The notes under the pieces: generated by a model
Databases searched by the model: none
What the model was told of the DNA's origin: nothing
Seen by the model: only the letters and a program-made list of their open reading frames with translations
Position numbers and translations under genes: made by a program
Virus record (IMG/VR): IMGVR_UViG_3300037606_000123
Location: 59,032-123,031 of that record
Strand: one strand, 5' to 3'
DNA length: 64,000 nt
Source: a virus
In this document: positions 1 to 64,000 of the stretch, piece after piece
How the letters are laid out: the number at the start of each line of letters is the position of its first letter
Position numbering within the stretch: position 1 is the stretch's first letter

Positions 1-52
1 ATAATAATGTTATTATTTTTTAGTTTTTATTTTTTTAATTCAAATAATTTAT

Positions 53-60
53 TATCTTTG
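53..60 (+). promoter_or_regulatory. Bacteroidota-type -7 promoter element (TAnnTTTG)
   Basis: TATCTTTG at 53-60, 27 nt upstream of the ATG at 88. The same element occurs at 1212-1219, 4642-4649, 34154-34161 and 35974-35981, each at or just before the start of a gene or transcription unit. Confidence 0.6.
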
Positions 61-87
61 TAATGTTCAATTAATAAATATAAAAAA

Positions 88-1170
88 ATGTCACAAAAAA
101 TTTCACAAAAAGATATAGTGTTTGATTTTTTAAAAACTGTATCACCAACACAATCATCTTTATCTGTATGGGAAGAGTTTGAAACAGCTAATCCAGGGTT
201 TAATAAAAAAAATTATAGTTTTTATAGAAATCAAGCAATAAATGATGGGATATATGTACAAGTTAAAAAAAGACTTGTAACTGATATAAATACATTAAAA
301 GTATTTAACGAAAAAGAATTAGTTGTTAAAACAATTAATCTTGATACTATTGATCCTGCAAAATTTAAAGCAATACCAACAGGTACACCATTTGATAAAA
401 TTGCATCTAAGCGTTTAGGAATAATGCCTGGAACTGCATATATGATTACAGGTGAATCTGGTGCAGGTAAAACAACTGTATCTACAAATATTGCAGATTA
501 TTTAAAAGAAAACAATGAAGGATATACTGCGGGATTTATTTCAGGTGAAATGGATGAAAATGATTGGACAGAAGAATGTTTAGACAATCCAAGATTAGCT
601 GATTTAGAAACTGTATTTTTATTAGATTATTTAGATGCTTCAAATTATGTTGAAATTTTAGTTGAAAGTTTATCAAAATGGAATTTTGTAATTCTTGATT
701 CGTTTGAAGTTGTAATTGATCAATTAAAAGATATAAAAGGTTGGACTGCAAAAAAAGCAGAAGCAGAATTAATTAATATGCTCAGAAAAGCAGCAGCAGA
801 ATCTAATTGTACAGTTCTTGCAATTCAACAATATACAAAAGGTGGTACATTTGTTGGGTCTAATAAAATCAAACACTTATTAACAGGAATGATTTTTGTT
901 AGATTTGATAAACACGGAGATCGTTATATCGAATTTGTTAAAAACCGTCGAGGTGGACATATGATAGGAAAACATATGTATTTTACTAAAAATAAAGAAA
1001 CAGGTAGAATTGAATTTGATGATTTACGATTTGAAAATGATGCAGCTTTAGTATCTTTTAATCAAGATGAAGCTACAAAAATTCAAGAAGAAGTTGGTAT
1101 CTTTGATGATTTAATTATGTTACAAGCAGAAGCGGCACAAAAACGTAGAGAAGAATTATTAGCAATTTAA
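88..1170 (+). CDS. RadA/Sms-like RecA-family ATPase (no Zn finger, no Lon-like domain)
   Basis: Walker A GESGAGKTT, Walker B VILDS, and KNRRG matching the RadA KNRFG motif. Confidence 0.75.
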   Translation: MSQKISQKDIVFDFLKTVSPTQSSLSVWEEFETANPGFNKKNYSFYRNQAINDGIYVQVKKRLVTDINTLKVFNEKELVVKTINLDTIDPAKFKAIPTGTPFDKIASKRLGIMPGTAYMITGESGAGKTTVSTNIADYLKENNEGYTAGFISGEMDENDWTEECLDNPRLADLETVFLLDYLDASNYVEILVESLSKWNFVILDSFEVVIDQLKDIKGWTAKKAEAELINMLRKAAAESNCTVLAIQQYTKGGTFVGSNKIKHLLTGMIFVRFDKHGDRYIEFVKNRRGGHMIGKHMYFTKNKETGRIEFDDLRFENDAALVSFNQDEATKIQEEVGIFDDLIMLQAEAAQKRREELLAI

Positions 1171-1256
1171 AAATAATTAATAAAATATTTTTTTTATTAA
1201 AAAAGAATTACTATATTTGTTAAACAATATAAATAAATAATTATATAAATAATATT

Positions 1257-2396
1257 ATGGCACAATCAAAATTAAATAGTACAAACGTTTCACAAGAACA
1301 GTATAATGAATTTAAAGAAAAAGCATTAAATCATTCGATTGTTAGACGTGTTATTTCATTCAAGGATTTAACATTAATAAGCGATAGTATTATCGAGTAT
1401 AGTGGTGTGCAATTTCAAATGACAGAAAATGCATTTAAATCATTAGTGAAAATATTAGGTTTATCTAATGGTGTAATGGAAACAATTACAAAACAATTAG
1501 GTGAATCAGTAACAAATAAATTGTTATCAATGATGAAAGTTGCAATGAGTAGCGATACATCAAAAAATACAATTTGTATTTTAGTAGATAAAAAAACAAG
1601 TAAAATAGTTGGATTTAGTAAATCAGCTCAATCAATTTTATCAAACAACGCATATTTTACATTGTTTGAACAAACAATGAATAACCATACAGGAATGCAC
1701 ATTAAAAATATGGGTATTACTGAAAATGGAAATATTGAAATTTCTGTTTTAAATGACAATTGGGAATTTAATGTTGGGGGATTGAGTGATGAATATTTTA
1801 AATCTGGTTTAGTATTTATTAATACACCAGATTCAACAATTATTAATCCATTTAACGAACGTCTAGTTTGTACTAATGGTATGGTTGTTTCTGATAATGG
1901 TTTGTCATTAATCCTTAAAAATGGAGATGCAAATTCTATAAGTGGTTTCTTTGATGCTGTTCGTAATTTAAGTGGTACAATTAATTTTGAAAAAGAATTT
2001 AAAAATCGTATCATTAAAATGATGGACACAAAAGCATCATACGGCGAAGTTCTTAGTGTTAGAAAAAATGTTGAATACCACGTTTCAAATATTAGTCACC
2101 CTGATGTAAGAGCAAGCGTAGAACAATTTATTCCAACACAATATATTCATCGTTCATTTTTAGATCAAAAAGTGGATATTTATAAAATTGATAGTAAGAA
2201 TTATGCGAAAATTAACACGATGTTAACGGTTTGGGATTTAGTAAATAGATTGACAGATTTATCATCACATCCTGTTAAATACGGTTTTGAACTACAACAC
2301 GGAAATAGTTCTATTTTTGAATTACAAAAAGCGGCTGGTAATTTATCATTTAAAAAGCAATACGATTTAGAATGTGCGGTTAAACAAATTTTCTAA
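1257..2396 (+). CDS. DUF932-like protein
   Basis: ERLVCTNGMV resembles the RLVCxNG signature of DUF932 proteins. Confidence 0.55.
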   Translation: MAQSKLNSTNVSQEQYNEFKEKALNHSIVRRVISFKDLTLISDSIIEYSGVQFQMTENAFKSLVKILGLSNGVMETITKQLGESVTNKLLSMMKVAMSSDTSKNTICILVDKKTSKIVGFSKSAQSILSNNAYFTLFEQTMNNHTGMHIKNMGITENGNIEISVLNDNWEFNVGGLSDEYFKSGLVFINTPDSTIINPFNERLVCTNGMVVSDNGLSLILKNGDANSISGFFDAVRNLSGTINFEKEFKNRIIKMMDTKASYGEVLSVRKNVEYHVSNISHPDVRASVEQFIPTQYIHRSFLDQKVDIYKIDSKNYAKINTMLTVWDLVNRLTDLSSHPVKYGFELQHGNSSIFELQKAAGNLSFKKQYDLECAVKQIF

Positions 2397-2416
2397 ATAT
2401 TATTAGTTGAACAATT

Positions 2417-2447
2417 AAACCTATTAAGAAATTAATAGGTTTTTTTT
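2417..2447 (+). terminator. Intrinsic terminator
   Basis: AAACCTATTAA-GAAA-TTAATAGGTTT hairpin followed by a T tract. Confidence 0.75.
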
Positions 2448-2479
2448 ATATATATAATATATAAAAAAAACGTAATAAT

Positions 2480-3187
2480 ATGCATCAAAAAAATTTAACA
2501 CCAATACAAGATGGTGAAATTGTTAAATTACAAAAACCTTTAAATAATACATTTTCTGATCATGTTAAAAATAATGATGGAATTGTATTGGCCACATGCG
2601 ATAATTGTAAAGCTGAAAATGTTAATATTGAAGATCACATATGTAAAACATTAGTTACATTACCTAATCCATCAGATATGGTTACAACTATAGAAAATTT
2701 TAAAAAAATAATAAAAGAAAATATGTTTACAACAAGAAAAGAATTTATTAATTCATTAAATGAAAATTCAAACAATACAGAATTAAAAACATTAGAAGAC
2801 AATATGTATTTTGTGATTAAATCATCGGAATTACGAATTACTAAAAATTCATATAATGATGGTGAAACTGGTGAAACTACACACAGTGATACTGGTTTAG
2901 AAAAAAAACAATATAAAAACGTACAAGAAATTTTAGATCAAATAGATAGTCGTCTTACAAGTGATAGTTTAACTATTATGGATGATAGAATTATTTGTAG
3001 TTATTTAGGTGGAATGTCTGATGATAATAATTATGTTGCAACTGATTCATTAAAATACAATCAATGGAAAAATGATGAATTAGAATTGTACACATTTGAT
3101 TATGATATAGTTATTGAAATTGTAGTTAAAACTAATTATACATCTCAAGATTTATCTAATTTATTAGGTATTGCAAATTATGATTAA
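2480..3187 (+). CDS. Hypothetical protein with internal capsid-targeting-like motifs
   Basis: 235-aa ORF containing MVTTIENFKKIIKEN and MFTTRKEFINSLNEN in tandem; TATATA-type late element upstream. Confidence 0.6.
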   Translation: MHQKNLTPIQDGEIVKLQKPLNNTFSDHVKNNDGIVLATCDNCKAENVNIEDHICKTLVTLPNPSDMVTTIENFKKIIKENMFTTRKEFINSLNENSNNTELKTLEDNMYFVIKSSELRITKNSYNDGETGETTHSDTGLEKKQYKNVQEILDQIDSRLTSDSLTIMDDRIICSYLGGMSDDNNYVATDSLKYNQWKNDELELYTFDYDIVIEIVVKTNYTSQDLSNLLGIANYD

Positions 3188-3205
3188 TAAATAAATAAAT
3201 TAGAT

Positions 3206-3859
3206 ATGAAAGAATATATATTTTTAAGATATGCAAATCAACCTAATCCACAAGTTACTGAGGTATTGGTAAATAGTATAGTTAAACAAGGTGCAAAACC
3301 TTTTTTTACATCATTACCTGGTGTTATGATTACATCGTTTAAAAGTGATTTAACTGAAAGTGAAATACGTGGAAAATTAGATATTTTAGATATTTTATAT
3401 GATATAGTAGAAAAGAAAAATATTGTTGTAGATAGTCCTACAAGTACTAATACAACAACAACAAATAGTAAAGAAGAATTACAACGTGAAATGGATGCAG
3501 CAGTAGAATCTGAAGATTATGAAAAAGCTGCAACATTAAGAAATAAGATTGAGCAATTATATGGTCCAAATGAATCATTAATTTTAAATTTTAATTTTTT
3601 TAAATACCTTAAAGAAAATATGTCAACAGAATTATCAGTTGAACGTAAGATTGAAATATTAGCTGAATTATCTGAATGGTCTGGTGGTTATGATCCAACA
3701 GAAATGTCGTTTGATCCTAATTATAGTGATGATAGTGATGATAATGAAACACTTAATCAATACATTGAAAATTATATTTTACAAGATGAAGTAGAATTAG
3801 TTACAGATTGGTTTGTTGATTTACAGAATGGTGCTGATGATATAAAAAAATATCAATAA
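3206..3859 (+). CDS. UVR (UvrB/UvrC) coiled-coil motif protein
   Basis: ELQREMDAAVESEDYEKAATLRNKIEQL is a close match to the UVR motif. Confidence 0.7.
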   Translation: MKEYIFLRYANQPNPQVTEVLVNSIVKQGAKPFFTSLPGVMITSFKSDLTESEIRGKLDILDILYDIVEKKNIVVDSPTSTNTTTTNSKEELQREMDAAVESEDYEKAATLRNKIEQLYGPNESLILNFNFFKYLKENMSTELSVERKIEILAELSEWSGGYDPTEMSFDPNYSDDSDDNETLNQYIENYILQDEVELVTDWFVDLQNGADDIKKYQ

Positions 3860-3861
3860 TT

Positions 3862-4617
3862 ATGATAACAAATATTAATGAGTTTAAAGTATACTTAAAT
3901 GAAAATGTTGATATGTCAACATTTTCAATCATACAAAGAAGTGATGGAATAATATCTAAATATGGTCAAGAAAATAATTTAGATATAGATGATTGTATTG
4001 AAAATTTAATATATTATAATATTATATCTGATAATTATACAGAAGACGAATTACGTATATTATTAAATAATTTAAAATTAAATCAAACACACACATTTGG
4101 TTCTAGATGGACACAAACAGAAGTCACAAAAACACATTCTAATGATACATTATTAGAAAATGTACGTATTCCACAAGAAGTTGAATTAAAGTTTGGTGTG
4201 AAGTATAAAAACATCAATTGGAATGATTTAAATCTTATTAATGTTGGTGTCTATGGTGATACTGTATTTTACGGTATTCAAATACCAGGGGAGAATAATA
4301 AATACAATAAAGGAATTATTGTTGATCTTAAAAATGAAGATGAATTAAATCGTATTGATATAATGATGGATTTTAATTTACAAGGTTTAGGATTAGGATA
4401 TAAAATTTATAAAAAAATTATAGAACAAACTGGACACATTTATTCATTATTTAATAAAAGAGTTAATGATGATGCTATTCCTAAAATTTGGGAAAAATTA
4501 AAAAACGATTCTGATATTGAAGTACATTCAAACAAAGATGGTGAAATAGCAATTTGGAAAAACATGAATGATAATGAATTAAAAAATAATTTAATTTCTA
4601 AAATAAATAACAAATAA
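3862..4617 (+). CDS. Tagged (MITNINEF) putative internal head protein with C-terminal GNAT-like domain
   Basis: N-terminus MITNINEFKVYLNE; GNAT motif A-like DFNLQGLGLGYKIY. Confidence 0.6.
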   Translation: MITNINEFKVYLNENVDMSTFSIIQRSDGIISKYGQENNLDIDDCIENLIYYNIISDNYTEDELRILLNNLKLNQTHTFGSRWTQTEVTKTHSNDTLLENVRIPQEVELKFGVKYKNINWNDLNLINVGVYGDTVFYGIQIPGENNKYNKGIIVDLKNEDELNRIDIMMDFNLQGLGLGYKIYKKIIEQTGHIYSLFNKRVNDDAIPKIWEKLKNDSDIEVHSNKDGEIAIWKNMNDNELKNNLISKINNK

Positions 4618-4669
4618 TTTTTATATTAAATTAATTATTAATATCTTTGTAAAGAATTTAATAAAGGAG

Positions 4670-4698
4670 TAAACTTTTTTAATATATAACAATATAAT
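4670..4698 (+). promoter_or_regulatory. TAAAC-N17/18-TATAAT promoter (recurring class)
   Basis: TAAAC at 4670, 18 nt spacer, TATAAT at 4693. The same geometry occurs at 25915-25943, 47949-47977 and 62301-62329, with variants before thyA, gp47, the polymerase and 28645. Confidence 0.6.
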
Positions 4699-4702
4699 AA
4701 AC

Positions 4703-4780
4703 ATGAAAAGAATTTTAAACATACAAGCAGTTATAGGTCAAGCCGGGAGAAATCTACCGACTCAGAATTTGTATTGTTAA
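4703..4780 (+). CDS. Putative 25-aa leader peptide MKRILNIQAVIGQAGRNLPTQNLYC
   Basis: ATG directly after a promoter. The ORF contains GACTCAG, complementary to the left arm of the downstream terminator. Confidence 0.5.
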   Translation: MKRILNIQAVIGQAGRNLPTQNLYC

Positions 4781-4803
4781 TTTTTAAATATTTAACTACT
4801 ACT

Positions 4804-4838
4804 AAAACCTGAGTCAATTTGATTCAGGTTTTTTTTAT
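4804..4838 (+). terminator. Intrinsic terminator / possible attenuator upstream of the tRNA cluster
   Basis: AAAACCTGAGTC-AATTT-GATTCAGGTTTT 12-bp stem plus T tract. Confidence 0.75.
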
Positions 4839-4845
4839 TTATAAT

Positions 4846-4916
4846 GCAAGATATAGCTTAATGATAAAGCGCCACACTTCCAATGTGGAGACGGAGTTTG
4901 ATTCTCATATTTTGCT
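4846..4916 (+). tRNA. tRNA-Gly(TCC), T-stem degenerate
   Basis: Acceptor GCAAGAT/ATTTTGC, anticodon arm CCACA-CTTCCAA-TGTGG, U73 discriminator. Only 3 of 5 T-stem pairs are intact; no encoded CCA. Confidence 0.7.
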
Positions 4917-4930
4917 CTAAATTATAATAT

Positions 4931-5002
4931 GCACCATTAATTCAATGGTAGAGTAAATGTCTTATATACATTCGGTCATAGGTTCGATTCCTATATGGTG
5001 CA
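4931..5002 (+). tRNA. tRNA-Ile(TAT)
   Basis: Acceptor GCACCAT/ATGGTGC, anticodon arm AATGT-CTTATAT-ACATT, GGTTCGATTCC T-arm, A73. Confidence 0.85.
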
Positions 5003-5018
5003 CAAATAAAAAAATAAC

Positions 5019-5091
5019 GGGTTGATGTTGAAGATGGCTATCATAACGGTTTTGCAAATCGTTGTCCTGGGTTCAAGTCCCAGTCGATCCA
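5019..5091 (+). tRNA. tRNA-Ala(TGC)
   Basis: Acceptor GGGTTGA/TCGATCC with the G3:U70 alanine identity pair, anticodon arm ACGGT-TTTGCAA-ATCGT, GGTTCAAGTCC T-loop, A73. Confidence 0.8.
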
Positions 5092-5139
5092 AAATGTTTT
5101 TATTATTTAATATATAATAAAAACAAATATAAATTAAAC

Positions 5140-5532
5140 ATGAATCAAAGATATTTTAAAATAACAGCAAATGATGTAAATGACGCAAAACAATTAAAAA
5201 CAATATTACTAACAAAAAAGTTTTATCCAGAAACAACATCAACACCACCATTACCAGCAACAGTAACTGGAGGGTTTGATTACAGAAAATTGTTTCTTGT
5301 TATAGAAATTCAAAATGATGGTATTATTGTATTGACTAGATCAGAATATACTGTTGCACAATTTAATGTAAATGTAATACCAACATTAGATTGGACAACA
5401 AGATATAATTTATCTTTAGCACCAACAATTACATCATTACCAGAATATACAGAATATCGTAATGGTAAAAATACAACAACTTCAATACATGCGTTTTTAA
5501 ACTATGATTACACTTTAACAAATAATAAATAA
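5140..5532 (+). CDS. Hypothetical protein
   Basis: ORF track start 5062 overlaps tRNA-Ala; ATG 5140 (MNQRYFK) follows an AATATATA element. Confidence 0.65.
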   Translation: MNQRYFKITANDVNDAKQLKTILLTKKFYPETTSTPPLPATVTGGFDYRKLFLVIEIQNDGIIVLTRSEYTVAQFNVNVIPTLDWTTRYNLSLAPTITSLPEYTEYRNGKNTTTSIHAFLNYDYTLTNNK

Positions 5533-5657
5533 TTAAAATGAAAAAAACAAATAAATACCAGCAAAATAACTTACAACAATTATATAATTGTTGACAGAAA
5601 TTGTATTATTAAAATTTTTACAAAAGTCTGTTAATATTAATTAACAGACTTTTTTAT

Positions 5658-5729
5658 TGTCCTATAGTGAAATTGGCATCACACGTCCCTTTGAAGGATG
5701 TATTTCAGGTTCGAATCCTGATTGGACAA
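5658..5729 (+). tRNA. tRNA-Gln(TTG)
   Basis: Acceptor TGTCCTA/TTGGACA with one mismatch, anticodon arm CGTCC-CTTTGAA-GGATG, TCAGGTTCGAATCCTGA T-arm. Confidence 0.85.
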
Positions 5730-5753
5730 CAACAAAAACACTAAAACACTAAA

Positions 5754-6050
5754 ATGAAATTAATTAAAACAAATAAAAATAATAATTTATATGAAATTGT
5801 ATATTATTATATTCTAAGAAAAAATATTTATATTTTTACAGATAAACCAAATGATTTAATGATAATGCGAAAACATAAAGTAAGTTGTAATTATGATGAA
5901 TTATCTTCATTATATACATTAACTAGTTTTGATAGTAGTAATAATTTAATAATCATAGACACAAATTTAATTGATGCTATAGATAGATATAAAGAAGCAT
6001 TTAGATTATCATTAAGTATTAAAAATATTTATAGTATAAAAACACAATAA
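5754..6050 (+). CDS. Hypothetical protein
   Basis: 98-aa ORF, co-oriented, A-rich leader. Confidence 0.55.
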   Translation: MKLIKTNKNNNLYEIVYYYILRKNIYIFTDKPNDLMIMRKHKVSCNYDELSSLYTLTSFDSSNNLIIIDTNLIDAIDRYKEAFRLSLSIKNIYSIKTQ

Positions 6051-6102
6051 TTTTTTATTATTCATATTATAACCATATTATTGTATAAATAAAAAAATTA
6101 TT

Positions 6103-6540
6103 ATGTTTGAATCAGAAATGTTTAAAAGTATATTAAAAAATATACCTAATATTATTGCAGAAGAAATAAAAAAAATAGATATTGAAGTTGAATTAAATAA
6201 ATTAAAAGATTTATATAATTCAACAACAAAAGAAACTTCGAAAGAAGAACCAAAAGAAACATCTAAAACAGAAGAAAAAACAAATGTAATTGTTACTGAA
6301 CCTGATGATTTAGGTAAATATGAAATTATATGTGAAATGCCTGGTATTTCTAAAAAAAATATAAGTGTTCAATTGAATAAAGGTGTTTTAAGTATTGATG
6401 CAGAACAAAACATTAAAAAATTCAATTATGAATTTATTGTTAATGATAATAAAATTTTACATGTTGAATTAAAATTAGGTATTTTAACAATTAAACTTCA
6501 AGAAATGTGTGCTACAATTGTTAATGTTGTAATTAATTAA
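6103..6540 (+). CDS. Small heat-shock protein (Hsp20/alpha-crystallin domain)
   Basis: EMPGISKKNISVQLNKGVLSI and LKLGILTIKL match alpha-crystallin strands. Confidence 0.75.
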   Translation: MFESEMFKSILKNIPNIIAEEIKKIDIEVELNKLKDLYNSTTKETSKEEPKETSKTEEKTNVIVTEPDDLGKYEIICEMPGISKKNISVQLNKGVLSIDAEQNIKKFNYEFIVNDNKILHVELKLGILTIKLQEMCATIVNVVIN

Positions 6541-6547
6541 TTAATTA

Positions 6548-7102
6548 ATGAAAAAATTTGTTATTTTTGATTTAGAAGCTACATGTTATGATAATCGTAC
6601 AGATGAAAAAAAACCTGATGATTTTGTAAATGAAATTATAGAAATTGGTGCCGTTAAACTAGATGTGACAGGAAAAGAAATTGATCGGTTTAGTAAATTT
6701 GCACAACCTACATCATTTCCAACACTTTCTAAATTCTGTACAGAATTAACAACCATAACACAAGAAGATATTGATGGTGCTGATAATTTAAAATTTATAT
6801 TACAAGAATTTATGAATTGGTGTCATAATTGTACATTAATTAGTTGGGGACATTATGATAAAAAACAATTATCGAATGACCTTCTTAGTAACGGTTTGAA
6901 ATATTATTTAGATCATTTAGATGATCATCATTCTTTAAAGCATTTACATGCTAAATGGAATAATTTAAAACAAAAGAGTGGTATTGGTATGTCAAAAGCA
7001 TTACAAATGGAAGGGTTTAAATTAGATGGAACACACCATAGAGGTATTGATGATGCAATAAACATCACAAAAATTTTTAAAAAATATATACACAAATTTT
7101 AA
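6548..7102 (+). CDS. DEDDh 3'-5' exonuclease (KapD/ERI1-like)
   Basis: IFDLEAT (ExoI), WGHYD (ExoII), HHRGIDDA (ExoIII). Confidence 0.85.
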   Translation: MKKFVIFDLEATCYDNRTDEKKPDDFVNEIIEIGAVKLDVTGKEIDRFSKFAQPTSFPTLSKFCTELTTITQEDIDGADNLKFILQEFMNWCHNCTLISWGHYDKKQLSNDLLSNGLKYYLDHLDDHHSLKHLHAKWNNLKQKSGIGMSKALQMEGFKLDGTHHRGIDDAINITKIFKKYIHKF

Positions 7103-7124
7103 ATTACTATAAATATTGAATAGT

Positions 7125-7976
7125 ATGGAAAATATAACATGTTTAAAACATAAACCCTATGATAATTTTAAGGTGTACCATCCAGATGGCACATTAATGT
7201 TTTTTTGTTCACATAGAAAAGTTAATTGGTATGTTAAAAATAATTTAGGTATTTTTTTAAATGATAAAGAATTAAAATTAACTTTTATACCTGGTGGATA
7301 TGGTGATCCAATATCAATATTAAAAGGTAGAAGTAATGCTTGTGTTGTTAATAATTCAATTAACGATTTAACTAAACACCACGTTGTTCCTACACAATTT
7401 AGAAAACATTTCAAATTAAAATATAAAGATAAAAATTCATTTGATTTATGTGTTTTAAATAGAAAAATACATGATGAATATGAATTACATGCAAATGAAT
7501 TTAAAGATATATTATTAACTGATATTATTAATATTGATGATATTGATATTAATATATCATGGTATACAGCAAAAACAATTTATAATACAATAATAAAACA
7601 TTTTGATAAAATTCCACCGTCAAAACAAGTATATTTACAATTGAAATTTGATGGTTTATGTGATAAATATAACTTTGATATTGATAAATTTAAAAATGAA
7701 TTTTCTCCATATAGTACAAATAATAATAAAAAAATAATAAAACAAGTAGGGACAGAAAATTTAATTGTACTTTGGAAATTACATTTTTTAAAATATGCTC
7801 AACCTAAATTTTTACCGGATTGGTGGAAACCTAATTTATTAAAAATTATTAATAGAACAACCAGTAAAAATATATGTAAAACAGAATTAAAAGAAATTGA
7901 CATGGTAAAAAATAAAAAATTATTTAAATTAATATTAAAATATAACTTAGATGAAATCGCCAGTTTATACATATAA
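7125..7976 (+). CDS. HNH-like protein resembling the EXD2 C-terminal domain
   Basis: PDG..MFFC..RKVNWY, CVVNN..LTKHHVVP..FRKHF..KDKNSFDL, and WKLHFL..QPKFLP..W. ATG 7125 is preferred to TTG 7116. Confidence 0.6.
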   Translation: MENITCLKHKPYDNFKVYHPDGTLMFFCSHRKVNWYVKNNLGIFLNDKELKLTFIPGGYGDPISILKGRSNACVVNNSINDLTKHHVVPTQFRKHFKLKYKDKNSFDLCVLNRKIHDEYELHANEFKDILLTDIINIDDIDINISWYTAKTIYNTIIKHFDKIPPSKQVYLQLKFDGLCDKYNFDIDKFKNEFSPYSTNNNKKIIKQVGTENLIVLWKLHFLKYAQPKFLPDWWKPNLLKIINRTTSKNICKTELKEIDMVKNKKLFKLILKYNLDEIASLYI

Positions 7977-8403
7977 AAAAGCAAATTACACGTACAATAT
8001 ACATGATACTTATACAGCAGGTATTATGTTAGAGGGGTGGGAAGTTAAAGCATTAGATTATCATAATGGTGATATTAATGTTAGTTATTGTACATTTAAA
8101 GGTAAAAACTTTATTTTATGTAATTGTATTATAAAACCAGATATTAAGCATGTGATTGATATTAAAACTATTTCAGATAAACAAGTACAAGAAAGAAAAT
8201 TATTATTAAATAAATCTGAAATTATAAAAATTAAATCTAAAATACAAATAAAAGGTTATACATGTATACCATTAAAATTATATAGAAACAATAATGGGTT
8301 ATGGAAATTAGATATTGCTTTAGTTACTGGAAAATCTAATTATGATAAAAGAAACACATTAAAAGAAAAAGATATTAAAAGAGATATAGATCGTAACATT
8401 TAA
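7951..8403 (+). CDS. smpB: SsrA-binding protein SmpB
   Basis: KKA.Y.Y.I...Y.AGI.L.G.EVK, RKLLL.K.EI, G.T.IPLKLY, and GK..YDKR..LKE.D.KR. Confidence 0.9.
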   Translation: MKSPVYTYKKANYTYNIHDTYTAGIMLEGWEVKALDYHNGDINVSYCTFKGKNFILCNCIIKPDIKHVIDIKTISDKQVQERKLLLNKSEIIKIKSKIQIKGYTCIPLKLYRNNNGLWKLDIALVTGKSNYDKRNTLKEKDIKRDIDRNI

Positions 8404-8432
8404 ACATTCAATTATTTTTTTGTATATATTTT

Positions 8433-9020
8433 ATGAAAGAATTAATTTTAAACGCTATCAATTTTTTAAATATTAGTAACCCTAGTAATTTTTTACCATA
8501 TCACAATATAGATCATTTATGGATGGTTTATAATTATTGTCAAAAAATTACTGATATGATTAATAATTCAGATGTAAAAGAAACTGAGTTATTTATTGCT
8601 GCGTTATTTCATGATTATAATCATAGTGGTGGAAAATTGACAGATAATTTTAATATAGATAATGCTATAGAGGGCGTTACATTATTTCATAAAGCACATC
8701 CCGAATTTGATTTGAATTATGTTTCTTATTTAATTAAATGTACAGAATATCCATATTCTGTGTTAGATATAGATTTAACAATAGAAGCTAAAATTTTAAG
8801 GGATGCTGATTTGTCATATGTTTTTGAATATATAAGTATAGTAAAATTATATTGTGGTTTAAGAAAAGAATTTAATCAAACGTTAATATTATTTTTAAAT
8901 AATCAATTTAATTTTTTAAGTAATATTAATTTTTATATTCCGGAATTCCAAAATTTATGGAAAGGTGGAATACAAGAACTAAGATTACTAGAATTAGAAG
9001 AATTAAAAGCACATGTATAA
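8433..9020 (+). CDS. HD-domain phosphohydrolase
   Basis: PYHNIDH, ALFHDYNH and LRDADL motifs. Confidence 0.8.
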   Translation: MKELILNAINFLNISNPSNFLPYHNIDHLWMVYNYCQKITDMINNSDVKETELFIAALFHDYNHSGGKLTDNFNIDNAIEGVTLFHKAHPEFDLNYVSYLIKCTEYPYSVLDIDLTIEAKILRDADLSYVFEYISIVKLYCGLRKEFNQTLILFLNNQFNFLSNINFYIPEFQNLWKGGIQELRLLELEELKAHV

Positions 9021-9345
9021 TTTATATTTAATTTATGCAGAGATTGAATCTATAGGACAATGGAAAGTGGGTTTATCTAAGCATCCAAATAAACGTATAA
9101 ATGAACTACGAACAGCTAATCCAAATATAGTTGGTATTTCAGCTTTATATGAAATATATGAACGTGATGTTGCATATAAAACAGAAGCACTATTAAAAAA
9201 ATTTTTGTTACCATTTAAAATTGCTGGTGAATGGGTTAATATAATGGCATTAAGTCCATTATTATTTTTAGAATACTGTGAAAAATATGAACAAATAGCA
9301 AAAACATTAATACAAATAAAAAAAAATAAAAAATACATTTATTAA
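9013..9345 (+). CDS. T5orf172/MUG113-type GIY-YIG domain protein
   Basis: LYLI..WKVGLSKHPNKRINELRTANP..E..L...L..GEW. Confidence 0.75.
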   Translation: MYNLYLIYAEIESIGQWKVGLSKHPNKRINELRTANPNIVGISALYEIYERDVAYKTEALLKKFLLPFKIAGEWVNIMALSPLLFLEYCEKYEQIAKTLIQIKKNKKYIY

Positions 9346-9349
9346 AAAT

Positions 9350-9847
9350 ATGGAAATAAAATTAAAACCAACTGATATAATAGAAAGATTTCTATGGGAT
9401 AAATATGAATATTTTTGTTTAGAAGAAAAATCTAATTTAGAAATAGCAAATATTATTAAATTGAATGAAGAATTTATTATATCAGAAAATGATGCATTTG
9501 TTATTGGTTTAATAAATGTTATTTATACACCAGAAGTTATTTATAAATTTAAACAATTTTTATTAGGTTTATTATCTAATAAGAGTTTTGAATTTGAAGA
9601 TACAGCTGATAATAGAAAAAAATTATTTATTAATCCACAATTATTTGTACAATCTATAAATACATTTAAAAACAAAATACCAAAAAATTGGACATCAACT
9701 GATATTGAATTTAATAATTTATGTTTACAATTACCAGAAAAATATACACAATTTATTGAAAATTTAGAAAAATTAGATATATTATTAATACAAGATTTTC
9801 CGTGTGTAAAATGCGCACAAGTAAAAAAAATTATAAATAGATTATAA
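9350..9847 (+). CDS. Hypothetical protein
   Basis: 165-aa ORF followed by a terminator hairpin at 9849-9877. Confidence 0.65.
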   Translation: MEIKLKPTDIIERFLWDKYEYFCLEEKSNLEIANIIKLNEEFIISENDAFVIGLINVIYTPEVIYKFKQFLLGLLSNKSFEFEDTADNRKKLFINPQLFVQSINTFKNKIPKNWTSTDIEFNNLCLQLPEKYTQFIENLEKLDILLIQDFPCVKCAQVKKIINRL

Positions 9848-9916
9848 ATAAAAAGAAGAGTTTAAACTCTTCTTTTTAGTTTATAAAACTTTTTTAAAAA
9901 TATTCATATAAATAGT

Positions 9917-10150
9917 ATGTATGTTGAAATAGTTGAAATTTTAGGTGATGTTGAAATAGTTGAAAATAAAATAGGTAAAGCTATTTTATTTAGTATTATG
10001 GATAATGAATACAATTTTAATTGTATTTTATATATTGGACAAATGTTACCTTTTGTTACATTGCATGATAATGATAAAAAATATAATGATAATGATATTT
10101 TAAATTTAATTTTAAACAAGTATAAACTAGAAGAATTAAAAAAATTATGA
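9917..10150 (+). CDS. Hypothetical protein
   Basis: 77-aa ORF after an AAAC-N17-TATAAA promoter; ATGA overlap with the next gene. Confidence 0.6.
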   Translation: MYVEIVEILGDVEIVENKIGKAILFSIMDNEYNFNCILYIGQMLPFVTLHDNDKKYNDNDILNLILNKYKLEELKKL

Positions 10151-10446
10151 TAATAAAAGAATGGTGGTTTAAAAATTACAAATCGTATGGAAATGTAACA
10201 CAAAGAATAAAATTAAATGATGAAGGTGAACTAATATTATTAGTTGGTGCTAACGGTAACGGTAAATGTGTCGAAAAAAATACAGCAATAGATATACATA
10301 TTGTTGATTTAGTATTGACAATAGAATTAATTAATTATTTGGAGACAACGGATAAGGGAAATAAAATATTACAATATATAAAAGAAACTAATAATATTTT
10401 ATATGACCGAATATACCAATTTAAGAAGAAAGAACTCAAAGTTTAA
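10147..10446 (+). CDS. gp46: gp46/SbcC N-terminal fragment fused to a split-intein N-half
   Basis: FKNYKSYG and Walker A GANGNGK, followed directly by intein block A CVEKNTAIDI (Cys1 at 10267); ends at a stop after 59 intein residues. Confidence 0.85.
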   Translation: MIIKEWWFKNYKSYGNVTQRIKLNDEGELILLVGANGNGKCVEKNTAIDIHIVDLVLTIELINYLETTDKGNKILQYIKETNNILYDRIYQFKKKELKV

Positions 10447-11701
10447 ATATTTAAAAAAATTCTTTGAATTCTTTAAAGACTATGAAAATTTAATAGTATC
10501 ATATGAAATATTATTAAATGATGTTAATATTACATTATTAAATTTTCAGAAAAACATTTTAAAAAAATATAATATGGTTGCATGTGGTAAACCAACTAAA
10601 TTATTTTGGTTACAACGTGGATATACGTTAGATGAATCTATTGTGCGTTGTAATGAGTATAAAGTTGTAAAAGATAAAACAAAATCACCAATGAATATTA
10701 ATTTTTGGTTGAATAAAGGATTTAGCGAAGAAGATGCTAAATTTAAAATAAAATCACAAAGAAAATTAAATATTGAATATTGGTTGAATAAAGGATTTAG
10801 TGAAGAAGATGCAAAGTTGTATGTAAGAGAATTTCAACTAGAACAAAATAATAAATATGTAAAGAAAAGAAAAAATAATCCAGATAAATATAATGCAGTT
10901 TCTGAAACACAATTAAAATATTGGTTGAATAAAGGATTTAGTGAAGAAGAAGGAAAAATTAAATTAAAAGAACGACAAAGAACATTTAGTAAAGATATAT
11001 GTATTAAAAAATATGGTGATGAATTAGGTTTAATTAAATGGAAAGAACGACAAGATAAATGGATAAATTCTTTAATATTGTCTGATTATGATTTATCATC
11101 AAAAAAATCAGTTACAACTAAATATAAAATAAATAACTATAATATTGATAAATTAATAGATTCATATACATTAATAAATAAAGAATTATTTAAAGAATTA
11201 TTTAAAAAATGTAAAAATATAGAAGAATTTGTAACCGATTATTCAAATCATTTTAATAATAATAATTTAGATGAAATTTCTTTATATAATATAATTAAAC
11301 CAATACAAAATTTAACTATATTATCAACATATTATAATACAGACAATAAACATATATTATCATTAATAATACCAAAAATTACTAGAATAAAAAGCAGATA
11401 TTCATATATTTCTTGGTTTAATGGACATATTTGTAGAAGTGATAGTGAATATATTATTGCAAATTATTTATTTAAAAACAATATAAATTATGTATATGAA
11501 AAATATTATAAAAATTCTAATAAAAGATGTGATTTTTATTTAACTGATTATAATTTATATGTAGAATTTTTTGGAATGACACATTCATATAAAACAAAAA
11601 TTGATTTTTTGAATATAAATAATATTAATTATTTATCTGATAGAAATCGAAAAAAATTAATAGAAAAAATTGATAATTATGTTAACAATACAAATAAATG
11701 A
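10403..11701 (+). mobile_element. Free-standing homing-endonuclease-like gene inside the fractured gp46
   Basis: Three (F/Y)WLNKGFSEE repeats plus one degenerate copy; C-terminal Vsr/PD-(D/E)xK-like segment RSDSEYIIANYL..RCDFYL..YVEFFG. Overlaps both intein halves in different frames. Confidence 0.7.
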
Positions 11702-13589
11702 TTTATTAGAATTATCAAAATATACAAATATTTTGAAATCTGAAATACAAACAATGACACCAGCGGGATTAAAAAAGATTTTTGCTGTGGATATAACAGC
11801 AAAAAATAGTAAAATTTTAAATATAAAAACAAGTAAACATGAATTATCGTGTTCACCTGACCATTTGATTAAATCAAATAACGAATGGATAAAAGTTAAA
11901 GATTTGAAAATAGATCAAGAGATAGATACTAAATATGGCACTTATAATATTTTAAGTATATCTGAATTAGATTATACTGATGATTTATTGGATTTACATG
12001 TAGATACAAATGAATATTATACAAATGATATTTTAAGTCATAATTCAAGTTTAATTTCAAGTTTAGATTTAGCTTGTTACGGGGAAGAATTGAATAAACG
12101 TGGTAAAAGATTATCTAAAGGTAATTTTCCTAATAGAATTAATGGTGACATGGAAGTAGGTGTTATATTTAATACAGATCAAGAATTATATATAACACGA
12201 AAAATGGTGAATTTATCAGCACCAGTTAAAACAAATTTGGTTATCGATAAAATTCCATATAATAAAGCAAATAAAATTGAAGATAAGATTGTAGAAAAAA
12301 TTGGATTTGATTTTAAAACATATAAAAGTTTTATTTCAATGAATGTGAATAATTTTAAAAATTTTATTTCATTAACACCAGAAGAAAAAAGAATTTTATT
12401 GGATAAATTATTTAACTTAGAACAAATAAATGAATTAAATAAAATCCTTAAAGAATTACAAAAAACAAATTCTCGTGATATTACTTCTTTAAAATCACAA
12501 ATCGATGTTTATCTTGAAAATATATCTGAATTACAATCAACAGTTGATGCAGTTTTAGAAAAAAATAAAAATAATAATTATACAAGATTAAGTGAAATTA
12601 GTAAATTATTAATTGAACATAAATCAACATTTTTAATTTTAGAAAATTTAAAAGATTCTATTCAAGAAGAATTAGATATATTTTCTAATGGTATTAATAA
12701 ATTAAAAACAAAAAAAATAAATATTAACAGAGATATAATTGATATTGAAACAAAAATAGAATTATATAGTGGTGGTAAATGTCCAACATGTTTACACGAT
12801 TTATCAAATGAATTAAATTTATTGCCTGAATTACAGGAAGTTTTAAATAAAACAAAAGAAGTATTAAATAAAACAAACACAAAAATAAATGATGCAACTA
12901 TAGAATTACAAAATTGTACAACAACACATAGAAAAGCTATCACAGATTTACAATTATTAACACAACAAGTAAATTTATTACAACAAGAACAAAAGTCTCT
13001 TAAAAGTGATAAAAACAATAACATAGAAGATTTTAAACTTAATATAAAATCATTAGAAACTAAAAAAGAAGTAAAAGAAGTTGAATATTTAGAAATTCAA
13101 AAATTAAAATATGTTTATGATATATTAACACCAATTTGGGGTGAACAAGGTATTAAAAGAGATATTATAGATTCTATTATAGATCCATTAAATGAATTTA
13201 TAGAAGAAGATTTAATTCATTTAAAAACAAGATTTAGAGTACAATTAGATAATAATTTTGATGCACATATTTATGAATGGAATGAAGAAATTGATACTGA
13301 TACTTTAAGTGTTGGTGAAGAAAAGAAAATCAATTTAATTATTATGTTAGCATACATAAAAATGTTAAGAATGAAACGAAATATAAATGTTTTATTTTTA
13401 GATGAAGTATTTGCATCAATTGATATGCAAGGTATTGAAGACATATTAATTTTATTTAAGAAATTTGCAAATGAAAGAAAAATTAATATATTTTTAGTGC
13501 ATCATTCAGAATTAAATGAATACTTCTTTGATAGAATATTATACATCAAAAAAAATACTTTTTCTTACATAGAAGAAAAAATTATTTAA
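11679..13589 (+). CDS. gp46: Split-intein C-half fused to the remainder of gp46/SbcC
   Basis: Block B SCSPDH, block F DLLDLHV and block G YYTNDILSHN/S (HN ends at 12044). Then coiled coils, the CPTC zinc hook, LSVGE signature, LFLDEVF Walker B and VHH H-loop. Confidence 0.9.
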   Translation: MLTIQINDLLELSKYTNILKSEIQTMTPAGLKKIFAVDITAKNSKILNIKTSKHELSCSPDHLIKSNNEWIKVKDLKIDQEIDTKYGTYNILSISELDYTDDLLDLHVDTNEYYTNDILSHNSSLISSLDLACYGEELNKRGKRLSKGNFPNRINGDMEVGVIFNTDQELYITRKMVNLSAPVKTNLVIDKIPYNKANKIEDKIVEKIGFDFKTYKSFISMNVNNFKNFISLTPEEKRILLDKLFNLEQINELNKILKELQKTNSRDITSLKSQIDVYLENISELQSTVDAVLEKNKNNNYTRLSEISKLLIEHKSTFLILENLKDSIQEELDIFSNGINKLKTKKININRDIIDIETKIELYSGGKCPTCLHDLSNELNLLPELQEVLNKTKEVLNKTNTKINDATIELQNCTTTHRKAITDLQLLTQQVNLLQQEQKSLKSDKNNNIEDFKLNIKSLETKKEVKEVEYLEIQKLKYVYDILTPIWGEQGIKRDIIDSIIDPLNEFIEEDLIHLKTRFRVQLDNNFDAHIYEWNEEIDTDTLSVGEEKKINLIIMLAYIKMLRMKRNINVLFLDEVFASIDMQGIEDILILFKKFANERKINIFLVHHSELNEYFFDRILYIKKNTFSYIEEKII

Positions 13590-14089
13590 ACATAAAATAT
13601 AGTTAATAAATCATCAGGTTCTAATATATATGGAGCAGTTCCTAACCATGTTAAAGTTAAAGCATTTATATTAAAACTATAATCATCTAAATCTATAATT
13701 ATACCATTTACAGTAATATATGATATATCATTAATTTGAACTGGTATAATCATAGTATGATTAATACCAATAGTTGTTGTTATTAATGGAAATATATTAA
13801 CACGTAATATATTCAATGCTGTTGGTGTATTAGAATTATTAATATTATTTTGTAACATTAATAATGCATCTCTTAATAATATATGTGCACCTCTAGCTTC
13901 TACACTATTACTAAATTTTAATATTATTGTTTCACTTTCTGCATTTTGTTTAATATAAATACTACTATCAGTAATAGATAATGTACAACTAGGATTTCTA
14001 ATTAAATACACAATAGCACCGATATTATTTCTAATTTTTAAAATAATATCAGTACTAATTGGAACTATAAAATTTACTTTATTAAACAT
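13586..14089 (-). CDS. Putative virion protein
   Basis: Beta-rich 167-aa ORF co-transcribed with the Ig-like gene. Confidence 0.5.
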   Translation of the reverse strand: MFNKVNFIVPISTDIILKIRNNIGAIVYLIRNPSCTLSITDSSIYIKQNAESETIILKFSNSVEARGAHILLRDALLMLQNNINNSNTPTALNILRVNIFPLITTTIGINHTMIIPVQINDISYITVNGIIIDLDDYSFNINALTLTWLGTAPYILEPDDLLTIFYV

Positions 14090-14091
14090 TA

Positions 14092-15453
14092 TTATGACGC
14101 GGTTAATGTTATTATTCTTGTTGTTGTATTTCCAGCTAAATCAGAAACAATAAATGTTACAATATATGGTCCGAACGTAGAAATAATTGCAACCGGTGCA
14201 GATAAAATATCTACAAAACTTACAGATAAATTTGATAATGATATTGGTCCATCTATATCATCAATAATACTTAATATACATAATACTTTAGCATCATTAT
14301 ATGTAAAATTATTTAAATAATCAGCTAAAACAATTGTAATTTCATCTATTACAACACTATTAGTAAATGTAATAACAGGTGGTGTAATATCTATAATATT
14401 TAATTGTGCATCAATAGTAATCATATTTGTAGATGTATTACCAGCAATATCACTAATTGAAATATATGCATTAAATGTTCCTACATTTATTATATTTGGA
14501 ATTATTGTTGTACCTTGTTTAAATACAATATTATTTATTAAGATTGCAATATTACCATCTGTTAAATCTGTTGCATTTAATAATGCGTAATCTATAAAAT
14601 CTTGTTTAGTAAATACTTGTCCTGGATATAAAACTAAATCAATTGTAATTTGGTCTAAAACAACATCTACTGTATAATTAATTACAGGTGGTAATATATC
14701 AGCAGCTTTTGGTAATAATCTATTAATTGGATCTAATAATAACCAATTAATTGCAGATAATGCTTGTAACGCATGGTATTCAGATATAAAATCTAATACA
14801 ATATTATTTGCTGATGCATCATCAATAACTAATCTATTTTGTCCTGGTATTTTAGAAACATTAATTATATCAGCTAAATTAGTTGTTCCTGACAATTCAT
14901 TATCTGAATTGTAATATGCTAATATTTGTGATGTTGTTTGATTGTATGTTTGTATATCATTGAATTCTAAATTATTTAAATATAATAATGCAGATATATC
15001 ATTTAAATAATCATTATCCATAGCTCCAACTAAAATTTCTAATTGTACATTACAATTTGGATTTGGATTATCTAAAACAATTGTTGGTATTGGATTAGAT
15101 GATGTACCAGTTAAAACTAAAATAGTTGTAAAAGATCCTTTTGCATCTGAACTTGATTCATATTTCCATTTTAAAAAATTAGTACGTGTTGATGTTGCAG
15201 CAGATGAATATGTTGGTACTACTGCTAAAAATGTTGGTTTTATACCTAACATAGAAAAAGATAAAACGTATTCTTCTTGTCCAGCTGGAACTTGAATACT
15301 TAATCGTTGATATTGTTTGTAATCAATTTTAACATTACATAAGGGTAATGAACTAATTGTATTTGCTCCACTTACAACATTAATTTTATTACCAAAAAAA
15401 CGTATAAATTTTGTAACTGGCCCAAATATTGGACTTGATGAGAATATTGTCAT
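14092..15453 (-). CDS. Putative virion protein with Ig-like (HYR/DUF5011-type) repeats
   Basis: Two PPVI..(S/T)D..DG..SD.AGNT(S/T)T modules. Confidence 0.55.
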   Translation of the reverse strand: MTIFSSSPIFGPVTKFIRFFGNKINVVSGANTISSLPLCNVKIDYKQYQRLSIQVPAGQEEYVLSFSMLGIKPTFLAVVPTYSSAATSTRTNFLKWKYESSSDAKGSFTTILVLTGTSSNPIPTIVLDNPNPNCNVQLEILVGAMDNDYLNDISALLYLNNLEFNDIQTYNQTTSQILAYYNSDNELSGTTNLADIINVSKIPGQNRLVIDDASANNIVLDFISEYHALQALSAINWLLLDPINRLLPKAADILPPVINYTVDVVLDQITIDLVLYPGQVFTKQDFIDYALLNATDLTDGNIAILINNIVFKQGTTIIPNIINVGTFNAYISISDIAGNTSTNMITIDAQLNIIDITPPVITFTNSVVIDEITIVLADYLNNFTYNDAKVLCILSIIDDIDGPISLSNLSVSFVDILSAPVAIISTFGPYIVTFIVSDLAGNTTTRIITLTAS

Positions 15454-15495
15454 AATTTTTAATAATAAAAATGTATTTTAATTATATATAATAAT

Positions 15496-17745
15496 ATGAC
15501 AAGTAACTTTTCTATTAACCATGTATTTGAATCAGATTTACATATTAATATAACTATAAATGATGGTATATTTACAACATTCGGTCAAACATTTATAATA
15601 CAACATAACCCATCAATACAATTATTAAAAAATTTAATATCTTGGGATCATGTAGTATTAAATACTAGTTTAACAAATTATTTTGAAATTGAATATAGAT
15701 CGAGTTTTGATACAATTACATGGACACCATGGGTAAACATGCCAAATGATTTTAATAACTTTTTAGATCCTAATACATTTGGTAATGTTTGGTTACAAGT
15801 AAAATATAAATATATTTCAGATAATACTGGAGTATCTATAGAATTAAAAGAATTAAATATTAATGGTATAAGAACAGTTAATGAAATATTTGAACCAACT
15901 ATTATTACACCTGGTGATGTTGTAACTTATACCAATCAAGACACATATAAAGTTTTTTCTTTAAATGATTTTGAATTATTTTTACAAGATAATAATCCAC
16001 AAGATTTAAATATAGCTATTAGATATACACAAACACAAGGTAGATATTGGAGTGATTGGGTTCCATTAAATAGTGAAAATTTACAAAAGTTAAAATTTGA
16101 AAGATTAAAATTTGTAAATTTTCAATTTTCATTTCAAAATATAGGAAATGTAAATGTAAATTTATATGATTTAGAATTAATAGGTGAATTTCAAAATGTT
16201 ACAGCTAATTATGCAACAATTGCAAGAATGGGATTAAAAACACAATGTAATCCATTAGCAACAACATCTGCACCAACATGTGATGCAGAATTAAGAGCAA
16301 GTAATAATAATTGTGTTCCATGTTCTCAAGCATTAACACCATGGAATACAGACATTAGTGTATGTAATCCATGTAATAATTTTGTACAAATTAATGATAA
16401 ATCATTATGGCAAAATCAAATAAAATTATATGCAGAACTAAATGATTTTATTAATCAAGTAAATTCGTGGAAAGTGACATATTTATTAACAGATGCTGAT
16501 GGTAAAGGAATAGATCATTTATTACATGAACAACAAATACATAATGTTATTTCTAAAAAAGATATTAATGTAATTATACCTAATAATCAATTTCCTGTTG
16601 ATACTTTATATTTTTCTGGTTTAGATTTAGATTTAATACAGTCATTTGAAATACATATAACTAAAGAGTCATTTAAAAAAGTATTTGGTGTTGAATTTAG
16701 ACCAAGTAAACGTGATGTTGTTTACATTTGTGACATTAATCAATTATGGGAAGTTGAACAGATGTTTCCGAAACGCGGTTTTATGAATGCAGAAACTTAC
16801 TATAGAGTATTAATGAAAAAATACAGTGATAGAAAATCTAGACAATTTGCTAAAACAACTGAAGGTGAAGAAGCTAAATTATTTGTTGATGAACTTACAA
16901 AATATACAACATTAGATGTTTTATTTGATATTGATGTAAATGCAGAAGTTAAAAAGGTTACTAAAGATTTATTACCAATGGATATAGATAATCCATCGCA
17001 ACAATATACAGAAAAAACAATTATGAATTTACGCACAAGTATACACAATAAAGTAAGTATTTTAGATAATGAAATATGGAACGCAACATTAACAGTTGCA
17101 AAAAATGTATATGAAATGCCTGTAAAAAGTAGAAATTTAAAATTGGTTGAATATGTAAGTACAGATCAAACAATGAATATTGCTGATAACCGTGCATTTA
17201 CAATGTGGTTTAAAACACAAGAATACGATCCGACATATGATTGGACATTATTAAGCAATTATGATTATAGTAATAATACTGGATATAAAATAAATATTTT
17301 TTCAGGTGCATTGACATATCAATATAATAATAATGCATATTCAATACCTGTTGCATCGATGTTACCAAATACATGGTATGTTATATTAGTTAATATGGAT
17401 CAAGTTAAAAATAAATTAGAATTAGCTGTATATACAAGACAAAATGAAATTGGTAGAGATTTAACTAATTCACAATTAGTATTATTTAATAAAATGATAT
17501 TTGATATTATACCAGACGAATATACACACGATTCTAATTTATTTGTTGGTGGTTGTGATACATTTATATCAACTGGTAATACAAAAAAATGGTATTTAAC
17601 AAATATCCGTATTTGGAATGATGTTATTGAAAAAACTAAACGTACTATAGTTTTAAATGAAAATGTTGTTAATGACGCACAATTAACAATTATAGTTGAT
17701 AATGCAGAAAGAGATTTTAGTTTACCTAAATACGGTAATTTTTAA
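15496..17745 (+). CDS. Neck/head-tail connector (gp14-like core) with extra N- and C-terminal beta domains
   Basis: Central FEIHI.K..F...FG...RP...D..Y resembles gp14; the C-terminus is LamG/concanavalin-like (FTMWFK, LFVGG, LTNIRIWN). Confidence 0.45.
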   Translation: MTSNFSINHVFESDLHINITINDGIFTTFGQTFIIQHNPSIQLLKNLISWDHVVLNTSLTNYFEIEYRSSFDTITWTPWVNMPNDFNNFLDPNTFGNVWLQVKYKYISDNTGVSIELKELNINGIRTVNEIFEPTIITPGDVVTYTNQDTYKVFSLNDFELFLQDNNPQDLNIAIRYTQTQGRYWSDWVPLNSENLQKLKFERLKFVNFQFSFQNIGNVNVNLYDLELIGEFQNVTANYATIARMGLKTQCNPLATTSAPTCDAELRASNNNCVPCSQALTPWNTDISVCNPCNNFVQINDKSLWQNQIKLYAELNDFINQVNSWKVTYLLTDADGKGIDHLLHEQQIHNVISKKDINVIIPNNQFPVDTLYFSGLDLDLIQSFEIHITKESFKKVFGVEFRPSKRDVVYICDINQLWEVEQMFPKRGFMNAETYYRVLMKKYSDRKSRQFAKTTEGEEAKLFVDELTKYTTLDVLFDIDVNAEVKKVTKDLLPMDIDNPSQQYTEKTIMNLRTSIHNKVSILDNEIWNATLTVAKNVYEMPVKSRNLKLVEYVSTDQTMNIADNRAFTMWFKTQEYDPTYDWTLLSNYDYSNNTGYKINIFSGALTYQYNNNAYSIPVASMLPNTWYVILVNMDQVKNKLELAVYTRQNEIGRDLTNSQLVLFNKMIFDIIPDEYTHDSNLFVGGCDTFISTGNTKKWYLTNIRIWNDVIEKTKRTIVLNENVVNDAQLTIIVDNAERDFSLPKYGNF

Positions 17746-18062
17746 ATATTACCAAATTCATTATTATCAAATTTAATATCTGCTAATAATGTTGTTAAAT
17801 CTGTTTTTAATACTGATGTTAATTGTTTAGATAATGCTTTACCCCATTCTTCAGATATTTTTTTCCATAAATTTTTCTTGAATTCTTCTTCATCAAAATC
17901 TTTACTAGGTTTATTTGCTTTAGAATATTTATCTAATTCAGTTAACGCTTTGAAAATACCAGCATTTTCATTTGTTAAAAGTTTTAAAATATTACTTTCC
18001 ATTTTTGAAATACGTGATGTTACTTTTGTTTCAAATGAAATTTGATTTTGTGATTTAGCCAT
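17742..18062 (-). CDS. Hypothetical protein
   Basis: 106-aa ORF in a minus-strand operon. Confidence 0.6.
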   Translation of the reverse strand: MAKSQNQISFETKVTSRISKMESNILKLLTNENAGIFKALTELDKYSKANKPSKDFDEEEFKKNLWKKISEEWGKALSKQLTSVLKTDLTTLLADIKFDNNEFGNI

Positions 18063-18064
18063 AA

Positions 18065-18616
18065 TTAAAATAATGAATAATGTTGTTTAAATAAATCAAT
18101 AGAGTATCTTGAAATTAAATCATAAATTATAATATTTTTTAATTCATTTATATGAATTATTATATTATTTTCTTTCATATTTAATTTTTCAATATCTAAA
18201 GGTACATGTTCTTCATAGTCATATGACATTAAAGGTAATATACATATATGATATGATGCAACATTACCTTTGTTTAAAAATATTGGTGCTAATATATCTA
18301 ATTTTGTATTATCTGAAATTTTTAAACCGTATTCAGATAATAACCCACGTTTTAAAGCATCCACAGGTGTTTCATTTTTTTCTATAAGTGTAGACATTAC
18401 ATTAATAAATTTATCTATTTCAGGTCTTTTAATATTAAATGGTGGTATATTTTCGTATCTTAATAATATTTGATTTTTTTCAACTAAATATGGAATACAT
18501 ACAACCATGTCTTGTTCTTGAATAGCTGTATATCCAGCTATATCTAATACTTGTAAATGACCTGCATCAAATGTTACTTTTGTTTCTTTCTTTTCTATGT
18601 TACTTAATAATTGCAT
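18065..18616 (-). CDS. Degenerate Nudix-like protein
   Basis: ETPVDALKRGLLSEYGL is an eroded Nudix box (E-x7-REUxEExGU). Confidence 0.45.
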   Translation of the reverse strand: MQLLSNIEKKETKVTFDAGHLQVLDIAGYTAIQEQDMVVCIPYLVEKNQILLRYENIPPFNIKRPEIDKFINVMSTLIEKNETPVDALKRGLLSEYGLKISDNTKLDILAPIFLNKGNVASYHICILPLMSYDYEEHVPLDIEKLNMKENNIIIHINELKNIIIYDLISRYSIDLFKQHYSLF

Positions 18617-18633
18617 GTTTTATATATGTATTT

Positions 18634-18990
18634 TTATTTAATCCAAATATCATTACTATCACCAAAATCATATAATGATTCTAAATAATCATTGAATAAA
18701 TCTGTAAAATTACCATCAAAACTATATTCTTGAAAAGTATCTTCTGGAATTGTACCATCTGCTAACTGTTTTAAAAAATCGAAATTATCAACAATTTCTT
18801 CTAATTCATATTTTACTGAATCATCTATTTTATTAATTAATCTTTTTAATTGATTAATTATAATATTACAAATTGTAATTACTTGTGCTTCATCATCAAA
18901 ATCTTCACCTCTCAAATGTTGTTTTATATCTAAATGGTATTTCCAATTTCTTTCATTAATTTGTCGAAATTCATTAATTGTTGTAATCAT
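18634..18990 (-). CDS. Tagged (MITTINEF) hypothetical protein
   Basis: N-terminus MITTINEFRQINE. Confidence 0.7.
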   Translation of the reverse strand: MITTINEFRQINERNWKYHLDIKQHLRGEDFDDEAQVITICNIIINQLKRLINKIDDSVKYELEEIVDNFDFLKQLADGTIPEDTFQEYSFDGNFTDLFNDYLESLYDFGDSNDIWIK

Positions 18991-19009
18991 GTTTTTTATT
19001 TTTTTGTTT

Positions 19010-19816
19010 TTATTTTATTTTTTCAAAATACCAATTGAACCAGTAGTATGTTGGTTTTTTTATTATATGTGTATTATTTTCTAATTTGAATTTAATAATA
19101 TCATTATCTGAATATATTACTTCAATTATATTATTTTCAAAAACTGTTTTTAATTGACCAAGTTCATTAAAAACATTTACTTCTTTCATAATTGTTTTAT
19201 ATATACCTGGTTTAATTTTAAACCAGTTTAAAATATGGTTCCATATTTTACCAGTAATTCTAATACGATCTTCTATTTTTAATTTTTCAATTTCAGTACA
19301 AATAAATTTCGGTTTTAATTCTAAACCAAATTTTTCAAATTTACCAAATATTTCAGCTTCACCAATATTAAATTTTATATAAAGATTAAAACCTATTCCG
19401 ATATTTAATGGAACCATTTTTAAAATAGTTAATTTATCTATTTCAATTTCTTGAACACTATTTTTACCATTTACATATGCTTGAATACCATCTGGAAATA
19501 AATATTGTGTTAATGCATTTACATAATACCACTGTTGTAATGAATTTTTTTTATCATAACCATAAACTGATCCACCACGTTGCGCACTCCAACTAGATAA
19601 AGGAACACCATTTAAATGAAATGTACCTATTGATGTAATATCACCATGCATTAATGTAACATCAGCATCCGGATCTATATCTGGATTTAACCAATCTGGA
19701 ACATCTATCATATCATTACAATTGTTATATTGTATATTCGTTCCACCCGTTGATGAACCATCTAATACAGGATTAAAAAATTCAAATACTTGTTCACGAT
19801 TACATAAATATTTCAT
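19010..19816 (-). CDS. Hypothetical protein (late-type element upstream)
   Basis: 268-aa ORF with AATATATA immediately upstream on the minus strand. Confidence 0.65.
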   Translation of the reverse strand: MKYLCNREQVFEFFNPVLDGSSTGGTNIQYNNCNDMIDVPDWLNPDIDPDADVTLMHGDITSIGTFHLNGVPLSSWSAQRGGSVYGYDKKNSLQQWYYVNALTQYLFPDGIQAYVNGKNSVQEIEIDKLTILKMVPLNIGIGFNLYIKFNIGEAEIFGKFEKFGLELKPKFICTEIEKLKIEDRIRITGKIWNHILNWFKIKPGIYKTIMKEVNVFNELGQLKTVFENNIIEVIYSDNDIIKFKLENNTHIIKKPTYYWFNWYFEKIK

Positions 19817-19938
19817 ATTAATTATATATATTAATTTTTATGATTTATATTTTTTATATGTTATTTTTTATATGTATATTTGTATTTCTAAACAATATAT
19901 TATTTTATTGTAAAAAATATAAACCAATTAATATAAAG

Positions 19939-20160
19939 ATGGCAACAAAATCAAAACACAGAAAAAATCACAAAGAGAAATTAGCAAAACGTAATACACG
20001 AATAGCAAATGAAAAAAAGATTCAAAATAAACGTATGCAAGAATACGTTAAACAATTAATGGCTGAACAAACGAATGAAAAATTAACGAGTGTAGCTGAA
20101 ACAACTGATCTTTCTTTCACAACAGATACAGAAAACCCAACAGATGAAACCAATATTTAA
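19939..20160 (+). CDS. Small basic hypothetical protein
   Basis: MATKSKHRKNH start at 19939 is preferred over the hydrophobic extension from 19840. Confidence 0.55.
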   Translation: MATKSKHRKNHKEKLAKRNTRIANEKKIQNKRMQEYVKQLMAEQTNEKLTSVAETTDLSFTTDTENPTDETNI

Positions 20161-20701
20161 TAATATTCAAAATAAAAAACTTGACACAGTAGATGGTGTC
20201 AAGTTTTTTTCTCGTTCTAGTGCCGTTGTAGCGCACATTTGGATAAAACAAGGTACAAGTACATTTGTTCTAATTGGTCAACGTGGTAACTCTGGTGATC
20301 AACCTTTTAAATTTAATATGCCATGTGGTTATATGGATTGGAATGAAACATTAGAAGAAGCATTATTTAGAGAAGTGTGGGAAGAATGTGGTTTAGATTT
20401 AAAAAACTTAATATTTGATAATAAAGTGTTGTTTAAAGCTATTGATCAACCATGGTCTGTTAATACAGATCCAAAAGAAAATAGAGAAAATATTTCTTTT
20501 CATTGTGGATTATTAATTGATATTGAAGATAAAACATTACCAGAATTATCTTTAGATAATATGGAACCAGATGAAGTATTAGGTATTAATTTTTGGGATT
20601 TAAATGTTGCTAAACGTATGAAAACATATGATTGGGCATTTAATCATAATGAAAGATTAATAGATTTTGAAAATTATTTAGAATCTAAATTTATATTATA
20701 A
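20144..20701 (+). CDS. Nudix hydrolase
   Basis: Intact Nudix box GYMDWNETLEEALFREVWEECGL. Confidence 0.9.
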   Translation: MKPIFNNIQNKKLDTVDGVKFFSRSSAVVAHIWIKQGTSTFVLIGQRGNSGDQPFKFNMPCGYMDWNETLEEALFREVWEECGLDLKNLIFDNKVLFKAIDQPWSVNTDPKENRENISFHCGLLIDIEDKTLPELSLDNMEPDEVLGINFWDLNVAKRMKTYDWAFNHNERLIDFENYLESKFIL

Positions 20702-20723
20702 AAAAAGAGAATTAATTAATTAA

Positions 20724-21455
20724 TTAATCCTCTTTTTTATTTTTATTTTTTTGATATTCTTGTTCAACTATATTTTTTTTCGTTTCTTCTTCTTTTTTTA
20801 ATTGTTCTTGTTTTGCATGTATTAAATCTGTTAATTTAGACATATCAACAATTACGCGTTTATCAGCATCATCTATTTTTTCTTCTGTTTGTTTAACAAT
20901 TTTTTCTTCTTCATTTTCAAATCCATATAATTCAGCATATATTTTCCAGTAACTTTCACATTTATTTAAATGTTCATCTAACACTTTCATATTAGCTCTT
21001 AATTCTTGTTGTGCTTTATTAACAGAATCAAACATTTCTTTACTCATATCACCACCATCAATTGATTCTTGTAATCTTAATAAATTTGATTCTGATATAC
21101 TTAACATTAATAAAATTCTAGAATATTTTAATATGTCATTTTGTTTTAAATCTTTTAAACGTGGTGAATCTAATAAACTTAAACTTTTAACATAAGTTAA
21201 AACAATATTATTTACAGATTGTTCTGCAAATTCTTTATGGTTTTTCATTTCATCAATATAATCAATATATTTAATACTGTTACTATTGTCAGGAAAATCA
21301 CCAATTTTCGGAAATAAATCATTTGTATTTAATTGTACAGGATCAGATTTTATTAATTCTTTTAAATTTGCTAATTTGCTTTTTGTTGTATCTAATGCAG
21401 ATTTTTTAGAATTATTTAAATTATCGGGTTTTAAAATATCATCTATATTTGGCAT
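20724..21455 (-). CDS. Hypothetical coiled-coil protein
   Basis: 243-aa ORF ending at a bidirectional terminator (20702-20738). Confidence 0.65.
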   Translation of the reverse strand: MPNIDDILKPDNLNNSKKSALDTTKSKLANLKELIKSDPVQLNTNDLFPKIGDFPDNSNSIKYIDYIDEMKNHKEFAEQSVNNIVLTYVKSLSLLDSPRLKDLKQNDILKYSRILLMLSISESNLLRLQESIDGGDMSKEMFDSVNKAQQELRANMKVLDEHLNKCESYWKIYAELYGFENEEEKIVKQTEEKIDDADKRVIVDMSKLTDLIHAKQEQLKKEEETKKNIVEQEYQKNKNKKED

Positions 21456-21456
21456 T

Positions 21457-22746
21457 TTATTTCTTTTTTACTAATTTTTTCTTATCATTATTTTCATCAC
21501 CAAATAATGAATCTACTTCTGGATATGCATAACCTTTATTATCTTCTTCCCATTTTATATTTGGATAGTCTTTCAAATCTTTTAAGTTATATGAATATTT
21601 ATTTAATTTGTTATTATAATTTAATTGTGTTTCAATTTTCAATTCAATTTTGCGTACTAATGTATTTAAATGGTCTAACGCAATATTATTAATAATACCG
21701 ATTTCTTTTTTATGTTTTCTTTGAAAATTAGAAAGTATAATTTTAAATACATATTCAATTTTTGAATGTTTATTTATATAATCTAATGTTGTTTCATTTT
21801 TTATTAATGCTTGATTAATTCTAAATTTATCACTATTGAAAAATTCTGGAACAGTAAAAATGAAATCAATTATATTAATTTCATACTTTTGAATATACAT
21901 ATTAAATAATTTTGATATTAAATTTATATAAATCACTTCTCTTGTTGTACCAGAAATATCTAATTCATCTATATCAATACTTAATAACCATTGCATAAAA
22001 TTAAATAATAATATAGAATATACATCAGAATATTCAGAATCAACTTTTAATTGCATTTTATTATAAATAGGATTTAATATCTCTAATGTTGATTCTTTAT
22101 TTGATTTAATAAAGCGTATTATTATTTTTTCTAAGTTCTGTTGAAAACTATCTTTTTTTAAGAATGAGTTTTTTGCAAATGGATTTAATAATTTATAAAA
22201 AAATTCAGTGAAGTTTGTATTCTTTAAAAATAGTTTTGTGTCTTGTTCAGACGTGTTTAGGAAATACGTTATGGCTTTTAATTGTTTATCTGATAGTTTA
22301 CCATTATAAATAATTGGTAGCGTTTCAACGCCAAATAAATCAGCATAAATTTTTAACTCTTCAATATCATAACTGTATTTTTTACCATACTTACATATTG
22401 TTGTTAATATTAAATTATTTTTTGGAATTCTTTCATATTTAATATGTGCTGGTTGTTCATCAGGGAAATATTCAAAACAAAAATACATATTTGGTCTTAA
22501 TAAATCTGTAACTTCATCAGGTAATGATAACAAATATGCCCAAGCATATTTATAATATTTTTGCATCGCTAAATCTACTAAATTTATAGGGTTTTGATTT
22601 ATATTTTTTGGTCGTATTAACCAGTTACCATTTACATAATTAATCCATATTTTGGATCCTTGTACGTCTTCATATATAATGATTTCTTCATTAGAGATAA
22701 GTTCAATAAACTTATCAGGTTCAATTTGATTGTTTCTTATTAACAT
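21457..22746 (-). CDS. RNA-ligase-2-like fold protein lacking the catalytic lysine
   Basis: IYEDVQGSKI aligns with motif I EKxDGSN; FCFEYF resembles motif III; GVETLPIIY.G resembles the Rnl2 GxxxVP segment. Confidence 0.45.
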   Translation of the reverse strand: MLIRNNQIEPDKFIELISNEEIIIYEDVQGSKIWINYVNGNWLIRPKNINQNPINLVDLAMQKYYKYAWAYLLSLPDEVTDLLRPNMYFCFEYFPDEQPAHIKYERIPKNNLILTTICKYGKKYSYDIEELKIYADLFGVETLPIIYNGKLSDKQLKAITYFLNTSEQDTKLFLKNTNFTEFFYKLLNPFAKNSFLKKDSFQQNLEKIIIRFIKSNKESTLEILNPIYNKMQLKVDSEYSDVYSILLFNFMQWLLSIDIDELDISGTTREVIYINLISKLFNMYIQKYEINIIDFIFTVPEFFNSDKFRINQALIKNETTLDYINKHSKIEYVFKIILSNFQRKHKKEIGIINNIALDHLNTLVRKIELKIETQLNYNNKLNKYSYNLKDLKDYPNIKWEEDNKGYAYPEVDSLFGDENNDKKKLVKKK

Positions 22747-22790
22747 GTTAGAATTTTTGTTTTTATTCTGTTATTTAATATATATAGTAT

Positions 22791-23036
22791 ATGAATATCG
22801 CTTCTATTAAAGATTATACAGAAAATTATTGGTACCGTGGATTTAAAAAAATGTATATTAAAGAATATTCAAATAACAAAATTTTATTTTCTAATAATGA
22901 TATTATAAAAATTGAAAATAGTGATATATATTTAAATAATAAATTAATATGTTCTGATCCAGATATAACAATAGAACAGTTCTTAGAATTATATAAATAT
23001 ATTTTAATAAAAAAAGGATATAAATTTACAGACTAA
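22791..23036 (+). CDS. Hypothetical protein
   Basis: 81-aa ORF whose stop overlaps the next start. Confidence 0.55.
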   Translation: MNIASIKDYTENYWYRGFKKMYIKEYSNNKILFSNNDIIKIENSDIYLNNKLICSDPDITIEQFLELYKYILIKKGYKFTD

Positions 23037-23419
23037 TGATAACTAATATAAATGAATTCAAAAAAAATAATAAAGAAGCAACATACGACAATTTAGCTGA
23101 TGATATTACTATTATAAATAAAGAAACATTAGAACCGATTAACTCCGACGAATATGAAATTGATCAAATAATAGATATTATTACAGATCAAGAAGAAATT
23201 AAAAAATTTGAAGGTGCATCAAATATTTCAAAAACAGATTTAACATATAAAACAGTTGATAGAAATGATATATTGTGGATTACTGTTATGTTAAAATCAC
23301 GTAATAACTCATCAGCATATCCGTTGGGAGAACTTGGGGTTGTTAAAGTGAAGGTTCTTCAAACATTTTATGGTTTAAATAAATTAAAACAATTAAAAAC
23401 AACAGATAAAATTTATTAA
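23036..23419 (+). CDS. Tagged (MITNINEF) hypothetical protein
   Basis: N-terminus MITNINEFKKNNKE. Confidence 0.7.
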   Translation: MITNINEFKKNNKEATYDNLADDITIINKETLEPINSDEYEIDQIIDIITDQEEIKKFEGASNISKTDLTYKTVDRNDILWITVMLKSRNNSSAYPLGELGVVKVKVLQTFYGLNKLKQLKTTDKIY

Positions 23420-23448
23420 ACATATTTTAATTTAATTGTAATATAATT

Positions 23449-24165
23449 ATGAATTATAATTATATTGGGATTGATACATCACTAAGTTCTACAGGCTTAT
23501 ACATTTGTTTAAAAGATGGTAGCGAACATTATTACAACTATCGTAATACCGATAAATTAACTAAATGGCATAAAATTTTAGATTTCATAAATTATTTTGA
23601 TTATCAAAATATTAAATTAGATAATTATTCTGATACAGAAATAGCAAAAATCATTCAATATAATAAAGTTACAGATCAAATGGTTACAGATATTTTAAAA
23701 CATTGCATACCACAAGAAACAAAAATAATAACAGAAGGGTATTCGTATTCTTCTTCAAATACATCATCATTAATTGATTTAATTTCTTATGCTACTTTAT
23801 TAAGAAATAAATTAATCCAATTAGATTTTAATGATTTTATAATTAAATCACCGTCAACATTAAAATTAGATTGTTGTAAATCAACATATATTCCAATAGA
23901 AAAAATTATTGGTGGAAAAAAACCAAGGATAGAATTAATTTACAGAAATGATGAAGGTATTGCAGGTGGTAAATTTACAAAACGTGAAATGTTAAAATCG
24001 ATATTTGATCACCCAAATGTTAATGTATATATACAAAAAATATTAGATTTTCACATTGTTGATCTACTAAAAATGAAAAACATACCGAAACCTATTGATG
24101 ATGTTGTTGATGCTGTTTGGTTAGCATGGACAGAAATATTAGTAAATGAAAACCTTATCAATTGA
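23449..24165 (+). CDS. RuvC-like Holliday junction resolvase
   Basis: YIGIDTSLSSTG, ITEGYSYS and DDVVDAVWLA acidic motifs. Confidence 0.75.
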   Translation: MNYNYIGIDTSLSSTGLYICLKDGSEHYYNYRNTDKLTKWHKILDFINYFDYQNIKLDNYSDTEIAKIIQYNKVTDQMVTDILKHCIPQETKIITEGYSYSSSNTSSLIDLISYATLLRNKLIQLDFNDFIIKSPSTLKLDCCKSTYIPIEKIIGGKKPRIELIYRNDEGIAGGKFTKREMLKSIFDHPNVNVYIQKILDFHIVDLLKMKNIPKPIDDVVDAVWLAWTEILVNENLIN

Positions 24166-24191
24166 TGAGGTTTTTTTAATATATAACTTTA

Positions 24192-25388
24192 ATGATTACA
24201 ACTATAAATGATTTTAAAAATATAAATGAAGCATCAAAAAAGAAAACTGATGGTTTTGATTTATTTATTATAGATACACAAAAAGAAAATAATAAAATGT
24301 TTAATGATGATAATTTAAAATCATTAAATAATTATAGTAAAGATTTTTCAAGAGTATTTCAATTATGGAATAGTACAAACACATCAAAACCAAGTTATGA
24401 ATTTAATAACCAAGTTAAATTTTATAGTACACAACAAGGTAGAAAATTATCATTAACAGATGTTTCATTATTATTTCATAAACCACAACAAGAAAATATT
24501 ATAAATAGAATTAAAAATATACCAGATGATTATGAAATGTTCGAAACAATTCATAATGAAATTTGGTTTTATTTAGGTTTTGATAAATGGTTTTTATTAA
24601 CAACAGAATTAGTTAAATTATTTAAAACATTTAAAAAACAAAACCGTAAAATTATTATTACAGGTGTAAAAAAATCATGTAATTTAATTTATCATATAAT
24701 GCGAAAAATGGAAATTGATGTAGAATATAATTTTGAATTTATTTTTGATGGTACACCAAGTGTATTAAAAGAATCTAAAAACATGTCAGGTGAAATTGAA
24801 TATATTAAAAATCATTTAGATCATAATCGAGGACAAGATGATTATCATATGGATATGGTATTAGATGATAATGTATTAGCATATGTTGATTATTCATTAT
24901 ATCGCGGTAAATTACATATTAAAATGATTGAAACTGTAATTAAAAATAAAGGTTATGGTTTAATGTTAATGAGAGAACTTGCAAAAGATTATGGTTATGA
25001 AAATATAGAACGAAATCAATTAACACCAGATGGAATGAAAATGCGTAAAAAATTAGATGATGAATTTAATTTTGATTATGAAAAACATATAAAAAATCAA
25101 AATAAACATATAAAAGCAGACGTAATTAAAGATATAAGAATAAAAAATTCTATAGTAGCAGATTTTTTAAGTGATATATTATTATTAGGTTCTGATGAAA
25201 CATGGAAAAAATGGTTGAAACGTTCAGATTATAATGATATAAATAATAAATTAGTATTAGATTTTAACTTAGATTTTAATGATATTAGTGATATATCTAC
25301 ATGGATTAAAAATTCACCGACTAATAACAATGATATATTACAAGATGTACCATATAATATTAAAAATGATTTAAATAAATTATTATGA
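24192..25388 (+). CDS. Tagged (MITTINDF) two-domain protein with a GNAT-like domain
   Basis: MITTINDFKNINEA; internal LKES; LHIKMIET..KNKGYGLMLMREL and QLTPDG. Confidence 0.6.
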   Translation: MITTINDFKNINEASKKKTDGFDLFIIDTQKENNKMFNDDNLKSLNNYSKDFSRVFQLWNSTNTSKPSYEFNNQVKFYSTQQGRKLSLTDVSLLFHKPQQENIINRIKNIPDDYEMFETIHNEIWFYLGFDKWFLLTTELVKLFKTFKKQNRKIIITGVKKSCNLIYHIMRKMEIDVEYNFEFIFDGTPSVLKESKNMSGEIEYIKNHLDHNRGQDDYHMDMVLDDNVLAYVDYSLYRGKLHIKMIETVIKNKGYGLMLMRELAKDYGYENIERNQLTPDGMKMRKKLDDEFNFDYEKHIKNQNKHIKADVIKDIRIKNSIVADFLSDILLLGSDETWKKWLKRSDYNDINNKLVLDFNLDFNDISDISTWIKNSPTNNNDILQDVPYNIKNDLNKLL

Positions 25389-25897
25389 TAACAAATATTT
25401 TAAATTTTAAAATATTTGAATCTGGTTTAAATAATGTTAAAATATATAATTCAGATGAATTTTATGAATACATTTCTACTAATGGACCACAAAAAACATT
25501 TGATCCTAGATTTTTACGTAAAAATGATGGTGGTAAAAAGGCATTTAAATATTACGAATATCAAGATTATAGTTCAATGTATGTAAATGTTGATAATACT
25601 ATATTTTTTGGAATATTTGAAAATGATATAATGGTTGGACTTTCAAGAATTTATTTAAATGATATAAATAAATCAAAAAATATTTGGTGGTTAACTTATT
25701 TATGTATTGATCCAATATATGAAGGTAAAGGATATGCTACACAATTAGCTGATTATATATTTAAATATTTTAAACAAAACAATTATACATTTGAAACATC
25801 TTCTTATACTGAACAAGGATTTATTAAATTAAAACCATTATTTAATCGTTTAGCATTAAAATATAATGTTACATTTATAGATAAAGAAAAATTCTAA
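25385..25897 (+). CDS. Tagged GNAT acetyltransferase
   Basis: MITNILNFKIFES; LTYLCIDPIYEGKGYATQL is GNAT motif A. Confidence 0.8.
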   Translation: MITNILNFKIFESGLNNVKIYNSDEFYEYISTNGPQKTFDPRFLRKNDGGKKAFKYYEYQDYSSMYVNVDNTIFFGIFENDIMVGLSRIYLNDINKSKNIWWLTYLCIDPIYEGKGYATQLADYIFKYFKQNNYTFETSSYTEQGFIKLKPLFNRLALKYNVTFIDKEKF

Positions 25898-25990
25898 AAA
25901 TATTTTTTTAATATTAAACTTTTTATACAATATTTCATATAATATGTATCAATATAATGAATAAAAAGAATAAAAAGAATTTAAAAAATT

Positions 25991-27007
25991 ATGGAAGATG
26001 TATTTAATTTAGAAGGATCGGGGTCCAATTCATATTTGAATGACACGAAAAAAACAGATGATGGTTTATTAAGACCAAAATTAGAAGAGGGTAAAGATGG
26101 AAAAAGAGAATTAGTAGTTCGTATTTTACCAAATTTATCAAGAGAGGGTAAAATCGGCTCAACAGCAATGGAAAAGCATATACATTATGCAAACTTCAAA
26201 AACAATCCTGAATTACAGGGATATTTTGATTGTTTAAAAAATGCAAATATAGCAAAAGATTGTCCTTTATGTAAAACATATTGGAATTTGAAAAATTCTA
26301 AAAATCCAGCAGATGATGATAAAGCAAAATTAATTAATCGTTCAACAAAATATTATGCTTATGCATATGTTGTTGAAGATACACAAGTACCAGAAAATGA
26401 AGGTAAAATTTTTATTTTTCCGTTTGGATATAAGATTTTCCAAAAAATCAAAATGAAAGCTGAAAGCACACGTAAACCAGTTAAAGTTGAAGATTTAATT
26501 TATGGTGCAAATTTGAATTTAGTTATTCAAGAAGTTGGTGGTTATTATAACTACGATGCTTCTGAATTTGAATCTCCTGAACCAATTGAATTTAATGGTA
26601 AACAATTAGTTGTTGCTGCTGATGGATCAATTTCAAAAGAAGAAAAAACTAGAGTGTTTGAATTCTTATTATCAAGAGAACACGATTTAGAATCATTTAT
26701 GCCATCAGATTGGACAGCTGAACAATATGATAAAGTGGATAAAATTGTTGCATTGTTATCAGGTGTAAGTTATTCAGGTACAAGTTCATCAGCACCAACA
26801 GAAAAAGTTAGTACTACATTAACAAGTGCATCAGTATTTGATGATGATGATGATGATGATGATGAACCAGAAGTTGTTGCTGAAAAAGCACCTCGAAAAA
26901 AAGTTGCAAAAATTGTAGACGAAGATGAAGATGAAGATACTGTAACAACAGTAAAAGCAGCAAAGAAAAAAGCTGCAGCTTTTTTCTTTGATTCCGAAGA
27001 AGATTAA
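25991..27007 (+). CDS. gp32: T4 gp32-like single-stranded DNA-binding protein
   Basis: VRILPN, H...CP.C zinc ligands, YAY..V.D..PEN.GK.F.F.FG.KI..K, GAN..L, NYD.S.F and an acidic C-tail. Confidence 0.9.
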   Translation: MEDVFNLEGSGSNSYLNDTKKTDDGLLRPKLEEGKDGKRELVVRILPNLSREGKIGSTAMEKHIHYANFKNNPELQGYFDCLKNANIAKDCPLCKTYWNLKNSKNPADDDKAKLINRSTKYYAYAYVVEDTQVPENEGKIFIFPFGYKIFQKIKMKAESTRKPVKVEDLIYGANLNLVIQEVGGYYNYDASEFESPEPIEFNGKQLVVAADGSISKEEKTRVFEFLLSREHDLESFMPSDWTAEQYDKVDKIVALLSGVSYSGTSSSAPTEKVSTTLTSASVFDDDDDDDDEPEVVAEKAPRKKVAKIVDEDEDEDTVTTVKAAKKKAAAFFFDSEED

Positions 27008-27030
27008 TATAATTTTTTAATATAATTAAA

Positions 27031-27064
27031 AAAAAAGAGTATTCATATGAATACTCTTTTTTTT
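27031..27064. terminator. Bidirectional intrinsic terminator between convergent gp32 and endonuclease
   Basis: A-tract, GAGTATTCA..TGAATACTC hairpin, T-tract. Confidence 0.8.
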
Positions 27065-27076
27065 ATTATAAAAATT

Positions 27077-28462
27077 TTATTGATTTATTTGTTTATTAAA
27101 TTTTTTAGAACGAATTCCAACTAATTCACCAGATAAATATCTTGGATCATCTTTATCAATTCTATATACGATACCATTACAATCTTTAGTGACAATTTTA
27201 TTTTTTGCAATTCCAACTAATTCACCAGATAAAAATCTTGGATCGTTTATATCTACTTGAAAATTATTTTCATCTTTATCTTTAACAATAATTTTATTTT
27301 TTGCAATTCCAACTAATTCACCAGATAAGTATCTTGGATCATCTTTATCAATTCTATCTACAATACCATTACAATCTTTAACTGAAACTTTACCGGTAGC
27401 AATTCCAACTAATTCACCAGATAAAAATCTTGGATCGTTTACATCTACTTGAAAATTATTTCCATCTTTATCTTTAACAACAACTTTATTTTTAGTAAAT
27501 GTAATTAATTCACCATTTTTAAATCTTTCATCATTTTTATCAACATGATATATATTTCCATCTTTATCTTTCACACCTATTTTATTTTTTGAAAAACAAT
27601 AAAAATTATCAGTTTTATAAAATGGATCATCTTTATCAACATAATATATATTACCATCAATATCTTTAATATTCATTTTACCTGTTGATACCGCAACTAG
27701 TTCACCAGATAAATATCTTGGATCTGTTATATCTACTTGATAAAATTTACCATCTTTATCTTTTACAGAAATTTTACCTACAGTAATTGGAATTAATTCA
27801 CCAGATAAATATCTTGGATCTGTTATATCTACTTGATAATTGTTTCCATATTTATCTTTAACTTGAACTTTACCTACAGCAATTGGAATTAATTCTCCAG
27901 ATAAATATCTTGGATTTGTTATATCTACCTGTAATGTATTTCCGTCTTTATCTTTTACGACAACTTTATCAGTCATAATAAACTTTAATTCTCCAGATAA
28001 ATATCTTGGATCTGTTATATCTACTTGACAATTATTTCCATCTTTGTCTTTTACAGTTACTTTATCAGTAGCAATAAATTTTAATTCACCAGATAAATAT
28101 CTTGGATCTATTTTATCAATAAAATAATTATTTCCAATGTTATCTTTAACTATAACTTTACCCTTATTATTAATAGTTCCACCTAATATAATATTATATG
28201 TATCTTTTCTTAAAACAAAGTCATCATTTACTAATTCTAGTTCTTTATTTAACATATCTATTTTATTATCAAAAATATGTAATATTTCTTTTTTAAAATT
28301 TTCTTTTCCGTGTTTTTTAATAGATAATTTTAATTTTTTACCACTACCCAGATAATTATCATTTATATTATCTGTTATATGACATCCAATATAAATTTTA
28401 TTATTAATTAGATTTATTGTTTGATAAATTATATATTTTAACTCGTTTTGTGTATTGTTCAT
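27077..28462 (-). mobile_element. Seg-like GIY-YIG homing endonuclease with eleven 32-aa repeats
   Basis: IIYQTINLINNKIYIGCH..YLGSG..L...IKKHGKENF.KEIL N-domain; repeat KVxVKDKDGNxxQVDxxDPRYLSGELxxxxxx. Start at ATG 28462 after AATATATA. Confidence 0.85.
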
Positions 28463-28481
28463 AATATATATATTAATAATA

Positions 28482-28530
28482 AAAAGTGAAAAAAGCTGCA
28501 GCATTTTTTGAAGACGAAGACGAAGATTAA
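28482..28530 (+). pseudogene. Orphan duplicate of the gp32 3' end
   Basis: Reads KVKKAAAFFEDEDED-stop versus AKKKAAAFFFDSEED-stop in gp32; the 14-nt AAAAAAGCTGCAGC is identical. Confidence 0.8.
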
Positions 28531-28644
28531 TTTTCACAGTTTTTTTTTTTTTTTTTTAAAACCTCATTATAATATAATGAGGTTTTTTATTTTAAACATA
28601 TTAATAAATTAAACGTATAAATATAAATATAAATAAAAACAAAT

Positions 28645-29643
28645 ATGGAAAATATTTTAAATAAATCATATAAACGAAAAAATGATGTTAATTCAGATAT
28701 ATTTACAGCATTAAGTATTGATAACGATTTTGTTATTTTTTCTAATGGTGCTAAATGTAAAATTGCAACATTAATGACAGATTTTGTTGTGTCTGATAAT
28801 AATTTTGAAAATGTATCAGAATCTGTTAATTTAGAACTTAATCCTGATACATTTTTTGATACACCATTAAACACAAATGATCCGGTTTATGATCAATTAG
28901 ATCAAGCTGTAATAACACCTGGACAACAAACACATTCACAAAAATTACGCAATAGTGTATCATTAGACGAATCTGTTCCAAATAAACCATTACAAATAAA
29001 CGCTATAAATAAAAATGGTTTAAATTTAGGTAATGATGATAATAATGATTTAAATAATAATACACAAAATTCAACATATAATGAAAATAGATTACCGGAA
29101 TGGGATGTTTTTGATCGTGTTAAAAAATCAGAAGAAATTGATTTTGAATTAACATTTAAAATAAAATTACCAAAAGCACAAAAAATTGATGCATTGAATG
29201 ATATGTTTGAAACATCATTTATAAATTATTTAGCAAAACAATACATTAAAGATAATGTTATTAATAATACAATTGATTTACAATTAACAATTAAAGATGC
29301 AATTGAAAAATGGGTTGATGATAGTATTTATGGAAATAAAAAAACCACTACTAAAAAAACACGTAAACCTATAGTTAAAACTGAAGTTAAAACTGAAGTT
29401 GATGATAATATAAATACACAACTAGATAGTACAAATACATCAGATTTTTTTAATAATATACAACAACCTATATGGGATGGCGATTTAAAAAAAATAATAT
29501 TAATTAATACACAAGAACAATATATTGCTGTACAAAAACAATTAAATATATTAAGAGAAAATAATCCCGATTCTATAGATATTGATAGATATGAGGATTT
29601 AATGTTAATTTATGATGAACAAATAAAAGATATAAAAAAATAA
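28645..29643 (+). CDS. Hypothetical protein
   Basis: 332-aa ORF after a TAAAC-N18-TATAAA promoter. Confidence 0.7.
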   Translation: MENILNKSYKRKNDVNSDIFTALSIDNDFVIFSNGAKCKIATLMTDFVVSDNNFENVSESVNLELNPDTFFDTPLNTNDPVYDQLDQAVITPGQQTHSQKLRNSVSLDESVPNKPLQINAINKNGLNLGNDDNNDLNNNTQNSTYNENRLPEWDVFDRVKKSEEIDFELTFKIKLPKAQKIDALNDMFETSFINYLAKQYIKDNVINNTIDLQLTIKDAIEKWVDDSIYGNKKTTTKKTRKPIVKTEVKTEVDDNINTQLDSTNTSDFFNNIQQPIWDGDLKKIILINTQEQYIAVQKQLNILRENNPDSIDIDRYEDLMLIYDEQIKDIKK

Positions 29644-29647
29644 AAAT

Positions 29648-30043
29648 ATGAAAATTGATTTACTATACATAAAAGAATCTAAAAGAATTATTGATACATA
29701 TGATGAACTAATTGAATATGTAAATAGTATTTATACTATATTAGATAATAATAAAAATATATTATTAGATATTCAAAAAGATATTTATAATATTGATAAT
29801 GATAACAAAGAAACAAAATTAGTAAGCTTAGAAAAATTACAAGAATGTATTTTAGAATACGATAAAGAAATAATAAAAATTCAAAAAGAATTAAATCCAT
29901 ATCTTACTAAAATAGAAAAAGTAAAAAAAGATAGTGTTTTATTATATAAAACCATTAAAGAAAACTATCCAGGTGTATCTGATACAGATTTACAAATACA
30001 AATACAAACACAAATAAAAGAATTAAAAAAAGAGGAATTATAA
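29648..30043 (+). CDS. Hypothetical coiled-coil protein
   Basis: 131-aa ORF ending at a bidirectional terminator (30025-30057). Confidence 0.65.
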   Translation: MKIDLLYIKESKRIIDTYDELIEYVNSIYTILDNNKNILLDIQKDIYNIDNDNKETKLVSLEKLQECILEYDKEIIKIQKELNPYLTKIEKVKKDSVLLYKTIKENYPGVSDTDLQIQIQTQIKELKKEEL

Positions 30044-30055
30044 TTCCTCTTTTTT

Positions 30056-33000
30056 TTAATCAAAAAACCCATTTATAACTGAATACGTTTTAACTGTTTT
30101 ATGTGTTGTAGCATAACCAGAATGCCAATATACTTCAACAGTAAAATGTGGATCTACATTTGTATTAATTGTTATTGATGTAGATCCAGCTGTATACATG
30201 TAATCACGAGCTATTTGTATATTTTGTAATGATTCTAAATTAGATATTTCCCAATTTACTGTAAACCCTGGTTCATTTCCAACGATAGTATTACTTATAC
30301 ATTTCCATATTTTATTATTATTATAAACAAAAACACCAACATTATATGTTAAATTTTCATCCCATACATTAACATCAAATGTACGTATAACATATTCAAA
30401 CCATTCAATAGTTTCAGCACTAAAAAATTCTACACTAATATCATATGAATTAGACCCCATTGTTGTTGGTTGTAAATAACCACTGACTTTAAAATCTACA
30501 GGTGATGCATATTCTTCAACTCTGAAATTTTTTGTCATATATGTTTCGTGTTTTAAATTAAAATTTTGTGGCATAACATACTTACCATTAATATCTAATA
30601 TTTTTGTTCCGAAAGGAATAATATTTTCAGTTAACCATTTTTTTAAACCAAGTAATTTAATTTTCACTTCTTCTAATGAATATGCATTTATAAAATTACC
30701 ATCAATATCTGTTATTTTATAATTTAAAGAGAATAAATTTGTTTTTCTAAATCCTTCATTACGTAAATTTTCGTATGCTAAATTTGAATATTCCCAACCG
30801 TCAATAGATTTATCAAGAATATTTAATAATTCCATATTTAATAACTGCCCAAATTTTGAACTTTCTGGATTAATGTTTTGAAAATATTCTGTAAACGTAA
30901 GATCATTATATCCAAAAAAATTAATTGCATGAATAACGCTTTTATAATTAGATAAATTATTAAAAATTTCTGGATATATTTCTATTAATTCTTTTCTTTT
31001 TCTATTTAAAAATATCCAATCAATACCTTTTTCACTAATGTCAACATCTTTAAAAATATAAATATCTTGTAATTTTAAAATATTTAAATTTTTATTATTT
31101 AAATTTATTTTATGTCTTTCATCTTCACTTTCACTTTCACCGTAAACATCAAAATATGCAATAACTTTTGGTACAATATTTAATTGTAAATTGAAACGTC
31201 TATTTGATACTATTGCATTACCAGATATATCATAATATGGTGCTATTGGTGAAGCTACTACTTTTACAGATGTTTCTGGAAGTACATCTGTATTAAATAT
31301 AATTTTATGCATTTGTACTTCTTTAATCATATATTTTTTACCACTATTTAACATTGTAGCAATTTTTAATCCATCTGAATTTGTGTCAGTTGCTATAAAT
31401 TGAACAATTTGACCTGGATTAAAACCTAAAAATAAAAAATTAAATGTAGTTGTTGGAGATTGTAATTCTAAATAATTATCATTAAACACCCATAAATCGT
31501 CAGTTAAATTTATATTTGTTGTTACATCATATTTAATATTTTCAATCATTTCCATATAAACACGGGCTTTATTCCAACCTTCAATTTCTGCATTATACCC
31601 TATAAATAATTGTAAAGGATCAGGTTCAATTCCAGCATTAACGTTATCATCGGTAAATGGTAATTTATATTTAATTTCATTAAATACAGTTTGTTGTTTA
31701 ACTGGGTTATTTACATCATTTAAAATAGTATTTGGTTTATCAATTAATTTTAATGTTATTTCACCATCCGGACCACATAACGGCATAATACCATTATAAG
31801 TCGGAAAAAATTCTGATACTGGTTTTAATTGATTACCTGTAAAATCATAAAAGAAAAAATCATTTATTTCTGTGTCTTTCCATGTAAAATTAATATTACA
31901 TTCTAAATCATTTTCACTAAAACCATATTTAGGAAATCTTATAAAATAATCTGAAATTATATTTAAATCAAAAACTGGTAATCCTTGTTGCCAAAATGCA
32001 CCTTGATATGATAATGAAATAATTTCATTATCTAAACTAATAATATTATATGATTTATTTTGTGGAACTTTAATAGCTCCAGATATAGATATTTTTTGTC
32101 CTGTAGAATAATAATCTAAAAAATTATAAACACCAGCATTACATCTTATTTCATTTCCACTTATAATTGAACCTATACTATTTGTAGTATGATTAGTTTC
32201 GTATACAGATAAATCACCAGATTTAGGAATATATCCGATATTATATTTTATATCTAATATTTTTTCTGTATCTAATAAATTAAAATGTATTTTATTTGCA
32301 GTATTAGAAACTAATATTCCTAATGTTCTTAATATTGCTTGATATGTATTTATCCATTTTGTTACTGTTATTATATCATTTGTATCAAATGTGACAATAT
32401 AATTATTATCGTTTATATTTAATAATAATTGTGATTTTATATTATTAAATTCTATATCTTTATATTGTACATAAAAAATTGTATTATCACCAAAATTTAA
32501 TTCAACAAATACTGGAACATTTGGGTAATCACATGTAATATTTAAAGTATCACCTAATACTGTTGTATTTGTTTGTGAAATATTAATACCAATACTTGCT
32601 AATACTGTAGAATAAACTGTAATAAAATCACCAATTGTGTTATTAATATCAGTATCAAAATCAACATCGTATGTAATACCATTAATTCTAAGATTTAAAC
32701 CAAATGCATCAATTGAATTAAATATTATATTACGGTTATATAATGTACTATCAGAAAGAATATTATCTTCTATCGTTAATGCTTCTTTAACAAATAATGG
32801 ATAAATTGTATATTGATTAATTAATACTGGATAATTTGTTATAATATTACTAGAATTAATTACATTTACATTAATTGATGTATATGTTTCAACATAATCA
32901 GAAATTATATGCAATTCATCAGTTTCTGTAATATACTCTAATCTATTTCCACCTGGTAAATTTAATAATTCATCTTTATATTTATTTACAATTGTCCAAT

Positions 33001-34099
33001 ATGTTAATGGTAATGAATATGTATTATTATTATCTAATACTATATCTTGTTCTATTGTAAATATATTTGTTGCTAAATAAATATAACAATCAATAATTTG
33101 TACACCAACTGACGTATTTACAGTTATTGTATTTGTTAATTTATCAAGACCAATTATTGTATACTGTATTAAATTCGATAATAATAATGGCGTTGTCTTT
33201 ATTTGTGCTTGTATGGTATCACCAATTTTTAAAAATGATGGTATATATGGTATATTTATATTGGACACACCAGAACCACCAAAATCAACTACACCGTCAA
33301 CTAATTGTATATTAGTTGTTCTCAATTCTATATCAATTTTTAATTTGTCACCTATTGTTGGAGCAAACAATGCTGGTGATAATTTAATAAAATCTCTTGT
33401 ATAATCATTACAAACTGTATCTATAGTATAAATACCACTATTTTCAGAATTAGTAATATATGATATTTTTTTATTATTGTATATTTTTGCAGTTAATCCA
33501 GTTTCATTCCATAATGGTTCTGCTGGTAAACCTGTTAAACTTTGTTGCACCTCAATAATATTTACCGGTACAATCATTGCAGTTGTTGCTATAAATGGTG
33601 CTAATGTAATATTGTTTGTTGTATCTGTCCAAACTAATATTTTACCGTTTTGTACACCTAAAACCTTTCTAACTTGTAAGTTACCATTTATAGTGTTAAA
33701 ATCAGTGTTATGATAACCATTTAAACCAGTAATATAACACCACATACCCGGATAAAAATATTTTTCTATATTATCGGCATAAATCCATTTAGTATTATAA
33801 TTAGAATTTTCATTAACTAATTCAATATTATTTATAATTAATTCAGTTGCATCATATTTTGGATATGTTCTAAATCCATTCGTATTAAATACTTGAAATT
33901 TTTCTAAATGTGTTTGAAGTGAATTATTTGAACCTGGCACTTTTTCAAACATATAAATACCTTGTGTTTTATATGTATCTGTTGAATTTTTATCGAAATA
34001 TATTTTTCCATTCCACATGTTTAAATCAGAATCAAAATTTAAATTCATTGGATTACCTTCTTTATTGAAAAACAATAAGTCTTTTACTTGTAATGTCAT
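30056..34099 (-). CDS. Large putative baseplate/virion structural protein
   Basis: 1347 aa, N/T/I-rich beta character, AATATATA late element at 34104-34111. The specific family was not recognised. Confidence 0.5.
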   Translation of the reverse strand: MTLQVKDLLFFNKEGNPMNLNFDSDLNMWNGKIYFDKNSTDTYKTQGIYMFEKVPGSNNSLQTHLEKFQVFNTNGFRTYPKYDATELIINNIELVNENSNYNTKWIYADNIEKYFYPGMWCYITGLNGYHNTDFNTINGNLQVRKVLGVQNGKILVWTDTTNNITLAPFIATTAMIVPVNIIEVQQSLTGLPAEPLWNETGLTAKIYNNKKISYITNSENSGIYTIDTVCNDYTRDFIKLSPALFAPTIGDKLKIDIELRTTNIQLVDGVVDFGGSGVSNINIPYIPSFLKIGDTIQAQIKTTPLLLSNLIQYTIIGLDKLTNTITVNTSVGVQIIDCYIYLATNIFTIEQDIVLDNNNTYSLPLTYWTIVNKYKDELLNLPGGNRLEYITETDELHIISDYVETYTSINVNVINSSNIITNYPVLINQYTIYPLFVKEALTIEDNILSDSTLYNRNIIFNSIDAFGLNLRINGITYDVDFDTDINNTIGDFITVYSTVLASIGINISQTNTTVLGDTLNITCDYPNVPVFVELNFGDNTIFYVQYKDIEFNNIKSQLLLNINDNNYIVTFDTNDIITVTKWINTYQAILRTLGILVSNTANKIHFNLLDTEKILDIKYNIGYIPKSGDLSVYETNHTTNSIGSIISGNEIRCNAGVYNFLDYYSTGQKISISGAIKVPQNKSYNIISLDNEIISLSYQGAFWQQGLPVFDLNIISDYFIRFPKYGFSENDLECNINFTWKDTEINDFFFYDFTGNQLKPVSEFFPTYNGIMPLCGPDGEITLKLIDKPNTILNDVNNPVKQQTVFNEIKYKLPFTDDNVNAGIEPDPLQLFIGYNAEIEGWNKARVYMEMIENIKYDVTTNINLTDDLWVFNDNYLELQSPTTTFNFLFLGFNPGQIVQFIATDTNSDGLKIATMLNSGKKYMIKEVQMHKIIFNTDVLPETSVKVVASPIAPYYDISGNAIVSNRRFNLQLNIVPKVIAYFDVYGESESEDERHKINLNNKNLNILKLQDIYIFKDVDISEKGIDWIFLNRKRKELIEIYPEIFNNLSNYKSVIHAINFFGYNDLTFTEYFQNINPESSKFGQLLNMELLNILDKSIDGWEYSNLAYENLRNEGFRKTNLFSLNYKITDIDGNFINAYSLEEVKIKLLGLKKWLTENIIPFGTKILDINGKYVMPQNFNLKHETYMTKNFRVEEYASPVDFKVSGYLQPTTMGSNSYDISVEFFSAETIEWFEYVIRTFDVNVWDENLTYNVGVFVYNNNKIWKCISNTIVGNEPGFTVNWEISNLESLQNIQIARDYMYTAGSTSITINTNVDPHFTVEVYWHSGYATTHKTVKTYSVINGFFD

Positions 34100-34165
34100 A
34101 AAATATATATTAAAGAATTAAACTTTTGTATATAATCTTTATAAAATTATTATTATATTTGTAAT

Positions 34166-34630
34166 ATGAAATTAATAAATCACAAAACGTATTTAGAAAT
34201 GGCTGATAAGTTATCTAACATTTCAAAATGTGCAAAACATAAAGTTGGCGCTTTAATCGTTAAAGATGGTAGAATTGTTAGTAATGGTGTAAATGGTACA
34301 CCAAGTGGTTTTACTAATTGTTGTGATAAATTCCATGATAGTGATTTACATATTGAACCAAAACGTACGGAACATAGAGAGTGGGCAGAAATTTATGAAA
34401 TACATGCAGAGATGAATGCTATCTTGTTTGCAGGTAAAAAAGGGGTAAGATTAGAAAACGCTACACTTTATTGTAATTTAGAACCATGTTTTAATTGTTT
34501 AAAACATGCAATAACTGTAGGTATTAAAACAATATACTATTCTAAAAAACATAAATCAAATATAGAATCAGAAGAAGCACTTAATTTAATAAATAAATTA
34601 AACATAAAAATTATCCATATTGAAATTTGA
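34166..34630 (+). CDS. dCMP deaminase
   Basis: KVGALIV..GRI.S.G.NG.P, HAEMNA and PCFNC zinc motifs. Confidence 0.92.
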   Translation: MKLINHKTYLEMADKLSNISKCAKHKVGALIVKDGRIVSNGVNGTPSGFTNCCDKFHDSDLHIEPKRTEHREWAEIYEIHAEMNAILFAGKKGVRLENATLYCNLEPCFNCLKHAITVGIKTIYYSKKHKSNIESEEALNLINKLNIKIIHIEI

Positions 34631-35151
34631 AAACATTACACATTAATTTTTGGGCCGGACCGGGCACAGGAAAATCAACAATTGCCGCAGCTATTTTTGC
34701 AAACTTAAAATGGTTAGATAAAGATTGTGAATTAATTAGTGAGTACGCTAAAGATATGGTTTGGGAAGAATCATTTAAAAAATTAACAAATCAGATTTAT
34801 ATTTTTAGTAAACAACACAAAAAACATTTTGTATTAGACGGTAAAGTTGATTATGTTATTACAGATTCAGCAATACCATTAACATGTATTTATGATAATG
34901 ATACAAAATATTTAAAAGAATTAGTATTATCAGAATTTAATAAGTTTAATAATTTAAACATTTTATTAAAACGCACAAAAAAATATAATACGAACGGACG
35001 GACACAAACCTTTGATGAAGCTATTAGTGTTGATAATAAGATACTAAACTTTATGAAAAATTGCCATATACCATATTATGAATTAGACGCAACACCCGAT
35101 TGTGTACAACAAATAATGGATATAATAAAAAATACCAAACCTATGATTTGA
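34627..35151 (+). CDS. NadR-like/AAA_28 P-loop kinase
   Basis: NFWAGPGTGKST, SEYAK, ITDS; TTG start overlapping the upstream TGA. Confidence 0.7.
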   Translation: MKTLHINFWAGPGTGKSTIAAAIFANLKWLDKDCELISEYAKDMVWEESFKKLTNQIYIFSKQHKKHFVLDGKVDYVITDSAIPLTCIYDNDTKYLKELVLSEFNKFNNLNILLKRTKKYNTNGRTQTFDEAISVDNKILNFMKNCHIPYYELDATPDCVQQIMDIIKNTKPMI

Positions 35152-35966
35152 ATAAAATTACAGTTGAAGAAATTCAAGAAAAATTAAAATATTTTGATGA
35201 TCCAAAATTTATTTTTAATGCAGAAGAACACGTTTATCGATATGATAATAAAAGAATATTTGGAGTTACATCATTTTTAGAAAGATTTATAAAACAATTT
35301 GATTCAGATTTTTGGTCAAAGAAAAAAGCAGAACAAGCTGGTATAACACAAGAAGAAATGTTAGCCCAATGGGATGCAAAACGAGATAGATCGTGTGATT
35401 TAGGACATTGTGTTCATGATTACATTGAAAAATTTTATATGGAAGGTTCTGAATTATTAACAGAAGATGTTGAAGCTAATGAAAGAATTGTAAAATTTCA
35501 TACAATATATGAAAGTAAATTAAAATCACTAACACCAATAGGTTCAGAAATTAGAGTATTTTCTAAAAAATGGGGTATAGCAGGAACATTAGATCAGTTA
35601 TATTTATATGAAGGATCAGTTATTATTGGTGACTGGAAAACAAATAAAGAAATTAAAACAGATAAATCATATTGTTTCAATAAATTATTACCACCATTTC
35701 AAAATTATAAAGATAATGAATTAAATAAATATTCATTACAAATATCTTTATATAGACTATTATTAGAAGAAGCTGGAATACATACCGATTATGGTTTTAT
35801 TTGTCATATTCCTGGAAAAGGCGATGCAGCTATTTATAAATTAAAAGATTTTAGAGCAGAATTAAAAACATATTTTAATCATATGTTTTTAAATGATATT
35901 GAATTAACAGATGCAATAGAATTAAAAAAATTAAGTAAAGAAATAAAATTATCAAAAGTTTGGTAA
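35148..35966 (+). CDS. PD-(D/E)xK (RecB-family) exonuclease
   Basis: GHCVHDYIE, SEIRV, IAGTLD, GDWKT, QISLY. TTG start at 35148 (MNKITVEE) overlaps the upstream TGA. Confidence 0.8.
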   Translation: MNKITVEEIQEKLKYFDDPKFIFNAEEHVYRYDNKRIFGVTSFLERFIKQFDSDFWSKKKAEQAGITQEEMLAQWDAKRDRSCDLGHCVHDYIEKFYMEGSELLTEDVEANERIVKFHTIYESKLKSLTPIGSEIRVFSKKWGIAGTLDQLYLYEGSVIIGDWKTNKEIKTDKSYCFNKLLPPFQNYKDNELNKYSLQISLYRLLLEEAGIHTDYGFICHIPGKGDAAIYKLKDFRAELKTYFNHMFLNDIELTDAIELKKLSKEIKLSKVW

Positions 35967-35985
35967 TTTTTATTATATTTGTATT

Positions 35986-36561
35986 ATGAATAAAATTATA
36001 TTTGTTGAAGGTGCTCGCAACGTTGGAAAAACGTTTCTTTTAGATAAATTAGATAATGATTACATTATTTATAAATTTCCATTCAGTCAATATTTTAATG
36101 AATTACATACATACAATATTAATGAAGAAAAACAAAAATTAAATTCAGACCCAAAGTTATTCTTTTTAACTTTGGGTTATGATATTACAATACTTGATTT
36201 AGCATCCAAAGGACTTCTTAAACAAGATTTATTTGTAGATAGAGGTATTATATCAGATTTAGTATTTGGAATACAAGCAGGACGTATAAATAAAGAATTT
36301 GCTATTGTTGTATTAAAATGGATCATTGAAAATTATGGTGATGTTTTTAAAATATTATATATTACAGCAGATAATAAAACAGATGAACGCGCTAAAGATG
36401 ATTGGAATCATTATGATAAATCATTATCAAATGAAATATTTTTTAATTTAATAAAAGATATTAATGTTTTTCCATATTATTTTAATAACGATTTTAATAA
36501 TGAATCAATTATTAGATTTAAAAAATGTGTTTCTAATATAACAACGGATATTATTTTTTAA
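35986..36561 (+). CDS. Deoxynucleoside monophosphate (thymidylate-type) kinase
   Basis: IFVEGARNVGKT P-loop and DRGIISD..F motif. Confidence 0.7.
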   Translation: MNKIIFVEGARNVGKTFLLDKLDNDYIIYKFPFSQYFNELHTYNINEEKQKLNSDPKLFFLTLGYDITILDLASKGLLKQDLFVDRGIISDLVFGIQAGRINKEFAIVVLKWIIENYGDVFKILYITADNKTDERAKDDWNHYDKSLSNEIFFNLIKDINVFPYYFNNDFNNESIIRFKKCVSNITTDIIF

Positions 36562-36563
36562 AA

Positions 36564-36944
36564 TTAATTACTAATCCATTTTTTACCATTCCAATATGAC
36601 CAATCAACATTACCTGGAACCCATTCCATATCAATTTCAATATTTAATTTATCAATATTATCATATTTTTTTACTACTGTATTAATAATCCAATCATTTA
36701 ATGCTTTTATATCAAAAGGATTTGAATCACCTAAAACTATTGCAAGTTTTAATTCTTTTTTATTATAATAAGTGTTTCCATATTCACCATTACACATTAA
36801 ATGTAATGCTTCCGCAAATTTTTGTAATCGTTTCATATCAATAATGCTATCAAAAGTAATAATATTATTTTCATTAATAGAATCTATTGATTCATAATGT
36901 GTTATTTTTTTATTATTTTTAAATTTATTAATAGTTGTTATCAT
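36564..36944 (-). CDS. Tagged (MITTINKF) hypothetical protein
   Basis: N-terminus MITTINKFK..HYES. Confidence 0.7.
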   Translation of the reverse strand: MITTINKFKNNKKITHYESIDSINENNIITFDSIIDMKRLQKFAEALHLMCNGEYGNTYYNKKELKLAIVLGDSNPFDIKALNDWIINTVVKKYDNIDKLNIEIDMEWVPGNVDWSYWNGKKWISN

Positions 36945-36948
36945 AATA

Positions 36949-38115
36949 TTATATATTATTTTTATTTAATACATACAAAATTTGACCGCTATTTGACCAA
37001 TCTAAATATTCTTCTGTAATAATATCACATGCTTTAAAAATATGTAATTCTGTACGTTCTGTATCTTCAATATTACCAAATATTTGATTTTCTTTTGTTT
37101 TTAAAATATCAAATTCCAAATCAGATAATTGATATGAATACAACCAATTTTTATGTGTTAATAAAGTAGAACAAATTTGTCGTTCACCTTCAAATATAAG
37201 TTTTTCTATGTTTGGTTGAAATCCAGTTTCTTCTTCTAACTCTTCTATTATTCTTTCTTTAGGATCAACACCAGGTTTAACACTTGATCCACCAGGTAAT
37301 TCATAAACTAACCCTTTTGTATTATTAACTGGTGATCTGAATTCAGAAACTAATATAATTTCTGATTTTAGGAAATTTTCAGTGTTTAAATGATATAAAA
37401 CACATGAACTAATATCAGGTCTTGAAAAAACAAATTCATTATTTTTATATCTATTTTCTGATTTGATAAATATGTTAACCCATAAACTGAATGCGAATAT
37501 TTTATTATTAGATGGGATTCTATATGTTTTTAAAACTTTAGCATCTGAAATCCAATTACCATTACTACGTAATTGCTTGTACCATGATTGAAATTGATCT
37601 AGTTGCCATATTTCTTGTGGTATAAATCTTTCACCATCTAATCTTGAATAATTATCTTGTATGTCTATAATATGTCTAATACCATTAGATAATTCATGAA
37701 ATGCTGGTACTTTTAATTCTTTGGCCCACCATTCTTGATAACGAACTTTATCAGCTGTTAATTCAGTAATTAAAACACATTTACCTGAATCTTTCCAATA
37801 ACCCCATTCATCGTTAGTTGTTAAACCATATAATTCTGTATCTAAATTTCTATTAATATAAAATATAATATTGTCTGCAATTTTTAAACATTTACTTTCC
37901 CATAATATTTGTGTTTGATAATTTAAATCTTCAAAGTTTCCATCTTTACCTTCTGGTATAAAAACAACACCATCATATTCTAAAATTTCTAAAATTTTAA
38001 TTGCTTTTTCTCTCCAACTTACACCTTTTTGACCAGGTCTTAAACTAGGACCAGCTAAAAATATAGATTTACTTATTTCATTTGGTATTGCTTCTTGAGC
38101 ATATATTAATTTCAT
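36949..38115 (-). CDS. Nucleoside 2-deoxyribosyltransferase-like domain fused to a Nudix hydrolase
   Basis: SIFLAGP..SWRE..VFIPE..QILWE..L..AD.I.F N-domain; ELPGGS..EELEEETG C-domain. Confidence 0.75.
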   Translation of the reverse strand: MKLIYAQEAIPNEISKSIFLAGPSLRPGQKGVSWREKAIKILEILEYDGVVFIPEGKDGNFEDLNYQTQILWESKCLKIADNIIFYINRNLDTELYGLTTNDEWGYWKDSGKCVLITELTADKVRYQEWWAKELKVPAFHELSNGIRHIIDIQDNYSRLDGERFIPQEIWQLDQFQSWYKQLRSNGNWISDAKVLKTYRIPSNNKIFAFSLWVNIFIKSENRYKNNEFVFSRPDISSCVLYHLNTENFLKSEIILVSEFRSPVNNTKGLVYELPGGSSVKPGVDPKERIIEELEEETGFQPNIEKLIFEGERQICSTLLTHKNWLYSYQLSDLEFDILKTKENQIFGNIEDTERTELHIFKACDIITEEYLDWSNSGQILYVLNKNNI

Positions 38116-38117
38116 AT

Positions 38118-38268
38118 TTATTTTAAAATTTTTATTTGATTTGTATTAAAAATTATTATTATTTTATAAACACCATCATCATAATAATTTGTTGTTACAT
38201 TATTTACAATAACAGAATCATATCCATCAGAAATTAATTTATTTTTAAATTTTAATAGATGTTATCAT
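38118..38268 (-). pseudogene. Frameshifted remnant: capsid-targeting-like tag joined to an ADP-ribosyltransferase-like C-terminal stub
   Basis: ATG ATA ACA TCT ATT AAA A|TTT AAA..; the shifted frame gives FKNKLISDGYDSVIV..YKIIIIFNTNQIKILK-stop. Length 151 nt; AATATATA element upstream at 38298-38305. Confidence 0.55.
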
Positions 38269-38316
38269 AATTTATTTTTTTAATAGATTTAATAATTTAT
38301 ATATTAAAAAAATAAA

Positions 38317-39159
38317 TTATATTGCCATTGGAACAGGTTTCATTTTACCATCGTGCTGGTAATTTAATAATTCAACATCAGAATATTGTAAATTACAAAT
38401 ATCTTCTAATGTATTTAATTCTTTATTAATTTTTAATGTTGGTAATGGATATGATTTTTTAGTTTTAAATTCATCATATTGTTCTAATCCATTTAAATAT
38501 AAATGTGTATCAGCTGATGTCATAACTAATTCACCCACTTCCATTTTTAAAGCGTGTGCTAAAAGATTTGTTAGTAAAGCATAACATTGCATATCATATG
38601 AAAAACCGTTCCATACATCTAAACTACGCATCAAAAATTGACAACTTAATTTATTATTTCTAACATAAAATGATGATATAATATGACATGGTGGTAATGC
38701 TGCTTCATGTAATCTTGCAGGATGCCATGCTGTCATAACCATTCTTCTATCTGTTGGATTATTTTTTAGTGTATTAAATATATTTTGTAATTGATCAACA
38801 CCATCAAAATTTCTCCATATTGCACCATAAGCATAACCAATATTACCAACTGGTAAATCAGTTAATCCTCTATTATCTAAAAATTCTCTACTTGTATTAC
38901 CTTTCCAAATATTTATATTATTATCTTCTAGCCATAACTTTGAATCAGATGAACCATTTAAAAACATCATTGTTTCGTAAAATGAAATTTTAAATGAGTG
39001 TTGTCTTTTAGTAAGAATCGGAAATCCTTCATGTAAATTTACTCTAATTTGTTGTGTAAATAATGATTTTGTGTTTATACCAGTTCTATTTTCCGATAAT
39101 TCACCATTTTTTAAAATATTATTTAATAATATCGTATACTGTTTGTCTAATTTATTCAT
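38317..39159 (-). CDS. thyA: Thymidylate synthase family enzyme with Asp at the E. coli Asn177 position
   Basis: GFPILTKR, YGAIWR, DRRM..AW, LPPCH, MRSLDVWNGFSYD, ADTHLY. Start at ATG 39159 (MNKLDKQY). Confidence 0.9.
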   Translation of the reverse strand: MNKLDKQYTILLNNILKNGELSENRTGINTKSLFTQQIRVNLHEGFPILTKRQHSFKISFYETMMFLNGSSDSKLWLEDNNINIWKGNTSREFLDNRGLTDLPVGNIGYAYGAIWRNFDGVDQLQNIFNTLKNNPTDRRMVMTAWHPARLHEAALPPCHIISSFYVRNNKLSCQFLMRSLDVWNGFSYDMQCYALLTNLLAHALKMEVGELVMTSADTHLYLNGLEQYDEFKTKKSYPLPTLKINKELNTLEDICNLQYSDVELLNYQHDGKMKPVPMAI

Positions 39160-39379
39160 AACTCTTATATAGTAAAAAATATATAATGTTTTAAATAATA
39201 AAACAAATAAATATATACTAATAATAATAATAAATTCTATGTAAACAAACCTACGAGATAGTATCAAATACGTAAATTTTTGATTAATATAATCAATATA
39301 ATATTAAAGATGGTATCAAAAATATTATAAAAAAAATAAATTATTATTAAAAAAAAAATAAAAAAAAACAAATTAATTT

Positions 39380-39562
39380 ATGCAAGCAGAACTAATAAAA
39401 AACGAAAAGGTTTCAGATAGAGATATGGTACAATTTAGAGAAAATTTTGTAAAACATTACTGTATATCAAAAAATTGGGATAAATGTAATTTATCATTTG
39501 AACAAATTTTAGAAATTCGCTCACACCATGAATGGAAAACACCAGGTATGGTTCGTTCTTAA
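39380..39562 (+). CDS. Small hypothetical protein
   Basis: 60-aa ORF with A-rich leader, ending near a terminator (about 39588-39612). Confidence 0.55.
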   Translation: MQAELIKNEKVSDRDMVQFRENFVKHYCISKNWDKCNLSFEQILEIRSHHEWKTPGMVRS

Positions 39563-39612
39563 TTTATTCTTAATATTAATATTAACTAAATCCTAGAGAA
39601 ATCTAGGATTTT

Positions 39613-40710
39613 TTATTTTTTATTTAATTCTAATAATGTATAACATTTTTCTATTGTTTCATTCATAGAATTTTTTAAATCTATTTCATTAAATAAATCA
39701 GTTTCATCACTTATTTTTAAATTATTTATCCATTCAAAACTTACATCTTTTATTGTTTTGTCTTTATTATAATTTGATATTTTTGTTGGTTTATTTTCTT
39801 TAATAATATCATTTATAAATTCTATATTTTGAATTTTGTGTTTATTAGTTATTTTATCTAAATCTAATCTAAGATGTGGTGTATTTAATAATAAATTATT
39901 ACTAACAGAAATATCAATAAAATTATTTGTTTTAATTTCTTCTTGTAATATTTTAAAATCTGATTCTTGTAAAATATTAATTTTTTTAAATTCTGGACTA
40001 AAATTATTTTCAATAAAAAAATCAGTTTTCTTTTTTGTATCATATACAAAAATACCTTTTTTATTTTCAACATCATTGCGGTCTAAATGATATGGTGAAC
40101 CTACAAATGTAAAATTATTTATTTCTTGTACAATATGAATATGTCCAGAATAAACTTTCCCATATCCAGCAAAATCGTCAATATCTAATATATTTCTATT
40201 TAATGGTCTTGTTGGATATAATTGTGTTCTACAACCATTTAAATCTGAATGACAAAATAATAAATCAGCACCTTTGTATTTTTCTAATATTTCTTTTTCA
40301 TTATCTTTACCATGGATCCATGGCATAATTACTATTGATAAACCGTCAATAGTGATTTTTTGTGGTTCTTCATAAACGAATACATTATTAATATTACGAA
40401 CAGTTGATACTGAATTAATATCCGGACTATTCATTAAATACATATCGTGATTACCTAATAATAAATGACATTCAATTATTTTTGATAAATCTTCAAACAA
40501 TTTAATTACAGTATCAATAGTTTTTAAATTAATACTTGTTCTATTATCAAATAAATCACCTAGAAAAAAAAACTTATCACCAGGTTTTGAATACTTAATT
40601 ATAGTTGGTATAAAAAATTCATAAAAATATGCTTTCATATTATTAAGCCATTTATCTGAATCTAAATTATATTTTCCAAAATGTGCATCTGATAGTAACC
40701 AAAATTTCAT
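39613..40710 (-). CDS. gp47: gp47/SbcD (Mre11-like) nuclease subunit
   Basis: SDAHFG, LGDLFD, GNHD, GHIH metallophosphoesterase motifs and GSPY. Confidence 0.92.
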   Translation of the reverse strand: MKFWLLSDAHFGKYNLDSDKWLNNMKAYFYEFFIPTIIKYSKPGDKFFFLGDLFDNRTSINLKTIDTVIKLFEDLSKIIECHLLLGNHDMYLMNSPDINSVSTVRNINNVFVYEEPQKITIDGLSIVIMPWIHGKDNEKEILEKYKGADLLFCHSDLNGCRTQLYPTRPLNRNILDIDDFAGYGKVYSGHIHIVQEINNFTFVGSPYHLDRNDVENKKGIFVYDTKKKTDFFIENNFSPEFKKINILQESDFKILQEEIKTNNFIDISVSNNLLLNTPHLRLDLDKITNKHKIQNIEFINDIIKENKPTKISNYNKDKTIKDVSFEWINNLKISDETDLFNEIDLKNSMNETIEKCYTLLELNKK

Positions 40711-40796
40711 ATGAATTATATAAATTATAAATAAAAAGTTTAATTATAATAAGACAATATAAAAATAATATATAATATAAATAATTATAAAATATT

Positions 40797-41129
40797 ATGA
40801 GAAAACCCCCAAAAAATGAAGAAGTTAAAGAAATAACAAATATAGAAGAAGTTAAAACTGTTGAAGTTAAAGTTGTTGAAGAAGTTAAAGTTGTTGAAGA
40901 AGTTGAAGAAGTTGAAGAAGTTGAAGAAGTTGAAACAGTTAAAGTTAAACCATTAACACAAAAAGAAATGTTTGATAATGCTATATCTGATTCTGGATTT
41001 TCAATTTATCAAAACGGTGTTTTAATTTGTACAGATAATCCATATTTAGTGATTAAAACAGAAATTAAATATTTTGAAATTTTCGGTGTTAAATATACAT
41101 ATAATGGAATAGAAATTAAATATGCATAA
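40797..41129 (+). CDS. Hypothetical protein with low-complexity VEE repeats
   Basis: (GAAGAAGTT)n-type repeat at about 40846-40935. Confidence 0.6.
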   Translation: MRKPPKNEEVKEITNIEEVKTVEVKVVEEVKVVEEVEEVEEVEEVETVKVKPLTQKEMFDNAISDSGFSIYQNGVLICTDNPYLVIKTEIKYFEIFGVKYTYNGIEIKYA

Positions 41130-43014
41130 TATTTTATCAAAAAAAAACGTATTAATATTAGAGGCTGCGGTACAGTGGAATAAATCTGCTTTAGGTATTT
41201 TAAGTAATGCTTTGTTTCGACCTATATCATTTTTAACAGGATCAATTAAAAAGGGTTTAAATAAACAACAAATGAATATTCTTGTTAAACAATGGGGATT
41301 AGAATACGTTAATGCTATTAAATTAGCTGATATTGATGATACAGATAGTGTAGATAATTCAGATGATATAGATGATGTTGATAATTCTTCAGGTGATTCC
41401 ATATTAACTGAAGAACAAAAAACAAAAATATTAACAGATATAACTAAATATAATACTAATTTATTAGCATTAAAAAAAATAGTACAACCACTTTTATCAT
41501 GGAGTAATGTTGATACAAAAGAAAAAGAATTTATTAAGTTAAAGTCAAGTATTGTTATTGATATTATTGATCCTAATTATTTAATATTTTTAAAAGATAA
41601 AAAAATTAAAAATACTGATAATTATAAAAAAAATGTTGACATAATAAATTCATTTTTAACAAATATAAAAAAATCACAGAATATTAGTGATTATTTAAAT
41701 ATAGCACAAGATATATCTAAATTTAATTCAACAATAAAATTAACATTAGCTAGTATTGATGATTTATTAGATATTAATGAAATTGTATCTTCTGAATTAA
41801 ATAATGAAGAATTAGGAAATAATACAGCACCAAAAAATAAAAAAGAATACAATACTGGTGATAAAATAAAATATCAAAAAAATACTGGTGATGTAGCGGA
41901 AGCAACTGTTGATGTTCAAAAAGACGTTAATTCTGGATTTATTAAAATTAAAACAAAAAATTCTTCTTTTGTTATAAAATTAGATAAAATTGTAGAATCA
42001 TATAATTATTTTATTAATGAAGCAAGTGAATATAGATTACCTAATAATGTTACTGATTTATTGTCTATAGATGAAATAAATAAATTAAAACAAGACCCAG
42101 ATATAAAAAAAAAAATCACGGATAAATTAAATTTTGAAAGATTAAATACTATCATGTATGAAGCAAATTATTTAATTGAGAAATTAAATGATAAAGATCG
42201 TAAAGATGAGTCTAAAGAATTAAAACGTGTTTGGGATTTAGGCGTACAAAACACAAATGATTATTTTCAAGATTTAGTTGATGTTAATAAAATTAAAAAT
42301 CAAGTAAAAGGTAGTACTGATTCTAATACTAAAAAAATTATAGTTGATGAACAAGAAAAATTAAACACGTTTCAAAAAATTGGTGCAAGTGAAGTTTTTG
42401 CTGTAGGTGATAAATTTGACAATAAAAAATTATATGCTTTTGATATAATGTTAACAGGACAAAACAATAAAATAAAAAAAATAATTTTATTTATGAGCCC
42501 TACTCAAGATTTTGTAGAAGATGTTGCTGGTGAAAAATATTTTTGGTTTAAATTATTTGGTGCATATACATTTGATGAAAAAAATAAAAAAATTATTAGA
42601 ACAAATCCATTTTCAAAATTAACACAAAATTCAGAATTAGTATCTAGTTTAATGACAGAAGGTGATTCCGTTTATATATCAACAAAAATGTTAAGACCAT
42701 CAGCAAGTTCGTCATATGTGTTTATTTATGATAAAAATGGAAAGTTTTTTTATAATACAAAAAAATATAATACTAGTGATGTTGCTACAGAAATAATGAA
42801 ATATAAAAAAGATGATTTAAATAAATCATTAAAAGATATAGCAAATACTGCAAATATAATGAAAATAAAAATTATTCAACGTTTTGTTATTGAAGATTCA
42901 AATATTAGTAGTAATAAATATCCAGGTATATCTTTATCTATATTAAATAATGACAAAGGTATAAATACAGCAAAAACAAATCACGATAAATTATTAAATC
43001 TATTAGGAACATAA
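41122..43014 (+). CDS. Large putative internal/structural protein
   Basis: 630 aa with ILEA near the N-terminus and internal IVES..FINEA cleavage-like sites. Confidence 0.5.
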   Translation: MHNILSKKNVLILEAAVQWNKSALGILSNALFRPISFLTGSIKKGLNKQQMNILVKQWGLEYVNAIKLADIDDTDSVDNSDDIDDVDNSSGDSILTEEQKTKILTDITKYNTNLLALKKIVQPLLSWSNVDTKEKEFIKLKSSIVIDIIDPNYLIFLKDKKIKNTDNYKKNVDIINSFLTNIKKSQNISDYLNIAQDISKFNSTIKLTLASIDDLLDINEIVSSELNNEELGNNTAPKNKKEYNTGDKIKYQKNTGDVAEATVDVQKDVNSGFIKIKTKNSSFVIKLDKIVESYNYFINEASEYRLPNNVTDLLSIDEINKLKQDPDIKKKITDKLNFERLNTIMYEANYLIEKLNDKDRKDESKELKRVWDLGVQNTNDYFQDLVDVNKIKNQVKGSTDSNTKKIIVDEQEKLNTFQKIGASEVFAVGDKFDNKKLYAFDIMLTGQNNKIKKIILFMSPTQDFVEDVAGEKYFWFKLFGAYTFDEKNKKIIRTNPFSKLTQNSELVSSLMTEGDSVYISTKMLRPSASSSYVFIYDKNGKFFYNTKKYNTSDVATEIMKYKKDDLNKSLKDIANTANIMKIKIIQRFVIEDSNISSNKYPGISLSILNNDKGINTAKTNHDKLLNLLGT

Positions 43015-43017
43015 ATT

Positions 43018-43422
43018 ATGATAACAACTATAAACGATTTTAGAAATAAAATAAATGAAAACATTGAGGAGCTTAATTCTAACAAAGAAGTTAAATTAAA
43101 AGCATATCAAGAAATTATAAAAAATTATAATTCACGTAAAGAAAGTTTAAAAAACATATTCAGTAAATCTCAAGATAAATGGGAAGAAGAAGCTGAAAAA
43201 ATAATAGAGGGAAATGTATATTTAGGTTTATTTTGGAAATTAACTAAATTAACTAAAATTATTAATGATGATGAAGAAAAATTAAAAAATAGTGAATTAA
43301 CAGATATAGAAAAGAAAGAAATTCAAACTAGAATTAATGATAATAAGAAAAAATTATCTGATGATCAGAATGAACTTAATAAACAGATACGTGAAGACCT
43401 ATCTGACATACAAAGATTATAA
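43018..43422 (+). CDS. Tagged (MITTINDF) coiled-coil protein
   Basis: N-terminus MITTINDFRNKINEN. Confidence 0.7.
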   Translation: MITTINDFRNKINENIEELNSNKEVKLKAYQEIIKNYNSRKESLKNIFSKSQDKWEEEAEKIIEGNVYLGLFWKLTKLTKIINDDEEKLKNSELTDIEKKEIQTRINDNKKKLSDDQNELNKQIREDLSDIQRL

Positions 43423-43452
43423 AAAAAAAACCAGGTAAATCCTGGTTTTTTT

Positions 43453-43460
43453 AATATATA
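43453..43460 (+). promoter_or_regulatory. Putative late promoter AATATATA
   Basis: Found a short distance upstream of starts of structural or tagged genes: 24178, 43453 and 49433 (+); 34104, 38298 and 52949 (-). Analogous to T4 TATAAATA, and a gp55-like sigma is encoded. Confidence 0.55.
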
Positions 43461-43464
43461 GTTT

Positions 43465-46197
43465 ATGGCAAATGATCCTAAATTTACAGAAGCAATGCAA
43501 AGTTTTTCAAAATCTATTGAAATCTTTGCACAAGCCATATTAAATCAAGTAAATAAAAAAGAAAAAAAAGATGATGAAAAAATTTCTGCATCTGATTCTA
43601 AAGGACAAACACAAGCTATATATGACATAGCAAAAAACATTGATGTTATTTCTAAACGTGTAGAAAATGCGGATAATAACAGCAAAGAAATTTTAAAATC
43701 AATACAAAAATTAAAAGAAGATAAACAAGATAAAGGTTTATTAGGTCGATTATCTAAATCTAAAGATAAAAATAAATCAATGGCCGAAGGTATTCAAAAC
43801 ATTGGATTAATGGCCGGAGCAATATTAGCAATTGGTACAGCATTTAAAATTGTTGGTGATGTTGATTTTGAATCTGTTTTAGCTTTATCTATTGCATTAC
43901 CTTTAATGGCATTAGCTTTTGATAAAGTTGGAGAAACTGCACGATCACCAAAAGAATCAATGAATGTTGCTATTGGTATGGTATTTATGTCTGCAGGTAT
44001 TGCAGCTAGTGGTTTATTATTATCATATATGCCATCATTAAGTTTAGGACAAATGTTTAGTGCTGTTGTCGTTGCCGCCGCTATTGGTGTTGCAATATAT
44101 GGATTAGCTGTTAGTGCTGATGAAATTGGTGCAAATAAAATAAAAGCATTGTATTCAATTATTCCTGCAATGCCATTTGTAGCTGGTGGTATTTTAGCTT
44201 CTGGTATGATATTACAAAGTATGCCTACATTAGGAATGACACAATTTTTAAGTGCTGTTGGTGTAGGTGTTGCAATGGGTGCAAGTATGGTTCCATTAGC
44301 AATTGCATCAAAAATTATTGGAAAAGATGCAACTAGTTTATTTACTGTAGCATTAGCAATGCCTGTTATAGCTGGTGGTATTTTAGCTTCTGCATATATA
44401 TTACAAGATATTCCTGATGTTGATACAATGGGTATGTTAGAAACAACTACAAGTATTACTGCATCATTATTAATAATGGGCGCTGGTATTTTCCTATTAA
44501 ATAAAATGGGTGTAGATCCTGGTATGGCTGTTAAAGGTGCATTAGTTATGCCTATAGTTTCGGCTGCATTAATGGCATCATCGTGGATTTTAAGTGTTGG
44601 TAATTATAAAGATGGTCCGAGTGTTGAATGGGCTTCTGGTTTTGGTTTATCTATGTTAGCATCTATACCGGCCGTAATTGGTTTTGGTGCTTTAGCTGCA
44701 ACAGGTTTTGGTGCTATTGTTATTGCTGCTGGTATTTTATCAATGTTAGCTGTTGCTGGTGGTATTGCTGCGGCTTCTGAAATTTTAGCTGGTGGTACAT
44801 ATACTGGTGGTCCAAGTGTTGAATGGGCTGGAGGTGTTGGTATGGCTTTAATGTCATTTACTAATGCAATAGATACATTAAAACCAAATATATTTGATAT
44901 GTTATTTAGTAGTGATACGATGGATTCTAAAATTGAATCAATTGTAAAAATTGGTGGGGCACTAAAAGAAGTTGCTAGTGTTATTAAAGGTGGTTCATAT
45001 ACAGGTGGTCCAAGTAAAGAATGGTCGGAAGGTGTTGGTATAGCTTTAATGACTTTTGCTAATGCTTTAAATGCAATTAAACCAAATGTATTCGAAAGAT
45101 TATTAGGTGATAGTATGGATCAAAATATTGCATCTATTATAAAATTAGGATATGCATTACCAGAAATTGGTAAAGCTGTTGGTAAAGACGTTTCTATGTA
45201 TACTGGTGGACCAAAAAAAGAATGGGCTGAGGGTGTTGGTGGTGCTTTATCTGCATTTGCTGGGGCCTTAGAAAAAGTTAAACCTGGATTTTTTGATAGA
45301 TTATTTGGTGATACATTACAAGGACAAATTAATGGTATGATTGAAATTGCAAGAGCATTACCTAAAATTGGTAATGCAATTGGTAAAGATGTTTCTATGT
45401 ATCAAGGTGGACCCGATAAAGATTGGGCACAAGGTACAGGTGATAGTGTAATTGCATTTGCTACTGCAATAGCAACTATGGCTGATGAAATTGATGCAGA
45501 TGAAATTAATGATTGGATTTATCCAATGAAACAAATAGCTGGAGTTATGGCACATTTTGCACAAAAATTAAATGGACAAAAATTTGATAATTATCCATCT
45601 AAAGATTGGTCGAAAGGTATATTAGGATTTATGGAAGGTGTTGCTGAATGGGATGCTGGTTCTGATGTTAAAGGTTCTATAAAAAATATTAATGCTATGT
45701 CTAATGCTAATTTTAAATTAGCAAGATCAATTAGTACTATAGCTTATTCATTAAAAAAAATAAAAAAAATACCAGATTTAACTAATTTATATAGTGGATT
45801 AATCACATTATCTGTAATTGATTCAGAAAATTTAAATGGTGTTTTAGATAAAGTAAGTGAAAAAAAACAAAAATTTAGTGATTTATTAAAAATTGTTAGC
45901 GATAGTACAAATGTAACTCAATCCGGTTCTAAATATAATGCACCAGATAAAAAACCAGTTGGTTCAGGTGGTTCAGGTGGTTCAGGTGGTTCAAGTGGTT
46001 CAGGTGGTTCAGGTGGTTCAGTAACGCCAAAAAATAATACACCGTCTAAACCACAAGAAGTTATTATTAAAGATGATAAAACAGCAATGTTAATGGAAAA
46101 ATTAATTGGTATTCAATCACAAATGAATACAGTATTAAATGAAATTGCAGATAATACATCGAATAAGAATAATACACCAAGTAATATTTCACATTAA
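43465..46197 (+). CDS. Probable tail tape measure protein
   Basis: 910 aa, Ala/Gly-rich amphipathic helices, hydrophobic central stretch, and about six Y.GGP..(E/D)W..G.G repeats spaced about 65 aa. Confidence 0.6.
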   Translation: MANDPKFTEAMQSFSKSIEIFAQAILNQVNKKEKKDDEKISASDSKGQTQAIYDIAKNIDVISKRVENADNNSKEILKSIQKLKEDKQDKGLLGRLSKSKDKNKSMAEGIQNIGLMAGAILAIGTAFKIVGDVDFESVLALSIALPLMALAFDKVGETARSPKESMNVAIGMVFMSAGIAASGLLLSYMPSLSLGQMFSAVVVAAAIGVAIYGLAVSADEIGANKIKALYSIIPAMPFVAGGILASGMILQSMPTLGMTQFLSAVGVGVAMGASMVPLAIASKIIGKDATSLFTVALAMPVIAGGILASAYILQDIPDVDTMGMLETTTSITASLLIMGAGIFLLNKMGVDPGMAVKGALVMPIVSAALMASSWILSVGNYKDGPSVEWASGFGLSMLASIPAVIGFGALAATGFGAIVIAAGILSMLAVAGGIAAASEILAGGTYTGGPSVEWAGGVGMALMSFTNAIDTLKPNIFDMLFSSDTMDSKIESIVKIGGALKEVASVIKGGSYTGGPSKEWSEGVGIALMTFANALNAIKPNVFERLLGDSMDQNIASIIKLGYALPEIGKAVGKDVSMYTGGPKKEWAEGVGGALSAFAGALEKVKPGFFDRLFGDTLQGQINGMIEIARALPKIGNAIGKDVSMYQGGPDKDWAQGTGDSVIAFATAIATMADEIDADEINDWIYPMKQIAGVMAHFAQKLNGQKFDNYPSKDWSKGILGFMEGVAEWDAGSDVKGSIKNINAMSNANFKLARSISTIAYSLKKIKKIPDLTNLYSGLITLSVIDSENLNGVLDKVSEKKQKFSDLLKIVSDSTNVTQSGSKYNAPDKKPVGSGGSGGSGGSSGSGGSGGSVTPKNNTPSKPQEVIIKDDKTAMLMEKLIGIQSQMNTVLNEIADNTSNKNNTPSNISH
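45961..46020 (+). repeat. 9-nt tandem repeat encoding a (GSG)n linker
   Basis: GGTTCAGGT repeated 6.7 times with one GGTTCAAGT variant. Confidence 0.95.
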
Positions 46198-46227
46198 ACT
46201 TTTTTAATTATTCAACATATACATAAT

Positions 46228-46632
46228 ATGTTTAAATTTTATAAAAAAATCTCTTTATTTTTTGCATATCGTAAAAATATCATATTAAATAAAACATATT
46301 TATTGAATAAATATGGTTTAAAATATAATTTTATTTATGAATTATATACAACTATAGTATTAACCGATGCACCTAGTGAAATGAAACAGCAATATGGTAA
46401 TGCATTAGCATCACATGAAATAAAAAAATATATTAAAAATTTTAATTTTGATTTAGAAAAATTAGAATTACAAGAATTAGTTAATATTTATGAAATTAAA
46501 AAAATTAATGATGATTTATATGGTATAGCATTTGGTTATGCATTAATGAAAAATATTAAAATTTATCTTTACTTATTATTACACATTATAGGTATTGTTG
46601 CACTAGTAGCTTTTTTAATTTTTTTAATATAA
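46228..46632 (+). CDS. Hypothetical membrane-anchored protein
   Basis: C-terminal hydrophobic helix IYLYLLLHIIGIVALVAFLIFLI. Confidence 0.65.
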   Translation: MFKFYKKISLFFAYRKNIILNKTYLLNKYGLKYNFIYELYTTIVLTDAPSEMKQQYGNALASHEIKKYIKNFNFDLEKLELQELVNIYEIKKINDDLYGIAFGYALMKNIKIYLYLLLHIIGIVALVAFLIFLI

Positions 46633-46669
46633 ATAAGTAAAATAAACAAAAAACAAAAAACAAATATAT

Positions 46670-47161
46670 ATGAGTACAGAAACAAATAATGACAAGTATT
46701 ATGATTTAGATCAAGATACAATTGATTTAATTAACAAAGTTATGGAAAGCATTACTATGCCTTTTAATATTAAAGTTAAAATGATTGGATCATCAAAAAT
46801 GAAATGTTTAATTAAATTACAAAAAGTTGCAGATGTATTTGCACACATGACTGGGTATGATTTAATTATTTATATTAATGAAGATTATTTAATTAGATTA
46901 GATGATATTAATTCTGAAATTTTAATTTATCAAGACTTAGATAGATTACAATTTGATATTGAAAAAGGCACATTTAAATTAGGTAAATTTCAATTACAAA
47001 CAAATCCAGGAGTTCTTAAGAAATTTGGTATTGATGCTGTTGCAAATGCTAATCAATTAACAGATTTATTAACACAACAAAAAGCAGATAGTGGTGATGA
47101 TCAATTTGATATTAATACATCAGTAAAATCAGTTAAAAAATCAGTTGATTTTTTAAACTAA
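46670..47161 (+). CDS. Phage metallopeptidase-like protein with lost HExxH
   Basis: YDLIIYINE..L..EILIYQDLDRL aligns with YDFIIxIN..ALIxHELxHI. Confidence 0.45.
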   Translation: MSTETNNDKYYDLDQDTIDLINKVMESITMPFNIKVKMIGSSKMKCLIKLQKVADVFAHMTGYDLIIYINEDYLIRLDDINSEILIYQDLDRLQFDIEKGTFKLGKFQLQTNPGVLKKFGIDAVANANQLTDLLTQQKADSGDDQFDINTSVKSVKKSVDFLN

Positions 47162-47203
47162 TCAATATAAACCAATATAAATAAAAAATATAAATAATAT
47201 AAG

Positions 47204-47917
47204 ATGAGTGAAAAAGAAACAGAAATAAAAAATATAGTACAAATAACATCAGAAGCTGATTTTGTAGATAAATTATCATCAATTAAAAATACTGATAATG
47301 GTGTAAATTTTGATCTTTTATTAGATGATACAAAACAAACAATAGATTCATTAAATACTGAAATAAGTGATTTTTTAAAATCTAATGTTGATTTTAATAA
47401 TTATTCAGTTGAAGAAAAAGATCAAATGTTTAATGATGTAATTAATAAATTTGACAATTTTAAAAATTATATTAAAAACACTAAATGTAATTTTGATTCT
47501 ACTGGTATTGAAATTAAAACAATCGATAAAAGATTACACCAATCTGTAGAATACACAACAGAAACGTTATTTTATGGTTTACACTTAAAGAAAAATTTCT
47601 TAAACGATTTACCTAAAGTTAATAATGATTTTGATACATATAATTTATCAATTACATTCTCTAATGCTATTGCAATGTATCACGTATTATCTACTTTAAC
47701 CGTTAAAGGTTTAAATAAAGAAAGTTACGCTTTAGCTCATGTACTTTATAGTTTAACTGAAATTAGTAAAATTTATCAATATTACGATAATTTAACAGAA
47801 AGAACTAATAAATTAATTATGCAATGGAATTTAGGTCTTACTCAAACAGATGCTAAAAAATTAGAAACTGCTGTAACTGAACAAATGTTATTAGAAGAAA
47901 TTGAAAAAGCTAAATAA
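47204..47917 (+). CDS. Hypothetical helical protein
   Basis: 237-aa ORF after a TAAAC-N17-TATAAA element. Confidence 0.65.
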   Translation: MSEKETEIKNIVQITSEADFVDKLSSIKNTDNGVNFDLLLDDTKQTIDSLNTEISDFLKSNVDFNNYSVEEKDQMFNDVINKFDNFKNYIKNTKCNFDSTGIEIKTIDKRLHQSVEYTTETLFYGLHLKKNFLNDLPKVNNDFDTYNLSITFSNAIAMYHVLSTLTVKGLNKESYALAHVLYSLTEISKIYQYYDNLTERTNKLIMQWNLGLTQTDAKKLETAVTEQMLLEEIEKAK

Positions 47918-47997
47918 ACAATTCAAATAAAATATAATAAAAAACCGATAAACTTTTATCGGTTTTTTTTATATAATAAAAAAAAATAATAAACAAA

Positions 47998-49104
47998 ATG
48001 GATAATAATAATAAAATAATTAAAAAATGGAAACCAATAGTATCTACTATAGTGTTATCAGAAAATGTATCTATTGATAATATCAATGTAGAAAATATAT
48101 GTATTTTAATTGAATCACTAGCTATAAACGCAATTGATAATTCACTTAATGATAATAATTTTTTACCTAATTTATTATTATCTATTATTAGATTATATAA
48201 AACTGATGTTAAATTTACAATTAGTAATACAAATATAACTACACCAGAAACATATACATTAATGTTAATAGATGATATTGTAAAAGGAACATTACAAATA
48301 GATTTAGATTTAGCTTTGACTCAAGTATTTCAACAACATTCATACAATGTTTCTATAAATAATATTACATTTATTAATAATCAAATTATATTAAAATGTA
48401 CACCAAACACAACAAAAAAGAAATTTATTATACCAACAAATACATTATGCCCAATTAAGGCAGAACAAGAAATTGCTATGTTAATTGCAGATTATAAAGA
48501 TAATATAGCATTTGACAATACAACAGGCTTAATATATAATGACGGTTCCAAAGATTTACTACATTCAAATGAATATTGGTTTGCTGATTCTGGTGATAGT
48601 AAAACAATTAATAACGTAACACCGTTACCTAACTTTCAAGAGTGTTCACATTTAGAAATAGAGGATGTTTTTAACACATCTGAGAACACTTTAAAAGATT
48701 TATATAATCTACAGAAGGATATACAAGAAAATGTATATGGTTACGATTTTAATAAATTACAATCTGGTCCATTACCGGAGTTAAGACAATTTTGGGATTG
48801 GAATTATCATGCAATTCAAGACGAATTAAGAGAAGCATTTACAGCATTAGGTGGAATGTCTGATGGTATATCTAATGGTGTTTGGAAACCATGGAAAAAA
48901 TCATATACAGAACAAGCACCAAATATGACATATAATGATATGTCTGAACGTGATAAAAAAGAATTAAAAATGGAATTAATTGATATTCAACATTTTTTAT
49001 TCAATATCATGCTATCAGTCGGAATGACAGAACAAGAATTAATGAATTTTTATTTTGCAAAAAATCAAGAAAACCGCCGAAGAAATGCTAGTGGTACTTA
49101 TTAA
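47998..49104 (+). CDS. Chimeric protein: capsid-N-terminus-like + portal-clip copy + dimeric dUTPase/dCTPase (gp56-like)
   Basis: KWKPIV N-terminus as in gp23; 48421-48592 copies portal 56501-56672; C-terminal all-alpha dUTPase motifs LQ..IQ, DEL.E, WKPWK, ELIDIQHF, KN.EN..R. Confidence 0.85.
   Translation: MDNNNKIIKKWKPIVSTIVLSENVSIDNINVENICILIESLAINAIDNSLNDNNFLPNLLLSIIRLYKTDVKFTISNTNITTPETYTLMLIDDIVKGTLQIDLDLALTQVFQQHSYNVSINNITFINNQIILKCTPNTTKKKFIIPTNTLCPIKAEQEIAMLIADYKDNIAFDNTTGLIYNDGSKDLLHSNEYWFADSGDSKTINNVTPLPNFQECSHLEIEDVFNTSENTLKDLYNLQKDIQENVYGYDFNKLQSGPLPELRQFWDWNYHAIQDELREAFTALGGMSDGISNGVWKPWKKSYTEQAPNMTYNDMSERDKKELKMELIDIQHFLFNIMLSVGMTEQELMNFYFAKNQENRRRNASGTY
48421..48592 (+). repeat. 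Dispersed inverted repeat of portal gene segment 56501-56672
   Basis: About 21 mismatches in 172 nt by hand alignment, with a 46-nt identical run at 48459-48504. Confidence 0.95.
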
Positions 49105-49115
49105 TAAATAAATAT

Positions 49116-49427
49116 ATGAATGAATTACAACAAAAAACATTTGATAAAATACTTAATGCGTCTAATTTTATTGAAAAAAATAATAAACAATCAAAAACAT
49201 GTATTGTTAATAGAAAATTATTTAGTATTTTGATGAAAGATGAAAGACTTATATGTAACTCAACAACAGAAATAATATCTAAGGTGTGTTATGGTCAATA
49301 TAAAGATATTACATTTATATGTGATGAATTTATACCTAATGACAATAAATATATTTATGAATTTATAAATAATAAATTAACTAAAATATTATGTATTGAA
49401 GGTTTAGATACATACATACATACATGA
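49116..49427 (+). CDS. Stand-alone fragment resembling the C-terminal part of the major capsid protein
   Basis: KILNASNFI..CIVN..GQYKDITFICDEFIPND versus gp23 KVVQASYFV..YVVT..GVIDGIKLYVDPFMSPA. Confidence 0.55.
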   Translation: MNELQQKTFDKILNASNFIEKNNKQSKTCIVNRKLFSILMKDERLICNSTTEIISKVCYGQYKDITFICDEFIPNDNKYIYEFINNKLTKILCIEGLDTYIHT

Positions 49428-49440
49428 AATTTAATATATA

Positions 49441-49596
49441 ATAATGTCATTGCACAAAGTGTGAAGGACGTGGCGTGATTAGGCCGTACAAGTTTACAAC
49501 AAATTTTACAATTTAAATATATGTAAATTAATCCTCTTTACTTATGGAGTAAAGTTAAAATCCCCAAATATGTTAAACATATTTGGGGTTTTTTTA
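49441..49596 (+). ncRNA. Candidate small non-coding transcript
   Basis: Lies between AATATATA (49433) and a terminator (49562-49595); has a GC-rich 5' part and a CTTTACT/AGTAAAG hairpin; no ORF longer than 6 codons from ATG. Confidence 0.3.
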
Positions 49597-49630
49597 TATA
49601 AATATAAATAAAAGGCATTAAAGGAATAAT

Positions 49631-59604: not shown

Positions 59605-59994
59605 TTAAACATTGTATAAGCCTTGTCCACTATTAGATGAATTTATACTTACTGTTTTTACATATTTTTGTTCTTCTTTTTTTAATCCTTTTTTCATGTA
59701 CAATCTATTAATTTCTTCAGTTGTAGAACGTTTATGAATTTCTGTAAAATATGCAAAAGCATTAGTTGTTTTATCTGGATTAAAACTTTGCCAATTAGTA
59801 AACAAATTTAAATAAGATGTTTGTAAGCAATCTTTTCTATCTTCTTCATAAAAATATGTTTTTTTTCTAATTGCTCTTTCTGCTAACATAATTAACATGT
59901 TTTCTGATTTTCTTGTTAATTTTCCTAATCCTTTTGAAATTATAATTTCATATGTAAATTTTATTGCATTTATGGGATTTTTCTTTTTTACCAT
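59605..59994 (-). CDS. gp55: gp55-like late sigma factor
   Basis: LAERA..K..D..D..Q....W..FNPDKTTNAFAYFTEI. Confidence 0.75.
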   Translation of the reverse strand: MVKKKNPINAIKFTYEIIISKGLGKLTRKSENMLIMLAERAIRKKTYFYEEDRKDCLQTSYLNLFTNWQSFNPDKTTNAFAYFTEIHKRSTTEEINRLYMKKGLKKEEQKYVKTVSINSSNSGQGLYNV

Positions 59995-60115
59995 ATTTAT
60001 TTAATAGTAATTATTTTTATTATATATATTTGTTATACACTATAAAAAATAGTTGTTTAAAAAAAAAGTCTCATATTAATATGAGACTTTTTAATAATAT
60101 TAATTATTATTATTA

Positions 60116-61396
60116 TTATTTATATAATTGTGATTTTTTATTTTTAATGATTTTTAATTCTTCTGCTAATTTATGTTTTTTACCTAATAAGTTATTATAT
60201 AAATTTTCAAGAACTTTATTTTCTTTTATTATATCTTGACCTTCATATTTTATTTTTAAAATAGCATTATCAACATCAGTTAATTTTTCTAATACAACTT
60301 TTTCAGCTGTTTCTAAATTAATTTTTGCTTTAACTTCTTCATCTAATAAATCTTCATAGAAGAATGTTAAATCAGCACCTAATTCTTGCATTAAATTTTC
60401 AATTAATGGCATAGCATTTTCAAAAGCATAATAAGAATTACCAGCATGTTTATCAATTCTATATTGTGTAATTTTTCCATTATAATTAAATACATAACAT
60501 TCAAATGCATGATTCATAATATTGTAAACATGTTTAACTGTATCTATTTTCATAAATTTATCTAAGTTATTAAATGTTTCATTTAATATTGGATAAAATC
60601 CTTTTCCAGCTATTGGTACAATTGGTGAATTAAATAAAGTTTCTAATGTTGTACCTCTATCAGATTCAGATCCATTTAAAAATATTTCTTTAGAATTAAC
60701 ATTAAATGTTACATTTAATTCTTCTGCAATATTAAAAACAATTTTATCATCTGTAAATGTTGCATAGTTAATAGCTTGTTCTAATATTCTCATTTTTTTT
60801 AATTGAATATCATCAGTAATGTGATTTTCTAATAATGTAATATTAACACCTTGATCATTTAATAACACCCAATTTTTTGCTATGTATGTTAAATAACCTT
60901 CTTTTAATTGTAATACAATCGAAAAAACATCATCAATTTTACCACCATTAGAAATAAAATTTTGTTTTGTTTGTGGTGTAGAAGCCATTTCATATAAAAA
61001 CATTCTTATTTCAGAAACCCATTCATACATTTTTAAACTATCTAAAATTTTAATTTTACGTTCTTCATCATTTGTTTGATTAATACATTCTAAAATCGAA
61101 TTTAAAGCGGTCTCATATAAAAATGTATCACCTTTTCTTTTTATCTTTGTATATAAATCTTTTAATGAATACAAAATAGGATCACTAGATAACTCTTGAT
61201 CGATACTTTCTAAAAAAGGTGTAACGCTTTCATAAAATTTAAATTTATCTAACATATTTGATAAATTTAAAAATACTTCTTTTTCAGAATACATATCACA
61301 TAATGTAATGTGTTCTGATACTATATTTACAACATCTGTTTGTTCTATATTTAAACCTTTACGGTATTCAAACAATTTAAGTTTTAATGACTTCAT
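60116..61396 (-). CDS. Hypothetical late protein
   Basis: ORF from ATG 61396 (MKSLKLKLFEY) with AATATATA upstream. Confidence 0.65.
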   Translation of the reverse strand: MKSLKLKLFEYRKGLNIEQTDVVNIVSEHITLCDMYSEKEVFLNLSNMLDKFKFYESVTPFLESIDQELSSDPILYSLKDLYTKIKRKGDTFLYETALNSILECINQTNDEERKIKILDSLKMYEWVSEIRMFLYEMASTPQTKQNFISNGGKIDDVFSIVLQLKEGYLTYIAKNWVLLNDQGVNITLLENHITDDIQLKKMRILEQAINYATFTDDKIVFNIAEELNVTFNVNSKEIFLNGSESDRGTTLETLFNSPIVPIAGKGFYPILNETFNNLDKFMKIDTVKHVYNIMNHAFECYVFNYNGKITQYRIDKHAGNSYYAFENAMPLIENLMQELGADLTFFYEDLLDEEVKAKINLETAEKVVLEKLTDVDNAILKIKYEGQDIIKENKVLENLYNNLLGKKHKLAEELKIIKNKKSQLYK

Positions 61397-61486
61397 ACTT
61401 TTAGTCAATTTATTATTTTTTATTATATATTGATATTTTATATACAAAAAAATCTTTTTTTTATATTTTTTTATATATTAAGTTTT

Positions 61487-62221
61487 TTATTCACCTGATG
61501 ATGGATTTAAATTTGTATTTTGATTATTTTGCCATATATCAATAATAAAATTAGATGTATCATTTGCATTAAATTTATTATTATAATCAAATATAGGATA
61601 AAATGTATGTATTTCAAATTCAAAAGATATTTTTAAAAGATCAACATCACCAAAAGATGCTTCTCTTACTTTTGTTTGTTGTGTATCTGCTGTAAAATTA
61701 AATACCGCATTTATAGGAATTCTTTTAAAATCAAAAACAAAATATTTATAAATCCACATATTGTCCATATATGTTTGCCACATTTTAAATACATCAATTT
61801 CATTATCAAAAATTGTATCTAATGTAAATGATAATTTAACTGGTACACCTTTTGTTTGTGTAACAATTTGTTGTAACTCATCATCATCATTCATTACATT
61901 TACATTAAGCCATGTATTTGGATTTGTAAATTCATCCATTTTTACAGCCCAGCTATTTAATGTAATAACACCTCTAGGTATTTGATCAGTATTCATATTT
62001 ACTCTTTTATCTGGTATATCATCATAAAATGCATCCATAACATATCTTGTATCACCAAGCATTGAATAAAATATAGGAATTTTAACTTCATATGGGCCAT
62101 CTTCAGAAACATTAGTCCATTTAAAACGATCATGTAAAAATCCTCTAAACCCTAAAATAACATTACGTAAAAAAATATTATCAAAATTATTTTTATCTAA
62201 ATGTGTTTGATTATTTGTCAT
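61487..62221 (-). CDS. gp15: Tail sheath stabiliser/terminator (gp15-like)
   Basis: R.VI.GF...L, VKIP.FY, IPRG...L, VP..L.F.L......D.FK..Q. Confidence 0.65.
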   Translation of the reverse strand: MTNNQTHLDKNNFDNIFLRNVILGFRGFLHDRFKWTNVSEDGPYEVKIPIFYSMLGDTRYVMDAFYDDIPDKRVNMNTDQIPRGVITLNSWAVKMDEFTNPNTWLNVNVMNDDDELQQIVTQTKGVPVKLSFTLDTIFDNEIDVFKMWQTYMDNMWIYKYFVFDFKRIPINAVFNFTADTQQTKVREASFGDVDLLKISFEFEIHTFYPIFDYNNKFNANDTSNFIIDIWQNNQNTNLNPSSGE

Positions 62222-62347
62222 AATTTATATATATATTTTTAATATTTTTATATTATATCATATGTGGTCCAAAAAATACTATTCACTGAATATTATTTTA
62301 TAAACAAAATAATATTTATTTTATATAATTATTAAAGAAATAATAAT

Positions 62348-63304
62348 ATGATAGTTTTAAAAAAAATATACAGAAATAAATATAGACCAAAAAATATAGA
62401 AGGAACTATATTATTACCTAGAATTAAAAAAGAATTATTAGATGGTAATAATGAATTTATATTAGCTAATCATTATTTATTCAGTGGATCTCCAGGTATT
62501 GGAAAAACAACATTAGCTAAAATTATTGTACCAAGTGGGGCATTAATTGTAAATGCATCATATAATTCGTCTGTTGAAGATTTAAAAGAACAAGTAATAG
62601 ATTATTGTAGAACATCTGATATTTTTGAAGATGCTACAATTAATGGATTTAAAATAGTATTCTTAGATGAATTTGATGGTGTTTCACAAAAATACCAAGA
62701 AGCATTAAGAGCATTTATGGAAGAGTACGATGATCGTGTTAGATTTATTGCAACATGTAATAATTTATCTAAAATATCACCGGCAATGCAATCACGATTT
62801 ACTGTTTTTAAATTTGATCCTGAAACAGAAGAAGAAACACAATATTTAAAACAAGAATATTTAGAAAGAGCTTTACTTATTAAAGAAAAAAATAATATTA
62901 ATATTGAAGAAGAACAAATTAGTTCTATTATTAATATTAATTTTCCTGATTTAAGAAGTGTATTTAATACATTACAAAGAGCAGAAGTTAGTGGTAGTTA
63001 TAATAAAACAATGAATACAAGTATAAATGTTGATTTATATAATATTGTTTTTGAAATGCCCGATCCAGAAAAAACATATGCTTGGGTTATGAATAATTTT
63101 GGTGATAATGTTGAAAATTTATTGAAATTATGTGCACGACCATTAACTGAATATATCTTTGAAAATAAAAAAAAATACATGAATAAAGTTCCAATGCTAA
63201 TGAAAATTGTTGCTAATTATACAACAAATTTAAATAATTGTGTTGACCCCGTCATTTTAGCTTTATCATGTATTTACGAAATACAAGAAATAATAAACAA
63301 ATAA
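62348..63304 (+). CDS. gp44: Clamp loader large subunit (gp44/RFC-like)
   Basis: KYRP..I...ILLP, GSPGIGKTT, LDEFD, RFIATCN, QSRF, FPDLR. Confidence 0.93.
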   Translation: MIVLKKIYRNKYRPKNIEGTILLPRIKKELLDGNNEFILANHYLFSGSPGIGKTTLAKIIVPSGALIVNASYNSSVEDLKEQVIDYCRTSDIFEDATINGFKIVFLDEFDGVSQKYQEALRAFMEEYDDRVRFIATCNNLSKISPAMQSRFTVFKFDPETEEETQYLKQEYLERALLIKEKNNINIEEEQISSIININFPDLRSVFNTLQRAEVSGSYNKTMNTSINVDLYNIVFEMPDPEKTYAWVMNNFGDNVENLLKLCARPLTEYIFENKKKYMNKVPMLMKIVANYTTNLNNCVDPVILALSCIYEIQEIINK

Positions 63305-63312
63305 ATAAAAAT

Positions 63313-63603
63313 ATGGATTTACAATGGAAAAAAATGATAGAATCAAATATTTATGATTATATCAGTACAGTTGATTATAGACACCCAGATTTTACAGTAG
63401 CTGAATTTAAATTAAATTTAAAAAAAATTATTGGAATTGAACCAGCTGTAAAATTAAAATGGAATACTAGTGAAAAAATAAATGAATTAAAAAAACAATC
63501 TGGTGCTATTGATTATAAAGAAATAATTGAAAAAATTGAAATGATAGATATTACATTTATTGATGAAAATAATAAACCAATAGAATTAAAATTTATTTTA
63601 TAA
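63313..63603 (+). CDS. Hypothetical protein
   Basis: Start MDLQWKK at 63313 just after the gp44 stop. Confidence 0.6.
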   Translation: MDLQWKKMIESNIYDYISTVDYRHPDFTVAEFKLNLKKIIGIEPAVKLKWNTSEKINELKKQSGAIDYKEIIEKIEMIDITFIDENNKPIELKFIL

Positions 63604-63637
63604 ATAAAAAATATTAAAAAAATATGAATAACTTAAT

Positions 63638-64000
63638 CTATTTGTATTTCCATGAATAACCACCAGCGGTTTTACGAGTATTTTTACAACAAGATACAAT
63701 AGAAGATGAATTTATATTTGTTTTCCTATGTGCTTCACTAATAGAGTAAAATTCATTAATAATTATATTATTATGTATCTGTAACACTGCTCGTGTTTTA
63801 TTTCTTTTCATTTTTTCTAATGTTTCTGGTTTATGTTTAGTTTTATTAAAATTACCATCATGATTTAATTGATTTATATTATAATTTAAATAACCTTGTT
63901 CTAATTGTTCGATATTTTTATAACGCCAAACATATCCACCACTATTACGAATATTGCCTTTACAACACGCAACAATATTATTTGCACCTGTTGTTTTGGT
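63638..64000 (-). mobile_element. Partial homing-endonuclease-type gene (NUMOD1/NUMOD3 C-terminus), runs off the window
   Basis: Minus frame reads IVACCKG..SGGYVWRY, HKPETLEKM, F.SISEA and IVSCCK..TAGGYSWKYK-stop. Confidence 0.75.

Follow-up and report, generated by a model that had tools for sequence, protein, structure and literature searches.

Within a 64,000-nt window (the whole stretch of DNA analysed here) from the 123-kb record of a huge uncultured phage, three open reading frames (ORFs) lie on one strand, in three different frames, at exactly the positions given beforehand in an earlier note. That note had described a gp46 gene split at its Walker A motif, a description borne out by the ORF positions and sequence. 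The first, ORF-N (10147..10446, plus strand, 99 aa), reads ..LLVGANGNGK, followed by a Cys codon (10267-10269), 58 further residues and a TAA stop (10444-10446). Its first 40 codons (M1 to K40, 10147..10266), the N-extein, align with the N-termini of uninterrupted gp46 proteins and end in GANGNGK, the first part of Walker A. The Cys right after the Walker A Lys opens a putative intein N-half of 59 aa, which comprises a HINT part with Cys1, strands beta1-beta2, CVEKNTAIDIHI and block A (10267..10302), and a 47-residue extension in the predicted S1 loop (10303..10446, including the stop) that contains the conserved motif in ..DLVLTIELINYLE..YIKETNNILYD... The final 44 nt of the extension segment overlap the start of the second ORF (10403..11701, plus strand, 432 aa), which lies in frame +1 relative to the first and is a free-standing homing-endonuclease-like gene with a predicted PD-(D/E)xK nuclease domain at about 11384-11698. 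The third, ORF-C (plus strand), is open from a TTG at 11670, has its first ATG at 11679 and runs to 13589. It begins with 122 residues ending ..DILSHN (Asn codon 12042-12044), the putative intein C-half (11679..12044), with block B, SPDH, at 11853-11864 and blocks F and G, ..DLLDLHVDTNEYYTNDILSHN, at 11982-12044. SSLISSLDL.. then opens the C-extein (12045..13589, 514 aa plus stop), whose first residue, Ser+1, completes Walker A (GK/SS, the slash marking the junction). Both boundaries in the earlier note, GANGNGK/C with a 59-aa intein half before the stop and 122 aa ending HN/SSLI at the start of the last gene, can be read directly. The gp46 reading is thus interrupted between the K and the S of Walker A, by an insertion of about 1.78 kb between the Lys and Ser codons.

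This three-gene layout and its +1/+1 frame steps are found again in L009, L008, L010, L039, L040, L073, L081 and L083 (L numbers denote related loci). Because layout and frame steps recur in these independent contigs, the inteins of which are only 43-72% identical, the arrangement is not a one-off assembly error. An alternative genetic code was considered and dropped, given that the stop of the first gene is TAA and that the stops of its relatives vary. A scan for sigma-70 promoters did no better than shuffled sequence (45 found, 49 expected).

The host protein is Rad50/SbcC-like. The C-extein matches phrog_77 (SbcC-like; E 1e-43) and Pfam SbcC_Walker_B, gives tblastn matches in T4-like gp46 and huge-phage genes, and carries a CPTC zinc hook, the signature motif, Walker B and the H-loop, with all Rad50 motifs intact. 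Among 40 relatives, C368/P369/C371, S544/G546/E547 and D575/E576 are invariant and H609 is nearly so. Walker A is whole only once the exteins are joined, as GANGNGK+SSLISSLDL. At the same place, intein-free relatives read GNGKSSLLESFEY and GKGKSSILSSLDL; the uninterrupted gp46 of related huge phages runs across the junction as ..GNNGNGKSSLLESFEY.. (GNGKSS) and that of L007 as ..GSNGKGKSSILSSLDLAIFGEE... The N-extein has EWWFKNYKSYG in common with L007, which continues ..GKGK/SS. Because uninterrupted relatives read through the junction, the insert starts and stops exactly at intein-type boundaries within Walker A. The gp47/SbcD-like gene is intact at 39613-40710. No second gp46 was found in the 123-kb record; as this record is only about 31% complete, a second, intact copy may lie elsewhere in the genome.

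Several lines of evidence identify the C-half as part of an intein. Its PDB sequence matches were exclusively inteins down to E 0.03, with CatC the best (8e-5) and DnaX, gp41-1, NrdJ-1 and VidaL among them. Its AF2 model (pLDDT 81.6) gave 44 Foldseek matches in the PDB at E <= 1e-3, of which those listed were inteins or HINT-type domains, the top one being VidaL (6vgv; TMq 0.79, E 1e-7). The motifs SPDH, DLLDLHV and SHN/S are all present at this locus. H62, D102, D105, H121, N122 and Ser+1 (S123) are invariant among 40 relatives, and a set of 40 or more preserves Cys1 (or Ser1), the His of block B, the Asp of block F, the His-Asn pair and Ser+1. In this subfamily, the canonical His of block F is replaced by Glu (..VDTNEYY..) and the Thr of block B by Ser. 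The C-half alone scored 19.1 bits against Pfam PF14890 (Intein_splicing; curated threshold 35.8) and 15.1 bits against NCBIfam TIGR01445 (curated threshold 24.5), and the contiguous relative L098 reached 46 bits against Intein_splicing, exceeding its threshold. A Pfam and PHROGs search with the three whole ORFs returned no intein, an NCBIfam search of the N-half tail gave no match, and no further intein was found with PF14890 in the phage's own 123-kb record. The dN/dS values (0.07-0.34 for the C-half, 0.25-0.50 for N-half residues 1-46) indicate that both intein halves are under purifying selection. The modelled HINT fold, the class-1 residues and the boundaries together mark the element as an intein, and sequence and fold matches agree with the earlier placing of block A in the first gene and of blocks B, F and G in the last.

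How might a gene interrupted in its P-loop yield a working protein? We consider it very probable, from sequence and models, that this is a fractured gp46 carrying a cassette of intein N-half, homing-endonuclease gene and intein C-half, in which the two halves splice in trans. Two separate translation products would be made, one consisting of the 40-aa N-extein and the 59-aa N-half and the other of the 122-aa C-half and the 514-aa C-extein. The N-half would contribute Cys1 and beta1-beta2 and the C-half alpha-1 and blocks B, F and G, which together would make a complete HINT fold. The assembled class-1 intein would then splice through a Cys1 thioester, attack by Ser+1 and cyclisation of Asn122, which would free the intein and yield a full-length gp46 of about 554 aa with an intact GANGNGKSS P-loop and the predicted junction peptide ..GANGNGKSSLISSLDL... 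The spliced protein would work with the intact gp47/SbcD-like partner. We infer separate translation, assembly of the halves and splicing from sequence, fold and comparison, and expression and nuclease activity likewise. If this is true, a huge phage relies for an essential recombination ATPase on post-translational ligation inside the ATP-binding loop.

The two gp46 pieces might instead form a non-covalent complex, with the intein halves as mere dimerisation handles that do not splice. There are precedents for such an arrangement: in Aeromonas phage Aeh1 a mobile endonuclease gene has inserted and NrdA is built from two pieces (PMC3045599), and an SbcD-like gene has been fractured by a Vsr-like gene without any intein (Dassa 2009, PMC2677866). 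The 47-residue extension could also act as an interaction module. However, residues needed only for splicing (Cys1/Ser1, block B His, block F Asp, the penultimate His, the terminal Asn and Ser+1) are invariant, and with the break inside the P-loop an ABC-type ATPase would have to keep some 180 foreign residues at its ATP site. We therefore hold this explanation to be very improbable and retain trans-splicing.

The earlier note had regarded the split as atypical. This view stands, the N-half being short and the C-half long, and can be refined: the break lies at S1, ahead of helix alpha-1, the position also used by VidaL and PolB16. Within the C-half, intein HMM matches begin only at profile position 11-16, and the missing first 10-15 positions of the profile are assigned to the N-half. 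Because the AF2 model places alpha-1 at residues 6-13 of the C-half, the break is of the VidaL-type S1 and not the terminase-type S2 by this model and by sequence. Alignment to VidaL backs the assignment: the segment 'KEITIGELNDIF' of L132, a minimal contiguous relative with about 18 residues ahead of its alpha-1 segment, pairs with VidaL 'KKVTVQELRELY'. Of the 59 residues in the N-half, the HINT fold takes up only about 12, and the other 47 form the conserved loop extension. N-halves measure 53-59 aa across this subfamily and 23-37 aa in other gp46 subfamilies. According to PMC13014065, all natural atypical split inteins described have N-halves of 15-37 aa, a range that the 59 aa of this locus exceed.

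The extension contains the motif Y[IL][KR]E.N..LY[DE], which is kept in both Cys1- and Ser1-type loci despite synonymous changes. This conservation of the peptide led us to drop the idea that translation of the last part of the N-half tail simply runs on into the 5' region of the nuclease cassette. The extension is missing from the contiguous inteins L071, L098 and L132, and a diverged copy is present in the contiguous L068. A duplication of 'LVLTIELINYLE' (N-half tail) and 'LTIQINDLLELSK' (C-half) was also dropped: contiguous relatives have both segments and the minimal L132 lacks the first, which is therefore read as a loop insertion. For protein semisynthesis and labelling there is a demand for natural split inteins in which the N-half is short, and the earlier note had pointed to semisynthesis. 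Because the conserved extension brings the N-half to 59 aa, this half is not a convenient synthetic peptide.

The earlier suggestion that a free-standing endonuclease in a third frame fills the gap is upheld by the nuclease fold predicted for the middle ORF. The protein appears to be modular. Its N-terminal half contains four YW.xxG[FY]S.E repeats, probably DNA-binding; a Pfam search of the repeat region gave chance-level matches and no family, and Tandem Repeats Finder detected no repeats behind them at the DNA level. A profile of the C-terminal domain built from 29 relatives matched T7 endonuclease I (E 0.0019) as its sole PDB profile hit, and the full-length alignment used as a profile had no PDB match. 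The AF2 model of the nuclease domain (pLDDT 86.7) was aligned by VIA-align with 3hrl (DUF559; Z 8.9, rmsd 3.1 A over 85 aa) and with the catalytic domain of I-Bth0305I (3r3p; Z 8.4, rmsd 2.8 A over 84 aa); these structural matches are middling (Z 8-9; Foldseek E 0.12). E349, D377, E388 and K399 are invariant in six full-length homologues; across the 29 domains D, E and K are invariant and E349 is at least 90% conserved. The Lys of the E-x-K motif is missing, the sequence reading E[YF]xG[ML], and the invariant Lys 11 residues further on may substitute for it. On the modelled fold, the middle ORF is a predicted homing endonuclease of the PD-(D/E)xK type, closest to DUF559 proteins and I-Bth0305I. 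It had no match in Pfam (DUF559 and Vsr included), PHROGs or NCBIfam, and protein atlas leads all stayed below 0.9 (DUF559 cluster, 0.89). The family is large, with 2032 cluster representatives at E <= 1e-3, and homologous ORFs occupy the equivalent gap in more than 30 loci; a related-locus search with the nuclease protein found no relatives in viral contigs. In a co-infection, the nuclease would most likely cut an intein-free gp46 near the conserved P-loop codons, and repair would copy the entire cassette, that is, homing would occur.

Could the locus simply be decaying, the insertion having inactivated gp46 and the intein, the nuclease or both being dead? Compared with L009, the nuclease gene has a dN/dS of 0.78 and may accordingly be decaying; the absent ExK Lys, the His-to-Glu change in block F and the incompleteness of the record point in the same direction. 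Against this, the three ORFs are all intact, the gp47 partner is intact, and both intein halves and the extein motifs show purifying selection and are conserved in dozens of phages. Moreover, more than 50 relatives whose genes are intact have the same block F and G sequence. We give a dead locus only a very small chance and continue to favour a functional split intein.

The earlier note had also raised an alternative in which two +1 frameshifts produce one polyprotein. With programmed ribosomal frameshifts, this would be a cis-splicing 'maxi-intein' whose S1 loop harbours the nuclease. The three ORFs do overlap, with a +1 step each time, a relation found in every one of the eight mapped split loci with this nuclease type, and the frame of the middle ORF is open for 21 nt upstream of its ATG. 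Nevertheless, we judge this alternative extremely improbable. First, neither overlap has a fixed length (23-44 nt for one, 11-35 nt for the other) or a fixed sequence, no slippery site is common to the loci, and RNA folding at the two junctions is not significant (z -1.0 and -0.3). Second, the nuclease gene and the last gene each have their own ATG, conserved at homologous places. Third, in L089 and L095 the halves lie in adjacent genes with a stop and a 38-47-nt spacer and the nuclease gene is absent, and in L101 and L122 the halves are separate genes with nuclease remnants only. The same gap is taken at other loci by unrelated nuclease families (GIY-YIG, DUF559/Vsr-like and TnsA-like), and known nested endonuclease domains lie at a different intein site (PMC13014065, PMC2677866). 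The predicted intein halves are in separate genes, as in a naturally split intein.

Comparison with relatives bears a signature of mobility. Against L009, identity is 72% for the intein C-half, 63% for the N-half and 53% for the nuclease, and only 29% for the C-extein; the closest extein relatives, L006 (61%) and L007 (58%), have no intein. This contrast, together with the intein-free nearest relatives of the host gene, is at the sequence level what a mobile element leaves. The protein search gave 58 matches, and the loci were taken from a separate related-locus search. The arrangement, which the earlier note had likened to rare atypical split inteins, is not rare in nature: at least 287 metagenomic relatives comprise split inteins with a nuclease gene, split inteins without one and contiguous inteins. 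One family thus holds intein-free genes, contiguous mini-inteins, split inteins with a nuclease, split inteins with remnants and nuclease-free split inteins, and because all its proposed stages are present, the homing-endonuclease fracture model can be tested with natural sequences. In L010, L039 and L073, a Ser1/Ser+1 sister clade, both halves contain no cysteine; PolB16 is named the sole known cysteine-less atypically split intein in a 2026 paper (PMC13014065).

Tentatively, and with somewhat less than an even chance that all parts hold jointly, we propose that the gp46 Walker-A inteins are one large family in which S1 breakage was gained and reversed many times; that the order was nuclease invasion, split intein, nuclease decay, and then a nuclease-free split or a re-fused contiguous intein; that the 47-residue extension is a dedicated docking or expression-coupling module; and that the Ser1/Ser+1 clade is a second natural cysteine-less atypically split family. 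To our knowledge, the literature contains few natural split inteins whose N-half is short (AceL-TerL, GOS-TerL, VidaL and PolB16); the present locus and its relatives would add a new host protein and a large, diverse S1 family that includes both Cys1 and Ser1 variants and has N-half lengths from 23 to 59 residues.

The terminase inteins offer one comparison. AceL-TerL, GOS-TerL and the consensus 'Cat' intein (Thiel 2014; Bachmann & Mootz 2015; PDB 6dsl) are reportedly atypically split at S2 in phage large terminases. CatC was the top PDB sequence match of our C-half (E 8e-5), the block F/G signature ..NEYYTN[DG]I[LV]SHN is common to both groups, and a terminase intein from the relatives search, L060, likewise has a nuclease gene between its halves. 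In contrast, alpha-1 lies in the N-half of the terminase inteins ('IPIEDLFKN' in L060) and in the C-half here ('IQINDLLELSK'); the insertion site is Walker B of TerL there and Walker A of gp46 here, and the +1 residue is Cys there and Ser here.

VidaL and PolB16 are reported to be naturally split at the atypical S1 site (Neugebauer et al. and Burton et al., cited in PMC13014065; Pasch et al. 2023, PMC10189870). VidaL is the nearest structure to our modelled C-half (6vgv, TMq 0.79), and in both cases, as here, the break falls just ahead of a strand and helix alpha-1, so that this helix and blocks B, F and G are all on the C-half side, and the origin is a phage or metagenome. Sequence identity is just about 23%. 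The N-halves of VidaL and PolB16 measure 16 and 15 aa, whereas ours measures 59 aa owing to the conserved loop extension, and PolB16 resides in a PolB-type polymerase gene, unlike the Walker A loop of gp46/Rad50.

I-Bth0305I represents a Vsr-like homing endonuclease family (Taylor et al. 2011, PMC3239194; PDB 3r3p). The middle protein resembles it in its predicted modular build, a probably DNA-binding N-terminal part followed by a C-terminal PD-(D/E)xK-type catalytic domain, and has no significant sequence match to it or to 3hrl. The predicted active site is E..D..E with a displaced K, as against the Vsr-type His of that family, whose active site consists of an Asp, a His in a ..FWH.. motif and a further Asp. 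The Vsr-like nucleases of other gp46 loci read ..IEFNGDYWH.. where this one reads ..VEFFGM.., its fold match to 3r3p (Z 8.4) notwithstanding.

Fractured genes, mostly in phages, were described by Dassa, London, Stoddard, Schueler-Furman and Pietrokovski in 2009 (PMC2677866), and the likeness to such loci claimed in the earlier note holds for the layout: a DNA-metabolism gene divided into two ORFs, a split-intein half on each, a free-standing homing-endonuclease gene in between and overlapping reading frames. That paper also lists one exception, a terminase, with a non-canonical break point. Our locus differs in its S1 break point and in a nuclease without the Vsr-like '..NGxxWH' motif, which is seen at the gp46 loci L081, L097, L110, L123, L126 and L140. 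Gp46, Rad50 and SbcC are absent from its eight host enzyme types (0 occurrences), and our literature search found no paper on such an intein in any of the three, in line with the earlier impression that this split geometry was unfamiliar for gp46. The kind of element is already known; gp46 as its host protein is new.

The fractured gp46 locus (10147-13589, plus strand) comprises three open reading frames (ORFs) in three different frames, as delineated by an ORF map and by reading of the sequence. ORF-N (10147..10446, plus strand; 99 aa) runs from a Rad50/SbcC-type N-terminus to ..LLVGANGNGK and continues with a Cys and 58 further residues to a TAA stop. ORF-C, on the same strand, is open from 11670, with its first ATG at 11679, and encodes 122 residues to ..DILSHN, followed by SSLISSLDLACYGEE.. 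and the remainder of a 514-residue SbcC-like part that matches phrog_77 in PHROGs (E = 1e-43) and SbcC_Walker_B in Pfam. The middle ORF (10403..11701, plus strand; 432 codons) shares 44 nt with ORF-N and 23 nt with ORF-C. The zinc hook, the signature motif and the Walker B motif of Rad50 do not vary among 40 aligned relatives. The gp46 gene is uninterrupted in most of 55 related viral loci, and the intein-free gp46 of LR756504, LR745206 and LR756502 reads ..GNGKSSLLESFEY.. or ..GGGKSSTLESIDF.. across the junction. Of the two closest relatives of the extein (L006, 61%; L007, 58%), L007 has EWWFKNYKSYG.. in common with the window and, at the junction, the sequence ..GKGK|SSILSSLDLAIFGEE... Because these uninterrupted relatives read across the junction, excision of Cys 10267 through Asn 12044 can be seen to leave an exact Walker A, with ..GANGNGKSSLISSLDL.. 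as the predicted junction peptide of spliced gp46. The proposal in the earlier note, that gp46 is broken at Walker A with intein-type boundaries, is thus borne out by the restoration of the motif of uninterrupted relatives.

A sequence search of the PDB with the C-half, the intein piece on ORF-C, returned inteins alone down to E = 0.03, led by CatC, a consensus atypical split intein (8e-5), and followed by Spl DnaX, gp41-1, NrdJ-1 and VidaL. In the comparison with intein HMMs that the same note had suggested, the C-half scored below threshold (PF14890, 19.1 bits; TIGR01445, 15.1 bits), and both profiles align only from position 11-16 onward; therefore, the first 10-15 positions, which correspond to block A, are absent from this half. 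L098, a contiguous relative, scores 46 bits and so exceeds the Intein_splicing threshold set by Pfam. The C-half, modelled with AlphaFold2 (pLDDT 81.6), matched 44 PDB chains at E <= 1e-3; the matches listed are inteins or HINT-type domains, with VidaL as the best structural match (TMq 0.79, rmsd 2.3 Å). Among the 40 aligned relatives, the His of block B (SPDH), the Asp residues of block F (DLLDLHV), the terminal Ser-His-Asn and the following Ser+1 are invariant. Could the gp46 pieces simply assemble non-covalently, without splicing? This is very unlikely, because residues needed solely for splicing chemistry are invariant and the break lies within the P-loop. We consider the fractured gp46 intein to be well supported, and splicing is predicted from its sequence and model. 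A perfect 10-bp inverted repeat (TTTTTGCTGT..ACAGCAAAAA; 11779-11805) lies within the C-half coding region; a terminator scan flagged it on the minus strand only, and it may be due to chance.

The product of the middle ORF has six full-length homologues alignable over their whole length, each with four YW.xxG[FY]S.E repeats and, towards the C-terminus, a common block (H.CRS..E ... CDF ... E..GM ... K). A profile built from 29 C-terminal domains matches T7 endonuclease I (E = 0.0019); RS..E and DF are paired in the alignment, as is the Glu of E-x-K, with the Lys itself missing. For the AlphaFold2 model of this domain (pLDDT 86.7), Foldseek ranks the I-Bth0305I catalytic domain closest (E = 0.12, probability 0.97), and VIA-align Z scores are 8.9 for 3hrl, 8.4 for I-Bth0305I, 8.1 for Bax1, 7.6 for VRR-NUC, 6.6 for TnsA, 5.9 for Vsr and 5.4 for Hjc. 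These profile and structural matches give middling but consistent support to a predicted PD-(D/E)xK nuclease fold, in agreement with the earlier suggestion that a free-standing endonuclease in a third frame fills the gap. Among the 'Vsr-like' homing endonucleases, which were originally reported from fractured genes, I-Bth0305I serves as the structural representative (PMC2677866, PMC3239194). The middle gene belongs to a large family, with 762 representatives at E <= 1e-10 and 2032 when the cutoff is relaxed to E <= 1e-3. Other nucleases occupy this gap elsewhere among the gp46 loci: a GIY-YIG enzyme in L078, and proteins that combine repeats with a DUF559/Vsr-like domain (..IEFNGDYWH..); the nucleases of metagenome loci L126 and L140 score above the DUF559 threshold. 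The alternative of a frameshifted polyprotein, in which two +1 steps would fuse gene N, nuclease and gene C, is very unlikely: overlap lengths vary with no slippery site in common, the ATGs are conserved, split relatives without a nuclease exist, unrelated nucleases fill the same gap, and RNA folding at the junctions is not significant.

How might this intein with its nuclease have spread? With the C-half as query, a word-indexed search of proteins gave 58 relatives (57-76% identity; contigs up to 617 kb), nearly all of them gene-C forms of 644-665 aa and three of them contiguous proteins of 718-751 aa. A metagenome scan with the C-half alignment yielded at least 287 relatives. Eighty loci were retrieved and sorted by script into four states: halves flanking a nuclease gene (gap 0.9-1.5 kb), halves with remnants of a nuclease between them (L101, L122), halves separated by a 38-47-nt spacer that lacks a nuclease gene (L089, L095), and contiguous (L068, L071, L080, L087, L098, L099, L111, L120, L132, L133, L137). 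In L101 (4297-4492) and L122 (4091-4429), the halves are separated by no more than the remains of a Vsr-like nuclease gene, for example ..FYGDFWHCNP.. within a 136-aa ORF, and these look like stages of homing-endonuclease decay. In a quick maximum-likelihood tree of 68 intein cores, contiguous forms are scattered, well-supported branches force at least six changes between split and contiguous, and close contiguous/split sister pairs occur (L133/L136, L098/L088). Identity between the window and L009 is 72% for the C-half, 63% for the N-half and 53% for the nuclease, versus 29% for the C-extein. Because the cassette is far more alike between phages than the host gene, and the closest host-gene relatives lack it, this pattern reads as a signature of horizontal spread by homing.

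The source record is a 123-kb IMG/VR virus (completeness 31% by CheckV), and the G+C content of the window is ~20%. For the gp46 extein, the closest relatives with a name are 'uncultured phage' genomes of 630-735 kb, and therefore the window belongs to a huge phage. A gene for a gp47/SbcD-like (Mre11-type) nuclease (39613-40710, minus strand; phrog_100, E = 2e-50; Metallophos, 36 bits) lies ~26 kb from gp46; in T4, gp47 adjoins gp46. This partner is intact, as are the ORFs of the locus, and both intein halves are under purifying selection, so that a decaying locus is a very improbable explanation. About 0.8 kb upstream of gp46, a 110-aa ORF (9013-9345, plus strand) carries a MUG113/T5orf172 domain whose two scores, 27.1 and 21.4 bits, exceed their thresholds; in mobile phage genes, such domains are often regarded as nuclease modules of a GIY-YIG-like kind. 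Outside the window, the same record contains a 517-aa ORF (L144:883-2436; G000:C1, about 38.7-40.3 kb) with Cys-rich N-terminal motifs, a Vsr-like ..LAFEFNGLYWHSE.. nuclease motif and a weak match to the profile of the nuclease domain (E = 2e-4). This ORF probably encodes a further homing endonuclease of the free-standing kind in the same phage.

According to PMC13014065 (2026), natural atypical inteins are split at S1, after beta2 (VidaL, PolB16), or at S2, after alpha-1 (AceL-TerL, GOS-TerL), and have N-halves of 15-37 aa. In our model, a helix occupies C-half residues 6-13 (..INDLLELS..). In the minimal contiguous relative, L132 (135 aa), the sequence C-V-T-K-E-T-K-I-K-I-K-I-N-D-D-I-K-E is followed by ITIGELNDIF, which pairs with 'VTVQELRELY' of VidaL in an alignment. 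The corresponding helix of the terminase relative L060, 'IPIEDLFKN', is on the N-gene. Given these observations and the published site definitions, the gp46 split is assigned to the S1 type on sequence and model, consistent with the claimed break after block A and short-N/long-C geometry. In contrast to the 15-37 aa of natural examples in that source, the N-half here has 59 aa, of which ~12 (CVEKNTAIDIHI) form the HINT core and residues 13-59 an S1-loop extension. The extension is kept in both the Cys1 and Ser1 subfamilies (..[ED]L...FLE......Y[IL][KR]E.N..LY[DE]..), and the nuclease ATG always lies within its LY[DE] codons. Because the extension carries synonymous substitutions in L083 and L039 and dN/dS over N-half residues 1-46 is 0.25-0.50, it is constrained as protein. 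The contiguous gp46 intein of L068 (1363-3633; protein P0050) retains a diverged copy of it (..YIIKCNIPLYKKIFG..), followed by ~15 residues and then C-half sequence, and resembles a split intein whose halves were joined again once the nuclease gene had been lost.

Related inteins were also found in other proteins. In L060 (3340-6444), a phage large terminase is split after Walker B (..LLIIDE|C) by an S2-type atypical intein, with a 32-aa N-half that includes helix alpha-1, Cys at +1 and, in the gap, a gene for a 353-aa TnsA-like endonuclease (PF08722, 28.4 bits). Metagenome loci L126, L140, L128, L102 and L139 carry the same intein family (..YYSNGI[LV]SHN|S) in other P-loop proteins; by eye, the exteins look like DnaB/gp41-type helicases (L126, L140, L102), a PhoH-like ATPase (L128; ..SHN|SGKT..) and a terminase (L139).

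The eight fractured host enzymes listed by Dassa et al. (2009) do not include gp46, Rad50 or SbcC, and their one exceptional break point is in a terminase (PMC2677866). The literature searched, mostly outside subscription journals, contained no description of an intein in gp46, Rad50 or SbcC; this absence is not proof. The gp46 protein is a new host, with regard to inteins, with a new subfamily, for a known kind of element. Its specialist interest lies in the long conserved N-half extension and in the cysteine-free members of a Ser1 sister clade. The gp46 split inteins of this clade (L010:4151-7929, L039:4211-7950 and L073; also L008, L040, L074 and L081) begin with Ser (GK|S[VL]...) and have a further Ser in the +1 position. 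Both intein halves of L010, L039 and L073 have zero cysteines. Since PMC13014065 (2026) calls PolB16 the sole known natural cysteine-less, atypically split intein, these three are candidates for a second such family.

What the first reader, a model, noticed from the sequence alone, without database searches (positions are those of the whole stretch)
38317..39159. Thymidylate synthase with the cytosine-specificity Asp: possible modified-cytosine genome or new dTMP route
The segment RSLDVWNGFSYDMQCYALL aligns with E. coli [19 protein letters not shown], putting Asp (GAT, plus-strand 38593-38595) at Asn177. Asn selects dUMP; Asp is found in T4 dCMP hydroxymethylase, and the Asn-to-Asp mutant of TS methylates dCMP. 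The preceding MRS also resembles the hydroxymethylases. The window also has a gp56-family dUTPase/dCTPase, a dNMP kinase and a dCMP deaminase. Two inferences follow: the DNA carries 5-methyl- or 5-hydroxymethyl-C, or dTMP is made via dCMP to 5m-dCMP to dTMP. A canonical td elsewhere in the genome cannot be excluded.
Basis: partly seen in the sequence, partly recalled or inferred. Interest (0 to 1): 0.75.

Follow-up and report, generated by a model that had tools for sequence, protein, structure and literature searches.

The report
Predicted dCMP methylase in giant phage
A giant T4-like phage from a salt lake has a thymidylate-synthase gene whose base-selecting asparagine is replaced by aspartate, so it most likely methylates dCMP to build 5-methylcytosine DNA, a strategy already known from phage Xp12 and from metagenome screens.

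Summary
Window 38317-39159 (-) encodes a 280-aa, full-length thymidylate synthase (TS). Residue 189 (GAT, 38593-38595) is Asp where E. coli ThyA has Asn177. Asp is invariant in about 30 close metagenomic homologues. It is absent from the Asn sister sequence, from the other 91 neighbours, and from 121 of 124 scorable library representatives.

Published diagnostic residues point to a methyl product. Leu143, Asp169 and the C-terminal tail that seals the active site are all kept, which argues against a hydroxymethyl or hydroxy product.

The clade is nested inside ordinary viral TSs and lies far from T4 gp42, RB69 gp48 and the PaMx74 enzyme. This is therefore an independent Asn-to-Asp switch on a canonical scaffold.

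The context fits:
- a T4 gp56-type dCTPase;
- a T4 Cd-type dCMP deaminase, directly adjacent to the TS in a related contig;
- a thymidylate-kinase-fold kinase.

No second TS, ThyX or DHFR is present in the 123 kb held, which is about 31% of the genome.

This scan has also noted Asn177Asp ThyA homologues in at least 54 other genomes.

Verdict: a sound, testable prediction and a new member of a known kind. No enzyme assay or DNA chemistry has been done.

The parts
38317..39159 (-). Thymidylate-synthase-family gene (P0001, 280 aa), predicted dCMP C5-methyltransferase (5-methyl-dCMP synthase)
   Evidence: PF00303 E 6.5e-75. AlphaFold2 model has pLDDT 94.4 and TM 0.93-0.94, rmsd 1.3 A, to eukaryote- and virus-type TS complexes. 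Signature residues are tabulated.
38593..38595 (-). GAT codon for Asp189, the E. coli Asn177 / L. casei Asn229 position that selects the pyrimidine
   Evidence: Invariant in the 27-sequence clade alignment A1. It is one transition away from AAT (Asn) in a 24% G+C genome.
38620..38622 (-). Codon for Leu180 (E. coli Cys168 position). After Asp189 it is the second most clade-specific active-site residue.
   Evidence: Leu in all 28 clade members against 1% of Asn-type relatives. Position 168 lies within 6 A of C5 of dUMP according to PMC13326640.
38686..38688 (-). Codon for the catalytic Cys158 (E. coli Cys146) in the motif AALPPCH. Leu155 (=Leu143) and His159 (=His147) are both kept.
34166..34630 (+). 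T4 Cd-type dCMP deaminase, the proposed source of thymidine nucleotides
   Evidence: PHROG 174 E 2e-47. Best solved relatives are T4 Cd 1VQ2 (E 2e-28) and cyanophage S-TIM5 4P9C. Its homologue in L012 starts 7 nt after the TS stop codon.
35986..36561 (+). P-loop kinase with a thymidylate-kinase / deoxycytidine-kinase fold, candidate kinase for 5-methyl-dCMP (substrate unknown)
   Evidence: No Pfam, NCBIfam or PHROG family beyond a weak AAA_14 hit. AlphaFold2 model has pLDDT 83, and Foldseek's best matches are Tmk and dCK at TM about 0.6, E about 1e-5. Atlas leads agree. It is conserved next to the TS block in L012.
47998..49104 (+). Protein whose C-terminal domain (about residues 213-365) is a T4 gp56-type dCTPase/dUTPase
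   Evidence: PHROG 173 E 4.4e-15. It matches T4 gene 56 (E 1.3e-20) and its RB69 counterpart (E 1.7e-22).
36949..38115 (-). Conserved neighbour: nucleoside-2-deoxyribosyltransferase-like (PF15891) domain fused to a Nudix-like domain. Its role in the pathway is unknown.
   Evidence: PF15891 E 2.9e-9. 68% identical copy near the TS in L012. The family is broad (612 homologues) and not restricted to Asp-type TS phages.

Best explanation
The gene encodes a natural Asn177Asp thymidylate synthase that methylates dCMP instead of dUMP, using 5,10-methylene-tetrahydrofolate and releasing dihydrofolate.

Inferred pathway:
1. The gp56-type dCTPase converts dCTP/dCDP to dCMP. This removes the competing precursor and feeds the methylase.
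2. The Asp189 enzyme makes 5-methyl-dCMP. Cys158 attacks C6, and Asp189 binds and protonates N3/N4 of cytosine. Leu155 and the C-terminal tail keep water out, so the exocyclic methylene is reduced by hydride transfer.
3. The thymidylate-kinase-fold kinase and host NDP kinase raise the product to 5-methyl-dCTP, which the phage polymerase incorporates. The DNA then carries 5-methylcytosine in place of cytosine.
4. The T4 Cd-type deaminase supplies thymidine nucleotides. It either deaminates 5-methyl-dC nucleotides directly or makes dUMP for a host or an unseen phage TS.

Shown here: the residues, their conservation, the phylogenetic position, the fold and the gene context. Inferred: every catalytic step and the DNA chemistry.
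For: (1) Asp at the Asn177 position is invariant through a clade that has diverged to 55% identity. It is absent from the Asn sister P0028 and from all other near relatives.

(2) The switch comes with a remodelled loop. RSVDVYLGLPYN in the sister becomes RSLDVWNGFSYD here. Position 168 is Leu in 100% of clade members against 1% of relatives, and Pro175 becomes Gly or Ser. This points to a functional shift rather than a tolerated substitution.

(3) Published signatures:
- N177D indicates a dCMP substrate.
- A bulky residue at position 143 goes with a methyl product, and D/E there with hydroxymethyl.
- D169N marks 5-hydroxy-dCMP synthases (PMC13326640).
- The C-terminal tail seals the site for methylation and is missing in T4 dCH (PMC6400193).
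P0001 has Leu143, Asp169, Glu58, Trp80, Tyr94, Arg166 and the tail ...PVPMAI.

(4) A single Asn-to-Asp change in canonical TSs switches them to dCMP and yields 5-methyl-dCMP (Liu & Santi 1992 and Hardy & Nalivaika 1992, as summarised in PMC8670742).

(5) The model is a complete canonical TS, with TM 0.93-0.94 and rmsd 1.3 A to ternary-complex structures.

(6) Context:
- gp56 homologue.
- Deaminase 3.7 kb away here, and 7 nt downstream of the TS in relative L012. In the preprint's data, 70% of deaminases on cytosine-modified contigs lie within 3 kb of a TS, against 6% on unmodified contigs, and five of seven such TSs made 5mdC in vivo (10.1101/2024.12.05.627091).
- Kinase of Tmk/dCK fold.

(7) There is no second PF00303 gene and no ThyX in 123 kb, and no second PF00303 in the 78-kb relative.

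(8) Pfam detects no glycosyltransferase, TET/JBP or DNA C5-methyltransferase in any of the 123-kb ORFs. This fits a plain methyl end product.
Against: - There is no biochemical or DNA-chemistry evidence at all.
- His147 is kept. It was the second most discriminating position between modified and unmodified contigs in MetaGPA (PMC8670742). It is Thr or Pro in T4 gp42, RB69 gp48 and the PaMx74 TS.
- A methylase releases dihydrofolate, yet no DHFR is found in the 123 kb. The Xp12-group phages do encode one (PMC9206674).
- Only about 31% of the genome is held. A canonical td, a DHFR or hypermodification genes could lie in the rest.
- The deaminase is closest to T4 Cd, which in T4 simply feeds dUMP to td.
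- The kinase's substrate is unknown, and it is not a T4 gp1 homologue.
- Gene context is available for only two contigs.
- The tree is the quick IQ-TREE search, because the careful search did not finish.
Confidence: 0.62

Rival explanations
1. Cytosine-first thymidylate route only. The enzyme makes 5-methyl-dCMP, but all of it is deaminated to dTMP/dTTP, and the DNA keeps ordinary cytosine.
For: The TS and deaminase are coupled, with a 7-nt gap in L012. There is a single TS homologue and no ThyX in 123 kb. The same route is proposed in 10.1101/2024.12.05.627091.
Against: A T4 gp56-type dCTPase is present. In T4 its job is to remove dCTP from the pool, which makes little sense if dCTP is still the polymerase substrate. 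A dedicated extra kinase sits in the block. In Xp12 the route coexists with full 5mC substitution.
Confidence: 0.12
2. Dual-specificity or still uracil-directed TS. Asp189 is tolerated, and the enzyme makes dTMP from dUMP, alone or alongside 5-methyl-dCMP.
For: Apart from the 180-189 loop the active site is that of a normal TS, including His147, Leu143 and the tail. The deaminase is of the T4 Cd type, which makes dUMP. No other TS is visible.
Against: Asn is otherwise universal at this position among relatives. Asp is fixed across a diverged clade even though it is one transition from Asn in an AT-rich genome. Five of ten loop residues changed together with it. Engineered Asn-to-Asp TSs switch to dCMP (PMC8670742).
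Confidence: 0.13
3. dCMP hydroxymethylase. It would make 5-hydroxymethyl-dCMP as T4 gp42 does, possibly with later glycosylation.
For: Asp at position 177 is shared with gp42. The phage is T4-like and has gp56.
Against: Position 143 is Leu, not Asp or Glu. The C-terminal tail is present (PMC13326640, PMC6400193). The protein is far from gp42 in the tree. Pfam finds no glycosyltransferase in 123 kb, though that is weak evidence because most of the genome is missing.
Confidence: 0.08
4. Flavin-dependent 5-hydroxy-dCMP synthase of the RB69 gp48 / DLP3 gp80 type.
For: Asp at position 177 and a T4-like background.
Against: The diagnostic D169N is absent, since RSLD keeps Asp. Position 143 is Leu, not Glu. 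Trp80 and Gly173 are kept, unlike in gp48 (PMC13326640).
Confidence: 0.02

Closest known systems
Deoxycytidylate 5-methyltransferase (TS homologue) of Xanthomonas phage Xp12 and Pseudomonas phage PaMx74 (Pamexvirus group), whose DNA has C fully replaced by 5mC
   Same: Both are TS-family enzymes with Asp at position 177 and Asp at position 169. Both are linked to a dCMP-deaminase-family gene and an NTP pyrophosphohydrolase. The predicted product is 5-methyl-dCMP.
   Different: The lineages are separate: the PaMx74 TS sits on a very long branch outside all canonical TSs. PaMx74 has Pro at position 147, an insertion before the catalytic Cys and no TS-type C-terminus. P0001 keeps His147 and the ...PMAI tail. 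The hosts differ too: siphoviruses of about 60 kb and 67% G+C with a DHFR, against a T4-like giant phage of 24% G+C with a gp56-type dCTPase and no DHFR seen.
Engineered L. casei N229D and E. coli N177D thymidylate synthases (Liu & Santi 1992; Hardy & Nalivaika 1992)
   Same: Both have a canonical TS scaffold with His147, Leu143 and the C-terminal tail, and only the Asn-to-Asp change at the specificity position. The mutants methylate dCMP (as summarised in PMC8670742).
   Different: The natural clade carries additional fixed changes around the Asp: 168 Leu, 172 Asn/His, 175 Gly/Ser and 183 Trp. The mutants lack these. The activity of the natural enzyme is untested.
TS homologues paired with 5mC-selective deaminases from MetaGPA viromes (for example the mSCD-B5 contig; bioRxiv 10.1101/2024.12.05.627091)
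   Same: Both have an N177D TS next to a PF00383 deaminase. Five of seven such TSs made 5mdC in vivo, and dTTP was proposed to arise by deamination of 5-methyl-dCTP.
   Different: mSCD-B5 is structurally closest to the PBCV-1 dCMP/dCTP deaminase. The window's deaminase is closest to T4 Cd.
T4 gp42 dCMP hydroxymethylase
   Same: Both have Asp at the specificity position, the catalytic Cys, Glu58 and Arg166-Ser167. Both sit in a T4-like phage with gp56.
   Different: gp42 has Asp at position 143, Thr at 147 and no C-terminal tail, and it is very divergent in sequence. It makes hydroxymethyl rather than methyl (PMC6400193).
RB69 gp48 / DLP3 gp80 5-hydroxy-dCMP synthases
   Same: Both are TS homologues with Asp at position 177.
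   Different: gp48 has D169N and L143E and has lost Trp80 and Gly173. P0001 has none of these changes (PMC13326640).

Membership tests
Thymidylate synthase / dCMP hydroxymethylase superfamily (Pfam PF00303) | Significant full-length match to the family profile and the TS fold | tested here: met
   PF00303 E 6.5e-75 over profile positions 1-261 of 266. The model has pLDDT 94.4 and TM 0.93-0.94 to solved TSs.
Thymidylate synthase / dCMP hydroxymethylase superfamily (Pfam PF00303) | Catalytic Cys146, the phosphate-binding Arg166-Ser167 and Arg126/127 pair, Glu58 and Tyr94 | tested here: met
   Cys158, Arg178-Ser179, Arg138-Arg139 (invariant in A1), Glu62 and Tyr111.
Canonical dUMP-methylating thymidylate synthase (EC 2.1.1.45) | Asn at position 177, which hydrogen-bonds O4/N3 of uracil | tested here: not met
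   Asp189 (GAT).
Canonical dUMP-methylating thymidylate synthase (EC 2.1.1.45) | His147, Leu143 and a C-terminal tail ending in a small hydrophobic residue | tested here: met
   His159, Leu155 and the terminus ...KPVPMAI.
dCMP 5-methyltransferase (Xp12 / PaMx74 type, EC 2.1.1.54) | Asp at position 177 together with Asp169 and a non-acidic, bulky residue at position 143 | tested here: met
   Asp189, Asp181 and Leu155. The criteria are those of PMC13326640.
dCMP 5-methyltransferase (Xp12 / PaMx74 type, EC 2.1.1.54) | Replacement of His147, the second discriminating position in MetaGPA | tested here: not met
   His159 is kept. PaMx74 has Pro, and gp42 and gp48 have Thr (PMC8670742).
dCMP 5-methyltransferase (Xp12 / PaMx74 type, EC 2.1.1.54) | Common descent with the Xp12 / PaMx74 enzyme | tested here: not met
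   The Asp clade is sister to an Asn TS and is nested (SH-aLRT 99) among Asn-type viral TSs. The PaMx74 TS lies outside all of them (quick tree).
dCMP 5-methyltransferase (Xp12 / PaMx74 type, EC 2.1.1.54) | Module partners: a dCMP-deaminase-family gene and a dCTP-removing pyrophosphohydrolase nearby | tested here: met
   The deaminase is 3.7 kb away here and 7 nt away in L012. The gp56-type dCTPase is about 9 kb away. DHFR, present in the Xp12 group, was not found.
dCMP 5-methyltransferase (Xp12 / PaMx74 type, EC 2.1.1.54) | Enzyme converts dCMP to 5-methyl-dCMP, and virion DNA carries 5mC | not testable with these tools
   This needs an enzyme assay or an in vivo LC-MS assay, plus analysis of native DNA.
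T4-type dCMP hydroxymethylase (EC 2.1.2.8) | Acidic residue (Asp/Glu) at position 143 and loss of the TS C-terminal tail | tested here: not met
   Leu155 and the tail are both present (PMC13326640, PMC6400193).
5-hydroxy-dCMP synthase (RB69 gp48 type) | Asn at position 169 (D169N) | tested here: not met
   Asp181 in RSLD is invariant in the clade.

The most novel reading that the evidence does not exclude
In this lineage of roughly 400-kb T4-like phages, the phage's own td gene, rather than a duplicate or an acquired Xp12-type gene, was converted into a dCMP methylase. The conversion involved Asn177Asp plus a remodelled 168-177 loop. These phages would then have fully 5-methylcytosine DNA and no dUMP-dependent thymidylate synthesis. 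All their thymine would come from deamination of 5-methyl-dC nucleotides by a T4 Cd-type deaminase. That would be a natural replay of the Liu-Santi experiment, and the first T4-like phage with 5mC-substituted DNA that I know of.
Probability: 0.25. Interest if true: 0.55.

Novelty: new member of a known kind. Interest (0 to 1): 0.36.

Why it matters
If confirmed, this would add 5-methylcytosine to the cytosine replacements used by T4-like giant phages; hydroxymethyl, glucosyl-hydroxymethyl and arabinosyl-hydroxy forms are already known.

It would also show that the dUMP-to-dCMP switch has arisen more than once, directly from an ordinary viral thymidylate synthase. The set of co-varying residues (168 Leu, 172 Asn/His, 175 Gly/Ser) could refine residue-based prediction of TS products in metagenomes.

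In practice, such DNA resists many restriction enzymes and would be partly misread by methylation-sensitive sequencing chemistries.

The gain is modest. The enzyme class, the deaminase coupling and the residue code are already published, and this scan has flagged the same signature in many other genomes.

Tried and rejected
The genomic context of most Asp-clade homologues could therefore not be fetched. I have context for only two contigs, the window and L012.
- Matching contig lengths suggests that the TS and the PF15891-Nudix fusion share at least five further contigs. This is a proxy, not proof.
The nearest, L092, is the Asn sister on a 1.1-kb contig. None of the fetched Asn-type loci shares the window's neighbourhood. 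I therefore could not test whether the Asp gene occupies the ancestral td locus.
- The phage collection holds no Asp-clade member. The best hits (Xoo-sp13, XacN1, and Salicola SCTP-2 from a saltern) are 40-43% identical, and the two I read (Xoo-sp13, SCTP-2) carry Asn. There is no DNA-level match.
- No T4 gp1-type dNMP kinase was found. The P-loop ORF has no match in T4, RB69 or PaMx74, and a profile search of PDB sequences gave nothing. Only the fold search was informative.
- PHROG scans left most window ORFs unnamed.
- No ThyX, DHFR, glycosyltransferase, TET/JBP or DNA C5-methyltransferase turned up in the 123 kb.
- I tested whether the 200-bp gap between the TS and the fusion gene is a remnant of the 181-aa ORF found at that place in L012. 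The result was inconclusive (E 1.7 over 13 aa).
- The careful maximum-likelihood search did not finish in the time allowed, so the quick tree is reported.
- I considered restriction-site or dinucleotide statistics as a proxy for modification. I did not run them, because they cannot be interpreted without knowing the host.

Full report
**What is there.** The window is the right half of a 123,031-bp IMG/VR virus contig. CheckV rates it about 31% complete, and it has 24% G+C. It carries T4-type replication and head genes: gp47/SbcD, gp46, gp32, clamp loader, DNA polymerase, portal and head protease.

On the minus strand, 38317-39159 encodes a 280-aa protein, P0001. It matches Pfam PF00303 nearly end to end (E 6.5e-75). 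The NCBIfam thymidylate synthase (TS) equivalog TIGR03284 scores above its cut-off, and PHROG 160 matches as well. An AlphaFold2 model built on 27 clade members has pLDDT 94.4. It superposes on eukaryote- and virus-type TS ternary complexes at TM 0.93-0.94 and rmsd 1.3 A. This is a complete, canonical TS scaffold.

**The observation.** HMMER alignments to solved TSs place ...MRSLDVWNGFSYDMQCYALL... opposite ...[20 protein letters not shown].... Residue 189 is therefore Asp where E. coli has Asn177.

Asp is rare in this neighbourhood of the family and fixed within one clade:
- It is present in P0002-P0027 and P0029 (55-84% identity). It is also in the IMG/VR relative L012, in two intein-bearing homologues and in one fragment.
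- The sister sequence P0028 and the 91 further neighbours all have Asn.
- 121 of 124 scorable 50%-identity representatives have Asn, and the three exceptions are clade members.
- GAT is one transition from AAT in a very AT-rich genome, so its retention implies selection.
Most Asn-type relatives also read MRS.

**What the residues predict.** Lee et al. (NAR 2026, PMC13326640) list the residues within 6 A of C5 and give a residue code backed by in vivo assays:
- N177D indicates a dCMP substrate.
- A bulky hydrophobic residue at position 143 goes with a methyl product, and Asp or Glu there with hydroxymethyl.
- D169N marks the newly found flavin-dependent 5-hydroxy-dCMP synthases.

The T4 dCH ternary complex (PMC6400193) adds a further point. 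The TS C-terminal tail seals the site for hydride transfer, and the hydroxymethylase lacks it.

In an alignment with T4 gp42, RB69 gp48, RB69 td, the PaMx74 TS and a bacterial ThyA, P0001 has Leu at 143, His at 147, Asp at 169, Glu58, Trp80, Tyr94, Arg166-Ser167 and the tail ...PVPMAI. The only active-site departures from a normal TS lie in the loop that carries the Asp. The code therefore reads 'dCMP in, methyl out'. The same outcome was obtained when Asn229 of the L. casei enzyme or Asn177 of the E. coli enzyme was mutated to Asp (Liu & Santi 1992; Hardy & Nalivaika 1992, as summarised in PMC8670742).

One published marker is not met. His147 was the second most discriminating position in MetaGPA, and it is retained here.

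**A remodelled loop, not a lone substitution.** A differential-conservation scan of the 28 Asp sequences against the 92 Asn sequences ranks position 189 first and position 180 second. Position 180 corresponds to E. coli Cys168; it is Leu in all Asp sequences and in 1% of the others. Set against the Asn sister (P0028/L092: RSVDVYLGLPYN), the clade reads RSLDVWNGFSYD, so five of ten loop residues differ. This argues for a real change of function.

**Origin.** In a quick maximum-likelihood tree (the careful search did not finish), the 29 Asp sequences form one group (SH-aLRT 93). They are sister to the Asn sequence P0028 and are nested (99) among Asn-type viral TSs, including that of Xanthomonas jumbo phage Xoo-sp13. 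T4 gp42, RB69 gp48 and the PaMx74 enzyme lie far outside on very long branches. The Asn-to-Asp switch here is therefore independent of the known cytosine-directed lineages.

**Context.**
- *dCTPase.* The C-terminal domain of the 368-aa protein at 47998-49104 is homologous to T4 gp56 (E 1e-20) and its RB69 counterpart. T4 gp56 is annotated as removing dCTP/dCDP and supplying dCMP.
- *Deaminase.* 34166-34630 encodes a dCMP deaminase closest to T4 Cd.
- *Kinase.* 35986-36561 encodes a P-loop protein with no family assignment and no T4 homologue. Its model (pLDDT 83) best matches thymidylate kinases and deoxycytidine kinase. It is a plausible kinase for the modified nucleotide, but this is unproven.
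- *Related contig.* In L012 (78 kb, 24% G+C, TS 78% identical), the deaminase starts 7 nt after the TS stop codon. A thioredoxin, the PF15891-Nudix fusion, the kinase and the exonuclease follow.
- *Literature link.* The TS-deaminase coupling is the pattern that the NEB preprint found enriched on cytosine-modified viral contigs (70% against 6%). Five of seven such TSs made 5mdC in vivo there. The deaminases were proposed to make dTTP from 5-methyl-dCTP, as earlier isotope work suggested for Xp12.
- *Absences.* The 123 kb holds no second PF00303 gene, ThyX or DHFR, and the 78-kb relative has no second PF00303 gene. Pfam detects no glycosyltransferase, TET/JBP or DNA C5-methyltransferase. Because most of the genome is missing, these absences are weak evidence.

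**Interpretation.** The best-supported reading is a dCMP C5-methyltransferase feeding 5-methyl-dCTP into phage DNA. gp56 would clear dCTP, and the deaminase would supply thymidine nucleotides. My confidence is about 0.6 for 'dCMP to 5-methyl-dCMP' and lower for full substitution in the virion. The rivals are:
- a cytosine-first thymidylate route without modified DNA;
- a dual or still uracil-directed TS;
- a hydroxymethylase;
- a 5-hydroxy-dCMP synthase.
The last two fail tested signature residues.

**Novelty.** The enzyme class (Xp12, PaMx74, MetaGPA contigs), the residue code and the deaminase route are all published. The notes of this scan hold the same Asn177Asp signature in at least 54 other genomes, including Patescibacteria and a Salmonella/E. 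coli phage. Three things are particular here:
- the independent origin on a fully canonical scaffold with His147 retained;
- the co-varying loop residues;
- the setting in a giant T4-like, gp56-bearing phage.
I file it as a new member of a known kind, of moderate interest, with simple decisive experiments.

**Limits.** The tree is the quick search. No tool can test activity or DNA modification.

Noticed in passing
P0121 and P0122 (metagenomic homologues of the window's TS): Two Asp-clade TS homologues of about 645 aa carry LAGLIDADG-type inteins at different sites. In P0122 the intein sits exactly at the catalytic cysteine (ALPP|C...HN|CH). In P0121 it sits inside the GYAYG motif next to Tyr94 (GY|C...HN|CYG).
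   Followed up: partly
L012:10001-13334 (IMGVR_UViG_3300033068_000523): In the related 78-kb contig the gene order is TS, deaminase (7-nt gap), a thioredoxin (WCGPC), a 181-aa 'MITTINEFK'-tagged ORF, then the PF15891-Nudix fusion. In the window the deaminase has moved 3.7 kb away onto the other strand, the thioredoxin is absent, and only about 200 bp lie between the TS and the fusion. The two deaminases are only 51% identical, against 78% for the TSs.
   Followed up: partly
window 36949-38115 (-): The nucleoside-2-deoxyribosyltransferase-like plus Nudix-like fusion belongs to a large family: 612 homologues of about 388 aa, many on contigs of 200-450 kb. Judged by matching contig lengths, it shares contigs with Asp-clade TSs. 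The family is much broader than that clade, so it is not specific to the Asn-to-Asp switch.
   Followed up: partly
G000:C1:43330-43776 (-), 15 kb upstream of the window (locus L178): An NT5C-family 5'(3')-deoxyribonucleotidase homologue (PF06941, E 2.8e-9). This is a pyrimidine deoxynucleotide phosphatase that could also shape the dNMP pool. Its substrate is unknown.
   Followed up: no
window 7951-8403 (+): The phage encodes an SmpB homologue (PF01668, E 8.5e-41), the protein partner of tmRNA in ribosome rescue. It lies close to the tRNA gene blocks noted by others.
   Followed up: no
window 34756-35151 (+): A 131-aa ORF just downstream of the deaminase has a weak match to a PHROG annotated as thymidylate kinase (phrog_2107, E 3.3e-6). 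It may be a second small nucleotide-kinase-like gene in the block.
   Followed up: no
window 20144-20701 (+) and 8433-9020 (+): Two further nucleotide hydrolase candidates: a MutT/Nudix protein (phrog_1198, E 3e-13) and a 'phosphohydrolase' (phrog_16069, E 4e-26). An HD-domain Pfam hit was tallied somewhere among the window's ORFs but was not mapped to a gene.
   Followed up: no

What the first reader, a model, noticed from the sequence alone, without database searches (positions are those of the whole stretch)
49116..49427. Stand-alone capsid fragment directly after the chimera
The 103-aa ORF aligns by eye with the gp23 C-terminal region (K.xxASxF(I/V), a hydrophobic strand, then G....I....D.F). 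Together with the upstream chimera, the operon carries pieces of the two main head proteins outside the head module. Capsid proteins trigger several defence systems (for example CapRel and Lit), so a two-gene structural-mimic locus is a coherent hypothesis.
Basis: partly seen in the sequence, partly recalled or inferred. Interest (0 to 1): 0.7.

Follow-up and report, generated by a model that had tools for sequence, protein, structure and literature searches.

The report
Stand-alone capsid A-domain mini-protein
A giant salt-lake phage carries a small intact gene whose 103-residue product is a very diverged, free-standing copy of the central (axial) domain of a T4-type head-shell protein. The gene is real and has relatives elsewhere, but its job, most plausibly mimicry of the shell protein, has not been tested.

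Summary
The ORF 49116-49427 (+) is real. It is a 103-codon open frame in 19% G+C DNA, starts 11 nt after the upstream gene's stop and is followed by a strong terminator.

- Profile-profile comparison of the ORF plus two 137-aa metagenomic homologues against the phage's capsid family gives probability 90%, E 1.4e-6 (ORF aa 2-82 against capsid aa 428-517).
- The score is 49, against 22 or less in 100 shuffles and 19.5 or less for 19 unrelated families.
- A blind ESM Atlas structure search put Gp23 clusters first.

My own AlphaFold model was too weak to confirm the fold.

The piece is not a copy of this phage's own capsid gene. There is no DNA similarity, and it scores better against a distant gp23 clade.

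The gene lies in a variable slot only 1.7 kb from the capsid gene, and close relatives lack it.

The decoy idea is untested. It gains plausibility because Avs7/8/10 sensors bind the capsid A-domain (PMC13581612).

This scan has noted similar capsid-fragment mini-genes on other phage DNA.

The parts
49116..49427 (+). orf103: a 103-aa free-standing protein derived from the MCP A-domain (helix, strand, helix, then three strands)
47998..49104 (+). Upstream co-transcribed gene of 368 aa: MCP-like N-terminus (aa 4-39), portal piece (aa 132-207), dCTPase/dUTPase-type NTP pyrophosphohydrolase (aa ~208-368)
48417..48606 (+). Portal-gene piece inside the upstream gene, 88% nt identical to the phage's own portal gene (window 56487-56675, minus strand)
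47939..47968 (+). Hairpin terminator that closes the preceding operon and marks the upstream limit of the two-gene unit
47971..47984 (+). Promoter-like motif ATATAATAAAAAAA, also found exactly before the portal gene and the 821-aa head gene
49408..49425 (+). (ACAT)4 microsatellite across the last codons of orf103. A contig from a second salt-lake sample has one unit fewer, which changes the tail from ...YIHT to ...YIHEI
49428..49561 (+). 134-nt untranslated stretch with small hairpins and a patch that is G+C-rich by eye. It has no Rfam match and no counterpart in relatives
49562..49588 (+). Intrinsic terminator (12-bp stem plus a T run) that ends the two-gene unit. DNA conserved with relatives resumes at about 49572
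51167..52918 (-). The phage's gp23-type major capsid protein (583 aa). It is the reference for the comparison and is not part of the unit

Best explanation
Shown:
- orf103 is a genuine accessory gene of a giant T4-like phage of roughly 400 kb.
- It belongs to a rare family of free-standing small proteins (103-137 aa, three members found).
- These proteins are remote homologues of the axial (A) domain core of gp23-type major capsid proteins. By my mapping these are the helix, strand, helix and hairpin elements usually labelled alpha5, betaH, alpha6 and betaI-betaJ(-betaK), equivalent to aa ~431-535 of the 583-aa MCP.
- The protein has none of the rest of the HK97 fold (N-arm, E-loop, P-domain, insertion domain), so it cannot itself be a shell subunit.
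- It lies in a variable slot and is absent from the closest relatives.

Inferred:
- It is co-transcribed with the dCTPase-like fusion gene from a promoter-like element shared with the portal and a neighbouring head gene, so it would be made when head proteins are made.
- It works by mimicry. It presents the capsomer-forming face of an MCP monomer and competes for something that binds that face.
- My first choice for that partner is a host immune receptor that senses unassembled MCP through its A-domain (Avs7/8/10-like). The fragment would occupy the receptor without supplying the P-domain and E-loop contacts.

Odds: MCP-derived accessory protein about 0.8; mimicry of any kind about 0.45; immune decoy specifically about 0.3.
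For: A real family under constraint:
- phmmer against 1.84 billion representatives finds P0003 (E 1.4e-4).
- A profile search adds P0005.
- The BLASTP pair gives E 8e-14 at 33% identity, with shared hydrophobic positions, and all members end within 5 residues of a shared GLD motif.

MCP homology:
- hhalign gives probability 90%, E 1.4e-6.
- The shuffle and reversal controls stay well below the observed score.
- In a panel of 20 real families only the MCP stands out.
- The ORF is the second-best hit of the MCP HMM in the whole contig.
- The blind ESM Atlas structure search puts two Gp23 clusters first (TM 0.67 and 0.64).
- The AlphaFold model built from the family alignment has the order of helices and strands that I would expect of an A-domain core, and the top weak Foldseek hits are capsid proteins.

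Accessory status:
- The slot between the o237 homologue and the PolB N-terminal half holds different genes in L005 and L004.
- The family is absent from a complete 391-kb relative.

Operon and timing:
- Terminators flank the two-gene unit.
- The ATATAATAAAAAAA motif is shared with the portal and a head gene.

Plausibility of mimicry:
- Related phages also carry other MCP-piece genes.
Against: - No functional data exist, and no RNA or virion data are available for this uncultured phage.
- Identity to the MCP is only about 15% (11 identities in about 72 aligned positions), and several near-invariant MCP residues are lost (for example the Pro after the invariant Asp).
- The piece resembles a distant MCP clade more than the phage's own MCP. 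That is awkward for a decoy meant to stand in for the phage's own capsid protein.
- A free A-domain could as well trigger a sensor as block it.
Confidence: 0.3

Rival explanations
1. Assembly modulator or weapon against rival phages. The fragment binds MCP subunits at the capsomer interface. It either holds back premature self-assembly of the phage's own MCP or poisons capsomer formation by a co-infecting phage of the gp23 clade that it most resembles.
For: - It is homologous to the region that forms intra-capsomer contacts (PMC13581612 calls this face penton/hexon-forming).
- It shares a promoter-like motif with the portal and a head gene.
- It lies 1.7 kb from the MCP gene.
- It scores better against a distant MCP clade than against its own lineage, as expected if the target is another phage's capsid.
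Against: - It is absent from the closest relatives, so it is not needed for assembly.
- It lacks the MITxINEF-type targeting tag that other notes of this scan report on many proteins of this phage.
- Nothing shows binding to any MCP.
Confidence: 0.18
2. MCP-derived, but with no capsid-related role today. It would be a leftover or a re-used small fold carried in a recombination-prone slot, either neutral or doing something unrelated.
For: - The slot is variable and is flanked by two terminator/promoter-like cassettes that are 76% alike.
- In relative L005 a homing-endonuclease-like ORF duplicates the MCP's 3' end, so head-gene scraps do arise in these phages.
- The divergence from any MCP is extreme.
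Against: - The frame is open over 103 codons in 19% G+C DNA.
- Two homologues of 137 aa, at 30-34% identity, keep the hydrophobic pattern and the shared GLD motif near the C-terminus. This points to selection on a folded protein.
- The most conserved block of the small family coincides with the most conserved block of the MCP region.
Confidence: 0.22
3. Not capsid-derived at all. The resemblance would be a chance match between two alpha/beta segments, and the protein would have another fold, for example thioredoxin-like.
For: - BLASTP, Pfam, PHROGs and NCBIfam find nothing.
- VIA-align's best Z on my model is 3.6 for thioredoxins, against 2.5-2.8 for HK97 capsids.
- The reverse search with the small-family HMM does not rank full-length MCPs first.
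Against: - Two independent MCP alignments give hhalign probabilities of 84-90%, while shuffles, the reversed query and 19 other families stay at 22 or below.
- The blind ESM Atlas structure search puts Gp23 clusters first and second.
- The 6-mer NASNFI is exact at the homologous place in other gp23-type MCPs.
- There is no CxxC motif, and P0003 has a single Cys.
Confidence: 0.12

Closest known systems
T4 gp23/gp24-type major capsid and vertex proteins (Pfam PF07068; HK97 fold)
   Same: Profile-level homology to the A-domain core (MCP aa ~428-517). The shared motifs are K..K...AS.F(I/V), an (I/V)V(T/N) strand followed by a helix, and I...D.F.....IY.
   Different: Only about 105 of about 580 residues are present, with no N-arm, E-loop, P-domain or insertion domain. 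It is below every curated threshold, about 15% identical, and cannot form a shell.
237-259-aa MCP-derived proteins of more distant relatives (L019 16381-17127, L008 17433-18167 and others), found here
   Same: They are also free-standing genes built from the C-terminal half of a gp23-type MCP (hhalign against the MCP: probability 91%, MCP 331-554). They occur in the same broad group of giant phages.
   Different: They are longer and sit at a fixed place 5-6 kb downstream of the MCP. Similarity to orf103 is not significant (E 0.036), so they are probably an independent derivation.
MCP recognition by Avs7/Avs8/Avs10 STAND receptors (PMC13581612)
   Same: The part of the MCP that these sensors grip, the capsomer-forming face of the A-domain of monomers, is the part that orf103 copies.
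   Different: No phage-encoded A-domain fragment is described there as inhibitor or trigger in the passages I read. No sensor of this phage's unknown host is known.
Gol region of T4 gp23 and the Lit protease; CapRel-SJ46 and the SECphi27 MCP
   Different: They detect the MCP through short sequence motifs (PMC13581612, Discussion), and orf103 is only about 15% identical to the phage's own MCP. By my own recollection the Gol region lies in the N-terminal part of gp23, outside the region copied here.

Membership tests
gp23-type major capsid protein (Pfam PF07068) | Scores above the curated Pfam threshold | tested here: not met
   No Pfam hit at E <= 1 for orf103. P0003 and P0005 also have none.
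gp23-type major capsid protein (Pfam PF07068) | Complete HK97 fold (N-arm, E-loop, P-domain, A-domain) of about 500-600 aa | tested here: not met
   The protein has 103 aa and aligns only to MCP aa ~428-517(-535).
gp23-type major capsid protein (Pfam PF07068) | Homology of the segment that is present to the MCP A-domain region | tested here: met
   hhalign probability 90% and 84% against two MCP alignments, with shuffles and 19 control families far lower. HMM rank 2 of 1295 ORFs.
HK97-fold A-domain (structure) | The predicted structure superposes on solved HK97-fold capsid proteins clearly better than on other folds | tested here: inconclusive
Thioredoxin-like fold proteins | CxxC (or CxxS) active-site motif at the start of the first helix | tested here: not met
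   The five Cys of orf103 are scattered (C29, C47, C58, C69, C93), and P0003 and P0005 each have one Cys.
Phage anti-defence decoy or mimic proteins | Binds and blocks a defence sensor, or relieves defence when expressed | not testable with these tools
   No co-folding or wet assay is available here. The only support is the literature on A-domain sensing.
Head-packaged cargo proteins of this phage (MITxINEF-type N-terminal tag, from earlier notes of this scan) | N-terminal MIT(T/N)INEF-like tag | tested here: not met
   orf103 starts MNELQQKTFDK. The tag is described in notes e1-5949830 and e1-5949826.

The most novel reading that the evidence does not exclude
orf103 and its relatives are natural capsid mimics. 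The free A-domain would occupy host receptors that sense unassembled major capsid protein (Avs7/8/10-like) without activating them. That would make it the first phage-encoded decoy for capsid-sensing immunity, and one example of a wider, undescribed class of capsid-fragment mini-genes in giant phages.
Probability: 0.2. Interest if true: 0.85.

Novelty: new variant of a known kind. Interest (0 to 1): 0.55.

Why it matters
Capsid proteins are now known to be main targets of bacterial pattern-recognition receptors, and the A-domain's capsomer-forming face is their common handle (PMC13581612). A phage gene that encodes just that handle, kept as an intact free-standing protein in an accessory slot, gives a concrete candidate for two open questions. 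First, do phages counter capsid sensing with decoys? Second, do phages interfere with each other's head assembly? Together with the other MCP-piece genes seen here in related phages, it suggests that re-use of capsid fragments is a recurrent strategy in giant phages that has not been described. The two reviews I searched name no MCP decoy.

Tried and rejected
Sequence searches for relatives of orf103:
- tblastn of orf103 against 50,697 phage records: no match.
- The word-based search of 5.8 billion proteins returned only the protein itself.
- IMG/VR and JGI metagenome scans with orf103, P0003 or the family profile: no locus.
- The family is absent from five related phage records, including a complete 391-kb genome.
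- PDB sequence search with the family profile: only designed immunogens at E 0.03 or higher.
- Pfam, PHROGs and NCBIfam: nothing meaningful.

Other checks:
- The phmmer hits P0002 (OmpA/Ig-repeat protein) and P0004 (long repeat protein) were rejected as chance matches. Both match in five repeated stretches rather than one.
- Rfam on 49000-49700: nothing above threshold.
- Fusion to the upstream gene by frameshift: rejected. That gene ends in a double TAA, I saw no slippery heptamer in the 13-nt overlap of the two frames, and it ends like its stand-alone homologue in L005.
- Alternative genetic code (TAG=Q, as in Lak phages): not needed.
- Sequencing runs: no RNA holder is listed, only contigs of two salt-lake DNA runs.
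- The positional counterparts in L005 (72 aa) and L004 (163 aa) show no similarity to the MCP or to orf103.

Full report
**Context**

The window is part of a 123-kb IMG/VR virus contig (CheckV completeness 31%) from a salt-lake metagenome. It is very A+T-rich (23.7% G+C). The phage has a gp23-type major capsid protein (MCP; 51167-52918, minus strand; Pfam Gp23), a T4-type portal (55785-57515, minus strand) and the N-terminal half of a split family-B DNA polymerase. A relative with 63% MCP identity is a complete 391-kb genome with terminal repeats, so this is a giant T4-like phage. The standard genetic code fits.

**The ORF**

- ORF 49116-49427 (+) encodes 103 aa, from ATG to TGA.
- It begins 11 nt after the double stop of the 368-aa upstream gene.
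- It lacks a Shine-Dalgarno sequence, as do nearly all genes here.
- A 134-nt untranslated stretch and a strong terminator (49562-49588) follow it.
- A second hairpin terminator (47939-47968) precedes the upstream gene, so the two genes form a unit.
- 14 nt before the upstream gene's start lies ATATAATAAAAAAA. The same exact 14-mer sits before the portal gene and the 821-aa head gene. With one mismatch allowed there are 23 matches against 4.1 expected. I infer co-expression with head genes from this motif alone.
- An independent assembly (Logan) of the source run has one 5.7-kb contig that spans the 3' part of the upstream gene, orf103, the polymerase half and the MCP gene.

**Is it a capsid piece?**

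Direct methods fail:
- BLASTP against the phage's own MCP finds nothing.
- Pfam, PHROGs and NCBIfam find nothing.

Other evidence supports the resemblance:
- A full HMMER search of 1.84 billion representatives found one true relative, P0003 (137 aa, E 1.4e-4). A profile search added P0005. The BLASTP pair gives E 8e-14 at 33% identity.
- The three-member alignment (A2) compared with a 55-sequence MCP alignment (A3) gives hhalign probability 90.4%, E 1.4e-6, score 49.3. ORF aa 2-82 align to MCP aa 428-517.
- Controls: 100 column shuffles score at most 22.2 and the reversed query scores 21.
- Against 20 real family alignments built from related loci, only the MCP stands out (score 45). The other 19 families score 19.5 or less, and one of the two highest of these (19.3) is itself an MCP-derived family.
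- The MCP HMM, run without filters on all 1295 six-frame ORFs of the contig, ranks orf103 second (E 0.022). The N-terminus of the upstream gene ranks fourth.
- A blind search of the ESM Atlas with its own model of this protein returned two Gp23 clusters as the best structural neighbours (TM 0.67 and 0.64 over 96-99 residues).

**Origin**

- orf103 shares no DNA similarity with the phage's own MCP gene (19% against 36% G+C).
- It scores consistently better against MCPs of a distant clade (37-40% identical to the phage's own MCP) than against its own lineage. Mean phmmer scores are 5.9 against -0.7 bits, and hhalign scores are 44.5 against 29.3.
- The hexapeptide NASNFI is exact at the homologous place in P0107 and P0094.
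- By contrast, the portal piece in the upstream gene is a young copy of the phage's own portal gene (88% nt identity over 190 nt).
- So the two 'head pieces' of the locus have different histories.

**Synteny**

- In L005 (MCP 76% identical) the order is the o134, o163 and o237 homologues, a stand-alone 164-aa NTP pyrophosphohydrolase, an unrelated 72-aa ORF, the polymerase half, an HNH-like ORF, then the MCP.
- In L004 the same slot holds a trimeric-type dUTPase and a 163-aa ORF.
- Conserved DNA resumes at about 49572.
- The slot 47918-49571 is therefore variable, and orf103 is a lineage-specific accessory gene. It is absent from the complete relative.
- The two terminator/promoter-like cassettes that flank the unit are 76% alike. 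This recalls the regulatory cassettes thought to drive gene shuffling in T4-type phages (my own knowledge, not tested here).

**Related phenomena**

- More distant relatives carry a 237-259-aa protein 5-6 kb downstream of the MCP. It is derived from the C-terminal half of the MCP (hhalign probability 91%).
- Other records hold ORFs with N-terminal or C-terminal MCP pieces.
- Earlier notes of this scan describe similar capsid-fragment mini-genes in other giant phages. I did not test those notes.

**Function**

Nothing is shown. The protein cannot be a shell subunit. It has no signal peptide or membrane segment that I could see by inspection, and no MITxINEF-type tag.

The literature I could search names no MCP decoy. 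[quoted passage not shown] That is the part orf103 copies.

My readings and their odds are:
- Mimicry of that face, with an immune decoy as first choice: about 0.3.
- Assembly modulation or interference with rival phages: about 0.18.
- MCP-derived, but with no capsid-linked role today: about 0.22.
- Chance resemblance to the MCP: about 0.12.

**Verdict**

The gene is a new, free-standing variant of the gp23-type capsid family whose role is unknown but testable.

Noticed in passing
L005:11840-12433 (+): An HNH-endonuclease-like 197-aa ORF lies directly after the MCP gene of a close relative. It ends with a copy of the MCP's own last residues (KIEDESGILY). It looks like a homing-element insertion that duplicated the capsid gene's 3' end.
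   Followed up: no
L019:16381-17127, L008:17433-18167, L023:8931-9671, L014:16369-17079, L006:16637-17413: A conserved family of 237-259-aa proteins lies 5-6 kb downstream of the MCP in more distant relatives. It is derived from the C-terminal half of the MCP (hhalign probability 91%, MCP 331-554) and has no Pfam match.
   Followed up: partly
G001:C1:306850-306987; G003:C1:51808-51942; G004:C1:143060-143158: Further ORFs in related giant phages contain short MCP-like pieces. A 290-aa ORF matches MCP positions 45-92 (E 2e-8), a 285-aa ORF matches positions 53-89, and an 85-aa ORF matches positions 484-518.
   Followed up: no
window 47971-47984 (+), 55742-55755 (-), 57528-57541 (-), 19055-19068 (-): The exact 14-mer ATATAATAAAAAAA sits 14-16 nt before the start codons of the fusion gene, the 821-aa head gene and the portal gene. 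With one mismatch allowed there are 23 matches against 4.1 expected. It is a candidate promoter element of this phage.
   Followed up: partly
window 47949-47986 and 49574-49611: The terminator plus promoter-like cassettes on either side of the two-gene unit are 76% alike. They are possible recombination substrates for swapping cassettes in this variable slot.
   Followed up: no
window 49408-49425: An (ACAT)4 microsatellite lies at the 3' end of orf103. A contig from a second salt-lake sample (run X2) is otherwise identical over 49315-49469 but has one unit fewer, which changes the last residues of the protein.
   Followed up: partly
window 49428-49561: The untranslated stretch after orf103 has a patch that is G+C-rich by eye (about 49455-49495) and several hairpins. 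The window 49425-49600, which also includes the terminator, folds better than shuffles (z -4.3). It has no Rfam match and no counterpart in relatives.
   Followed up: partly
window 48459-48504: A 46-nt exact repeat is shared by the portal piece in the fusion gene and the real portal gene. It breaks the Logan assembly graph here. Both flanks of the piece are diverged copies, so the fusion is not a mis-join.
   Followed up: yes
P0003 / P0005 residues ~15-33 and ~46-62: The 137-aa homologues carry the MCP-like helix twice (DLWDKITDGAQYI and EIYDQIIKVSESI). orf103 has it once.
   Followed up: no
window 49631-51115 (+): The N-terminal half of the family-B DNA polymerase ends 52 nt before the convergent MCP gene. 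The same split is kept in LR745206, LR756504, L004 and L005.
   Followed up: no
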